From Ascidiella aspersa (taxonomy: Eukaryota): DNA of 64,000 nucleotides. The notes beneath the pieces were generated by a model. It saw only the letters and a program-made list of their open reading frames with translations, had not been told where the DNA came from and made no database searches. The stretch spans positions 25,792,001 to 25,856,000 of the forward strand of contig OZ004610.1 in assembly GCA_963924565.1 (NCBI GenBank). Direction: 5' to 3'. Of this stretch, positions 1 through 64,000 are shown one piece after another; the stretch's first letter is position 1, and the number at the start of each line of letters is the position of its first letter. A program made the translations under genes and the position numbers.

Positions 1-1911
1 TATCTGTGTATGCTGTTTTCAAATAAGAAAGTGGTGGTTCGCGTATGTGGACTCTGTTAAACAGAAGCACTCCATTTCGTTGATATTATCAACAACTTTA
101 AAAATGTTAAACAATTTTTTCCATGAATTCTTGAATGTCAAACTCTAATAGTAACCAACAAGTTTTGGAAAACAAAATATGTTCCTAAAAAAGATTGCAT
201 TTCGCAGTTCGCCTTTGAATTTGTTTGAGGTACCAGTGTTGTAATGGCATAATTCAATGACTTATTAAGTTGGTCTAAATGCAATCAAGTTACTCTTTTT
301 AAATGACTTTACCTGACCTAAGCTTTTGAACCAAATAATTTGCTTGCCATTGTATGTTGCGCTTTTGTATTTTTTTTTATTAGAAACGAGTTTCCCAGAA
401 CTTAAGTTATTTCAAAATGACATGTTTACAACACTGGTGTATACAGAGGAATCTAAACTAGTGATCTTAATGCTAAAAAATGTGCGACGGGTTTTTTTAA
501 TCAAAGTGTTAAATCGGATGGTTGCTAGTTTAACTCACGTACAGGCATATGGCTTAAACTGGCAAAAATGTATGAATTGCTTTCGGGCGCATGGCCTGTA
601 CTTTTGTGTTGATAATAATTAATCAGTCATAGATGTAGCTTAAAAATACTATACCCTGTAAATTAAATGCCCCATTCATATCATTTAAACTAAACGATTT
701 TCTGTTATTTGACAAAGAAGACTTATAATAAGAATAAGTAAGATTGTTAGCTCCGCCTTTGTGGTTGTTATGCATGGGGTGCACAAGTTTTTCTTTGTAC
801 AAACTTGAAGGCCATATGGAAATAAGTAACGGCCAGATATTCTTTGTGCTCGCAGCAATATAAACCACGATGGCAATATAAACGCTTTTCCGACTACACG
901 TACAAAAATCCCCTGAAAAATAGTATGCGACGAGTATACGGGCGCATTAACGAGAAATACAAGTTACACGGGGTTGGTATAACGATTTAATTTTATTAGT
1001 TTTAACGTTATTGATATTGATTTAGATTAACTGGAGTTCTGACGTTAGTTGTTCCGCCCAGCTAAAGTTCTGTCTAATCTTTAATTATAATTTTACACTG
1101 TAAAATTAAATTGTATTAAAAAAAATTAAATTGTAAGTCCAACTGACACTCCAGATTTGCAAAAACTACATTACATGTACTACATATAAGATCTAACTTT
1201 TTGTCTAGGCGTCGGCAGGTATTTATATATTCGCGGCGTGAAAAATCAACAAGTGACCAAAAAAATAAACTTGGTATATATATATAATGCAATAGAATGG
1301 TGACGGTATACAATTAGGGATGTTCGGTACTTGGTATGTTATTTGCGACTTTCGACTTTAAATTCAATATATATATGCTAAGATATTTACCCTTTAAAGT
1401 ACGAAACTTTGCATTGGATCGCAAAACAAGACTGTGATACACAAATGTATTTCCGGATGCCACCCAGTATCGGACGAGTACTGATCCTACCACTTTGCAT
1501 CGGGTAATGACTTAGAAACTAAATTATAGGACATTCCTATATATAAGCAAAGTACACATGGCCATTTGTCATATCATGTGAAAAACTTAAAACTGGTTTA
1601 ACTATAAAGCGATAAATAAAAACAAAGTCGCCCAACTCACAGTTGGCTGTTCAAAGAGTAATTCACGGTTGGCTGTTCAAACAGTAATTTTATGTAATTG
1701 CTGTCAAAAAATCGCTCTTGCTATTTATCAGTCTTTACACATCCGCTTTTAAAATTACGTGATGGTATCAATGAAGGTATAGTTATTAAAACCTTTAAGA
1801 GGTACCGGCGAAAAACGCTGATTGAGGCTATATTGTGTATAGATATGTGTGTTTATGTTATTTACTGTTGAACATCAAATCGTCATCCAAAAGGCGCTAT
1901 ATAGAAGCTAA

Positions 1912-4900
1912 TTACAATGTTGAACTCCTGACGGACAGCGTATGGTTTCTTCCTGGTGCCTTGCTGCTTGCTTTGCAGCAGCAGCAGCAGAAAAAATCCT
2001 TCACTGACTGCCGGAATTTGACGTCCATGAAGCTATAAACAAGTACGTTCACAAGGCTGTAGAGATAAACAAAGATAGCGTTAAGCGATGATATGAACAT
2101 AACGTATGTATGGTTCCATTTTCAAAAAAAGCTGCAAATAGCATTGTTTTGATATAAAAGGGCGGTTGCATTAGAATTATTATTTAATCAAAGTATTGTA
2201 AAATGAAAATCCATAAAACTATTGTAAAGTAAATTCTATTCGCTGGATAAATTAAATTGATTGGTGTATACCAGGGGTGGCCAACCAATCAGTAACCAAG
2301 AGCCGCATTTGTTACTTGGTTAACCGCAAAAAGCCACACGTAACACATGGAAGAATAGAGAATAGCTTATAACTCCATTTTTTACTCACTCCCACAAAGC
2401 GATCGCACGAAACGCGAAAAAGTGTCTTTATTTCGTTAAATAGACAAAATGTTCATTTAAAAAAATACGCGACGAATTGAATAAGGAAATACCCATTTCT
2501 CGATATAATGTGATTTATAAATGTTATTTGGGCAGATTTTTGAGTTTACCTTGTTTCAAAAATATTAAATACAATGACCTCAAGGCAAACAGTCTGAGTC
2601 GGAACCGGCAATAATCCATAACTTAACCAAACGAAATCGAAACATTAAAAAAAAAGTAAGTGCAACATGAGCGTAAGAGCCGCATATATCTCGGTGAAGA
2701 GCCGTATGCGGCTCGCGAGCCGCGTGTTGGCCACCCCTGGTGTACAGTTTTCCTATGTATGTTCTAAAGAGTTTAAAGAATTTTCATGGGGCCATTTTGT
2801 TAAAGATTCCCTTACAAAATGTTATTACACAAAGACCGATGTAAAATAAAAACAAACATATCTGTAATGAGACGGGTCTATTAGCTCAGATCCGTTCAAA
2901 ATGTTATACCTATTTCCATATTATCCAAACCATTATATGCTCTACAAACCGAAAAAACAATGTGCCAGGCCCCAGTCAAGGCGTTGCCCATAACACCAAC
3001 CTGTTAAGCATGGCCAGATAGAACGCGATCACCAGTGGAAGAGCATCGATTGGCAAATTTAAACTTCCGACGTGGCCCTCAATCGACGTGACTACCATGA
3101 GAGGAACTAAAAGCAAAATAGTGTTTCGACTTGTGATGGGGTGTTGCGACGTTGAAGGCTGCCCGGAGGAACAGCCCTGGGTGAACCTATAGTCCAGTGT
3201 TTCTTAACCTGTTTAGCGCTCGTACCTTTTGAGATTTCATGAAATTTTCTCGTACCCCTGTCGAAAAAGGTCGACGGAGTATAGACTTTTCGTCAAGCAT
3301 AAATATGATTTACAAAATTAGGCGAGTTTAGCAAATATACCAAACACCACATACAGGCCTATTGCACGTTTTTACAAGTAGCATCTACTTTTAAGGTAAA
3401 CACTAAAACATTAAAGCCTTGGAAAAACCTTTTCAGTTTTGACACCAACAGCTTTGACTGTGAACAGTTCTTATTGTTTAGCTTTGCCAATTTACCCATA
3501 CATCGTTCTTATTTTAAAAAAATGAAAACATATTTTCGATTAGGAAAACGTCTGTTTTTGAATTTGAAGTATAGGTTCGAAATCGGTACAATTTTGAAAA
3601 TTTTCAATAATCACAAACTGTAATTTAAATCTGAAAACTTTGACAGAAAGTCGTTTTAAAAATAACAAGGCATTATATTACGTAAATATCATAATTTTAT
3701 GATTTATCTCGTCTAATGGATTCAATTTGCAGTAAAATGCCTTTGTGTGCCCATTGCGCAGTTTTAAAGCGGATAAATACTTTCCAAAATATAAAAAAGT
3801 TAAATATATTATATGCATGGATCTGTAATGCAGCTTGATGATAAATCTCAAGCCAAAAAGGCCTAAAAAAGTAAAAAAAAAAATTCTGGGCACACAGCGC
3901 GAGACATCTGAGATGAATGGGCTAAAGGTAGGAAACGCGCAGTTACCATTTTAAGATTACAAGAAATATTCACTGTGAACCTGTTGTTGCTGTAAATCCG
4001 AGCTGCATTATCACCAGCGTGGCGAACATCATCACCTCTCTCTTGTTGCTTTCTTTTCGGTGGCTCTTTGAAGTTTTCAGACTATATGAGAGGATTATTC
4101 CCGTCGCCACCGTTATACATGTCTGGCAAAAACGACGAAGTTGTAAGCAATCCATTAAAATGATCTAATTCCCAGTAAAGTTATTTACAAAACAACTTAA
4201 ATTAAATTAGGTCATGTTCAATTAATGACAAGGCAAGCAGAAGTCCATATTTCATTGAGTCAAGATTTTATACAGTTTTTTTATTGATTCACCAAGTTTG
4301 TAATTCACAGACGTCCCATAATATAACCTAAATTTACTCTGTTTGAAATTTGGAAAACTGGTTCAGGCGCTTGACTTTGCAAAAAAATTTCTCATTGAGT
4401 TCAGCAGTTGTGCTGTTCCAAAATTTTGGACTGTTAAAAGATGAAAGTGGTTCTTTAGTTTTTTGGGGGGCACAGTTTAAAATCGTACCTGAAATCCGTT
4501 TGCAGCGGTGTCATACGTAATATTTTACGACCAATTTCTTTATTATTAAAACCTAACATTATTTTTCGGCCCCAACTCAAACGCTAAAACAGTGTCAAGA
4601 CTATCAATTCAAGATAATAAACGGCTAGACTACTACACGACTGACTGTAGTTGACTTACCATCACCGTGAAGGGCAAAATGCAGTTGAGGATAACTATAA
4701 CCAAGTGAGAGATCGGGTCATCAGTTCCTTCGAAGCTAAATAGGTAGATCACGTGGCGGTATTCGAAGCTGTACACATCCGGAAACCACACTAAAAGTAA
4801 ACCGACAATTTTCATTAGCTAAGAGTTTTTCAAATTGCGCGTCGCGACAATCAGATACGTCGGTTTGAGGCAGTATTGTAAAAAAGTTGTTTTGCATTTA

Positions 4901-7900
4901 AGTTCCAGGCAAGTCATTCGAAAAATAACGTTAGTCCAAGTCACCACTTTTGCCAAAATAACAAGTCCCAGCCCAAGTCAGGTCACTTTGAGAGCAAGAT
5001 TTCATGTCATTGACATAAATCTAAAACGGTTTAACAAAAAAAAATGTAAACCCGTCCGATTATGAGCAATAATTAAAAAAAAATAACAAAATTGCAATAT
5101 ACAGCAAGCAAATTTTCAGCTGAAACATTTGTGACAAATAACTTAATTTTATTGAATATTTTTAAACAAAACTTTAATTTGAACTCGGCCAAGCTATTTG
5201 ACATAATGACCTATAGGTCCAAGTGAAGTCATTTGTCCGAAAGACTCAAGTATAGTCAAGTAATTTTGGTCAAAGTACCTAAGTAATGTCATATCACTTA
5301 AAAACAGTGACTTAAGTTAAGTCACAGCATTCAATCTTGAATAAGATATACTGACGATGCCTTAGTTGGCGAAATATATACATATCTTTTAAGATCTGGT
5401 TAATGTATCTGACCTGAATTGCTAGCTTTGCTAGATTATTTTGCTGTTACTGATCAGGAATTAAGGTCGACATTTATCTTGCAAGGGTCAAGGTGATTTC
5501 TATTATTCACATATTCAGTGCAACATTAAGTCAAGTCCTTAGAACACTGGTTTATGGCGTCGCACATTGATTGCGGTTCTAAACTCATTTGCAGTACCGT
5601 AATGTTTGTGCACCGAAAATAATATCACCTGACGTGTGCATTCAAAATCACGGTTAAAAAAAGAAACTGCAGCAATCAATTTTGATTTTTAGTTATAAAT
5701 AAACAAATAAAAGGCGTCGCAAGAAAAAAAGTTTGAGAATTATTTTACCATAAATAATAGAAAATATCCGATAATATCGAATCGGATACCCGATACCATA
5801 GTAGTATTGCTACCCATACAATACTATAGGTGGTATCTGAACCGATTCAATATCAATGTTAACATAATATTTTCTATTCAAATATTAATGTTAATAAATG
5901 TTGATATAAATATTTTTCTTTTCAATCAATGTTAACATAATATTTTCTATTCAAATATTAATGTTAATAAATGTTGATATAAATATTTTTCTTTTCAATC
6001 AATGTTAATATAATATTTTCTATTCAAATATTAATGTTAATAAATGTTGATATAAATATTTTTCTTTTCAATCAATGTTAATATAATATTTTCTATTCAA
6101 ATATTAATGTTAATAAATGTTGATATAAATATTTTTCTTTTCAATCAATGTTAACATAATATTTTCTATTCAAATATTAATGTTAATAAATGTTGATATA
6201 AATATTTTTCTTTTCAATCAATGTTAATATAATATTTTCTATTCAAATACCAAACGATTCAATACCAATGCTAATACAATATTTTTTAAGTTAGTATAGG
6301 TTAACAACTTGGGGTATCTAGACATTTTTTAGGTAAAAGCAAAAATTTTATTATAACCTGGAAAACTTTAACTACGAACGTTTCATTTGACTAACGCTGC
6401 TGGTTTAAGCAAAGTAATGACGTCATTTAGTATCAGACCGGGTCTCGATACATTTTTTATCAAAACATCGGGTATCGTTATCGGAACAAAATCTCAAGTA
6501 TCGAACATCCCTATTAGGTAATATGCTCTTCAATTGCAAACACTCACATGGTGTTAGGGCGAGCAGCAGCGAAATAAGCCAAACGGCCGCGATCTCGGCG
6601 TATACCACCTTGCGGCTTTGTTGCTGGTATTTCAGCGGCCACTTGACGGCGTAAAAGCGCTGCTGGGCCAGCAAGGCCAGGTGGTAGAGTGACGAACCGA
6701 AGACAAGTAGGTGATAGATGCCAGCCACTTTAGCCCTCGAAGTGTCGTGTAAAGCCAGGATGTAAAGCCAAGTGTCGTATACAGACATGCGCGAAGAATT
6801 GGCGAACTCCGGCAGGGCGACGAAGAAAATCATCAGACCTGGAAACAGACTTGGACAATTATAGACAATTCTCGTTTTGTAACTCAACGATTTCGAGCAA
6901 AATGCGATCGATATTTGTGTTATAGCACATTTTTTTCTAAAGATTTACGATTTGCCCCTGAAACCAATTTCGCCGTTAAATGTAGTTTTGTTAAAAGATC
7001 AAAAAGCGGTGTTGATATGTTTTTCATCCTAAATACACCATGATATGTTTTTGATCCTAATACAAACATTTTGTTCAATTTTATAGTTTTAGCTAAAAAT
7101 TATAGTAGGAGAGAATTTCGTAAATATACCATCGAAGTGTTGTTCATAGCAGTGACAAATTTTCTACAGATATAAAACAATAAACATATAATTAACTAAA
7201 GGGCAGAAACTATTTCTGCGTTGTGGCATTTCGCTAAACACGCCACGATATTGCTGATCAAAACAAAATTACAAGCCCAGTAACAACTAATAATATTTAC
7301 AATCATTAATGCAAGCTTTTATGATTTTGTAAATGAATAAAGAGTTGGTCGAAATGTCATATATGTTATTAACTTCCATATGGTCTTTAAAATTTCTACT
7401 ATACGTCTAACTACAACCTCCAACCATTATGATTCAAAGTAAATTTTAGATGAGGTTATCAACTGTGTAATTTCTCCAAGATAATTGCGGACTTAGCACC
7501 AAGCAAGCGCCAGTCCTTTTAGAAACGAGAATCTCCTACAAATTATAGAAGCACAATTTGCGTTTAAACCTGTAAGCACGTCAGCCACGGCCAGGGACAC
7601 TTTAATCGTGCCGTAACTGCCGGTAAAGTTGGAGTGTCCGGTAGCAAAGAGACATATCACCAGCGAATTGCCCACAACGATAGTCAGGGCGATAAGGGCG
7701 ATGACGACGACGAAGGCGACACCGCCGACCATGCTGCATTCGGCGCAATATCGCAATGGCGTGTGAAGGCAGTTCTGCTCGGTAAGGCGTCCGCAGAACA
7801 CGTTAAAAGTAGTCTGGTTGGAGAGGGTAAACCCAGTAACGCTTGGGTTCACAGCAGCAGCTGTGCTTTGGGCTAAATTCCCGACAAGCTCTTGCAACAG

Positions 7901-7933
7901 CAGCAGCAGTAGAGTTAGAGGAGCCCTTGACAT
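1912..7933 (-). CDS. Orphan rhodopsin-like (class A) GPCR, 6 exons, 392 aa
   Basis: Exons 7933-7570, 6838-6548, 4790-4660, 4122-3981, 3106-3001 and 2056-1912 are GT-AG and phase-compatible (1179 nt). Seven hydrophobic segments with TM1 GN, TM2 SLAVAD, TM3 QRFYAVKWPLKY, TM4 W, TM5 LPF, TM7 NSLVNVLVY, helix 8 KFRQ and a CCCCC tail. Signal-peptide-like N-terminus. Confidence 0.92.
2272..2739. mobile_element. hAT (Charlie/Buster-like) MITE
   Basis: TIR CAGGGGTGGCCAAC / GTTGGCCACCCCTG; degenerate TSD gtgtatac/gtgtacag. Confidence 0.85.
5343..5388 (+). ncRNA. Minimal type I hammerhead ribozyme motif (one stem I mismatch)
   Basis: aagatata-CTGACGA-t-gcc(ttagtt)ggc-GAAA-tata-TA-catatctt. Confidence 0.65.
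5758..6513. mobile_element. MITE (TAGGGATGTCCGAT family) carrying the 73-bp array
   Basis: Left arm ATATCCGATAATATCGAATCGG...GATACC; right end CAAGTATCGAACATCCCTA. Confidence 0.75.
5853..6249. repeat. AT-rich tandem array, about 5.4 x 73 bp, in GPCR intron 2
   Basis: TCAATGTTAA(C/T)ATAATATTTTCT... recurs at 5853, 5926, 5999, 6072, 6145 and 6218. Confidence 0.95.
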
Positions 7934-8329
7934 GTTTGGTTTGCAAAGATGTATGAAAAACAGCTGGTATTCTATACTTTTTTCAACCTGTACATTTCTT
8001 GAAGGTTAAAACATGCTTAGTAACCTGTGGCAATTGTTAATTTCTTGCTCTAGCGTTGACTGTTGCTAAAGGATTCTAATCAGTTGCCTGAACAGTCAAG
8101 CGTATACAGTTCCGACACAGTAGTTTTATAGCGATTATTGCGATTTGGCGAGTATAAAAAAATATTAAGGTAATTAGAAGGCACTGTATACAGACAAATT
8201 GTATTAAAGTCTTTTGGTAAGAAGGTGACAGATGCAAAAACGTGAAAAAATTGCGTCAGTCACACACTATCGCCTTTTACTCGCGTTGTTTTGTTTACTT
8301 TTTGCATTTCAATTGTTTTCATTTATACT

Positions 8330-8367
8330 TTGACCTGAAGAAGCAAAGTTGTGCGAAAGCTTGTCAA
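8330..8367 (+). ncRNA. Minimal type I hammerhead ribozyme motif
   Basis: ttgac-CTGAAGA-a-gca(aagttg)tgc-GAAA-gc-TT-gtcaa: full catalytic core, 5-bp stem I, 3-bp stem II and palindromic loop-less stem III (AAGCTT). Confidence 0.75.
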
Positions 8368-10480
8368 TTCATCAATACAATTTGTCTTTATATATTGCCA
8401 CTTGATTAACCTATAGAATTAGACAAATACGGACATTTGCAAAAAAATATTGTCACTTGTAAAATGCTAGCTTGGTATCTAATGCCCATCTTGGTAATGT
8501 TCGTACCCAACAGCTTTCATGAATTGGCCGGTTTGTATACCACCAAGTACGATTAGTAAACTATTTATCTTTTCAATTTCGTTCGCTCAACACGGACAGA
8601 GTACAATTGCGGAACGTGTGAATCAACGCGAGTAAAACGTTCGTAACAGCAGGATAACGAACATTCGGTCGTTTATCATTTCGACAGAGCTGATAGATTT
8701 ACGTTTACACGCTTTTGAAAACAGCACTTACGGGCGTCTAAACTTATTATTTTAACCTCTAACTCATTTTTACCATTAAAAGTTAGACTACTCTATAATG
8801 AAGTCACAGATTCTAATGACTCGACTTGACGTCTTTTGGGCAAACTGATTTGACTTAAGTTTTTTTCATCTTGCAATTAAGTCATTTTATCGAATGACTC
8901 TGGAATTAAATGTTTAATAAAAACATTTTTTTATAAAATTAGTCTTTTTTATATTTTTTACTTTTAATAATTTGCTTACGAATTTGTGTTTGTGTTATAA
9001 TTTAGTTATTGCTCACTTATAGTTTTAGAATTTCCACACCAAGTGTAATAGCTTATCGTTTATTTTTTAAACATTTCACAATGACTTGACTTGGAGTTCA
9101 CTTATTCTAATACTGACTTAGACTGGGAAGTGACTTGTTATTTATTGCAAACCTACTTGACTTGGAACTAAGGATTTTACAAATAACTTAACTTAACCTG
9201 ATTTCAAAATTATTTGTGTAAAACACTAAAAATGTTCACAACATTGTTAGTTTCGACGGCACTCAAGTAAAGCAAAACCTTTCCCTAAATTTAACTTGAT
9301 GGGCTCTAACCTAGAGTGCTATGTTACAAACTCGATGGCAAACTGTCGCTTGACAAAGCTTAATAGCGTGGCCGTTAACCGTGCTGGTTCCTATAAACCG
9401 ACACACGAATACAACATCCGCTCTATGTTGTGTAGGTTTAAACCTGAACGGAGCTGCACTGCCCAATTTCTCGCATAAGAAGATACCTTTGATGAGATGA
9501 TGTCGATTTATATTTTCAAGCTACGTTACTTACAGGCCCGTGTATAGTCTGGTACCGATTACGAAATAGTATCCAAGCTTAGTTTAAGAAGAGTGGAACA
9601 TCTGCAATTAAAATGGAATTTCACTTTCGAAGTTTAAATGTATTTCGGTCACAATAATTGATGATGATACAAGTGCGTGTCGAAAACGTCTTTTATTAAC
9701 ATAATCGATTTACACGATCTGCTCGGCTTTGACATTTATTTTTAAGATAATACCTGATTATTTATTTTTATTAAAATAATTTGTGCGACTCGAGGACACG
9801 CGAGAAAATAGCACACGAACAGCGAAAAGACATTTCGGTTTTCGAGTCAAGCTGTCCATATTGCTTTGTTGCAAAATGTTAAAGGACGCCTGACTCTGTA
9901 AGCGCACGAGAAGTAGTATTGATTTAATGGTTTTCGCATGTTGCGTACTTTTACAGGCAATAGTCTTCTAAACAGACTTCTGGTCAGAAATTAACGCTAT
10001 GTCAAATCGCAAAATTCTGCCAAATCGCCCTCCATCAAATTTGCAACCAATCAGGTCACTGCTGGCGACGAAAAAACAATGTTTCTGTTTTTTCTTTTCG
10101 GATAACACCGCGTATTTTTGCGGGCGGAAAGCCAGCTTGTGAACAGTGTTGAAAAACAAGTCAATCACCAAGTCACAGCACAATAGTCTAGCAAAGCTAG
10201 TAATTCAGGTCAGACACATTTTATAGATGTTATATTAAGTAAAATAACATATTATTTATATTTTACCAATAAACGAATTATTCATTCGAATTAATATGAG
10301 CTGACGATGCCCATATATATATTATTGACCTGAGTTACTATCTTTGTAAGAATACTCTGCGGCTACTGATCAGGAATTGAGAAATTGAGGTCGACAGTTA
10401 TCTGTCAAGGGTCAAGGTTGTTTCCAATAACACATATCCAGTGCAACATCCACCAACTATAGAAAGAGAAGTGGATGTGT

Positions 10481-11851
<1,371 letters not shown>

Positions 11852-12302
11852 TTAACGCAACCGTGGGAATGTGTAATATTGTCGGTTCAGAGCAAAAACC
11901 TGATGTCGATTATAGAATTATCGCCGCTTGTCCGATGCTAGGTGGTTGGGGTGCCGATTTAATACAAACTTGTTGTCTGTTTAGCCTTAAATTGCGATTC
12001 TAAACACAGTTTGGTTTTTAGTTTATATTTAAACGTAAATTTCGAACCACACTGTAAAGTGTAAAGTGTAAATATACAACCGAGTGAATACAATTTTTAA
12101 CGCTGGTTTGGTTTATTAATATGACAAAATAGTATTGCTGGTAACGATTTTGTTTTAGTTTTTTTCCATACATCTCAAAATGGGTAAACTAACGTCGAAC
12201 ACGTGTAGAGTAGCTTATCAGTTTTCCAGTTTTATTGGATTTTCACAAATATGATTTATCCTTACACCAATATTAAAAGTAGAAGTAACCTTTTCTGTCG
12301 TA

Positions 12303-12438
12303 AGGTATTTTATGTTTGGTGATCTTAATTTCTGACCCTTGACGAGGTATTTCATGTTTGCTATATAATCTTAATTTTCTGACCCTTGACGAGGTACTTT
12401 ATGCTAGATATATAATCTTAATTTTCTGACGCCTGACG
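12303..12438. repeat. Three imperfect copies of a 42-47 bp unit upstream of CDA
   Basis: AGGTATTT..ATG...ATCTTAATTT(T)CTGACCCTTGACG x3. Confidence 0.85.
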
Positions 12439-12984
12439 GTCGTAAAAATGCAGTTTTATAACGAGGTTAAAGAAACTTTATGAAGAAATGCTTTTGTAGT
12501 CTTTACTGTGGCATCAACTTAAACCTAATTCTTATATAGTTCAAATTCAGGTAAATTACTTCTTTACTTCGGTGCTCTTTTTAGTTACGAATGACTGGCT
12601 CTTGAACTTCTCCGAACAATAAAGACAACCTTGCACGATAATCTGCTTATAGCGAGTCTTGTTTCACAAGCAAACTGCTGGCAAACGTATGTTTTCTGAC
12701 CTTATGTTGTCGCAGTAGGCATGGCAAGGGGTTGTGATCCCAAGGTGCCACTCCAGTCGAAAAAAGTGCCACTTTCAACAGCACGAACCGGCAGTTGGGT
12801 TTTGTTTGATCTGCGAGCGGCGAACCGACACAAAACCGCGTCACAACTTTGATGGAGCCGCGTCGGCGCCGAGTTCGCTGCAGCGTTCCAGACAATCGAA
12901 TTAAACCTCCTGATTGTTTCCCCCATCAGCTGAAATAGGCAGATTGAAGTTGACTTTATTCTTTCCGGCACTTCACTTGTCACG

Positions 12985-15900
12985 TAGTGATGTCCGATAA
13001 TAACGAATTGGTTTTGATACCAGATACAAAGTGTCAGTATCGGCACTCGTCCGGTACTACATTTTATCGGAGCGATGCGATACCAAAGATATAAAATGAC
13101 TTCAGCCATTATTAGTTATTTAACGCAGTGATTTGTAGTTTAAAAGGTAAATTTACCAAAACACAGTGGGACAACTATCTATAGGTAACAGTATCAGCAC
13201 TCGTCCGGTACTACATTTTATCGGAGCGATGCGATACCAAAGATATAAAATGACTTCAGCCATTATTAGTTATTTAACGCAGTGATTTGTAGTTTAAAAG
13301 GTAAATTTACCAAAACACAGTGGGACAACTATCTATAGGTAACAGTATCAGCACTCGTCCGGTACTACATTTTATCGGAGCGATGCGATACCAAAGATAT
13401 AAAATGACCTCAGCCATGATTAGTTATTTAACGCAGTGATTTGTAGTTTAAAAGGTAAATTTACCAAAACACAGTGGGACAACTATCTATAGGTAACAGT
13501 ATCGGCACTCGTCCGGTACTACATTTTATCGGAGCGATGCGATACCAAAGATATAAAATGACTTCAGCCATTATTAGTTATTTAACGCAGTGATTTGTAG
13601 TTTAAAAGGTAAATTTACCAAAACACAGTGGGACAACTATCTATAGGTAACAGTATCGGCACTCGTCCGGTACTACATTTTATCGGAGCGATGCGATACC
13701 AAAGATATAAAATGACTTCAGCCATTATTAGTTATTTAACGCAGTGATTTGTAGTTTAAAAGGTAAATTTACCAAAACACAGTGGGACAACTATCTATAG
13801 GTAACAGTATCAGCACTCGTCCGGTACTACATTTTATCGGAGCGATGCGATACCAAAGATATAAAATGACTTCAGCCATTATTAGTTATTTAACGCAGTG
13901 ATTTGTAGTTTAAAAGGTAAATTTACCAAAACACAGTGGGACAACTATCTATAGGTAACAGTATCAGCACTCGTCCGGTACTACATTTTATCGGAGCGAT
14001 GCGATACCAAAGATATAAAATGACTTCAGCCATTATTAGTTATTTAACGCAGTGATTTGTAGTTTAAAAGGTAAATTTACCAAAACACAGTGGGACAACT
14101 ATCTATAGGTAACAGTATCAGCACTCGTCCGGTACTACATTTTATCGGAGCGATGCGATACCAAAGATATAAAATGACTTCAGCCATTATTAGTTATTTA
14201 ACGCAGTGATTTGTAGTTTAAAAGGTAAATTTACCAAAACACAGTGGGACAACTATCTATAGGTAACAGTATCAGCACTCGTCCGGTACTACATTTTATC
14301 GGAGCGATGCGATACCAAAGATATAAAATGACTTCAGCCATTATTAGTTATTTAACGCAGTGATTTGTAGTTTAAAAGGTAAATTTACCAAAACACAGTG
14401 GGACAACTATCTATAGGTAACAGTATCGGCACTCGTCCGGTACTACATTTTATCGGAGCGATGCGATACCAAAGATATAAAATGACTTCAGCCATTATTA
14501 GTTATTTAACGCAGTGATTTGTAGTTTAAAAGGTAAATTTACCAAAACACAGTGGGACAACTATCTATAGGTAACAGTATCGGCACTCGTCCGGTACTAC
14601 ATTTTATCGGAGCGATGCGATACCAAAGATATAAAATGACTTCAGCCATTATTAGTTATTTAACGCAGTGATTTGTAGTTTAAAAGGTAAATTTACCAAA
14701 ACACAGTGGGACAACTATCTATAGGTAACAGTATCAGCACTCGTCCGGTACTACATTTTATCGGAGCGATGTGATACCAAAGATATAAAATGACCTCAGC
14801 CATTATTAGTTATTTAACGCAGTGATTTGTAGTTTAAAAGGTAAATTTACCAAAACACAGTGGGACAACTATCTCTAGGTAACAGTATCGGCACTCGTCC
14901 GGTACTACATTTTATCGGAGCGATGTGATACCAAAGATATAAAATGACCTCAGCCATGATTAGTTATTTAACGCAGTGATTTGTAGTTTAAAAGGTAAAT
15001 TTACCAAAACACAGTGGGACAACTATCTATAGGTAACAGTATCAGCACTCGTCCGGTACTACATTTTATCGGAGCGATGCGATACCAAAGATATAAAATG
15101 ACTTCAGCCATTATTAGTTATTTAACGCAGTGATTTGTAGTTTAAAAGGTAAATTTACCAAAACACAGTGGGACAACTATCTCTAGGTAACAGTATCGGC
15201 ACTCGTCCGGTACTACATTTTATCGGAGCGATGCGATACCAAAGATATAAAATGACTTCAGCCATTATTAGTTATTTAACGCAGTGATTTGTAGTTTAAA
15301 AGGTAAATTTACCAAAACACAGTGGGACAACTATCTATAGGTAACAGTATCGGCACTCGTCCGGTACTACATTTTATCGGAGCGATGCGATACCAAAGAT
15401 ATAAAATGACTTCAGCCATTATTAGTTATTTAACGCAGTGATTTGTAGTTTAAAAGGTAAATTTACCAAAACACAGTGGGACAACTATCTATAGGTAACA
15501 GTATCAGCACTCGTCCGGTACTACATTTTATCGGAGCGATGTGATACCAAAGATATAAAATGACCTCAGCCATTATTAGTTATTTAACGCAGTGATTTGT
15601 AGTTTAAAAGGTAAATTTACCAAAACACAGTGGGACAACTATCTCTAGGTAACAGTATCGGCACTCGTCCGGTACTACATTTTATCGGAGCGATGTGATA
15701 CCAAAGATATAAAATGACCTCAGCCATGATTAGTTATTTAACGCAGTGATTTGTAGTTTAAAAGGTAAATTTACCAAAACACAGTGGGACAACTATCTAT
15801 AGGTAACAGTATCAGCACTCGTCCGGTACTACATTTTATCGGAGCGATGCGATACCAAAGATATAAAATGACTTCAGCCATTATTAGTTATTTAACGCAG

Positions 15901-16321
15901 TGATTTGTAGTTTAAAAGGTAAATTTACCAAAACACAGTGGGACAACTATCTATAGGTAACAGTATCAGCACTCGTCCGGTACTACATTTTATCGGAGCG
16001 ATGTGATACCAAAGATATAAAATGACTTCAGCCATTATTAGTTATTTAACGCAGTGATTTCTAGTTTAAAAGGTAAATTTACCAAACCACAGTGGGACAA
16101 CTATCTATAGGTAACTGAACATTTCAAACGCTCAACAAAATTTTGCCTATATAATCCCGTCAAAAATACTATTGGACTTTTTAAATTTTTTAAATTTGCT
16201 TATTTGATAAATATGCTTTATTTGACTAAAGGAGTTTTTTGGTATCCGATGGAATTAGAATACGTTTGCTATAAAATATATCGGTATCAAAATGAAATGT
16301 CAAGTATAGCGAACATTCCTA
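12985..16321. mobile_element. MITE (TAGGGATGTCCGAT family) expanded by the 154-bp array
   Basis: Left end TAGTGATGTCCGATAAT and right end AAGTATAGCGAACATTCCTA match the shorter copies at 52271-52638 and 31826-32220. Confidence 0.8.
13035..16114. repeat. Tandem array, 20 x 154 bp
   Basis: Unit CAGTATC(G/A)GCACTCGTCCGG...CTATCTATAGGTAA with period 154; 3080 bp equals exactly 20 units. Only a few variable sites. Confidence 0.98.
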
Positions 16322-16353
16322 TCCTTGCAATAACGGAAATCGTGACCATAAGG

Positions 16354-16680
16354 CAGTGCTTCTCAACCTATGGGTCGCGACACAAAATTAGGTCGCTGTT
16401 TGATTTGGTCGCCGACCGCAGTAGCTCACATGTTTATACTAATTGAGATTGGTTCTGAGCGAAATTTTCAATAAAGAAAATTAAGGAAGCAATACAAAAA
16501 ATGTCTTGTAATAATTATTCAAATTCGAAATTCTTTATGCTAATGCCTGTTTTTTGTTCGCCTACAAGAAGTTAGTTTTCATTTTGCTTACAAGAAAAAA
16601 AGTTGGGTCACCAAAGCTTAGTTGTCATATACTTACGCTTAATATTTGGGTCGCCATGAAAAAAAGGTTGAGAAGCACTG
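16354..16680. mobile_element. hAT MITE
   Basis: TIR CAGTGCTTCTCAACCT / AGGTTGAGAAGCACTG; perfect 8-bp TSD CCATAAGG. Confidence 0.93.
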
Positions 16681-17264
16681 CCATAAGGTGTCGCACTTGA
16701 CACTTAGGACACATATTTATGGTTTTACATCTTAGCTTTTTTAATCTAAGCGATGTTTGCACTTCCAATCCTGACAGCATACCACATTGCTACACGAAGT
16801 GGCAACACTTCGCAAGCTCTTAAAGCTATCGTGGTGATTCAAGATTTAGGGTCTTCGGGCCTAAACCCACTGCTTACAATGCTTTTGTGTGGAGTCTAGA
16901 CTGACCGGTCTTGATCAAATGTCCGCTAAATTTAGATTTTCCCAAATCGAACACCGAGTTATTTGTGTCCATTACTACCCGATGAACCAAAGTACCAACT
17001 ATACTCGAACTGGGCAGGAGTATTTTGATTATTTTTTACTAAGCAGAGTTCAATTAATTTATAGCAACTTGTTTATAACACTGATGCCAGCCACGTTCTG
17101 TCCTTGACTATCATAAACAAGAGTGCGAGACGAATGAAATTTTGCGAAGTTATTAAGCGATGTACGAAACACGAACATATTTTATATAGGCTACATGTAT
17201 TCTTGCTCTTTCCGGCATGACAAGTCGCTGGTGATGTTTGTTGTTTTGAAACAAAACTGCCTCT

Positions 17265-20200
17265 TTACTGTCGTTTAAAGGTTCGTTTGAAAGTCACGTT
17301 CGCCAAAGAAAGGACCTATAAAAAATACTAATTAAATATTTTTAATTTGTGATAAAACATTCAGAATAATAAAATACACTTTAAGAGAAACAGTTTTTAT
17401 ATAGATGTAAAAACTATTGCCAAAAAGTCAATTTTAGATTAATATATGAAATGATAGATTTTTAAGTGTCTAACAACAACGTGTTCTATTTTGGGGTTCT
17501 AGGGGAATACTTTCCCACAAATACCCCGTTGAACAATATTTTTCGAGCATGAAATATTTCTTGAACGACCATTGACCATGCCCATGGACAATTTATTTTT
17601 TTATTCGTAAATATATGTCACCCCACCACAGTTGCGCCGCCATTTGTTTTTAAAATTCGTTTACTATCCATCCAATAGATTCTTTGCTTATTTCCCGTCA
17701 TAAATATTGAACGCTATTAAAAAATACTTAATAAAAAATGCAAGCGTTGGAAGACGAAACAGTCGTAAAACGTGAGGGCGCAGCAAATCTGACAAATTCT
17801 CCCCATTGTACAACAATTTTTGGAGAGAGAATAACACCAAAAAGTACGTGAATTCTCCTTGCCGCAAACTTTTAAGACGATAAAAAACGCCTTTTTTTAA
17901 TTCATACGTTAGTAGTTGGTAACCTTTATTCATTGGCTGGGGCGGATCTAGAAATTTTGTTAGGCGAAAGCGGGAAATTTTTTTTTTAGATATGATGTCA
18001 CAAAGTTACGTCATGCTGTGACCGTTTGATTTTTGTGTAACTTTTGTTGCATTGGTCGGAGTTTATAAATGGGAGATTAGTCATTATAATTGGGGGAACA
18101 CTGCACATTACCACGGCATATATTAAAAAAAAGCAAGAAATTGCCGCGTTTTCGAGGAGGTTTTTGCTGTGTTCATACGCCACGGCTTCACAAATTTTTT
18201 TGAGAACATGAGATCTTAAATTAACCTCCCAGTTGTTTTAAAACCGGGCATCAACTGCTGCCTGACACAGTCCAAAGCCTAACAGAAATAACATTGCAGG
18301 AATTATTAGGATATAGAGAACATTGTAACTAAATATAGGTATTTAAATTCCAAAGCATAATTGCCCAAACGTATCGCCGTTCGCAACCGACTTTTCAGGC
18401 GTGCCGAGACCTGGCCGCCTGCCCATGTTCCTTACGTCATAAAGCAGGTCACCGTCCACCTCACGACACGCTTGAATGGTGGCGCCGGGCACTTGATATT
18501 CGCCGAGCAGTTTTTCTCCCTCCAGCCGGACAACCGTCTGCGAAAAGATTCCGATCCTATGGTCAGTTCTTTATCCTTGTTATTAGATAATCTAACATCA
18601 AAGCTGATAGTCGATATCAGTTTCTAATATGGGATAACTTTCAGATCTAGGGATATCCGATGCTTGACACTATATTCCGTAACCGATACCCAATATTTTG
18701 GAAAAGGAGGATCACGATTCGACCCAATACTAAATGAAGTCACTTCCTTGCTGAAACAAGGAAATTAGATAAAATTGAAACGTCGAAAGGACTTTGTCGG
18801 CAGTTGTTACCGTACAATATATCTTTAAACGAATTTACCGTTTAACGTATAGAATTACAGCGTTGTATCGCAAATCATGGATAAAATTGTTATATTAATT
18901 TGATATCGGTTCGGCGCCGATACCAACCTATAGCATCCGATAAGTACCGATACTACTATTTTGCACGGTGTCGGCTCCGATCCGATATTATCTGACATTC
19001 CTGTAGCCCGATCCGTTTTTGTGGTATATCCAAACAAAGTATAGGGCTGTCATAATAAGCGATCAAACGCTTTTAATTAGTTGACTTGTTATAGTGAAGC
19101 AAGCTAAGGAAAGCAAAACTTCTGCAATTTTTCGCCTTGCTTGCTTGTCCCACACTCTAAGTAGGTCGACTGAATACGGTAAAACTATTTTAAAGGCTAC
19201 AAATGAACTACTAGTGTTCATTACTACTTTTTTCAAGCAATGACTTGATGCTTTACTTTAATCCTAGTTGGATCCACAGATTTCGCTAAAGCTATTCCAA
19301 AAACACCCAGGTCTGCGTCTACAACAGTGGTTCTCAAAGTAGTTTAACTTGCGGGACTAAAAAAATTTTAAAATTTCGTGCCACACTTGAACAGAAAACA
19401 TAGTAGCTTTACAGTCTCCCTCAACACACGAAAACTTTATGCAAACGTATTAATATTATCAGTTTTTTAATCGATAGTGCGTATTCAAGTCTAAAATAAT
19501 TGCGTAACTTATTTTCGAAATTTACTAATAGTTGTACGGCATCCTCAACAATCGTTAAAGTCACACAGTTTGAAAATCACCGGTCTAGAATATTGACATG
19601 TTGTCTACACTACGTCACAAGGACTGAATGTGGCGAGTTGTGAATTAAGCAGGGGTCATCCTAATAACAAGTTAAAGTAAAAATATGCAAATCCAGCTTC
19701 ATAATGCAAACTAAAATTGAAAATGAAATTACTGTGATGCTATTTACCTCCATTTGCTTTTTTCCGGGTCCGGTGATTTTTGCCGGCTTCCCGATTTCGA
19801 ACTTGTCGATCCAAGACTGCGGCCCAGTGCTGGTTTCCACCGTAAAGTGGTCGCCGTTTTGCTCTATGCGGAGAATAACCGGGGCGCTTTTGCCTGCCTG
19901 TACATAATTTGCTGGCACGCCTGTCAAAAAAGTTATTACCGGTATTGTGAAAAAGAGTACCTTTTCATAAAGAGTACCTTTTCACAAATTTAACGTGCAA
20001 AAATCTAATGTTATTCAGGTTATTGGGCTAAAATTAACTTTACAATAAAAACTTTATTCTTCTTTAATTGGTAATTTACTACCTTTTTAGAAATCGCTAA
20101 AAAACAGATATCGCCTAAAATCACGTTGAATTTGCTACATTAACAGGGTTAAAGTTTGTTCCGTTCCACGCCTGCTGATTTTACATTGAACCTGCAATCG

Positions 20201-20317
20201 TGATGAACTAAAGGTTATCTGACGCACTAAGGCAATTAGGTGTCACTCACCCATAAGAGTCATGAAGGCTTCGTATCCTTCTTGGTCCGAAAGATTCCAA
20301 GTACCGGAAAAGCTCAT
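17265..20317 (-). CDS. Fatty acid-binding / intracellular lipid-binding protein (iLBP), 4 exons, 130 aa
   Basis: Exons 20317-20251 (67 nt), 19920-19748 (173), 18537-18436 (102) and 17315-17265 (51), the canonical iLBP four-exon layout. N-terminus MSFSGTWNL (GxW), internal FEIGKP, C-terminus FKRTFKRQ. Subfamily not assignable by eye. Confidence 0.94.
18648..19003. mobile_element. MITE (TAGGGATG family), reverse orientation, FABP intron 2
   Basis: TAGGGATATCCGATGCTTGACA ... ATATTATCTGACATTCCTG. Confidence 0.75.
19325..19582. mobile_element. hAT MITE
   Basis: CAGTGGTTCTCAAA / TTTGAAAATCACCG; TSD gtctacaa/gtctagaa. Confidence 0.8.
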
Positions 20318-21516
20318 GGTTGTCCCTAACTTGCCTGCGAAGTCTAGACACGCACAGTGCAAGGGTTAATGAGAGTCAGGGTAAGGTCACGACAGTCATG
20401 TGTAATGCGGTCATAGCGTGATCGCTTGTTTTATAATATTTAAATAAGATCTTTAAGTTGTGTCAGAACTAAAATGAACCGCGTTTTTGGGCAAACTTAC
20501 ACTACCATCATTTTACAGCCTTTAATCTATTGTATTTAAAAGTGGAACTTTACAAAAACGAAAAATTAGCAGTGCAACTCGTTTTATTTAACCTGACTGT
20601 ATCGCGCGCCAATTATAAGCGCGAAATGTTTTGAATTTTTCCAATACCTTATTAGTATTACAAGTTTGCATGCAGCCAAAAATGCAAAACCTTGGATGTA
20701 TTGTACACTGTCTATGAGATAACTAATACTATTATAGTATTTAGTTTCTACCTTTCTGTGCAGTTAGGGTAATTGTTAATTGCAATTGTAGGCCTACTGC
20801 TTATTACAAAGTGTACACGAGTTTCGTTTTATTTTCTGATGTGCCGCAGTCAGAAAATGCTTGAGAATCACCACTGACTTTTCTAATTCACCTAAATTCA
20901 ATGTCTAATTAAGTCGATGTTTTTCTCCATCTAATTGTTTCGCGACGACCCAAATCCTACACGTAGGTATAACACTGAAGCTTACCAAACAAAACTAACT
21001 GAAATTTTGTAAAAGAACAAAACATAAGACAAATGGCATAAATAACTTCTAATTTAATTAATAGGACTTATTTCTTCGTATTTTCGCTAACAGTGTTTTC
21101 AATATTTTAACAATCTTGCTCAGAATCAATCTTAACCGATCTACCTATGTGAGCTACTGCAGTCGGCGACCCAACAAAATAAGGCGGCGTCGCAACCTAC
21201 AGGTTGAGAAACGTTGAATTAACTAATGGGAAACACTAACTAAAATTGTTTTCGAATAAACTGAAGCTATATTGACAACGCCGTACCCAATGAAACATAA
21301 CTTGCAGACACCTCCTTTAAAGAGCTGGTGCAACAAAATTTCCGCTCACTAAAATTTCCAGCCTAAATTGTGCTCTGTCAGCACTTTTACCCAGCAAAGC
21401 AAAAATTACCTCTATCTTGCGGGACGAAAGACACAAGAATCAAGGCCCACCAGTCGAGCGCGGCTTGGCTGACTCGCCTACTTCACTTGGGACCCGCGAA
21501 GCTAGTTTTTTGGCGG

Positions 21517-21533
21517 TGACCTTATGCTGACCC
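21517..21533 (-). promoter_or_regulatory. DR5 nuclear-receptor element (RARE consensus)
   Basis: Minus strand GGGTCA-gcata-AGGTCA, in a GC-richer repeat-free block 1.2 kb upstream of the FABP ATG. Confidence 0.55.
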
Positions 21534-23899
21534 GTTTGATGGCTTTTTCTGCTGTCTGTCTCGGCAGCGATTTTTTGGGCCACTCGCCGCTTTGAAGCAC
21601 CGAGCCAATATTTCTGGTTGGCATAGCTGTAAAGCTTTTTTTACCCTTTTGGGGCCTTTTAGTTTCGTCGGTAAGTTCTGTTGCTATTCATCGGGTTGGA
21701 AATGAGAAAATTTTGACTTTGCACTTTCGTAATGTTTTAGTTCAAACCTCCTTCTGTGAAACATATTGACTCTCGTGCTGGTTGTTTGGAACATCTAGCT
21801 ACAAGGTTTTGCCAAAAAAGTTTGTCAAGAAGAAAGGGTAAAAAATCGATTTAAAACTATATTCGTCGACGCTAATGAGTTTAGCCCCAACAAACCATAA
21901 GTGCTTCAGAGTCGGAGTCGGCACGACTTTTTATCAAAATCCTAGCCAATCACTTAAATGTGACCCATTGCTATTGCCTTGATGAATGACGGTGCCAACA
22001 GAGATTAAACAGCAATAAATCCAGGCAAATCGTCTAATTCAAACGTCGTGAGGTAAATACCATTAAGTATATTAAAAACTGTTTTCAACTCTAATGATAG
22101 CGTTATTCTGACTTCGTAAGATTTGTTAATCGTCCTCGACTGTTAGTTTTAGTTTAAACTAAGATGTTTTAATTGAAATCTGCCGTTTAAGTTTACTATA
22201 GGCTCTTGGTGACCACTCAATTTTGGCTGTGGATCTGGGATATAAAATTTCTGCTGTGAAAAGCGAAAGGTGTGAAGGAAAATTAAAAGGTAATTATATC
22301 AACAACAAAACAGGTCGAAAAATAGGCACTCTACCAAGTGTCAATACCTTATTCAAGATTTTCTACCAAAATTGTTGGAAGGATCGATAATTGTGACTTG
22401 ACCGGAATGCTAACCTGTCACCACAGCACGACTTGCCATTTTAAACGCTGTGTGTTCATGTTTAACTAACAGCAACACCACTACGAACGTACTTGTTTGT
22501 AAAAGGGATATCGGATAATATCGGGTCGGAGTCGATCCCTAATATCGAGTGGTAGTATAAATACTACTCCGACACTATCGGATGGTACTACTGTCGATTT
22601 TAGAAAGGGCTATAAATTATTTATCAATCGAAAGTAAATCTATAGGCTTTTAAACGAGGTAGCGATTTTTGACACAACATAATACCGCTTCGTAGGCCAT
22701 TATACAATTGAATTTTTTGTAATTTTGCATATATAACCAAAGTACTGACGTCATTTGGCAAAAGTTTTACAATAAAATACGAACATGCAACCTATCGCAA
22801 TTAAACTTTCGAAGTGCACACAAATAATATCTACCAAATATAAACGGGGTACGCCGCTAGACAAAAAACAACTAGCCAAATACATATTGTATACCAGGTA
22901 TAGGATATCTCATGAAAACTTTCGGACCCTTGCCAAATCCATATCTGGTGTTTAAAGTGTAACGCTGTTTTTGTATTGTTTCTCTAGCAAAAGGCTGTTA
23001 CGACTTGGTACAAACCTAATTTAACTGTCCAACTTCGCCTGAATCGAAATATATTCGACGCACACAAGTGTAAGCAATGATTCCTGTTGGATGTGTTTAC
23101 AAATGGCTGCACACTTCCGTTGGTAGCTGGCTTTTAACCGTTCCATCGTTTATCGCTGTATGTTTCGCAATACTAGACTAACAGAGCTTTTTGTTAAATT
23201 GCACCCTACTCTCACCGACTTCGAAAAATAAGTTTCGCACACAGTTTTGGTACAGCTAAAATACTTTTTATTTAATAAACGCTTTTCGCCAATTATAACA
23301 GTAGTGGCTGTTCCTTAGCGAATATATTTAGATCTTTTGCGAGGTTATACAAACCACGCTTTTTATTGTTTACTTTGCTAGGATTTCACACATTCTGGAA
23401 AGCAGGCTGCGGTTTCTAAATGTAGTCTACACATACTGCAAGCACAACGACAACGGTTGTTACCAAACCAATGCTCAATGCAACACGCGTTTGACTCGTA
23501 CACCGAATCGAATGCAAAGATCTAAGAGCGAAATTTGATTAAATATTACCAGGACAGCTAAACTGATTTGCTGATTAGACTCCGCCAGTCTAAATCATCT
23601 TTCAACACAGTGATGACGCAATAAGCAAGTCGAAGGCCGATCCTGGCAATTGCCCCAGCGCTCTGTTAACTAACATCAGCGCTTAAGCTTCATCATCATC
23701 ATAGAATGCATGGTCTGATCCGCTCGGGCCTATAATCGCCCAATAAAACGCGCTGCTATTTTGGCGCATTACGCGGCTCCCGGACAAATTGGACACTTTA
23801 ATCTCTAGCGTGCCGAAAACCGCAAGTCCTAACCCCGGCGGGGCCGCGTCCAACATCGACGAGCATCTGTCGTCGGGCAGCTTTTTTCTGTATCTAAAA

Positions 23900-24230
23900 C
23901 AGGGGTACTTAAACTGGAGTCCAGGAACCCCTTGGGGGTCCGTGAACTAGTTTTAGGGGGTCCATGAAGGCCTAATTGAAATATTAGTGTATTATTTAAG
24001 AAGGTATCAATTAAAAAAAAAAATTATTAAAAATAAAACGTTTTATCACTTGAACGTATTTAAACTCTATTTAACTTTTTTTTTCGAAATCAGTATATTT
24101 CTGAAGACTACTTGTATTGTGACGTCAATTTATGACGTCATTTTTGAAAAAATCTTGCCTAACGTGATGGTCCACGCGAAGCAAAACTAAATTTAAGGGG
24201 TCCGCCGTAAAAAAAGTTTAAGAAACCCTG
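23900..24230. mobile_element. hAT MITE
   Basis: CAGGGGTACTTAAACT / AGTTTAAGAAACCCTG; TSD atctaaaa/ctctaaaa; subterminal GGGGTCC motifs. Confidence 0.85.
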
Positions 24231-24880
24231 CTCTAAAAGTTTATATTAGACCTATAAACCGCAAAGTTTGAAAAATATGTCACCAATGCGATTAATCCAA
24301 TTGTACAAGTCCAAAAATTCCTCATATTAAAGAGCGTGGAATGTAGAGAAGCCGATAAATTTGTTGACATAAATTTAGAGACGGAGCTAATTCTAATATT
24401 ATTGTGAAACTATTATACTGATTTGGTTCTCAATTATTTGAAACACAACTTTTGAAAAAAAAAAACGGGGTACACCGCTAGACAACTAACACACCACTGG
24501 CCAATAACATTCATCGCTGTTCCAAGTATCGTAAATGCAGATTTATAACTCTCGGTTCGTTTATAAACCTACAGTTTGACAGGCAGTTTTGGTCTGGAAG
24601 ATCTTTGATTTTTGCAATATTGGCATTCTCATAACGATATCCGATATTTTTGGACAAAAAGTATCGCGATCCCATTCGATACCAAATGACGTCATTACTT
24701 TGCTTAAACAGGGAAAATACACGGAATTGCAACGATCGAAGGCAATATTGTCAGGTTTTTACAAAAAAAAATTCTTCAGCGTTATCCCCAGGTGTTACAT
24801 TACTAAATTTTGGATAAAGTTACCATTCAAATTAGAATCATTGCGTTAGTTCGCAAATCATGCCTGAAATTCCTATACAT

Positions 24881-25370
24881 CAGTGGTTATCAACCTTTTT
24901 TTAACCGCGTACCACCTCGAGCTTCTATCGAGCTTCTTGTGGCGTACCCAAAAAATGTCGAAAAACTCAACTTTACTCAAAAAGTTTATAGGATTATTAA
25001 CAGGGGTGGATTAGCGAATTAGTTAGCCCGGAAATTTCAAAACAAATGCGGCCCACTACTCTGAAAAAAGTTTCCATTTTTTAACTTGCAAGATACTGGT
25101 CAAGTTTTGCGATTCTTTGTTATTTTGCTATGATGTTAAAAAATAAATTTGCATAGATGTTCCGGAAAGATAATAGTTCCTATATCGCTAAAGAAGCATA
25201 AAATATATAACTATACAATCATTATAATGAATGTATAGCTTATTACAATAAAAAAAAGTTTAACCTTTTTGGTAAACAATTTTGCTTAAAAACATACTGC
25301 GTACAGCGTACCACCCAAAATGACTTCGGGTACCACTCGTGGTGCGTGTACCACAGGTTGAGAATCACTG
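24881..25370. mobile_element. hAT MITE nested inside a TAGGGATG-family MITE
   Basis: CAGTGGTTATCAACCT / AGGTTGAGAATCACTG; perfect TSD CTATACAT. Confidence 0.92.
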
Positions 25371-27988
25371 CTATACATTAATATTGGTATCGCATTGACA
25401 CCGATATTTTCTTAATATCGGATGAGTAACGATACTGCGACTTGGCGTCGGATATCGGCTCCGATCCGATAGTATCGGACAACCATAACGCGGATGACGT
25501 CATACATGTCGCAGCTGCGTATTTGTATTTAACGGGAGAGTAAACGCGTAGCTCAAACAATTAGACCTAGAAGCTAAGCTACCAATATTTTCCACCTACT
25601 TATATTAAAAGAAAATTCCCTATCAATTTTAAAATATGTAAGATATAGCTTTAAAAAATCGTCAACCATTTAAATCGCTACCCATACGAACTACTTACTT
25701 TTTAAAGAGTCATTTTTAAATCATGTATTTCCCAATTAAGCCATTTGGAAAATAATTTAAGTCCTTGTCAAGGCATGTTTCATTTCAAGGTATTGTTATA
25801 TACTATACAGTCAAGATTAAGTCAGGTGATTAACATCAAAGTGAAATGTGAAATCATTTAAACTCGAACATTTTTTTAGACCGAAACGATATTTTGATGG
25901 GAAAATAAAACAAAAGCGTAACATTTGTTGAGCAAGCTGTAATACAAACCGAATTTCGGTAAAAATGTCCAATTTATTTAAAAACACCTGCATCCAAGTC
26001 AAGTCTTTAGGCCCACCGACTTAAGGTAAAGTCAATTGTGTTCTCCACAGCATTTAATTCGAGTCAAGTCAACTTGCCCAAAAGACTTAAGTCGATTCAA
26101 GTCATTTATCGCAAAAGACTTCAAATCGAGACATTTTAAAACAGTGACTTAAACCCATTGACTTAAGTCAAAAAATTACTTCTTAATTTACACTAGCTTT
26201 CAATAAATTCTAATCCTTTTAATATTCTATATGATTCTGTTTGGCTACTATAATTTATCATTAAATAAATAAAATATGCTATGGGGACCCCATACTACAT
26301 TTCCTTATAGACTCTTAGGGGCCAACGGATGCCAGTTTAACTACCACTGTTCAGTCTATACTAAGACGACGAAAGCAAACCTCAAATCTTGAATTTTTGT
26401 TGTTCTACGGCGCCCGGGCGTGAAAAAAAGAGAGCCCAGGTCGTCCTTGGTGATCAAGGCCTTCGTTTATGACGGAGGGTACCTGAACAAGCAAAGCTGG
26501 CCGAGTGTTTTTCTAGAGTCGCGTCAAGTGCGGCTTGCGAGCAGACTTGGACAACTATATAGGGGGTCTAGTTGCCTTTTACGACGAATTGGAGCAGTTG
26601 CGGCCAATTTTTTTCGTGTGCATTTTTTTCTGGTCGTTTATTTGCGATTTACAGACACTGCAACCTAACCGCTTTTTTATTTTAAACGAGGTTTGTAACG
26701 GTGTAGTCTGAGTTCATAGCCTAAATCGTGGGTTGTCAATCTACTGCCCGCCCACATTTTTACAAAAGCGCAGAGGTCACAACCTTTATCGTATATGCTA
26801 AAAATTTCGCGCTTTGCACAAATTTGATTTTGCGTTTACTATAATCGCGTTTTCAGGAAAAAAATTAGCCTTCATGTGGTGTGCATCGTCTTGAACAACT
26901 ATACCAACAATGGAAGTTTGGCAAACCTCGTATATCTGAAAGCATTTCATTGCGTCTTGTAAGAATGAACATAACATCGAGGGTTTAACGACCTTATTGA
27001 AATTACAATGTTTGGCGTCGTATGAAGTTTTTTTCACTGTTTCATTGTTATTATGATTGACGCCATTACTCAAAACCTAAATCATACCAACGCAATTTTT
27101 TACTTGCCTTATTTTTAAATATAACGAGACCAATTCCCAATTGCAAAACAATTCTTGGTCCGGTATTGATTAACAGATTAAGAGAATAACAGTATTACCA
27201 GAAACCAGAGTTTGAAATAGTGATAAGGTTGCCACATTCTAAAAAAACAACCCCAGTTAAAACTCATACTTCTGGTAAAAAATGACTTTTGTGGCTAATC
27301 AGCAAAACAATACACCTTCGGTCTCAGACGAATTCCGCAAAATTTAAAATTCAAGATTCGTGCCTACAATAACCAAACATAGAAATGATAAAATCATAAA
27401 CAACAAACGAATGCCATTAGGTAGGCCATTTAATTCCATCTAACAACATCCATAACTGGAAAGTCTGTTCGTTTTTTAAGTGCAGCTTTTATCTAAATTG
27501 ATATTGTAAATAAGGTAAAGGTAATTCTATATCTCATAGTTAAAACTACGACATCAACAATGCGTTTCGTGCAAGTTTTGAGTTTTACATTTAGGTTAGT
27601 TTGTTCTGTCCTCTGTGCCATACAAAATAAACCCAAGATACCACCACAAGCACTTTCACGAAAAAATATTTTCACACAAAAATAAAACGCAATGCGATGT
27701 TAAGGCTCGTAAAATAGCGAACTCAATAAAAGCAATCTTTAGTTGTTTAGTAAATTAACATTGCACCACGGGTTTAAAACATAACACGTTGGCCACAGGG
27801 CAACCATAAATGATTATAAGTGCGGCAGTAATGGAGTACATATTTTAAAAAAAGTATCGCTTATATGATCAATGGGCACAAAAATCGTCTGTTTGGCAAA
27901 ACATGAAAACACTTATTGACAAAACACTTAGTTGTATCTTAAAAAAGCGTTTGACTAAAAATGTCCGCTTTCGGCAATTTACCTAAAC

Positions 27989-28613
27989 CAGATGTCGGCA
28001 ACCCCTGACACGCGTGCCACTTGTGGCAGGCAAGATGATTTAACTCGCACGTTATATCACCTTGAGAAAGTGCAATTATTACATCACTACCATATTATAA
28101 CATTAATATTACATCACTAACACTAGCGCTAACTAAATGGTTGCCCACATTACAAGTTCGATCTCCGGTGTTTATGTCACAATTTGGTGTCTTAACTGTT
28201 GCACTTAAAATTATTTTTTGTGGACGTTAAACTTGGTGTTTCCGGCTAACCGTTCGTATTACGGTCACAAGACCCAAAGTGGCGTGATTTTTACTGCGTT
28301 CTACATTAAAAGTAAGCACGTGTGTTTTTGTGCGACTGAGAAAACAAGCTAAAAGTCGAAACAATAGTTTCTAGGCATATCGGCTAAAAAGCGTCGAAGT
28401 ATATTTAAACACAGCATTGTGTTTGTGACAGTTCGTTTTTTAAGCAGGGTTAGGGTATCCATACAGAATTTAACTTCTGAAATTTGGTTTATTGGGGTCT
28501 GCAAGATACGTAAATTAGATGTCAGATCACAGCATTGTTTGGCACGCGAGTTGTTGATATTTTAACATTATTGATAAACTGGCGCACTGCATACGAAAGG
28601 TTGCCGACCCCTG
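27989..28613. mobile_element. hAT MITE downstream of the claudin-like stop codon
   Basis: CAGATGTCGGCAACC / GGTTGCCGACCCCTG; perfect TSD ACCTAAAC. Confidence 0.9.
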
Positions 28614-28984
28614 ACCTAAACCATTTTCACTATTGATAAAGCAACCTAAACTATTTTCACTATTGATTGTAAAATAGATTCAACCTTTTTGTTATTGGTG
28701 CATTTTTATAAGGCAAACAAATGAGCCGCGAGGGAGAGCTATACCGGAATTGCATCGTCAGCAGTCCAGGGAAAGCCCCATAACGCGAACGTTTTGGGTG
28801 CGACCCGTTTTCAAGAAAATCAATTAACTGTAAAAAGTATATATTTACCCATTGCAAAGGCGAAAACTCGTGCAAGGCGCAAAATAGGGTGTTGCGAGGC
28901 CCTGCAACACCCAATTGGTGACTCCGACGCATCCCATAACGCCACGTAATGCGAAACAGGAAAAAACAAAGCCTGAAATGCCGG

Positions 28985-31900
28985 CTAGATCGGCACGTCA
29001 AACTGGCGACTGGGCGTCGGCTTGCGCGCTAGTATGTCAAACCATGATTTAAGCATGAACAGGCAAGTAAGCGCGCTAAGAGCGGATCCAGCCCAGCCCA
29101 GTCCGAACGACCAGCTGTAGCCGAAAGTCATGAGCGCAGTCACCGTATCACCAAACTCTGTGGCGTTCATCGTGCGCTGTAGTTTAGAGGTCTCCGACAC
29201 CTCAACTTGCAGGCCTAGGTGGAAGCGGGACAGCTCATCAACCCAATCGGAACTGGTCCTGCTCTTGGCCTCGTACAACCGTGGGTTTTGCACCAGACCG
29301 GTCTGCGTCGCCGTGTAAGTTATCATTCCGGCCAGCATGAGAACGCCTGTCGAACAAAACAAAAGGTTGGTTTTGTTGCCACTACGGTAATTACTGTTGT
29401 GTTAAACCATTTCCAATAAAATGGCCGTATACAGGTTAAACCATGTACAGTACTGAAAGTTGAAAACAAAGTCCGACTCTACCACTTGTGTGCCATACCC
29501 TGGATAAAAGTTATTTTTTAAAACACAATTACTAATAGGAAAGGAGATGATTTTTCGAACATAAAAGAGCAATTGTCATATAAAAAAAAAAAAAAAAAAA
29601 ACAATTTTGACTTATAAATACTTATTTTAAAATATCACAATACGTTGCGTCCGCTTGGCTAAGTTTTACATATGGTTATTAGCGAAACAACTGTCATTGA
29701 TAAATTTAAAATGTCAGTTTATAAAATAAAATAAAAAGAAGGGGTAAAAGTGGAAAATTTTTCTTTGCTTGGACAAATATTTTACCGTAACGCATAATTT
29801 TTTTTACAAATGACGCCATAAAGTCACATAATCCCTGGTTGTCTACAACAAGCACCTTATAGTATTGGGGTTATCGTTCGATGTAAGGCACTATTCTTTA
29901 ACTCAAATCTCACTTTCAACCCATTCAAGAAGATGGCTGGATGCCTGTTAAAAACAGGACACAGTATGGTAAAAAATAACACTTTAGTTTACCAGGGTAT
30001 ACCTAAAGGTAAACCTAAGGTTACTTCTTTATAACGCTAAGATGTATCTTGTGACGTAACGTTTCGACGTTTACGTTTTGACGTCATTTCCGATGAAAAT
30101 CATGTCCCTCACCAAAATTAAAATCCTGCATTCGCGCTTGACCCTTACCTTGGCCCCCCACTATACTTACAAGCGGCAAGATAGCAGCTACAACCCGTCA
30201 CAATGGCCAGTAGGCAGCCCTTGGACACTTGGCCCTGGTTGCTTAGAGCAGGATAGATGGTCAGACCAACGGCGATGGCAAGCAAGGCCAGGGCTCCGAT
30301 GAGGATTCCAGTAACGCAGTCAGAGTAGAAATCACCTGCGATGCAAAACAAACGTTTTCCATGCCAAATACTGCCAAAAGTTTTCTTCGGTGTGACCGTG
30401 CTTGGAAACAAGAGTGCCGTTTTTTGTAAGTAATATGCTGTAAATTGTCTATTTTTAGGTACACATGCGCGGAAGGATCTGTAATGTAGCGTAATAATCA
30501 TCAATGTCGAAGCCAAACAGGTGGTTTCAACCACCATCGATGACGCCAAGGGAATTCTTGGCAAGCCTCTCCTGGTGCTTGCAATATGCGGAGGAACAGC
30601 AGCGGGAGGCATTCTCATTATGCTAAGTGCCTGTTACGCGTGGAGACACTTTCGTGCTATAGGAACAATACTGCATATTTACGCGGAATGCCAAGTTTAA
30701 AGTGATTTTTTTTAGGAGGGAGGGAGGGAGGGATGTTACGTGCTTAATTAGCACTACAAAATTATCACCGGTAGCTAATTATGCCGACTGTAAATTCTAA
30801 GATTCATTTCTACAAATCTTACGATCGTTTATCGCTTGTGTCACGCAATGGTTTAACTTCTCACGAAAAGGTCCACCCATTGTAATCTTTCCACGAAACG
30901 GATGCCCTGTAAGTTAGGCCTCGGGTTCTCGGGAGCGCGTCGGTTCCCGTGAGAGAGAGTTTTTGTTTAGCGTATATTATGAGCGACCAGCCGCCTAGAG
31001 AGTAGTAGACGTTTGGGTGTAGCCTTGTGAAATTAGCGAGTAAAACTTTAGGTGTTATATGCTCTGTCATTCGGTTGCTTGTAAGTAATTGTGTGTGAAT
31101 AATTGTCATTATTGTTTGTGGTGTGGTTATATTCTACTCTTTAATATAAACTCTCTTTGGTAAGTTATTTAATTAAGGACTCACTAGCGGTTTTAACAGA
31201 AGGCCTAGGTAATTTTCTTAAATTACTAGTTAAACTCGTAACATTGCGATACAAAAACATTTTACCGATGATGATATCATGATACAAGTGCGTATTGAAA
31301 CGTCTTCATCAAGATTATGTCGAATTATTACTCGACCTATTTGGCTTTGAAATTTATTATTGCCTATTTTTAGTTCGTGTTTTCAACTTTTACTCGGTTG
31401 GTGTCGGCGTCGATACCAAATTAATTAGTACAATTTAGCCATAATTGCCATCCAACGCAACATTTTTAATACTTCATTTTTATTTTTAGATAAAAGTGAC
31501 TTAATAATCGAAAGTTAAGAATACAATTTTCACAGTTTCACAATGTGGACATATTCCGATATTGCACGTATTGATTCCAAAAATTTCGTTATTTTGCTGC
31601 AGTAATTTCGGCGGTGATTTTTGGCTAACCGTCGGGTATTTACATCGAAATAAAATACGAAGTATCGTGCATCCCATTTTTAACGGAAAGCAGATTTTAG
31701 CACCAAAACTCGGGACACAGCAAAAAAAATCGGAATGTTAGATTACCCTAACATCTCTGTCGACGTTAGTCCAAGCACAACTCAAATCACGAAAGACCTT
31801 GTAGACTTCCCTATTGGTCCTAGCTCGGAGTGTCCAAAAATATCGGATCGGTGCCGATACCTCATATCAAGTGGCAGTATCTCTACTTGTCCGATGCTAT

Positions 31901-34900
31901 GGTGGTATCTGCGCAAATCCGATACTAAATTAATGCAAGAATTTCAGCCATGATTTGCAAATCAACGCAGCAATTTTAATGTGAAAGGTAACCTTTTAAA
32001 AAAGTAGGTTAGCAACTGGATATAACTAAACGTCTTAACGCTAAAGCAAGTTTTGTCCTAATAAGTTGAAAAAAAATGGCCTTTTAACTTTTCAACTTTG
32101 TATATTTTGATGGCTTAAGGCAAAATACCGATATCTGGTATCGAATCGGATCACGATACTTTCTGTCCAAAAATATCGGGTATCGCTATCGGAATAAAAT
32201 GTCAAGCATCGGACATCCCGCGTCATAACATACCTGAGACGTCTCCTACGATCGTGGCAAAATCGCCGAAGTAGTACTGAAAGTTAAAAAGGCCCCGGCT
32301 CGAGCAAAAGCCGCCGGCCGACCAGGCCTTGTCAACCGATGACGTCACCTCGGCGTCCGTAGCCGACGTGAAGATTTTCATGAAGCCGGCCATGCCATCA
32401 CGTTTGGCACATCCCTGTAAAACGCCGGAGAGGGGTTTTTAGTGTGTGTCAGTGTATTTCGAAAACAACATAAGTCCAAGTTAGGTCACTTTCAACAAAT
32501 TGCAAGTCAAGTCACTAGTGAGTAGTGACGCAAGTCAACTTCAGATCACAGCAAGATGTTTTACGTGCTTAGCCGTTGGGTATTTAGTCGTTCCAGGTAA
32601 AAAAAATAAAGTTTACGTTTGTTAGTGATTCTCGATCGATGCATATCACGAAATGTCATTAAATTGAAGCCGATTAGGTTAGCGTTTATTTACTAAAGCA
32701 TCCCGAAAATGATGCGGCGCCGGCAGTTTTGCTTAAGTCGCAAGATTACAAATATCAACCCCGCTGTGCGATTCTTTGTAAATTTTCAAAACAGTTTGTT
32801 AATCGTGCTTGATTTTTGTAAAATAGATTTTGTCGGATTATACTAAGTTCCTAAGTAAGGTTGATCGCTGTTCAGTAACAACTGTAAAACTAAAGACAAT
32901 TATGTTTGTTAAATGCTTTCAGTTTGTAGGCTATAGAAGCGCAGCTGAACTACGGGCTTTATATTGCCGTACAGTAAGTTTAAACACTGCGACAGAATCG
33001 GTGTTTGGTAAGGTATACCGTTTTTTTGGTAAATTGCTGTTGTTTTACTAAAGTTGCGAGATTAGTTAAACCTAATACTATTGCTGCTTTCACAAGGGCC
33101 GCATCCTACTTTAATTGTGAGAAAGTATTTTACTCGACCCAGCCCTCTTCTCCCACGCAAAATCCGGGCATTGCCCGAATGCACATGATATATCTCGCGC
33201 TTATTGCAAACGGCTGCATATTATTTTTCCAAGTTAATACCCTATTTAACCTGGACAACGCCGGGTATTTCGTCTACTATAATATATATATATATTTTTT
33301 TTTTTGCCATTTGTGTAAAGGACTTAAGGCTAAGTCAAGTCATTTGTTTAAATGACCTAGGTCAAGTCAAGTAAGTTTACCCAAAAGACTAAGTAAGTCA
33401 TTTAAAAACAGTGACTTTGGTGAAGTTGAGTCGAGACATTGACGTAAGTAACACTGGTGTGTGTTATTAACTAAGAGCTTATAGCAGGGTTGTAATGACT
33501 TAAGTCATTGACCTGATTTGCATAAACTTGACTTGATGTTTTGCTTTAACAAACTTGTAAAAGTAGAAAAAGTAAGGTTTCCTAACAAGTGTAATTTACT
33601 AAACAAGAAAATCGAGATAAAAACGTAAAGCTTGTTTGTACATAAAAAATCAAGCTTAAAATAAATCACAATTCATATTGAATTGCACGGCAGGCCGGAC
33701 GCAACCCGCGGACCGTAGCTCTACCGTGTTTAGCATTATCTGTGTATGGTCAAAGCTCTTCGCCGAATTGCATAAACAAATTTTCTATGCAGTTATATCA
33801 ACAAAAAACACACACTGAGTAAGAAAAAAACTTGACACCAAGGCAGGATAGAATACAGCGAGTGGCATATTTTCAGGGAAATTACAAAAGCTAGCACGCT
33901 TGATCAGGCTTTTGGTCCGAATAACAATTGGAGCTTGACGCTTCTAGGTTTTCGAAACGTGCATTGGCGAACACACCGCGGTAATAAGCCGCAACTAATT
34001 GTATAACAGTGCTCGAAATAGTATGAATTTCAAAGGCCAAATCGAAGTAGGTTGCATATTTTATATGTTTCGAATATGCTACCTACTTCTGTATGGGTTT
34101 CGAAATTATTTCTAGTGCTCGGAATGTTTTGCTACTATGTGGCTCTGAACATTTAACTATAATATAGGAAATGAAAGTGACGCGTTTTGATAAATCAGTG
34201 CTTTGCGCGTTTGTAGCATGTTTCCTGCAAACACGTTTTTTTCTGAAAAAAAGACACGCTTTGCCACTACTGCCTATAGTTGTTCCTTAACGTTTTTCAC
34301 ACAACACTTGAATTTAAGGAGTGCAATGTTTATTTTTCATTAAAAAAAAAAGTCCTTGGGTCTGTGTACCCATAGGATAACCCCACTAAAGTATATCTTT
34401 AGAATACGCAAGTTTCGGTAGTCCGCAGTGTTGTAAACAAGTCATTTTGAGAATACTCAAGTTCCAATCTGGTCTTTTGCAAACTAACTTTGAGTCAAAA
34501 AATTAAGTTGTCAAATTTATTAGCCTTTCAAGAACATTTATTTAGCCTTTTCAACAACAAAAAATTCAGAAAAGTTTGAGCTAATTTAACGACATTTTTT
34601 TTAATGAAAACATTTATGACCAAGTCAAGTCAATCTACAAGAAAGAAGTAATTTCCCCGAAAGACTGAAGTCAAGTTAATTCATTTCAAAAGATGGACTT
34701 AAGTGCAAAAAGTCCTTGACTCAAGTCTTTAAAGCAGTCGTAGTACGTGACTAGCTCCGTAGCATTTTGTAGCGTAAACTTAACCGCGTTTTCTTTACTT
34801 CGTCGGCACCGCAAATACGAAAACCAAACAAGGCAAAACGAACAATTACCTCAATCCAGTGATTTGTTGCAAGTGCAATGATGCACAAGACAGATGCCAT

Positions 34901-34942
34901 CAGCGCCATTGCAATGGCTGAAATCTGAAGACTGTGTGCCAT
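28985..34942 (-). CDS. PMP22/EMP/claudin-superfamily four-TM protein, 4 exons, 266 aa
   Basis: Exons 34942-34850, 32414-32234, 30335-30171 and 29346-28985 (801 nt, phases 0/1/1). TM1 followed by ATNHW, an SRGLF variant of GLW, and FGYSWSFGLGW before TM4. A likely 66-nt 5'UTR intron spans 35020-34955. Confidence 0.88.
30485..30700 (+). pseudogene. C-terminal fragment of an env-like (TM-anchored) retroelement ORF
   Basis: 71 stop-free codons without a start codon at the 5' end: CSVIIINVEAKQVVSTTIDDAKGILGKPLLVLAICGGTAAGGILIMLSACYAWRHFRAIGTILHIYAECQV*. The stop lies 13 nt before the PPT. Confidence 0.5.
30734..31198 (+). mobile_element. LTR (465 bp), the 3' LTR of a truncated retroelement in claudin-like intron 2
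   Basis: TGTTA...TAACA inverted ends, immediately preceded by a 20-nt polypurine tract (30714-30733). Internal TATA-like TATATTAT at about 30973 and AATATAAA at about 31143. No TSD across the LTR, so it is not a solo LTR. Confidence 0.75.
32450..33456. mobile_element. AAGTCA-rich MITE family member
   Basis: CAGTGT...AACACTG ends, TSD GTGTGTGT, many (TC)AAGTC(A) subrepeats. Relatives at about 4900-5330, 8800-9200, 25810-26170, 34426-34739, 37350-37435, 43466-43906 and 49790-49945. Confidence 0.8.
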
Positions 34943-36290
34943 GATTGAGTGCCGCTACAAGTTAAAAAAGCTGTACCGTGCTGAAACGGTACTAAGGAAA
35001 TCCTGTTGAAGAACACTCACATATCCAAGATAAAATTTCTAGGGGATCACCACTAAATCTTTTTCCTGTGATGTAAAGCAAATTCAAACGTTAACTAACT
35101 CATTAAAACAGTTTTCCATGCCAAAAAATAGTGTAAACTAAAAGCCTTTTAAGTCTTTAAATTTAAAACATCTGTGCATTGCGCCCTTTTCCTTTGCTTA
35201 AAACTGTCCTGTCCTGTTTGTGTCCATTTAATAACGAGACCTTGATAACACCTAATCTGCACACATAAGCAGTATTACAGAACCACGACAATCAGTCTAG
35301 CGCACTACATACGGCCCTCGACCCTCTTTTACAGTACAATCGTTTCGCTGCCCGAGTTGCGACCGCGGGCCTTCAGGCGAAATGTTATCTATGCGTTCAT
35401 CGCAAAGGAATCCGTACGAAACACGCTTAACGGGTCTTTCGGACGCGTACGCGCGCGATAAGGCCACGTTAATATGCTTGTCGGCAGCCACCCAGCCAGC
35501 CAACGGGAGAAACAGCGGGTCGGTTATGTGGACTGTCAAAGCAAATCGACTGGCCGTAAGTCGCGGAAAACAGCCGTGACCTCCCCAAATGCCGCGCGCG
35601 CGTATAAGGCGATAGAGCTGATAACCTTCGTCGGCCTCTGCGAGAATCGCACTTCTTGGATGTATGCGGCTATATGCCCATGGCAGTGATTTTTAACCGT
35701 TGTACCGCGAAACAGTAGTGTTCCGTCAATGATCGTTTTTCCGCGAGAAATTTGTTTTTTGATTTATGTGCCTTTGAACTACAATCGAAAATAAATGGTT
35801 AAATTATACACCAGACGTAAGTATTTTCTCAATACTGATTAGTAGGGCGATTATGTTTTGACCTAAATATTAAAATTTTGACAAATTTTGACCTAAAAAT
35901 AATGTATTTTGATTAAAAAGTTTGACCTGTTAGAAATACATTGATTTTAATAACCTATTGTTTTTTGCACTGCATTAGTAGCGTCTTGGCGTCGTCAACC
36001 GCACGTTTTTGGTGTTTTACTGACTACCGGTCAAACACAAATCAGTTATTTTTTCCGGTTTATACAAAACTTATGAAAATATTTAGTTGATATTTTTTGT
36101 CATTTCAAAAAGACAAACAACTATAAAAATGCCAAAGAAAACAAGACGCTGATGTTTATTTTAGAAATATGTGGTGTAAACAGTTAAAATGAAACGTAAA
36201 AATAATTGCAGAAAATTAACTAAATCTAGTTATCAAAGTACGAAATGGGATATTTGCAAATCACAAGCGAAAAAAGACAGCAAATAGGCC

Positions 36291-36527
36291 CAGAGGCGTA
36301 GCCAGGGTATTTTGCGCCCGGGGGCAAACTATAAAATTGGCGCCCCTCCTCCATGTTTAATCACATTTTCTATTACATTTACATAATAAACCTTACTTTA
36401 TGCGAAAAAAACGATTAAAATCTTAATGCAGACTTATTTTGGCTTTTGAAAGCGTCATTTTGGCGCCCCTGCACCTTGGCGCCCAGGGGCATATGTACCC
36501 CACCGCACCCCCCTAGCTACGCCTCTG
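36291..36527. mobile_element. hAT (Tip100-like) MITE
   Basis: TIR CAGAGGCGTAGC / GCTACGCCTCTG; perfect TSD AATAGGCC; GCGCCC subrepeats. Confidence 0.92.
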
Positions 36528-37442
36528 AATAGGCCTACTACCTAACATGTAAATTTTTACATTTTTTGACAAGTCAAAAGATAATCACCCTACTGATTAG
36601 TAATTGCCTAATATCACTAGTATAAATGTTTCATCGTAGTTTGTTTTCACTTATTGACGTTATTTGACCAAGAACAGCTAACAGGATTGTAATCGCGAAT
36701 TAAAGCTTAACATAGCCAAAACTATACGGCAATACAATCGGTGAAAAACACAATATTGTCAGTTGTCAAATGGGTAGAATGCATTCTTTGTCTTACATGC
36801 TTGCCTGAATGTACTTTGTAAAGCAAATAAGTTACAGACAGAACGGTATTTAAGTTTTACTCACAGTAAGTATGACGGGTTTAAGAAATAAAAAATTAAT
36901 TGTGGTTGCGTATTAAAGGCGTTGGTTTTATTTAACGGTTCCTAATTTATTTAAAAACGTTAACCCAGAAAACATATTTTTGGATTTTAACTTTCACTTT
37001 ACAAAGTAAAAAAAGTATATCCTGCTAACAAATAATGAATATTCTTTACTATAACGTATTGACTTTGATTCAAATATAAAAGGAAACATTTAACAATTAA
37101 AAATACCAATACTACATTTTTAGGGGTGACAAATTTGCTCGTAATTTTGCCAGAATTACCTCGTTAGAATTGTCAATTGTTTCCTTTTGGAACAAATTGT
37201 CAATTGTTTTGCTTTTTAAATCGTTTCCTCAACCGGTTTTGGCCGTGAAACATTGCATCAGCATTCTAACACTATGCATATAGAAATTATTGAGTATATT
37301 TACCTTTAGATTCCTATTATTTTGACTGTCATGATTTAATGGGAGTTGCGAGACTTAAGTCAAGCCAAGCTACTTCAAAAGAGCTTAAGTCACCTAAGTC
37401 AAGTCAATGACTTTTCAAATGACATTACAACACTATTAGTTG

Positions 37443-38336
37443 CAGTGACGTGCGGTGAGGTTGCTAGATGGTGAGGCACCACATTTTTCGAGTCACTTTT
37501 TTCCTAAACAACCACAAAAACGGTATCGTACTAATAACAATTAAAAAAAAATCAAAAACTATTCAGAGAGCAAAAACAAAATGATTAAAGAGTAGTAAAA
37601 CTACATTAATATAGAAAACGTAATACTGACTACATCTTTTATGACGTAACAGTGCACGACATTTAATAGCGTGGCAATCCTGTTATCGACTGTTGTGGCA
37701 CTGCTCATAAAAGCTACAAAACAAATTATTATTAAGAGTACAATATTTGTAAAGTTTTGTGTGGCCATGGCCCCCCTGGCTACGCCTATTACAGCCACAC
37801 ATCCACTCCTTTTTTACCAATCTCTTTGAAAGTTGCATGTTATTTTTTTTTGTCCAGTCGTCTGATGCAAAAGTTTGAAATTTGCAACAGGTCTGCCTTT
37901 AATTATGACTTCAACTTGATTTACACTACAAGAAGTCAATGTACATTGTACACGTACTATGCGGGCATTCAAGCTGGACGAAGAAAGGTTTTATAGCTGG
38001 GACGTTACAATTGAGGCATGCCTCAAATCATAGCTAAATCGTTCATCATGTTTTCCGAGAGAATTTGCGAAAGAAAAAGGCACGCATAATGCAGTGTTTA
38101 GCACTTCTGTGATCTGAAGAGAGGCACTGCTTGGCGCTGCCTCACTTAGCGTATTTCAACGATTTTGACCGCGTGAACGCTTGATATGAATAACGCAACA
38201 GAAATATAAGAAAAAAATAAAGCACGATTTAGGTATACAAACGTAGATTTAACTTTTGCTTAATATATATTTTGCTTTGCCAGCTGTTGACAGGTGAGGC
38301 AGTGCCTCACCTGCCTCCCCTGACTGCACGTCCCTG
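37443..38336. mobile_element. hAT (Tip100-like) non-autonomous element
   Basis: CAGTGACGTGC / GCACGTCCCTG; perfect TSD ATTAGTTG; GTGAGG subrepeats. Confidence 0.9.
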
Positions 38337-40588
38337 ATTAGTTGCACTGAATGATTTGTCATCGACTCACAATAGTGCATTCCAAACACGTGTAAATCAA
38401 AAATAGGCAATTTTAGTTATTTTCAAGAGCCGATAAATTTGGATTGCCTCAAGCCGGGTTAAAACTTTGATGTCTCAGTCATTCAGTCAAGCAATAAATA
38501 GCTGCCGATCTCCTGACCTTTGCTTACACGACTTACGCCACACATTTATAAACAAGCGCATAAATGATAAACATAATGCAAAATTCGGGTAATCTACTTG
38601 AATAATATTAATCGAACGTAAAAATTTTTCGACTGTTGTGGACACTTCAGTCCTCGGCTAGGCAATTACCTTTATTGTCCAATCAATAAGCGCGAGTAGA
38701 ATGAAGAATCCGCCTCAAACCGTGTACTATCATCTATACCAGTAGAGCAGCAGCCATAAACTGTTCGGTTTAAAATTCAAACAAGGAGGATTTTAACCCG
38801 GCTTGAAGCCATAGAAGGTAGTCAAGTCGGGTAACGTGAATTTAACAGCGCGCCTGGCCGTGTTAATGATGCCGCTTCTTTTATGTTTAAATGCAGGAGA
38901 ACTAACCCTGCTTTTTTGTTTGCAAACGTGTTTGGTCATAATTTTTAGCCGGTACATTAGTCTTACAAGGACCCGAACCACAAATTGTGGAACTGTTTGC
39001 CGAGGGTTCATAAGAGTGCCGTTAAATTTTTCGTAGGAAAATAACCTATTCGGGTTAAAAGCACACAGGTAAGCATAAATGGCAAATGCACATTATTTGC
39101 TAGGTAATTGGCAGTATTATGTTATAATTTAGCTAAAAAAGTTTGAAACAACTGACCTGGGCCATAACCTGAAATACATTTTCTCATACAAACAGCACTT
39201 CATTTTATAATACTCTCCCAAACAATTACTAAACTAACAGCACTTAACTGCAATAAAACTGTTTCTATTCATTAAACAGGTGTTGGTATCTGCATGCTAT
39301 TAAGTAGAATGTTAGATGTTAGTAATATCACCCACACATGCAAACAAAAGTTGTGCCCTAACCCGTCGGACGACGTTTGTCCGCACCAGGTTGAATTTGT
39401 CAAATATGAGAGGATTTCCTGAAACATCGGGTTGTGAATTTAGCGTCATCTACCGGTAATCGGTATCACACCTTTTGGTTCAGCTACCATTGGAAGACTA
39501 TATTTGAGCTTTTTTAAGGTAGTAGGCTACACCTATATGTTAATAGTGTTACTGCCATCCTACTAGACTTTAATGTTTTGCAAAAATGGCTTGATATGGA
39601 CATATATATATTCGATCAATAAATTGTATTGTCATAAACATCAATGGTCAACCAAAAAATATATGGAGCTTAGTTTCAGGGCTACGAAGCCGGTTAAAAA
39701 TACCACAGTCCGACTCCGGACATATGTGCGATTTAGTGGACTAATTAGTTCGGTTTCGGTCCTACAAGCCCGTGTTTAACTCATTTATTTAGCTAAATTA
39801 AGGTGGATTTTCAGCAATCCGCCCAAAGGGGACAGGGATGTCATTCAATATTCATACACTCGCAATATGTGGTTAATTTTTTTTCCTCAAAATACTGTTC
39901 TACTTTTACAATTTAAATTTGCTCCCTTATCAGTTTCGAGAAACTTGTTTTTTTTTACTTGCGTCCCGAATCCGACTCCAGCGAAATAAAAGCCCCGAGC
40001 CCGAATCCCGAGTATACGGCTTCGACTAAGCAGCCATGCTTAGTGTGTTAGGCAAAAATTTGCTCCAAATCGAAAGGATTTACGATATAAATTGTTTAAC
40101 ACTTATTTTAAAGGACCTAAAGGTCATCAGTGGGAGCTAATTTTGTTAATCGTAAACTGCTTTAAAACTTGTCCAATATGGCTCTTCTGATAGTTGGCAG
40201 GTTACAAAATCTTAGTCGAGTTACAATTTATAAAAAAACGGGCAGAAATGTCAATCTAATTGCCCAACGCGAGATAATCGGCGATTGGTAGTTGTCCAAA
40301 AACGGCCGATTCGAAATGCAACACAAAGCAGAATCATTACAAACGGAAAAACCAAGGCAGCGTAGCAGGTCAATTGAAAGCAGGCGGAGAGTGTGCGAGG
40401 TCGGATGAATGACTTTAAAGTTGTGTCGAACACGCTATGGAAGAGCCTCTCTGTCCAAATTATTACCACCCTGAAACAACAAATAGGGGTGTACGGCAAG
40501 TAAAAGCTTTAAAAAATTATAGGCATTGTTAAATAAAAAAAAATTGTACGCCGAAGTTAGGAGTTCCAATGGCTAACTTCATTTAGAT

Positions 40589-40984
40589 CAGCCTTTCTTA
40601 ACCTGGGATAAATTTACCCCAGGGGGTAAATTTTCTCGTTTTAGGGGGTAATTTCAAGGAAATGTATTCAAGGTCAAACAATTTTGGTTCCGTTTTCTTT
40701 AACTAACATTTGTGAATTGGCTTCTCTGTATTGCTTACTTTCAAATCTAAAACCGACTTAACATGTTGAATCTGATATTCGTTGTGTTTAATCTACTACT
40801 TTACCAGACATTGAACAACTCGTTGCCATAATCAAAAGGGCGGCCGTCGCACTGAATACAACTTATATAATTTGTTACTTTCATTCTTTTAATAAATGAG
40901 GACCACTTTATATATTGGGGGTAAATTTGATATACATTTTTGTTAGGAGGGTGGAACATACATAAAAAAGGTTAAGAACCCCTG
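40589..40984. mobile_element. hAT MITE
   Basis: CAGCCTTTCTTAACCT / AGGTTAAGAACCCCTG; perfect TSD ATTTAGAT. Confidence 0.9.
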
Positions 40985-42464
40985 ATTTAGATTGTTTTTA
41001 CACGCGATTGGTCTAAAATTTGAGATCATTGCAAAAGCAATGCGAAGACATGCCTCATATGAACTAAATTTATTTCTGCTGTTTTTTTTCAATTTGTTTT
41101 GTTTACGTTAGGCTTGTACAAAAATTTCATTGAAGAAAATTGGTTAGCCAAAGCTTCGCTGTTACATACTTGCGCTTGGTATTGGCTCGTATCGAAAAAT
41201 GATTGTATAACCTATAAATCAGGGGTTCCTAACGATTTTAAGGTCTCGTATGACTTGGACGCTCTGTACTGCCACGCGTACCACGTAACTCTTATTAAAC
41301 ATTTTATTCCGATCAATTTTTAGCCCAAAACTAGCATTATTTAACGCTATTTGTAGCTTAAGCTATAAAACAGTAGATGATATTTATCAAGAGCAAATAA
41401 TTTGATATAATTAACGCTCACTGTCCCACAGCGTTGAACGGCTGTTCAAAGCAACTGTGCACATTGATTACAATTAACTTAAACTGTATTTTGATGTTCT
41501 TAATGATACGAAACAAGAATAGACTTCGGGAATTTATTTCTGTAAACAAAACAGATAAACAAAATATAAAGTTGTGAATCCAGATTTTTGTAAAAAAAAC
41601 GGAAGCTACTCGTGTACCACCTAAATAACCTTCGTGCCACAGGTTTGGAACCTCTGCTATAAACGATAAAGTCATGTTTTTGGTACAATATAATTGAATA
41701 GTTCAGAACGTCATTAAAATGACTGATGCTGCAAAACATTCTTTTAGCTGCGAGGTGTCAAAAATATGTCAAATTAGTATCATGTGCAGTAATTTAAACA
41801 TTTCGTTCCGTTTTAAAAAACACATATGACCTTTTTCAAGTAAAAATATAGATTACAAAACTTAAAGAGTAAACTCTAAACTAAAATAATGGATCCGGAT
41901 TTACTTTTTATTGTATCGCTATTTTCATATCAACGTTAGCCTGCACAATTCAGAGAAATAATTAATTGAACATGTTTTCTTTATAATGGAAATATGATCT
42001 AACAATTCGCTATGTTGTTTAAAGTTTAACCAGAGAAACAATAGGGGCCGTCATGTAAGTTTACGAACGAGAACAACGTTTTCAAACTTAAAAAATGCTA
42101 GTATTTTTCTGAAACGATTAATAAAAATCTATGACTCACGCCGATTGCAACCCTGCACTGCCACTGACTGCGTTCAGAAACTTGCTGAAACTGTAATTAT
42201 AACGCTGCATCAAACAGAGTTTGGTTACTAAATAATAAGGTCGGTGTTTAGTGGACGCGGCCTCACTGCGCTGCAATGCTAGTCTATTTACGTTTACATT
42301 TCGCCGTTCATGAGTATCTCGTGTAGGCCTATCTATAAAACGCAATACGCCGATGTTTTAGGTAAGAAATTTCTCAAATTTTACAACGACTAAGCTAATT
42401 GTAGGTGTTTGTTTTAGGCGTTAGTGCTGCTTTTAAAAAGCCTATTATTGTAGTAGCCTATAAC

Positions 42465-42906
42465 CTGTAGTTGGATTCAAATTTTTTGTCAGCCGGTTCT
42501 ATTACAGAAGTCATATATTTCAGCCTCTTCTGTTACAAAAAGTCATATTTTCAGAAAAATAATTAAAGTAGTTGCAAAACAGGATGCAACCCCAGGTTCC
42601 CGCGAATGTTACGAACTGCGAACCGGCTGAATCCCATCACTGCCAACAGCCACACTAAAAAGCAGCAGTCGCCTCGTGACTTTTTTTCAGACAAAACAAA
42701 AGGAAAACTACTACAATTATAAAAATTACCACAATGTACGACTGTTACGTTTGGCCTTGACCATTGCACATTTAAAAAAATAAACACCTGAGCTACTTGA
42801 AAAATCCATTGACAGTAACCAGTAATGCTAACCGGTTCGCTGATTTCATACAATTCCGCGAGACGGTTCTTTAGAACCGGTGCGAACCGGCTGAATCCCA
42901 CCACTG
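42465..42906. mobile_element. Degenerate hAT-like MITE with duplicated right end
   Basis: GCGAACCGGCTGAATCCCA(T/C)CACTG occurs twice (about 42618-42642 and 42882-42906); a complementary GGATTCA...GCCGGTTC lies near 42473-42500. Confidence 0.65.
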
Positions 42907-43465
42907 TAGATATCTACGACTACCTACCACCAACCATCAACATAATCGCCTTTAACAATATTATTGCCACGATAAATTATCTCAGAAGAGTTTAAATGTT
43001 TTTTTTGTGGGATCCTAAAATCGTTGACTCACGCCAGTTGCAATCTCTCATTTCTGCACAGAGGAAGGCTTCTTATGCGTTCCAAGAAGGCATATGATTC
43101 CAGCAGTAAAACAACGAACAAAAGCTGCAGCATAACTTCCCGCAATCCGTCAAATGGAAGAATCCCGACGTCCGTTGCATTTCAGTTTTTACCAGACGTC
43201 AATCACGTGTGCAAGACATGCAGCCCTAGTTAGAACGGCACGTTTCTAATTTTGTGTGTTTTTCGCTTATTTTCGATTGTTGGCATTATTTTCGCGCTGC
43301 ATCCGGCCTTTGTTGTGACTCGTTTTCTTTGTCGGGGCGCGTTTTGAAGCGACTAGAATTGTTGTGTTTTTGTGCAGAATTAACTTTTTGTAATTTTGCA
43401 AGCACTTTTTCCTGAATGCAATAGTCCTTAAAACTGCTAAAAGCGACGAAAATGGAATGTTTTTC

Positions 43466-43906
43466 CAGTGCTGTAAACACGTCAATTAGACATGACTGAG
43501 TCCATGTCAGGTCATTTGTAAATAACTTAAGCCCAAGCCAAGTATTTTTGAATAAGCAAAAAGTCAAGCCCAAATTCAAGCCACCAGTTTCTCAAGTCAA
43601 TTCCCAGTCAAGTTATAATTAGAGCGAGTCAACTTCAATTTCTTGCGATAAGATTAAAATGTTAAACTACTCAAATTGAAAAACTCGTCCGTCCGATAAC
43701 AAGTCAAGTCCCAACACATAGCAAGCAAATTGCTTCATGTGCAAAAATTGAGATAAATAACCGAATTTTGTAAAAAATGCGCTTTATTTTAACCCAAGTC
43801 ATTTTTTTTCCAAAAGACTCAAGTCAAGTCGTTTACACAAAAGAATTAAAGTCAAGTTATTTGGAAACAGTTGTTTGTTATTGACTAAAGTCACTATACA
43901 ACACTG
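43466..43906. mobile_element. AAGTCA-rich MITE
   Basis: CAGTGCTGTA / TACAACACTG ends with dense AAGTC subrepeats. Confidence 0.75.
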
Positions 43907-44876
43907 ACCAATGACTTACAAAAATGATTTAGAGAAAGTAAAATCTGTTAAAAATGGGTATAGTCTATATTGGTCAAATTAGTGGTATTCTGATAGTAAA
44001 GCAATACTCATTGTAAATACATAAGACACCTATCAAAATAATTTCTTAGTTTACCTAATTTGTATTTGGCATAGTAATATGCCCAATAAATTTGGAGATT
44101 GTAGTGACTTAATTGAATTAATTATGAATATTACTTACTCTCTCTCTCTCTCTCGCTGTGATTCGTAAATTCTATATTAGGCAACATTTGCTGTTTCCCG
44201 TAGTTTAAAAATTTCGTTTTCTTTTAGTTTGGACTTGACAATGACCACTCTCAAGTAAGTGACATTATGATTGGAGCCTAGCTTGAAAAACGTTTTGTAA
44301 TCGTAAACTTCAAAACGTTTTCGAACCTGATTGAAAATTCACACAATGTTTTTTAACCCAAAAACTGGGTCGCCGACTATTTGTTTAATTTGTTAAAATT
44401 GATCTGATGTCTACGATACCTCAAAAATTAGTGAAAATTGCGGAAGCAAAAGGAACACATTGCTCATTTCAGTTAAATTCGAATTAATAGTTGTTATTTT
44501 GTCTTATGTTTCGTTCGCTTACAAATGTTCAGTAAATAGAAGTGGGTCGCAAACGTTTCGCAGTAAAAAAGGTTTAGAAGCACTTCCTATAGTTGTGACA
44601 TGTCGGAAATAATGGGCTCTACTCACAACCATTTTCGTTCTCGACAGTCCACTTTTCACTGTAATAGAGCTTTATTTTCTTGGTATCGCTTCGCTAAGCG
44701 GCTAATGGTTGTTCATCATCCGCTTTGCTAATTCGTCTACTTAACTTACCATTTCACAACGAAAAGATCTTATGTAGGCCTATCTTCACACATAGCATTA
44801 GCCGCCGATACTTTGGGTGAGAAATTACTTATATTTTAAATACGACCAAGCTATTTGTAGGTGTCTGTTTAAAACT

Positions 44877-44984
44877 TTAAAGCGTTTACTATAGTATTTC
44901 TTAATCCATTTTAAAGCGTTTTGTTACTATAGTACTTCTTAATCCATTTTAAAGCGTTTACTATAGTATTTCAAAATCCATTTA
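44877..44984. repeat. Three copies of a 34-39 bp unit
   Basis: TTTAAAGCGTTTACTATAGTATTTCTTAATCCAT x3 with variants. Confidence 0.85.
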
Positions 44985-45199
44985 TTGAAGGATATACCCC
45001 TCATTGAAGGATGTAGCACAACAACCAACCAAATGATTGCCTTAAAATCAATATAATAAATTCATCTATCACAGATGGGTTTAAGTTCCGTTGAGTGCGT
45101 GACCATCAATTAGGTGGCTCTATACGTTGTGGCATTTGTCTACATATTATCTTATTCGTTCGACATGCCTCATAGTCATAGCTTTGACATGCATTGCAT

Positions 45200-45316
45200 C
45201 ACGTCGCATCCCCGTGACTTGTACTGGCACGTGACATTACGTCATCGATCGCTCGGTTCTCTGGTCAAAGTCCAATTTAAGGCAAACAAATTCTGAGTTT
45301 GCTTGGACTTTGGCCA
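45200..45316 (+). promoter_or_regulatory. Perilipin proximal regulatory module
   Basis: CACGTGAC E-box (45228-45235), TTACGTCA (45237-45244) and two inverted DR1/HNF4-type TGG(T/C)CAAAGTCCA sites (45262-45274 on +, 45304-45316 on -). Confidence 0.55.
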
Positions 45317-45738
45317 GCGAAGAAATTGTTTCTGACGCAATGTTCTGCGTGCTAAAGAGCATGGAACCTTTCGTTTTGTAATGTCTTCAAGGCCACGTTA
45401 GCAAACACTAAGTAAAAGTGCTGTTCTGCTGAATGTGAGGCACTTTTCTACTTTGTACTTTGTACTTGCTATTGCGGCTTTTTTGGAAATGTTTCCAAAT
45501 GTATGCCTATAAAATAGGCGTGCGCTTTGCTTTTTTGTGCCTACGGAAATATAATCTGTTATCGTCAGTTGTTTATCGTAGGTATTCAAGAACAGATTTT
45601 AAAACTGACTACAGGTCTATATCGCCCGTTTTAAAACTCCGGTGCCTATGTTTGTGATATAATTATGAATTTTTAATTTGTAGAACCAGTATTTTGTTGC
45701 TTGTAACGTAACGCTGTTTACTATACTAACTATCTGCT

Positions 45739-48700
45739 ATGGACGATTTAAAGGCTAGAATGGAAGGATTTGATGATGACCAATGCTGGCCAGAGGTAAG
45801 TTGAAAGCATAACCCAAATAGTATTTACACACTTTGTAATAGTATTTTACATACCTATATACATACCCTGTAATGGTGTTTTACATCCTTTAATAGTATT
45901 TACATACCAACTCATACTGTACGCACCCTAACCAAAATAATGATAGCAATGCAGCCCCAGAATGAAAGTGTGGTAGGGTCCTACCAGCGTCGATACTTTC
46001 TGTTTACAATTTACAAGAGTACATATCAGTAATTTGAGCAATGCAAATTAAGTTACTTATTTTATGTTTGTAGCGTGGCATGTCAAGTTCAAATTTGAGA
46101 TATTTGATGCTATTCGCTATTTATTGCTTTTGTGATTTTGCAGAATGAAAATGCGCTGTATCGAGTGGCAAATCTTCCCATCGTGAACTCTACCTGGAAC
46201 TTCATGCACTCATACTACAGCAATGTTAAACAGACCTATCCCAAAGTCACCCCGTATTTAGAGGTATGTAATTATTTATAAGTGAGAGTTACCATGATTT
46301 TTTACCCAGGAGGTACCAGGTTTTACTGAGAAGTCAGATTTGTTAAATGTATTTACAAAATATATTGCATAACTCTTATAAAAAGCCAATATTTTTGTTT
46401 TCTTTGCCGCAAACTCGCAGCACATTTATTAAAAGGAAAAAATTGTATATACTTGGTAAATGCTATGTATAATAGTTACTACCAAAAACTTTGTTTATTT
46501 AATTATTAACTGCCGGAACTCTTTTCTGTGAGTAAAATTATAAAATAATATGGATTTAAGGTAGTTATAGAATAACACATCTTAATTTTTTTTTGATGAA
46601 ATTTCAATTAATGTGCCTCATTCCCAAAAACCTTACAACAATTGCAAAACATGATTTTTCTGTATATCTTTGTATTAGGTTGCTGAGAACATTACATCGA
46701 CGGCTGCCAGTATTGCTTTGACCACCTCAAAGCCAGTTGTGGACAAATACGGGCCAACCTTTAATGTCTACGCCAATAAGGGCTTGGATAAAATTGAGGA
46801 TAAGGTTCCGATCATCCTTAAACACCCACAAGAGGTATGTCATTTTTTCAGTTTTATTTTGCTAGAAAACCCTTTTAATAATACAGACAATTGTGACCAA
46901 TTTGATAACTCTCTTAATAAACTTAATTTTTTTTAAATATTAAAGCTTATCTACGGATTTATCAGTTTCTTTACTCAAGGTTGCCTGTGTTTTAAAATAA
47001 ATCTTTCAAGTTTTTATCACCTATTAATGTGATAAACATACATACTTTTTTTGAATTTGACATTACTTTGGAAAACATATTATTTATAACCGTATCATTA
47101 AAGTGCACTGGTTGATAGGCAAACGTTTTTCCAAAATATACCTCTGTTGGCTGTGAATGAATTATTTATTGAAAGCTGTAATTACCTTCATGTCTCTAGT
47201 CAGCTACCAACTGGATTTTGTCAATACTTTTTGTTCTGGCGTTATTTCTGAATTAAAACTATTCAGGAGTTAAGAAAACTTAAAAAATAGGTTCTACAAA
47301 AAGAGTAAAAAAAATTACCCCCTATAATTTACCCCTAACAATTTACCCCTAGATTTTTTAAATTTGTTTCTCCAACTCTGTTGTGATGTATGAGTATTCT
47401 CAAGAGTATTTTTTAATTAATAGTAGCCCTATGAAAATTTGCCTCACAGAAAAAATAATTGTCTGCATCAATCTTTGTGTCGATTACTAATTTTTCGTGT
47501 ACTTGCAGATTTACGACCAGACCAAGGACACAGCCAGTGGTCTGTTATTGGCACCAGTTGACAACGCACTCGCCACTACTGAAAAGTACGTAGACTACTA
47601 CTTGCCCAGCGATGACAGCGATATGTGTGAAGAAAGTGATGAAGGTTTGTTGATGTTTATTATGTTTTTTTAGGAATTTATTTTACTCCTAAAAATATTT
47701 GGTTTTATAAATATCAGACATATGTGGTTCATGAGTTTTAACTGCATAATTTTGCTTGTCACCTGGAAATTATTGTAAATTGTTTCTAGATGTATTTTGA
47801 ATAGCATTAACTTTTTTAGATGATGAAGAAGAATCTTGTGAACCAGTGGCAAAAGCAACCAGCGATAGAATTCGTGACATTTCAGCCAAGGTGAGTTAGG
47901 AAGTGGCTTTCACTAGCTGGTACAACATAAACTTATTTTATTACCTTGGCTTTTAGTTATTAAACATAAAAATTAACCATAAAAATTATTGGTTGTCTAT
48001 ATGGTGGATTACTTTAATCTAAAAAGCACCTCTGGAGAATAATGGTTGGAGGTTGTAGTAAGACATAGTAAGAATATTAAAGCCCATTCAGAAATAGGTA
48101 GGATCATTTTAAATGTTTCAAAAATCCCGAATCAGGTGTTAAAATCAAATAGGAGATACTTGAAGCACCTCATTTCAGCCTGTTTGGTTAAACTATTTAA
48201 ATTTAACTTGATTTATTTGCTCTTAGGTGCGCAAGCGTTCCTATGAACAGGCCATGAAACGCTGGCAAGGAATCCACGTTCGCAGTCAAGAAGCTCTAAG
48301 CAGACTCAACTTCACTGTAGACCTGGTAACAAATTTGCCTTTTAAAAACTACATTTTTTGTTACCGATGGTTTACTGTATATATAATATAATTTTTTCTA
48401 CAAGGCTAATTCCTAATGTCAGACTATAAACAATATTGCCTAAAATTTCTATGTGAACATTTTTGTCTGATAATTAGAATGATATATATGAAAGTTTAAT
48501 ATCGATAACACTTAATGCAAAATTGCTAAGATCGATTGTTACTATGTAAAATTAAAAATACATAAATTTTGTTTTATGTAAATAGTTTGTTCAGAAAAGA
48601 ACGATTATCATTGTCATTGTATGGCAGTGTTTTTTTAAGAGCCTCGGCAAAGTCGATTTAATTTTTTATTCTTTAAAATTAAACAGTGTTTTTTAAAAAA

Positions 48701-51700
48701 AAATGAACAATTCCAATTTTTTTTTTACGAAAGTAAATTTAGCAGTGTCAAATAGCCCCATTGATCGATCCGATTTTTTTTCTGGTATTAGATCCAATAC
48801 GCCCAGACTGGCCTGGCCACCACATCAGCAGGACTTCAGCACTCGGCCAGCTTGGCAAACGAAACCATCTCTGGCAGCCTTCAAAGTGCCCGCTCCAACT
48901 TGAACTCAGCCGCTGGCGCCATTAATCATGTAGGTTCCATTTTTGGGCTCAAGTGTTTGAGCAGCAGTTTTTCTGTATGTACACTGTCTTCAAAGGCTGT
49001 TTTATGATAAAGAGAAACACGTTGTTTGCCAACGATTTCACACAACTATTGACATTACGAACTTATAAAAATGATAAAACTAAGAGGCCAGCAGGTTATT
49101 TTATTAATTGATGCATGATGCTTGGGTCACCAACAATCAATATTAAGGAGCAAAATTAAAAACAAAAAAATATGTAAAAACATTTCCCCCTGGATCAACC
49201 CCCTTTTTAGCATAGTAGTTCTCAAACTTTGTCAGACTGTGACACATTAAAAAATTAAATTTGCTGCAAACTTTTTACAAAACTGTGCAATTATGTTCTT
49301 TACAATTGCCCTAATTACACGGCAAGGTGGTAAATGCCATAAGGATTTCAGTTATTTTGTGGATAGATCAAAGTCTCTCATGCTTGGCTGTATTCCAATT
49401 TGTAATACAAAAACATGTTTTGCAAAATTAAAAGAAGTTCTATGAAACTCTGGGCACGAGTTTGAGAATCACTGGTTTATGTTTACTGTGATTAATTAAA
49501 TTTTATTATTTTACTAGAGTTAGTAGGAAACACCCTGTCTACAGATTATTAAATATTACTAAATGATACAATTTGTCTATTATATACCAATAAACGAATG
49601 TACTTATCCACAGCAACTTGAAGACAAGGTCCTTGTGCACGCCCAGAAGATTACAAAACAACTGAACGAGTCTTGCTTGCTGGCATTCCAATACATTCGG
49701 GCTTCTCCGCAAATGCAGCACCTCTTACGAAAGGTACAAATACTTGCAATTCCTGTATCTGGGGTATAAAATCAGTCTTGTATTTTGAAATGACTCAAGT
49801 CCGAGCCAGTTCATTGGTAAAATAACTAAAGTCCCAGTCAAGTCATTTGTAAAATAACTTACGTCAAGTCCAAGTCAAGTCTTTTTGAATAAACAACAAA
49901 TTAAGTACCAGTCAAGTCATAATTAGAGCAAGTCAATTTCTAATCAAGTCATTACAACACTGTAAAAAACAGTCCAAAACAATGATTTTAGTTTTAACTC
50001 AGATAATTTATTTTGTACTCAAACTACGATACCAGAGTGAGTCTTTAAAAGTCTTTTAAATTTTAAATTTCTTCGAATTGATTTCCCTATTAAAAATGTA
50101 TTTTAATATGTGTTTAGGAAGTGCTGTTTTAAAGTCAACTTTTGAGATATATGTAATATGTTGACCATGTAATTTTAAAAGTTTATATTAAAAAACATGG
50201 AAAACACAAGTCGGATTTTAGGCCTTTAAAAAGCTAGAAATTGTCTATAAAAAGTCTTTGAACTTTTTTCATAATTTTCGTTTTTGTTTTGTTTGGCAAT
50301 CCTGGTTACTGAACTGTTTAAGAAACTTTTTTTTTATAAACAGGTAAAATCTAAAAGTTAAAAAAACAAATCCAAGAGTTATTTACAGCATATAACATCA
50401 GAAGTTTGTTGATAAGTTCAGTTGCATCCCGGCTTTCGACACTAACAAATTAATAAAATAGGAACGTTAACTAAATGTTTATTCCTTTGAACATACGCCT
50501 AACCCGATGCCTTGTCGGGTGCTGGTAGTCTCATATAGTCTTACTCAAGTGCCAGATCCAACTCCAGCAAAATATACCGACTCCGGCACTGAAATATTTT
50601 AAAAGTTTAAATGGTTGTTTTCCTCAGTCCTCGTGATTTTTTCCATAGGCCGTTATCACCAAAGAGACCACAGAAGAGCTTTACTCGACTTTTGCCAGCA
50701 AGACATCCATCTCCGATATCTCGGCTTCTCTGATCGCGTCCACCCGAATCAAGATCAAATCTGTCGAGGACAGTCTTCTTAACATTCTGGACAGCCTCGC
50801 CGAACAACCACCAGTTTCTTGGCTTGTAAGTACAAAGCACACTGCATGCTTGTTTGCCTTATTTCCCTAACCAAGCTTGAAACCTAATTAGCTCATTCCG
50901 CAAAAGGATCAATTCAGTACTGTTATGACTGCTGCCAGGTTTTTAATTTAAAGCGTAGCAAATCTGAATGATAGTTCTCGATTCACTCAAAACAGCTTTT
51001 TATGCTTAAACGACAAATTTTAATTATTTTTGACTTTAATAATAACATGTAAAACGCTCTTTGTGATGTCGGGTAAACTTAAAAGTGGTTTGTGATTGAT
51101 TGGTATAATTTGCCTGATGACAGTTTTACTAAAACCCCAGAAGGATTGGTTGCTGTGATAAATATGATATTAACACAAAATGCGTGTTTAATGGTAAATG
51201 TGAGAGCGACAAACTAAAGTACCTTTTTAGTAAAATTCAGAAGGATTAAATACACAGATGAATCGACGTTCTGCCTTTTTCGGGGGAGGGGCCTAGTTAA
51301 CCACCAAACCCAATTTGGTCACGTATAATTCTTATACTAAACTTTGGCTAAAATTGAACTTTTTGGTGTCATGTACCTAACCTTTTACTGCTTGTCCACT
51401 AAATGCATTACGTACGTGTGTGGGAACTGGTCTTTTTGGCGAAGCTGTTTAAAATAAATAAATTATAAATTTCAAACGACTTCTGGTGGAATGAAATTTT
51501 GTGCTTTCAAGTTTGGTGATTGGGGTTTGCTTTTTTAACCTCGTAGAGCCCGGATTGCAATGTGGACCCATTAGGTGGTATTTTGATGGAAGAAATTGAA
51601 GCCCAGTTGTATGGACGCCCGGGTGACCATGACGATGGTACGTCAAATGCATGCCACTAATTCCTTTTAACTGCTTGCTAGTCAGGGCTGTTTTAGGTCG

Positions 51701-53410
51701 TAGTGCTTTGTTGTCTGTGATAAGCCATACCTTGGAAGCTAGCTTCTATCGTTTATTTTGGTTTAGGCAATGTAATTTTTCTTTTTACCGCGCGGCGTTT
51801 TGTTGTAGTATTTGTAGTGCATGAGCAGTAGAACTAATGCATGTTTGTGGTCGGGATGTTGTTGTACTGTGATTGTTATTATTTGTGGAGGCGTGAAAAG
51901 GCCTTTATTTTTAAAATAGGAAGGCTTGTTATTACAACACAATAACCCCTCACTTGTTCCTTTAAACAATAATAATCAATGTGTTTCTTTGTTTGCTTCA
52001 TACTTGATTAATCCCGGATCTCTTTGTTAAGTTTTCTCGCTTTACTCAAACGGCCACCTTTTTTTTAATGAATATTAGAAAAAAACGTATAGGTGTTGAT
52101 TATATTGTTCACAGCTCTTTTCTAGCGAAGTTCAGCATTGTTTGTAAAGTACAACGACACAAAAAACTGCAACATGTATTTGCTGCCGTTCTTTTTGTAC
52201 TTATACCTTCCCGGTGCTAGAAGTATGCGCTGGAAGCTTGACGAGAAAACCTAACCATTATATAGACGACTAGGGATGTCCAATATTATCGGATTGGGGT
52301 GATACGTGATGCCAAGTTGCAGTATCGGCACTCGTCCGATACTAGGGTGGTATCAATGCTGATCCGATTCCTAATCAATATTTGAATTTCGGGCATAGTT
52401 TATGATCCACCACTGCGATTTATACTTTGAAATGTAAATTTAATAAAAATAGTATAGGCTAATAAATGGAGATATCTAAATTTCATACAAATTTGAGGCA
52501 AATTACCTGGATGAAATTGTTTTCAGGCGTTTCAATCTTATATATTTTGATCGTTTGAGCATAGCAATTACGTAATATCGAATTAGAACGCAATGCTTAT
52601 TGTCCAAAATATCGTGTGTCAAGTATCGGACATCCCTATCACAGTGTGGCCAAACTGCGTCTCTTCTATTTTTAGAATAATGTAAACAAAACGATATACC
52701 TCCTGTTTATGTGTTTGTTATTTATGTTTTGTTTATTGTTTGTAATAATTCATTGTGGCAAAACAGTGTTTATCAAATAAGACCCGTTTAAACTAGTTCA
52801 CACTGTAAAGCAGTGATTCCCAAACTGTGTACCGCGGCACACTAGTGTGCCTCGAGAGATTGCCAAGTGTGCCGCGAAACTTTTTGTAATTTCGAAAATA
52901 AATTATTTGTATTACTACACATTAATTCATATTGAGACATTTACATATAGTTTGTCATGTGTTAAGGGCTATAGTAAAATGACTCCATTGTTGTTCTTGT
53001 TAAAAGTGTGCCGCAAAATATTCAAGATATAGGTTTATTTAGTGTGCCGCGAGCCAAACAAGTTTGGGAACCACTGCTGTAAAGTAACATTGCAGTGTTA
53101 CTGCATTAAAGAATCATATCTAAAAAATAACAATAAAATTCATCATGTGGCCAGAGCCCACTCTCAAGTGTTAACACAATATAAAAGTTAGTCCATTGTG
53201 CGTCTCTTTAAAGTCTTTAATTTTCAAAATGCGGCCTTGCAGAAAAGTTTTGCATATCCCTGATCTAGAATCGAGCAGATGTAGCCTTGATGACCTTCTT
53301 TAACCATTTTTTGTGTTTTTTAGATATCGCGCAGAGGCATCCGCGCAGAAGATCGTCGTCGTCAGACAGAAAACAAGGCTGAAGAAAATCAAAGTCAGGA
53401 GCAACTTTAG
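45739..53410 (+). CDS. PLIN: Perilipin (PAT-family lipid droplet protein), 10 coding exons, 386 aa
   Basis: Exons 45739-45795, 46144-46263, 46679-46834, 47509-47644, 47820-47890, 48227-48325, 48792-48929, 49614-49733, 50649-50825 and 53324-53410 (1161 nt). PAT motifs RVANLPIVNST and ANKGLDKIEDKVPII, then VDYYLP, FTVDLIQY and QPPVSWL. The first and last exons are less certain. Confidence 0.92.
52271..52638. mobile_element. MITE, TAGGGATGTCC...GGACATCCCTA TIRs (hAT/Ac-like ends)
   Basis: Perfect 11-bp TIR. Related copies at about 1315-1539, 18648-19003, 22503 (partial), 24595-25484, 31826-32220, 53500-53743 and 61570-61910. No TSD recovered. Confidence 0.85.
52811..53076. mobile_element. hAT MITE nested in an older MITE (about 52641-53262)
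   Basis: CAGTGATTCCCAAACT / AGTTTGGGAACCACTG; perfect TSD CTGTAAAG; GTGTGCCGC subrepeats. Confidence 0.93.
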
Positions 53411-54023
53411 ACCACTACTACTGTACAGTGTTCATTGGCTACAGACTAACAATATTAACCAAAAAAGTCATCGTTCGTACAAATTTTAAGCCTGGAACTA
53501 AAGAGTTGTCCGAAACTTAGTGTTGTGTCCTAAAACATATATTCGATATTAAGGGTGAAAAGAACTGTCGTCCGATTCGATACTAGATGACCTCATCACT
53601 ATAGGCTTCATTTAATTTCTAAAACATTACGTTTCAAAATGAAATCATGAAGTTAACCACTTTATTTTTGTATCAGTACTAAAACCATCCTAAAGTATCA
53701 CAAAATAGGGATACCTCTTAACATTGTATTGTCGGACATCCCTACTTTAAAGTTTTAAACCATTAAGTATATCCACTGAAAGTTATTTCCGCTGCTGTTT
53801 TTTAAATATGCAGGTTTCGTTTTATTTCTGCAACAAACTTGTTTTCAATGTATTTTAATGTGATCCATATTTTATAAAAGAGCATGCTACGTTTTCTGTC
53901 TTCATAATATTCTTGTTATCATTAACTATATTACTATTCTAGTTTTGTAGCCATTCGTGTTTCGTCGTTTACCTGTAACTTCTTGCTTGGTGAAATGAAA
54001 TTGGGATGTGATTTTTGTAGTTC

Positions 54024-54029
54024 AATAAA
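54024..54029 (+). terminator. Candidate poly(A) signal of perilipin
   Basis: AATAAA about 610 nt after the stop codon. Confidence 0.5.
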
Positions 54030-57000
54030 ACGTCTTGTCCAAATAACACATTTAGTGTCCTCCCGACAGAATTATTACAACTGTAGACTTTTAACTTGAG
54101 CTTTTGCAGAACTGAAATGAAGCACCCTGTTTAGAGTCCGAAGAAGTTAAAGACAGGCATTTTTAGCGGCCTGCTTCTGGAGTCCAGTGTATAACAAAGG
54201 TACGTGTAAGAGACTTCGGTCTAATCCTGTTTTAAGTAAAATCTACAGATTTTTTTTTTGGTCAGCGTGGTGGTAGTTATATAAGAAGGAAGTGTAGCCT
54301 AGGCAGTGTTGTTAGTGTAAAACATATTTAATAAAATCTAGCTGAGCAAAGGTATGCGTGTAGGTAACGGAGATCAGGATCATATTCATTTTTTCCATGT
54401 GTGAAAGTGCAGCTCGTTGTGGTTAACCAAGTAGGATATGAATCTATTGGTCTCTGACTGGTTTGCCTCCGCTTATCTACGCTGATGCATTTTAATAAGC
54501 CAAACTCGCTTTACAGGACAATCTTCACATTTAAAAAAGTATTAAAAAAAAATAATTACTGTGGGGGTATATTTATTCTTAAGGCATTTTGTAAAACCGT
54601 ACTATTTCATAAAAAGCATAGTAACATATTTTAAAGAAGATATACGCGAATATAAATAAAACATCCGACTGCTGAAAATACAGTTCAATTCAGTCAAAGG
54701 CGACGAGATGCTGCTTGCTTTTTCGCGTACAAACCAGACGTCAAAAAATTTCGCGCTTACGTAGTTAAAACAATTAAATAATATGGGAAATGAAATAATT
54801 AACCTCGTCGTGCCAAATTTGTACAAGAGGTGGCTGGCCGGATGATTTACATTGGCAGACCAAAGCTAGTTTTAAATGAACTGTCATAAAGATATAACAT
54901 TGTCTTTCCTAAGGATTTGAAATAAGATCTGGATTACCAAACTGTGTTTAATTATATTTACTTTACGTTGATTTAAAGTCGCTGAAGTTCGATTCAGCCG
55001 AACTAGGGTTCTTTATTCCCAATGCTTGGCAGGCGGTAAGTTATTTATCTGACCTTTAAAATAAACTAGATTTAAGAAATGTTTTCTTTAATTTATAAGT
55101 CTTTCTATCTGTTATTAGGCTTGTAATTTATGATTAGTTAAGTTTTTCAATATGCAAATAAAAAAAAAAGCTTTTGTGTTACAATATTAATTTAGTTTGT
55201 GTTATAGTAATAATTTATGGACTGCTTTATCTGCGAGTCTGCGAGATCACCAGTTTAAAGTGTTAAACCAGTAAAAATATTTATTTAAAAAAATAGGTAA
55301 CAAAAATGTATTTTTGTGCATATCATAATTATTTATCTTAAGTAATAATATTTGCCGTTTGCGCAATGAAAACTAAAAACACTTTGAAAATACAAAATAT
55401 TCTTCCGTCGGACAAAAAACTTAAAATTATTTTATTTTATTTTTTTGTGTGTAAGATTTCTATGAGTCATGCTGGCATTTGAGGTCGCTAGGGTTACTGC
55501 AAGCAACGCTAGCATAGAGTTTGTTTTGAGTGCTACTTGCTAGGCTCCACTGTTAGGAATTGATAACTTAGTATTCTAGTTTTAGCTTATTTTATCAATG
55601 CTGATTTACTAGAGTTAATATCGCAGTTATAGTTATTCATGAAGTAATGAGCTGTGGTGTAAAATAGCGTTAACGTTACAAAATAAAAAGGTTAACTGGC
55701 TAAAGACTGAGAGAAGTCTTTCTTCTTACAGTTTCTACTAAAATAGTATAATTGCCAAAGAATGGCATTTTGATTCCTCGATAAATGCCTATATAACAGA
55801 TTAGGAGATTGGTCTAGGTTATACCACATTAGTGCTATGAAATGCAGACTATCTTTGAGTGATGTTTAACAAATTCAGATCAATATGTTATAATACACTC
55901 CAAGAGAAATTCAAAGGTGAAATTCTATGTACGGCGTGTCTTGAAGTACCTTGTTGCAAAATGTAACTTTTAAGCTAAGCATAATTGTCCCAAGGTTACC
56001 GAAAGATTAGAAAATTGTTTTTTCTTGTTTACAGTCAGATGTTTTGTAGGTACGTTGATGTGGTTCTCACATCCAATGCTAGATAACGTAGCCTATTTAT
56101 CCAAATTTTAAGTGTAGGCCTATTATTTTTTTGAGTAGCAGAAAAATATAACAATCAAGCTAATGGCGAAATATTGTTGATGTTTATGAATTAGATGCTC
56201 TTTACTTTCATAAATAGTTTTCGACGTTTCGACGCCATATACGCGATATTTTTACGACGGAATGAAACATTTACCGAATTTTTTTACTTTATTTTCACTC
56301 TGCGTGGTGCAATGTTTCATCACCTGATGACACTTCGTATTTGTCTATAGACTCTTGTATGTATATTTTGGACTTTAAATAGTTCGTTTAAAGGAGAATA
56401 GCGAATTACTGAGTGATGTTAAGGAACCAAATATGCGACCTATGTGATATAACTAATTATGCATCAGGGAAAGAGTATACAGAATTTATTTTAATGACAG
56501 ACGCTTGTGTGCTACAGTAGTATAATAGGCCTAAAAATCAATACAAAATGTAGACCATGTTCGTAGGGCCATCAAAACAGCATTGATGAATTTAATCAAT
56601 AATTTGGCGGAAATGTAGATTAAGCTTGACCTCACCATATGTCATTCAAAGGATAGCCTACACCTAATTTGTTATGTTTATTAACAAAAATAAAAGTAAA
56701 GCTCAATTTCTGTCACATAGGGACCCCAGCATTAAATTATGAATACCTAATTTGAAGGAGACCAATATTAGACTAAGAACTATACAACCTCTCCCCCAAC
56801 AACTTTCTACCTAACCCCAAATCTTTATTCAAAAATTTATAAAAAAATGCCAACAAAAACTACATCCTTAACTTAACTTCTAACCACATCCATTACCTAT
56901 CCCTTATCCTAACCAAGGGCAGTTGTATATTATTATTAGGCATTTAGTTTTACTGTGGATGTTGTGTTTCAATATGTTATGGACCTAGTGGTATGGTATT

Positions 57001-58993
57001 ATTATGGATAAGTTCGCTGTAGATACTGTTGCTTTTTTAACCTTATTGCGTTTTTCTTTTCAAGTACTTTGTTTAAATTTAGCAAAAAATTCCAACATTT
57101 ATTTAATATTTGTGGTAAAATTACACCCGGTCCTTTTTCATGTCAGGCGACAAAACCAATATCTTGAACTATCTCATCAGACGCGAGAAGTTCGCCTTGA
57201 TCTTTTGTGTGCTTTGTACGTCGTCCTGCGGTATTCTGTGCAAGTTGGGACACGCTGCGTTTATGCCACTTGCCTTTGCCGTCGATGTTATTGTGCCTCG
57301 AGTCGTAACTCCGCCGGCAATGTACACGTTGCCATAATAACATTCTGATCCAATGTCGAAAGCCTAAAACAACACGTTTGCGTTTACATACAAAACAAAA
57401 ATGGCTGTATCGAAATCTGAAACGTGTATACTATACGCGGCAGCAATGCGGGTGAAAGAAGAAAGTAATCTGTGGTTTAACTAGTTCAATTACCCACTTT
57501 TCCGGCATCCTATATTTTTCTGACCTATTAACAAGTCATAAAAAAGAAACAAACACACGCCTTAACTCGTAATGCTTTGAATTCTTTGTTGCAATGTTTT
57601 GTCTCACAACGAGGTCACCAATGACGATAAGTCGATCGAATGTTAGCACAAATCATCATCCGATTATACGACGTCCATCTGCCCTACAATTTCACGAAAA
57701 TTAAGATCGTCACTTTCATAATCAGATCGACCCCAAACCATAAAAGCCGCTCTTCCTCATTTAGTTTTTATGATATTACCATTTGTCGTGTTTTTGTTTT
57801 AGCTATATGAGGTTTGGAGAAAGAGATTTATTTTATTTTTTCGCTTTTGTTAGATTCTTGATGTGTTTAGAATCTCTAGGGTAGTGTACCAGTGATCCAA
57901 AATTGGTTTCTGAGAAGTTGATTCAGGGACCGAAAACCAACTTTTTTGTCTTGAAAATGCAAACTCTTAAAAGAAAAGAATCAAACAAAATGTATCTATT
58001 TAACTTCGCATTGTTTTATTTTTATTTGTGCCTGTTAATTACCATAAAATTGCAAGGGGTGAGCCAAGTAAGCTCCTTTAAAAAGTTTGGTCATTACTTG
58101 TCAAAGCTCAGCGTCTTTTAAATTCATTTAGTTATTACTGTATAAGCGATACAAGCCGGAGCACATCCTTGTCATTGTGTTTGCTTGGCAATAAATCGTT
58201 TGATAGCTTGTGTACCCTAAGTAGTTTGTATGAGTAGTGGTGATTGGAATGTCAACGTAATTATTAGACCGTGTTTTCTAAATTTTCTTGGTAAAATAAT
58301 TATATGGTCCTTTTAAGGAAAAATATTGGATCAGCCAGGTGAAATCCCTTAGTAGTATTGCTGGAAAAAGCATTTACGAAAGCACGCTTCCACACTGCGA
58401 TAGTTAGTCCTATAGCTTTTAAATATTTTTTTTTAGTAGATTAACGTAACCATGTTTCTTTTGTGGCAAATTTAAAGTGAAATTCGATAGTTTGAGTTAA
58501 ACAATATTTTTTGCGTCAGGATTCCACGTGCAAGATAGATTGTTTTCTGATCGTACAAATGCCTATTCGCAGCTGCGGCTAACGTCAGAAAAGCGATTGA
58601 CGTGCGTAGTGCGCCCTATTGATCTGCAGCAATAACAAACGCAGCTTTTCGAGGTACGTTGTTTTGAGGTGTTACGGTAGCTAAAGTAGTACATGATTGT
58701 ACATTTTCGAGAACGCTATTGAGATAGAGCTAAGTGTTGACGGAATCATTGGCTTTCGTGTGCTTTAAAGTTGATTTACGCGTTCCAAGGTTGATTATGG
58801 TTTTCTTCCAACATTATATATATAGCCTACAGTACGCTTTACAGTTCATTTATTTAAAAACACTATTTGCTGAAATTCAGATTTTGTTGAAATTCAGACA
58901 AATAATACTAACTATCTTTGGTGTAAAATTATAATACTAGAAATGTATAACTATAGGTGCACTTACATTTTGACACTATAGAGTCGTATAGAC

Positions 58994-59867
58994 CAGCGGT
59001 TCACAAACTGAGGTCCGCGGACCAAATGGGGTCCGTACAGCAGTTTTAGAGGGTCCGCAAGGAGAATTAGTCTTTTAAGTTTTTAAACACTAGTCTATGT
59101 TTTAAACATTATCTGTCATCTTTATTGTCTTTAGTTATCCTTATTATTCGATCATACAGCGTGTTTTATGATGTCTATTGTGACATCATAAAGCATCTAT
59201 TATGCTGTACTACCTGCTATCAGCGAATCGTTCGCACTAGTTAGAACAGGGTGGTCCAAACCCAGTTGCAATTTCAGCCAAATTGAACTGGTTAATTAAA
59301 CCTTTTTGCGCGAAATGATAACGTCTTTGTAATTTAGCGATTGGGGAGTATGCAACATCTCTTTCACGCGAACATTCTACGCTTATAAAATGCAGTCTTC
59401 TAATTAAATTTTTGTCAAATACGCAAATTTTTCGCGCTTCGCGCACACCAGTTTTCCCAGTCTTATAACATTCGATTTTATTTGCGCACAAGTTCAACGA
59501 CAGAAGCAAGTTTCTGGAGCGTATCTGTCTTTCGATATTACGTTGTGACGTTATCTTTAAACATTTGATGCCTCGACCAAACGAAAAACGTTGATCCGCT
59601 CCTGGAACGCATTTAGCCTACTTTATGTGGCCCGCAAAGAATATACCAGAAATATTGTGGCCCGAGATGCAGTCAACTGTGGACCACGATGCAGTCAACT
59701 GCGGACTTAGTTAGAAGGTTGTTACATTAGAAAGAATCGTGACTGCACTAGTGTACTACTAGAAATATGGGTCAACTGACCCTGGAAATTTTATAGGGCC
59801 GCGAAATATCAAAATAATTGCAACGGGTCCGCCAGGCAAAATTTTTAGAAAAGTTTGGGAACCGCTG
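58994..59867. mobile_element. hAT MITE containing a second insertion (59247-59708)
   Basis: Outer TIR CAGCGGTTCACAAACT / AGTTTGGGAACCGCTG with TSD GTATAGAC; inner element starts CAGGGTGGTCCAAAC and is flanked by AGTTAGAA repeats. Confidence 0.9.
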
Positions 59868-62393
59868 GTATAGACAAACTAAAAAATACCCGGTTAAATT
59901 GGTAACTGGACAAACACTGAAACTGCTTCAATTTGAAAAAAAGTTGCAGAAGCGTTAATATTGGTGTGATGATTAATTTGCTTTATTTATTGATGTGTAA
60001 TAATATTACTCGTGTAATAGTTGGATTGTAAATGATTGGCCCGTTGCTGCTTGAATACAATACAGCACGAATATTATCCAACAGACCAAGATATCGCACT
60101 AAAAAGAAATAAATTGTTACTTTGTTTTCTTTTAATATGTTATTGATATAAAGTTTCGTTTGGTGTTCCGCAAAATCAGTTTAATATTAAGTGTTCGGTG
60201 GCTTAAAAAAAGTTGATAAACACAGGTGTAGGGCGTATCGTTGCTAGCCAAACAATCTCGACAAACCAGAGTATTTCGAATGTCACTTGGCGCGAGCGGC
60301 AGTACTTTGTAAGTGGCGTTAGGCCTATTACTGAATGACTTGGTTCGGAAATCAACTCGACTTGTGCTCGAGGGCTATTGCTGGTGCTTTGAATAATTTA
60401 TCCACTCTACACTACTAGTACCGCAATAAACACAAACCCAGCATGCGCTGCTGGCACTCACTAGCTTGGATTGACATGGTCCAGCTGTCCCATGTTGGTT
60501 TGTGACGGAAATTCTATCGAAAGATGAAAAGTAGCTGCTGTTTATTTTATGTTTCACCTTGGCGGGAGTTGTTTTGCAGGTGAAAAGTCGTTTACTGATG
60601 GTCGGATGGGAAATTTGTTTTCCACAAATTGGTGCGTAAAACAATAAAACGTGGTGGAGTGTTTTAAAGTTAAACTGTACTTAAGTTTTGTTATTACCAA
60701 AAAGTATTTTTCTTGTTACAAATAGGCATTCAGGTAAGCATTTTAGATTTGAATGTACACTATGGGTTGTTTAACCTATAATGACATGGTATTCACATAT
60801 AACAAGGGTTTTAAACTGAATTCCGTGTTTTTTTGTCATGTAATGCTGAAAATGTTCCGCGAAAAGGTTCAAGTACCACCGCTGATCTAAACTATGACAA
60901 GTCTGTATTGTGTTTTGATACGGTGGTTTTCAAACTATGTGCCGCACAACAAAAGTTAGGGGCGATTTAAATTAGTCTGTTTAGATTTTAAACCAGACAA
61001 TACGCTTTAAGAACTCAGCCGTGGCAGTTATAATTTGCAACAATAAGATTCCATTCCGTTTTTTTCCATTAGCTTTGGTTAGGCGCAAAAAGAGGCTTCT
61101 ACTTTCTTTAATTCCCAGTTCGCGGCACATTAGGCGGCAAAAAAGTTTCGTCACGCACCATTGTGCCCGCGTGCGTCAGCGGAGACTGTTGTCAAATCAG
61201 GCGTGTCGTTTTATTTTGGCCTTCGAGGGTCTGGATTCGTACAAGTCTGTCTCAGAATGGCCCCTGGGCTTTATCAGGTTCCGTTATAGTTCCGCGTAGC
61301 CTGATTAGCCGCTGCAACAACAAGCAGCAGTTTACAAAATCTAAACCGATAAATTTTGATACAGTATTGCGTTGTTCGTACAGTAAGATTTTGTCACGTT
61401 TGCGGATTCGAAGTTGGAGGTTTGTAAGAATGATGGCAATTAGGTTGGCCAAGTTGTGCATTGTCAGGTGTCAGGCATTGTGCGATTAAATACTAGATAC
61501 AAGGTTAGCAATAGTGAAACAACAGTCGCGTTGGTGTGAAATCCATATTACAAGCGGTGTAATAATAGTTAAGATACTTATTTTACCGATACTGATATCT
61601 TAGGCTAAAAGCACTGCCGATCCGATCCGTAAATAACTGACGACATTTCCATGGCCAAAAGGCAAGATCGACCAAACTGAAAAGCGTAAACGTTATGCTT
61701 TCTGGGTTAAAACAGGGCTGTAAAACGTAGCTTATTGTTAATAGGCTAATTTCTAAAATGAATTACCTTTTAAGGCGAAAAACGTTTAGCTTGATCGCAA
61801 ACACGGCTAAAATGATTAAATTAATTTGGTATTGAATCAGTACCGACGCCACACTATTAAACACGTGACATCAGGTATCGGTACCGATTCGATATTATCG
61901 TACACCTCCGGTGGTGTTGATAACCGTCGTTATAAAGAGGGGTGCCGGGAAATAGGTATAGCTATAGATGTATACGCGGCATTAAATTTTAATCGCTCAA
62001 GTTCGTCGCGCGCACGAAACAATTGGCGCACTCTGCCTGATGAATAAGCAATGAGTCGCGGGCGTGGTCTGTCGTAACCCGTCCATGCTTGGCAGTAATG
62101 CGACGCGAACACCATTCAAAGGGGTAGCCGAGCCGATAATACAGCTTCCTGCTATATGATTTTTCAGATAACTTGAAACAATTGCGCTGAACAGGTGTAA
62201 GGGTTTGTTACTTGAAAATAAATTGATGCCTTATGAAAATTGTACAGTGTTCGGGGCTTAGAAGACAAAACGTTCACTGTTAAAAGTTAAGGTAGGTTTT
62301 TGCACAGTGTAGTGTTTTTCAAATGCCTGCGTTGGAGACTTGTTCAGTGATAAGCTTGTGTAAATTTTGCTTAATATTTGATGCAATATATAG

Positions 62394-62687
62394 CAGGGGT
62401 GTTCAACTCAAACATGCCGACGTGGCAATTTTAATCTTATAACTTCTTCCTGTGCCAAAGTTTAGCAACTATTTTTTTTTAAGCATCCAAAAATAAAAAC
62501 AATATAGTGTTATAATATCAGCAGTAATTGTTTGTAGTCGTAATGCTGGGGTTGTTTTGTATCGTGAATAAACAATGACAATTGGCTGGATAACAAATTT
62601 ATCTTTTTTGACAATTGGCTGTATTTTTGGGGGGGGGGTTGCGTGCCATTTTTTATTAGGTCGCGTGCCTTATGTTGGACACCCCTA
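62394..62687. mobile_element. hAT MITE
   Basis: CAGGGGTGTTCAAC / GTTGGACACCCCTA; TSD atatatag/aaatatag. Confidence 0.82.
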
Positions 62688-63429
62688 AAATATAGCTATA
62701 TTTCAAGAGGAAGGTTTGTACGTTGTGCGTCGCTTGAGAAAAAATGCCTACTGTTTGCTCAAGTAAAGATTTGTCAATTTTTTGAAATTGGTGAAGAAAC
62801 TCTTCTGATATTTGAAACGAGTTTAATCTCAGTCGTGAAGCGTTTCCTCAAAAATGACGCTAACATATTAAATGCCTTATTGCTTGTATTTCAACACACA
62901 TAGAAATAACCTAGTGAAAAAAAATTGAGTAGGCTACGCGTTTTGGCAAAACACACTTCTTTTGAGCGACAGGCCATTTTAAAGCCGTTCAACCGAATCC
63001 TAGTATTGTACATTAATTTAAGTTCTGTGACCTGTTATAAATGTTAACTTTTCAACATTTAGGCATATTAAAACAGAATATGACCTACGTTCAGCGACGA
63101 AAAGGACACATTCACAAATAAAGGTTTATTACTCGTTATCTATTACCTCTTATAAAACATTGGTTGGAACTACCAAAGTGCATAGCAAAATAAGCCAAAG
63201 CGTTCGACATAATTTTAACAGAAAATTGGCTTTAAAAAATTATAAAAAAGCGTTTGGTAGTATTTTCCTTTCGCGTTCTTTGCATTAATATCCTTGTTTT
63301 TGACCTCATGAATTTTACGCCTGCAGGTAAAGTTGCAATTGCTGTTCGCAGGTGTTTAGAGTAAAACTATAGGTTCCGCTGCGCAGTTGCACCAGCTTTC
63401 CATCCTCTACTTTTTAAAGTCACTCAAGT

Positions 63430-64000
63430 ATGAGTGCGTCTGACGTCATCGTCGCCGGCGGTCGCGCCCGAGTGCTCACGACGCCCAAACTGCACCGACG
63501 TCACCATTCCAGCCAGCAGGACCCCCCGCCCCCTCCACCAATAAAACTCCCGCTTAAGCTCTGCCAGGAAAACGTGCTTGCCGTGGCAAAGTGCAAGTGT
63601 CCGCCCATCGAGGAGAAAAAGGCCCCGACCAAGTTGAGCGTCCGCGATCCGCAGCCCGATCACGTGACGCTCCCTCTATCGCCCGCCAGCGGCGTGTCGC
63701 CAGCCTACGCGGCCATGGCGAACGCGTGCAGCCACGATCACGACTACGTGGTCGCCTCTGTCGCAGCGACGGCTGTGGAGGGCTCCAAGGCCATCGGCAA
63801 GGCGCAAATCGTGACGCGCGCTCGGCCAAAGGGAACCGCCGACCAAGGTGACGTCATCGTGTCCCCGCGCTGCCTTCCGGCGCCGCCCAAACCGTTGCCG
63901 CCCAATTCGCCGCGCGACGCCAAGCCGCCCCGAGTTGCAAGTAGCAAGCTGATGCGGCGCCGTTACGTCAGAGTTGACCAGCGCCCCGACGACGCGAAGG
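63430..64000 (+). CDS. 5' part of a Pro/Ala-rich, probably nuclear protein; open to the window edge
   Basis: ATG at 63430 is followed by 190 stop-free codons with high GC3 (MSASDVIVAGG...QQDPPPPPPIKLP...SHDHDYVV...KLMRRRYVRV). Absent from the ORF track because there is no stop inside the window. Acceptor-like ttcgcag lies at about 63345-63351. Confidence 0.8.
   Translation, partial: MSASDVIVAGGRARVLTTPKLHRRHHSSQQDPPPPPPIKLPLKLCQENVLAVAKCKCPPIEEKKAPTKLSVRDPQPDHVTLPLSPASGVSPAYAAMANACSHDHDYVVASVAATAVEGSKAIGKAQIVTRARPKGTADQGDVIVSPRCLPAPPKPLPPNSPRDAKPPRVASSKLMRRRYVRVDQRPDDAK

What the first reader, a model, noticed from the sequence alone, without database searches (positions are those of the whole stretch)
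8277..8637. Intact minimal hammerhead upstream of the GPCR, flanked by an inverted repeat
Seen: the best-preserved ribozyme in the window (8330-8367), with all core bases, a perfect 5-bp stem I, one extra nt after A9 and self-complementary AAGCTT in place of stem-loop III; predicted cut after CUU (8362). TTTTACTCGCGTTG (about 8276-8289) is the reverse complement of CAACGCGAGTAAAA (about 8624-8637). Known: loop-less stem III hammerheads cleave as dimers, and Penelope-like elements often leave inverted partial pLTRs. Inference: a second ribozyme family 400 bp upstream of the GPCR ATG, on the strand that a divergent transcript would use.
Basis: partly seen in the sequence, partly recalled or inferred. 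Interest (0 to 1): 0.7.

Follow-up and report, generated by a model that had tools for sequence, protein, structure and literature searches.

The report
Decayed Penelope retroelement fragment with hammerhead
The hammerhead-ribozyme motif is really there, but it lies in a 274-base, partly decayed end-fragment of a Penelope-like jumping gene with hundreds of copies in this genome, on the strand opposite a receptor gene, and is likely an inert leftover of an old insertion.

Summary
The motif at 8330-8367 is a real minimal type I hammerhead. It is the ordinary pLTR ribozyme of a Penelope-like retroelement (PLE) family: 338 exact pattern matches in the genome, control 0; longer copies encode RT plus GIY-YIG. 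The insertion is 8167-8440. It is bounded by an 11-nt duplication (8156-8166, 8441-8451) and absent from both paralogous GPCR loci. This copy is old: about 13% from older copies, the fourth stem II pair lost (-0.4 versus -3.6 kcal/mol), and no excess conservation of the ribozyme (Fisher p 0.79). The ribozyme is antisense to the GPCR and has no cis dimer partner. New member of a known kind; low interest.

The parts
8156..8166 (+). Left target-site duplication AAAAAAATATT (8-11 nt, because the element's own 3' end also ends in AAA)
   Evidence: Identical 11-mer at both ends; the paralog loci hold one such A/T-rich site and no insertion
8166..8205 (-). 5'-inverted partial pLTR of the same insertion, lacking the 3' tail; the true PLE inverted repeat, pairing with 8374-8413
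   Evidence: the repeat finder I2, 40 nt, 78%; 88% to a young family copy over 34 nt; the two arms differ at 9 of 40 positions
8206..8249 (.). 44-nt unexplained filler at the inversion junction
   Evidence: No alignment to 10 family loci above shuffled controls; no other match in the genome
8250..8267 (+). Upstream pLTR remnant, followed by a deletion of about 45-50 nt relative to the family
   Evidence: Local alignment to L019; shares GCGTCAGTCACACAC with the older copy L002
8268..8443 (+). 3' end (pLTR) of the Penelope-like element, including the tail 8414-8443
   Evidence: 80-84% identical to the 39 best other places; contiguous in longer copies with an RT-GIY-YIG ORF
8330..8367 (+). Minimal type I hammerhead ribozyme; predicted cut after 8362; stem II weakened
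8441..8451 (+). Right target-site duplication
8275..8288 (+).
8624..8637 (-).
   Evidence: Aligns with paralog loci L032 and L033, which match the left arm at only 8 and 9 of 14 positions
7572..7933 (-). First coding exon of the neighbouring rhodopsin-family GPCR (context only)
   Evidence: ORF; PF00001 hit on the next exon, E 4e-08; two paralogs about 81-82% identical

Best explanation
This is the 3' end of a Penelope-like retroelement, 5'-truncated and 5'-inverted, inserted 234 nt upstream of a GPCR start codon, and its hammerhead is a passenger of the element's terminal repeat that is likely inactive in this copy. Shown: membership in a dispersed family, an RT plus GIY-YIG ORF in longer copies, the target-site duplication, the empty site in paralogs, the inverted tail-less piece, and decay of the copy. 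Inferred from published PLE biology: the element's endonuclease nicked an A/T-rich site, reverse transcription started near the RNA 3' end and stopped after a few hundred bases, and a second, inverted priming 30-40 nt further in made the 5' piece. In the parent element the ribozyme would fold as a dimer through AGCU and cut after CUU, probably only with help from the element's protein. This copy has no ORF, no same-strand partner and a weakened stem II, and lies antisense to the GPCR, so it cannot cut the GPCR mRNA. The 14-nt inverted repeat is most likely a coincidence between the element and host DNA.
For: 338 exact matches of the family hammerhead pattern, reversed control 0. Copies extend 5' into an ORF with RVT_1 (E 3e-10) and GIY-YIG (E 2e-07), both above the curated cut-off. 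An exact 10-15 nt duplication flanks 19 of 30 loci; 17 of 30 have a 5' inverted piece, 14 of those 17 ending 31-47 nt short of the 3' end, as described for PLEs (passages). Both GPCR paralog loci run from the 8150 side to the 8440 side with no insertion. Decay: 23 of 176 positions differ from the majority of 11 older copies, 4 of 38 inside the ribozyme and 19 of 138 outside, Fisher p 0.79. The stem II change at 8346 is in 0 of 39 other copies and raises the hairpin from -3.6 to -0.4 kcal/mol. In context (8300-8400) the predicted fold does not form the hammerhead, z +1.2. The other hammerhead in the window (5351) has a different stem III palindrome.
Against: All 15 core and palindrome positions are unchanged in a copy 13% diverged (chance 0.12), so weak selection is not excluded. 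The left junction is also present in a contig of a second sample with about 7% differences (X2 record 12; same study), so the insertion has persisted. The 14-nt inverted repeat is unlikely for this one element (2 of 1500). No RNA data could be laid, so expression was not tested. No intact pLTR-ORF-pLTR master copy was found: the longest copy read, L046, is truncated and frameshifted. The 44 nt at 8206-8249 are unexplained.
Confidence: 0.92

Rival explanations
1. Co-opted ribozyme: the insertion was retained because the hammerhead cuts or ends a divergent (plus-strand) transcript from the GPCR promoter, dimerising in trans with other family RNAs.
For: Core intact and stem I perfect; 397 nt upstream of the ATG on the divergent strand; left junction shared with a second sample; hundreds of potential trans partners with the same AGCU.
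Against: No excess conservation (p 0.79). Stem II lost a pair kept by the family. The perfect stem I comes from one G-to-A change at a CpG, also seen in 3 of 39 other copies. Both paralogous GPCRs lack the element. Published minimal hammerheads show no monomer and low dimer activity (PMC4209133), and one PLE hammerhead cut only with the PLE protein (PMC11167929).
Confidence: 0.04
2. The 14-nt inverted repeat was made by a short template switch (or gene conversion) that copied 8275-8288 of the element into host DNA 335 nt away. This concerns the repeat only and is compatible with the best explanation.
For: All 5 (versus L033) or 6 (versus L032) differences from the paralogs within 8624-8637 favour the match to the element; such a repeat is rare for this insertion (2 of 1500).
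Against: The cluster is not significant against L033 (p 0.07-0.11) and another 14-nt window (8674-8692) has as many differences; it is p 0.03-0.05 against L032. The changes cannot be polarised with only two sister paralogs. About 0.2 such repeats are expected per window by chance. The one method paper consulted searched templates only within 100 nt (PMC7954356).
Confidence: 0.25
3. One reading: 8277-8637 is one unit, a ribozyme element delimited by inverted partial pLTRs.
For: Both 14-mers exist; PLE insertions do carry inverted partial pLTRs.
Against: The insertion ends at the duplication 8441-8451; 8444-8489 and 8493-8773 align with insertion-free paralogs; 8460-8760 has only those two other matches in the genome. 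Family inverted pieces sit at the 5' side and stop near the tail boundary, as 8166-8205 does.
Confidence: 0.02
4. The hammerhead is a chance match.
For: No Rfam hit; unremarkable folding energy, z -0.13.
Against: 338 genome matches, control 0; fixed position in the pLTR of RT-GIY-YIG copies; it shows the four non-descriptor features reported for PLE minimal hammerheads except covariation, which was not tested.
Confidence: 0.01

Closest known systems
Minimal type I hammerheads (min-HHR) of metazoan Penelope-like elements (Cervera and De la Pena 2014, PMC4209133)
   Same: [quoted passage not shown]
   Different: Stem II is short (4 bp in the family, 3 bp here) against 7-8 bp in the Schistosoma families; N17 is U across this family. 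This family was not found described, but no search for it by name was possible.
Canonical EN+ PLEs with a Zn-finger linker (Neptune/Nematis type; Craig et al. 2021, PMC8557442)
   Same: [quoted passage not shown] Nearest database proteins are about 50% identical, many from turtles.
   Different: No tree against named clade references was built, so Neptune versus Nematis is not settled. Clear 10-15 nt duplications at non-microsatellite A/T-rich sites were seen, rather than microsatellite targeting.
Poseidon element PAc of Anolis (Frangieh et al. 2024, PMC11167929)
   Same: Tail signature explained by two RT start sites; hammerhead in the pLTR.
   Different: Poseidon lacks the linker Zn-finger; there the hammerhead overlaps the ORF start and was tested in vitro (needs protein, dispensable for insertion). 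Nothing was tested biochemically here.
Non-LTR retrozymes (tandem hammerhead repeats derived from PLE pLTRs; bioRxiv 10.64898/2026.07.22.740005)
   Same: Non-coding, hammerhead-bearing, PLE-derived, dispersed monomers.
   Different: This copy is a single monomer with PLE junction hallmarks, not a tandem array.

Membership tests
PLE minimal type I hammerhead | Core C3 U4 G5 A6 N7 G8 A9 / G12 A13 A14 A15.1 / U16.1 H17 | tested here: met
   8335-8341, 8355-8358, 8361-8362
PLE minimal type I hammerhead | Extra nucleotide between 9 and 10.1, and G10.1-C11.1 pair | tested here: met
   A8342; G8343-C8354; features as listed in PMC4209133
PLE minimal type I hammerhead | Palindromic, loop-less stem III (dimer-type) | tested here: met
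   AGCT 8358-8361
PLE minimal type I hammerhead | Stable stem II | tested here: inconclusive
   Family 4 bp, -3.6 kcal/mol; this copy 3 bp, -0.4 kcal/mol
PLE minimal type I hammerhead | Covariation across families | not tested
   Copies in hand are too close, and several were fetched by a pattern that fixes the core
PLE minimal type I hammerhead | Self-cleavage as dimer or with PLE protein | not testable with these tools
   Needs in vitro transcription or RNA end mapping
Penelope-like element (EN+) | Single ORF with RT then GIY-YIG, upstream of the pLTR | tested here: met
   In family copy L035/L046: PF00078 and PF01541 above cut-off; absent from the window copy, which is 5'-truncated
Penelope-like element (EN+) | CCHH motif in the endonuclease | tested here: met
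   Read by eye in the L035 ORF: C..C between VYAIT and IYIG, then H (RMNGH) and H (GEHF); definition
Penelope-like element (EN+) | 5' truncation with inverted partial pLTR and 30-40 nt tail | tested here: met
   17 of 30 loci inverted, 14 of 17 with a 31-47 nt offset; window 8166-8205
Penelope-like element (EN+) | Target-site duplication and empty site | tested here: met
   19 of 30 loci with 10-15 nt duplication; paralog empty sites
Penelope-like element (EN+) | Full-length copy with two direct pLTRs, N-terminal DKG region and 5' intron | tested here: inconclusive
   No full-length copy among those read; L046 is truncated
Neptune/Nematis clades | CX2-5CxxC linker between RT and endonuclease | tested here: met
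   CGKSRCELC in L022 and L035 ORFs; definition
Neptune/Nematis clades | RT phylogeny with named references | not tested
   No clade-labelled reference sequences in hand; one search hits carry no clade names
Non-LTR retrozyme | Tandem array of hammerhead-bearing units | tested here: not met
   No tandem repeat at the site; a single family hammerhead in the window

The most novel reading that the evidence does not exclude
An old PLE fragment was domesticated at this GPCR promoter: its hammerhead, completed in trans by RNAs from the hundreds of sister copies, cuts the divergent promoter transcript, while a template switch wrote a 14-nt copy of the element into host DNA that can close a 335-nt loop over the ribozyme. 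GPCR-locus RNA would then be coupled to retroelement activity.
Probability: 0.03. Interest if true: 0.6.

Novelty: new member of a known kind. Interest (0 to 1): 0.12.

Why it matters
As found, it matters little: one more decayed copy of a known retroelement-ribozyme association. Its modest value is as a clean example (paralog empty sites, target-site duplication, tail-less inverted piece) of a PLE family with a Zn-finger linker, and as a pointer to a better test substrate elsewhere in the genome: a 46-nt hammerhead unit in tandem triplicate (L054), where a cis dimer can form. If the novel case held, it would be an example of trans-completed ribozyme regulation at a host promoter.

Tried and rejected
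Rfam scan of the window: no hammerhead family at E <= 5; one weak mir-57 match at 18986. Pfam on the C-terminal 340-aa fragment and a 125-aa fragment gave nothing; the 487-aa ORF did hit. PDB sequence search: 0 matches. Sequencing runs: no RNA holder listed, which is no evidence on expression; X1 is probably the source sample, so it is not independent. Looking for an insertion-free allele in contigs: no joint skipping 8167-8451 was listed (table cut, contigs only). A 39-nt contig at double depth over 8624-8662 and a second path diverging left of 8619 suggested a second copy or allele; the assembly has one copy of the 16-mer and no match to the diverging letters, so this stays unresolved. The diverging letters do not fit an inversion between the two 14-mers (compared by eye). 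Origin of 8206-8249: none found. Sigma-70 scan: not applicable to an animal genome, counts at chance. Alignment A1 has one row (L019) on the wrong strand; its conservation counts were not used. In one search, 2 of 41 loci (L058, L061) gave no qualifying hit and were dropped; six of the kept copies came from a pattern that fixes A at position 7, so the count 6 of 39 for that letter is biased. Earlier findings: two look-ups returned nothing. No literature search aimed at this specific family was possible, so 'undescribed' is not claimed; paper supplements were not read.

Full report
Observation. The hammerhead is present as described. A descriptor scan of both strands found two motifs in the 64 kb, at 5351 and 8335. 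At 8330-8367 there is a 5-bp stem I, the full core, an extra A after A9, a 3-bp stem II closed by G10.1-C11.1, the palindrome AGCT in place of stem III, and U17 at 8362. The 14-mer and its reverse complement lie at 8275-8288 and 8624-8637. Rfam does not detect the motif. Folded alone it gives stems I and II (z -0.13); in 100-130 nt of context other pairings win.

What it belongs to. A search of the own genome with 8150-8660 gave 48 matches from 40 scored of 1686 candidates, nearly all to 8268-8443 at 80-84% identity. A pattern for the family hammerhead has 338 exact matches, the window's included, and 0 for the reversed control. The copies share a fixed 3' end and have variable 5' ends. The longer ones run upstream into an ORF with RVT_1 and GIY-YIG above Pfam's cut-offs, a CX4CxxC linker and the CCHH residues. 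Craig et al. give the linker as a mark of the Neptune and Nematis clades and CCHH as common to canonical EN+ PLEs (passages of the preprint and of PMC8557442). The best of 781 database relatives are about 50% identical, many from turtles. The longest copy read (L046) is truncated and frameshifted, so no intact master was seen.

Limits of the insertion. Two paralogous GPCR loci on the same contig (L032, L033) align with the window on both sides and lack 8154-8439 or so. The 11-mer AAAAAAATATT is at 8156-8166 and 8441-8451. In a survey of 30 loci, the window included, 19 have an exact 10-15 nt duplication and 17 have a 5' inverted piece; 14 of those 17 stop 31-47 nt short of the 3' end (the other three values are probably mis-assigned BLAST ends). 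That is the PLE 'tail', which Frangieh et al. trace to two RT start sites (passages of PMC11167929). In the window the inverted piece is 8166-8205, pairing with 8374-8413. It is followed by 44 unexplained bases, an 18-nt pLTR remnant, a deletion of about 45-50 nt, and the 176-nt 3' end with the hammerhead.

Age and state of this copy. Its best identity to 39 aligned copies is 82.5%. Against the majority of 11 older copies it differs at 23 of 176 positions: 4 of 38 in the ribozyme, 19 of 138 outside (Fisher p 0.79). The chance that all 15 core and palindrome bases escape is 0.12. The two arms of its own inversion differ at 9 of 40. The change at 8346 (0 of 39 other copies) breaks the fourth stem II pair, -3.6 to -0.4 kcal/mol. 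The 'perfect' stem I results from G-to-A at 8366, where the family has a G-U pair. One contig of a second sample carries the left junction with 6 substitutions and 3 gaps in 113 letters, so the insertion is older than that divergence; both samples are of one study.

The right arm is host DNA, 173 nt beyond the right duplication. The paralogs match the left arm at 9 and 8 of 14 positions. Against this insertion, 2 of 1500 simulated flanks and 0 of 248 real 500-nt chunks reach 14 nt (5 reach 13). Across the window 7 perfect repeats of 14 nt or more within 500 nt are seen against a null mean of 0.2 in 15 simulations; one is the PLE's own arm pair, one is this, and five were not examined. The 5-6 differences from the paralogs within the 14-mer give p 0.07-0.11 (L033) and 0.03-0.05 (L032), a second window is equally rich against L033, and the direction of change cannot be set. 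I put chance at about three in four and a template switch at about one in four. Either way it is not a pLTR.

How it works. Cervera and De la Pena (PMC4209133; parts 1-2 of 4 read) describe the same architecture in metazoan PLEs, mostly as single motifs from truncated copies, with no monomer cleavage and low dimer cleavage in vitro. In the Anolis element the hammerhead cut only with PLE protein and was not needed for insertion in vitro. By inference the parent element's ribozyme processes multimeric element RNA as a dimer through AGCU. This copy lacks an ORF and a same-strand partner, and lies on the plus strand while the GPCR is on the minus strand, so it cannot cut GPCR mRNA even if it falls within the 5' UTR. 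Expression was not testable: no RNA holder was listed.

Comparison and verdict. It works like, and by the features tested is, a PLE pLTR minimal hammerhead; cleavage and covariation were not tested, and the clade is Neptune/Nematis-like by linker only. It is not a retrozyme array (abstract and Results part 1 of bioRxiv 10.64898/2026.07.22.740005 read). PMC7954356 was seen in passages only; the other papers only as listings. New member of a known kind; interest 0.12.

Noticed in passing
window 5329-5560 (hammerhead core at 5351): A second, unrelated and much younger hammerhead repeat family (40 scored of 2251 candidates, best hits 95-99% identical, many with inverted partial copies). Long A/T stem I, AUAUAU palindrome; the window copy has a C where 7 of 7 fetched copies have T next to the predicted cut. 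PLE-like by structure; no ORF seen in the 7 loci.
   Followed up: partly
window 10171-10220 (minus) and 10326-10449 (plus): An older, hammerhead-less copy of the 5351 family with its own inverted piece.
   Followed up: no
L054:550-687 and L053 (G000 C2, about 28.62 Mb): Three tandem 46-nt units of the family hammerhead inside one insertion, present twice in inverted orientation about 8 kb apart; the tail is on the inverted piece here. A natural cis-dimer arrangement, like a tiny retrozyme array.
   Followed up: partly
window 8619-8662: In run X1 a 39-nt contig at double depth covers 8624-8662 and a second path enters it from unrelated sequence left of 8619, right at the edge of the 14-mer: possibly a structural allele not in the assembly.
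   Followed up: partly
window 13035-16115: Tandem array of 20 copies of a 154-nt unit, 98% matches; the relaxed scan found no hammerhead in it.
   Followed up: no
window 5852-6249: Tandem array of 5.5 copies of a 73-nt A/T-rich unit within the span of the GPCR gene.
   Followed up: no
window 2270/2726, 16352/16665, 34334/34595, 38449/38791, 40976/41215: Five perfect inverted repeats of 14-18 nt, 240-460 nt apart, likely MITE termini.
   Followed up: no
window 1900-9800 versus G000 C4 4.80-4.83 Mb (L050-L052): The GPCR has two paralogs in tandem about 21 Mb away on the same contig, 66-87% identical in coding and upstream blocks alike.
   Followed up: partly
G000: At least 100 further matches to the PLE RT fragment at 26-45% identity, some in open frames of 800-880 aa and one tandem run with a 2671-nt period on C9 near 23.49 Mb: other, possibly intact, PLE families.
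   Followed up: no

Follow-up and report, generated by a model that had tools for sequence, protein, structure and literature searches.

What kind of element left a long terminal repeat (LTR) and a membrane-spanning reading frame side by side in an intron of the ascidian Ascidiella aspersa, and did it encode an envelope protein? The locus lies in a stretch of 64,000 nucleotides (contig OZ004610.1, positions 25,792,001 to 25,856,000), referred to as the window, and the plain coordinates below are positions in it. An initial annotation, made from the letters alone, had read the locus as the trace of a possibly env-bearing, retrovirus-like lineage. This reading is supported by our analysis and is correct in substance; the infectiousness of the lineage is something we infer. 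We consider it highly probable that what remains in the window is the 3′ stub (env anchor, polypurine tract and LTR), no longer functional, of a member of a Ty3/gypsy family. Besides gag and pol, complete copies of this family have a gene for a small membrane protein and an envelope-like gene whose product is likely a furin-activated class I fusogen.

The remnant in the window

The locus comprises the following features:

30148..30335, minus strand: host exon, putatively the third of a weakly claudin/PMP22-like gene, with AG acceptor-like and GT donor-like sites; the retroelement is antisense in the intron upstream of this exon
30452..30522, plus strand: one arm of an unrelated short dispersed repeat (alignment; 81% match to loci L054/L039)
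30518..30658, plus strand: 3′ end of env, with the membrane-proximal helix, the transmembrane anchor and the start of the cytoplasmic tail (47 codons, Env residues 708-754; alignment to the full Env, P0001)
30659..30713, plus strand: rest of the env tail, frameshifted in the window copy, and a short U-rich spacer (aligned with three sister copies)
30714..30733, plus strand: polypurine tract (PPT) of 20 nt, longer than in the sister copies (from the sequence; same position in six of six two-LTR copies)
30734..31243, plus strand: 3′ LTR of 510 bp, TGTTACG…CGTAACA, with two internal deletions compared with the ~712-bp subfamily A LTR (genomic copies)
31279..31361, minus strand: second arm of the same short repeat in opposite orientation, 35 nt past the LTR (87% match to L054)

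The 71-codon plus-strand frame described at 30485-30700 is present and stop-free with its hydrophobic stretch; next come, also as described, a stop codon at 30698-30700, a spacer of 13 nt and a purine tract of 20 nt at 30714-30733. Of this frame, env accounts for 30518-30658 only, and the initial 11 codons are part of a different short repeat; in alignments with sister copies, homology to the retroelement begins at 30518, and 36 of the 47 residues encoded up to 30658 (77%) are identical to residues 708-754 of P0001. What had been taken for a short cytoplasmic tail is not the tail of the family, as a frameshift near 30660 replaces the natural one. The LTR indeed starts with TGTTACG at 30734, but extends to 31243 instead of the internal TAACA at 31198, an end backed by all 28 end-to-end resolved loci among 30 LTR loci. 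It has a 7-bp terminal inverted repeat, and the two internal deletions leave it ~200 bp shorter than the family LTR. At least 40 loci, the window included, match its body at 78-100%, confirming that the LTR has other genomic copies, and the sequence upstream of it matches eight other loci. The stub shares 89-90% nucleotide identity with two subfamily A copies, and by sequence the window element belongs to subfamily A. The stub itself is ordinary decayed DNA whose coding capacity is gone.

The antisense, intronic position of the remnant was correctly recognized, while the claudin-like nature of the host gene is weak: one of four exon frames, on the exon next to 30148..30335, matches Pfam Claudin_2 with E=0.0068, below the cut-off. 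The remnant begins 181 nt from the acceptor-like AG at 30336-30337, and not about 120 bp from the splice acceptor as first stated. Elsewhere in the window, near-perfect tandem arrays occupy 13035-16106 (154-bp period, about 20 copies) and 5779-6322 (73-bp period).

A young Ty3/gypsy family with four genes

Full-length copies with two LTRs exist, and inspection of them for gag-pol and a further frame yielded gag, pol, ORF3 and env. The complete element measures ~10.9 kb and is ordered LTR-PBS(tRNA-Met)-gag-pol-1.1 kb spacer-ORF3-env-PPT-LTR. In these copies the frame before the PPT is neither integrase nor non-coding DNA and codes for a 768-aa Env-like membrane protein. The 599-codon gag frame contains a CCHC knuckle (Pfam zf-CCHC), and pol lies in the -1 frame, overlapping the end of gag, where A AAA AAC precedes the stop; we take this heptamer to be a -1 slippery pattern. 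Pfam domains of Pol follow the order protease, RVT_1, RT_RNaseH, Integrase_H2C2 and rve, with the reverse transcriptase (RT) motif YIDD (P0003), and env starts 31 nt past ORF3. Programmed read-through in the integrase was considered and rejected, the stop of one copy being absent from six of six other copies checked.

Two subfamilies, A and B, are distinguished by their LTRs, and the youngest copies are B. The LTR pairs are identical in three of the six two-LTR copies (805/805, 811/811 and 804/804 aligned bases); the remaining pairs agree at 809/814, 647/648 and 678/702 aligned bases, the last, with 24 differences, being the A copy. Target duplications flanking these copies are 5 bp long in five cases and 4 bp in one. 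Insertions of the family are very recent, and the subfamily B copies are very young. As a lineage the family is more than a fossil, and low-level RNA reads of it are also found. All four genes are open in one of the six two-LTR copies, and stops, frameshifts or deletions mark the other five; gag and pol are wholly absent from one of the six and from a further copy. At G000:C1:40877617-40882132 and C2:35872519-35877330, the 5′ LTR is joined almost directly to ORF3 and env without gag or pol; such copies may have arisen by deletion or by retro-copying of subgenomic env mRNAs. A stop-free Env match of 758-768 aa occurs at five loci.

The PBS lies 4-5 nt past the LTR. It has 10 nt in common with the 3′ end of host tRNA genes that form an array, and ARAGORN calls six of nine of these genes Met(CAT); in the search for the tRNA 3′ end, the exact pattern had no match and a mismatch-tolerant pattern did. 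The A-type PBS is a 12/12 complement of the Met_CAU end given in the tunicate-inclusive table of the eLife survey of errantiviruses (PMC13524379, as far as its table is accessible). The long tandem tRNA array (L123, G000:C1:26.98-27.01 Mb) has a period of ~154 bp and units with Met, Val or Thr anticodons on apparently one tRNA body; the pattern has 324 matches genome-wide. Because none of them has a PBS or PPT, the 27 other end-to-end resolved loci outside the window are solo LTRs. A 5-bp target duplication flanks 12 of these 27, and 4 bp several others. Eight solo LTRs (L007, L008, L009, L012, L014, L015, L018 and L020) share identical flanks and therefore represent one insertion multiplied within a larger repeat; these eight sit near contig ends. 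A third, more divergent family (G000:C5:24.605-24.612 Mb, C5:24.65 Mb and C3:23.267 Mb) shows about 65% Pol and 40-49% Env identity and the same Env type, with no ORF3 match in the copy examined.

The best solved relative of Pol is the Ty3 Gag-Pol with 226 bits, followed among non-Ty3 entries by an 'enzymatic polyprotein' (156) and 'Pr125Pol' (77). Even the best relatives of Pol in the database reach only about 35% identity, and a quick RT tree, built without an outgroup from 60 of 120 listed matches, gives the lineage a long branch within the Ty3/gypsy-type Pols. The element has the features of Metaviridae (Ty3/gypsy), namely paired TG…CA LTRs, PBS, PPT, a target duplication within 4-6 bp, a CCHC knuckle in gag, the order PR-RT-RNaseH-IN and YxDD, and its RT groups with Ty3/gypsy on the strength of Ty3 as best PDB match by a wide margin. 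Judged by these sequence features, the element is a Ty3/gypsy LTR retrotransposon. With gag, pol and an env-like ORF between LTRs in multiple copies, it also corresponds to an errantivirus in the operational sense of Chary and Hayashi. An affiliation with BEL/Pao, mentioned in the initial annotation, does not hold, as Pol matches Pfam families of the Ty3 type and the structure of Ty3. Kuafuorterviruses, described in the accessible text as carrying IADD/VADD/LADD instead of YxDD and as mostly 5-6 kb long (PMC11673190), were likewise rejected for an element with YIDD and about 10.9 kb. Lokiretroviruses (PMC7947760) and Odin (PMC9040795), LTR elements of aquatic animals, are characterized in the parts available by a tether and a second RNase H, and the Loki Env by RXKR, a fusion peptide, a coiled coil, an anchor and a PF00523 match. 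Unlike these, the present element has one Ty3-type RNase H, located between RT and the integrase zinc finger, and its Env does not match PF00523.

In 6% of one RNA run, 318 reads fell on a subfamily B copy, at a low depth of about 1-7x, with about 2-8x given for env. About 84% of the env reads run in one direction, which is the sense direction if the library is conventionally stranded; the gag-region reads lean the opposite way. Of the reads on this copy, 45% run on into unlike sequence, and no splice joint was seen among them. These reads are weak evidence for transcription of the family and are silent on the stub.

Env and ORF3

Hydropathy and a motif scan divide the 768-aa Env into a hydrophobic N-terminus or signal peptide (residues 3-21), a 430-aa surface part, the furin-type site RQKR (447-450), a fusion-peptide-like stretch (450-470) and an anchor (717-749); the protein has 13 N-glycosylation sequons. 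The furin site sought in the last frame is thus present, and this class I fusogen layout of signal peptide, furin site, adjacent fusion peptide and C-terminal anchor is common to the homologs. A full HMMER scan of 1.84 billion proteins retrieved eight of these, one being 42% and the others 23-31% identical to Env over the matched stretches. The motif [RK]-x-K-R followed by a hydrophobic stretch is found in seven of the eight, the last having a variant site by alignment, and in the seven homologs that have an anchor, the anchor lies 267-294 residues past the cleavage site. The homologs also share two Cys before the cleavage site and, in those that include the N-terminal part, the motif G-K/R-Y-Y/W…C-x-C there. 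As measured in six proteins, the surface part spans 408-533 aa and holds 7-10 Cys. A word-seeded protein search with either the single Env or the alignment as query found no relative, and scans of viral contigs with two Env homologs gave no match.

Structure prediction gave two low-confidence AlphaFold models (mean pLDDT 35, from the single sequence, and 44). In both, the part past the cleavage site is almost wholly helical, with 266 predicted helical residues. The second model places helices at 462-588 and 595-660 (pLDDT about 45-70; modest heptad signal) and has some confidence at residues 64-108 and 396-443. A Foldseek comparison of the Env model with BFVD yielded no match at E<=0.001, which for a low-confidence model is no sign of a new fold; VIA-align likewise returned only generic coiled coils (Z<8) for it, and NCBIfam only coiled-coil noise. 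Env has no match in the PDB, its profile matches to HA2 being non-significant (E>=0.74). By ESM features, Env came closest to coronavirus spike and haemagglutinin (0.90-0.92, a signal that the tool itself rates as weak), with a recognition value of 1380, below the trust level.

The env frame is constrained. Pairwise comparison of a subfamily A with a B copy, which includes decay after insertion, gave dN/dS values for env of 0.15 and 0.20 (the A copy has two env frames), 0.16 (0.05-0.43) for the window stub and 0.15 for gag; ORF3 has 0.24 (0.16-0.36). By these sequence comparisons, env and ORF3 are under purifying selection. On its layout and the predicted helical subunit, Env is likely a virus-style, furin-activated class I membrane-fusion protein, bearing in mind that genes other than env can also encode hydrophobic stretches, furin sites and coiled coils, as stated in the accessible text of a study of bdelloid LTR elements (PMC5408684).

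Could Env instead be a highly diverged F-type protein, like the F proteins of paramyxoviruses and baculoviruses, and the family one more errantivirus of the kind of Oikopleura Tor? We regard this as unlikely, though it is the alternative that deserves most weight. F-type Envs likewise possess a signal peptide, a furin site, a fusion peptide, a coiled coil and an anchor, and all six appendicularian elements in the eLife table are ENV_F (PMC13524379, accessible part). According to the available text on Viro3D, one conserved core is found across very divergent class I proteins, some of them with long N-terminal extensions (PMC12583693), and the sequence tools used here are less sensitive than HHpred. 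Against an F-type assignment, Env matches no Pfam family at E<=1 and none of the eight homologs matches a fusogen family at E<=0.5. Genome searches with Baculo_F and Fusion_gly were also without match, the positive controls being equally silent. Six of six proteins measured combine the large surface part with a post-cleavage subunit of 266-294 aa that has 0-2 Cys and no N-[LV]-G, whereas the Env of Tor3b/4b is described, in the text available, with seven conserved Cys, N-[LV]-G, F-X-G upstream of the anchor and cleavage products of 60-65 kDa (PMC4402516). P0001 has two Cys and neither motif; in the corresponding test of five Env homologs, we counted 0-2 Cys, N-[LV]-G in none and F-x-G in two. 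Moreover, no beta domains are predicted past the fusion peptide in the second, low-confidence model. Tor3a Env is described as different from that of Tor3b/4b (PMC4402516, accessible text), to which the motif comparison applies. Env may still match Tor3a or, the models being too poor to tell, have a remote F or gB fold.

ORF3 codes for 208 aa with an N-terminal hydrophobic stretch, 17 Cys, the motif WTLWSEWS, an anchor (165-199) and a short basic tail, and is near full length and stop-free at ten loci. Pfam returned nothing significant; the ESM features of ORF3 suggest thrombospondin type-1 repeats (0.86-0.90), which we treat as no more than a lead. From its sequence, ORF3 is possibly a Cys-rich, thrombospondin-like membrane protein.

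Origin of the stub and a proposed life cycle

The plus-strand repeat arm meets the env stub at the 5-nt shared sequence 30518-30522, which is likely a deletion junction. In the course of events that we propose, the window copy would have inserted antisense into the host intron and then lost the 5′ LTR, gag, pol, ORF3 and >90% of env, probably by a deletion ending at this microhomology with the neighbouring repeat. The repeat is short and of high copy number, its two oppositely oriented arms (30452-30522 and 31279-31361) flank the stub, and a related locus, L054, lies near G000:C8:4587600; DNA depth is very high in the bin of the arm at 31279-31361. An improbable alternative is that this repeat, possibly Penelope-like, brought the stub along by template switching, or that the stub now serves the host gene. 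The stub does sit between two arms of one repeat and joins the left arm at five shared bases, and neither a 5′ LTR nor an upstream target duplication was found in the window. Genome searches, however, revealed the repeat-env junction at no second locus, and Rfam gave no hammerhead match for the flanking repeat. As for a host function, the stub is frameshifted and its LTR deleted, and the host exons have no reads in the one RNA run.

For intact copies of the Ty3/gypsy family, we propose that the 5′ LTR drives transcription, that a -1 frameshift at A AAA AAC at the gag end would give Gag-Pol, that tRNA-Met would prime reverse transcription and that integration would create the 5-bp, sometimes 4-bp, duplication. 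The mRNA for ORF3 and env may arise by splicing or from an internal promoter; the 1.1-kb spacer recalls that of Tor4b. Cleavage at RQKR would split Env into the 430-aa surface subunit and a 35-kDa helical fusion subunit, and the membrane protein ORF3 might serve in attachment or have an accessory role. On the model of Tor (PMC4402516) and Drosophila errantiviruses (PMC13524379), as far as the accessible parts of both articles describe them, cleaved Env could let particles pass from somatic cells to the germline.

Least probable is a last ORF that is a captured host or viral membrane protein with a non-fusion role (adhesion, budding or receptor blocking) in a strictly intracellular element: Env is without fold or family match, the L088 homolog stands alone and bdelloid LTR elements carry non-env third ORFs (PMC5408684, accessible text), but the furin site, the adjoining hydrophobic peptide and the fixed anchor distance are kept across proteins only ~20% identical, and the ORF is in the env position under the same selection as gag. 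The L088 homolog is an intact 990-aa protein on a metagenome contig (Ga0210059_1003464, L088:10001-12973) with an extra N-terminal part that has its own membrane stretch; no gag, pol or LTR pair was found within about 10 kb upstream and 8 kb downstream. Its cluster has eight members from ENA, JGI and Logan, and it is a candidate for a co-opted envelope gene of a marine organism.

Envelope-bearing relatives and significance

Late cleavage also occurs in the retroviral SU-TM, influenza HA1-HA2 and filovirus GP1-GP2 class I fusogens, whose fusion subunit ectodomain is generally shorter than the 266-294 aa found here. Env resembles their layout in its large surface subunit, furin site, N-terminal fusion peptide, helical ectodomain and C-terminal anchor; unlike them, it has no significant sequence or fold match and lacks CX6CC.

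Ty3/gypsy errantiviruses with an env gene have been described from across the animals, with tunicates among them (Chary and Hayashi, eLife, PMC13524379). In its accessible portions, this largest survey requires HHpred support for inclusion, sorts all Envs as F-type or HSV/gB-type (in the tunicate rows, nine ascidian elements all gB-type and six appendicularian elements all F-type) and argues for an ancient acquisition of Env (PMC13524379). With these errantiviruses, as described there, our family shares the arrangement LTR-gag-pol-env-LTR, the Ty3/gypsy pol, multiple recent copies, a tunicate host and the tRNA-Met type of PBS. It differs in the extra membrane ORF between pol and env and in an Env that by Pfam or layout matches neither F nor gB. 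Five short motifs from our family were absent from the eLife supplements, a weak result given that these are mostly tables with cut cells. An Env without database match could have been dropped by the pipeline of the survey.

The Tor elements of Oikopleura dioica are gypsy-like and encode a furin-cleaved glycoprotein Env, with a pol-env spacer containing an internal promoter in Tor4b (PMC4402516, accessible text). Our family is alike in being a gypsy-like element with a furin-type glycoprotein Env in a tunicate and in having a pol-env spacer, and unlike Tor in its fourth ORF, none being described in the text available. In the openly accessible literature, neither a late-cleaved Env of this kind nor a thrombospondin-like ORF in an LTR element was found. 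Tunicate gypsy elements with an env gene are already known, and the chance that this family carries an undescribed envelope class is fair.

We tentatively put forward, at somewhat less than even confidence, that the family represents a third, independently acquired class of Ty3/gypsy Env. Such an Env would be a class I fusogen in the SU-TM style of retroviruses and haemagglutinin, paired with an accessory membrane protein that resembles thrombospondin. The lineage carrying it would still be mobile in an invertebrate chordate and has a long branch in the RT tree, and a related envelope has perhaps become a host gene of some other marine animal. The four-gene layout of the family resembles that of a complex retrovirus or an attachment-plus-fusion pair. 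If this proposal is true, a late-cleaved Env with an all-helical fusion subunit and no database match would mark another origin of gypsy envelopes and, given the probable invertebrate-chordate host, would bear on the origin of the SU-TM envelope design of vertebrate retroviruses.
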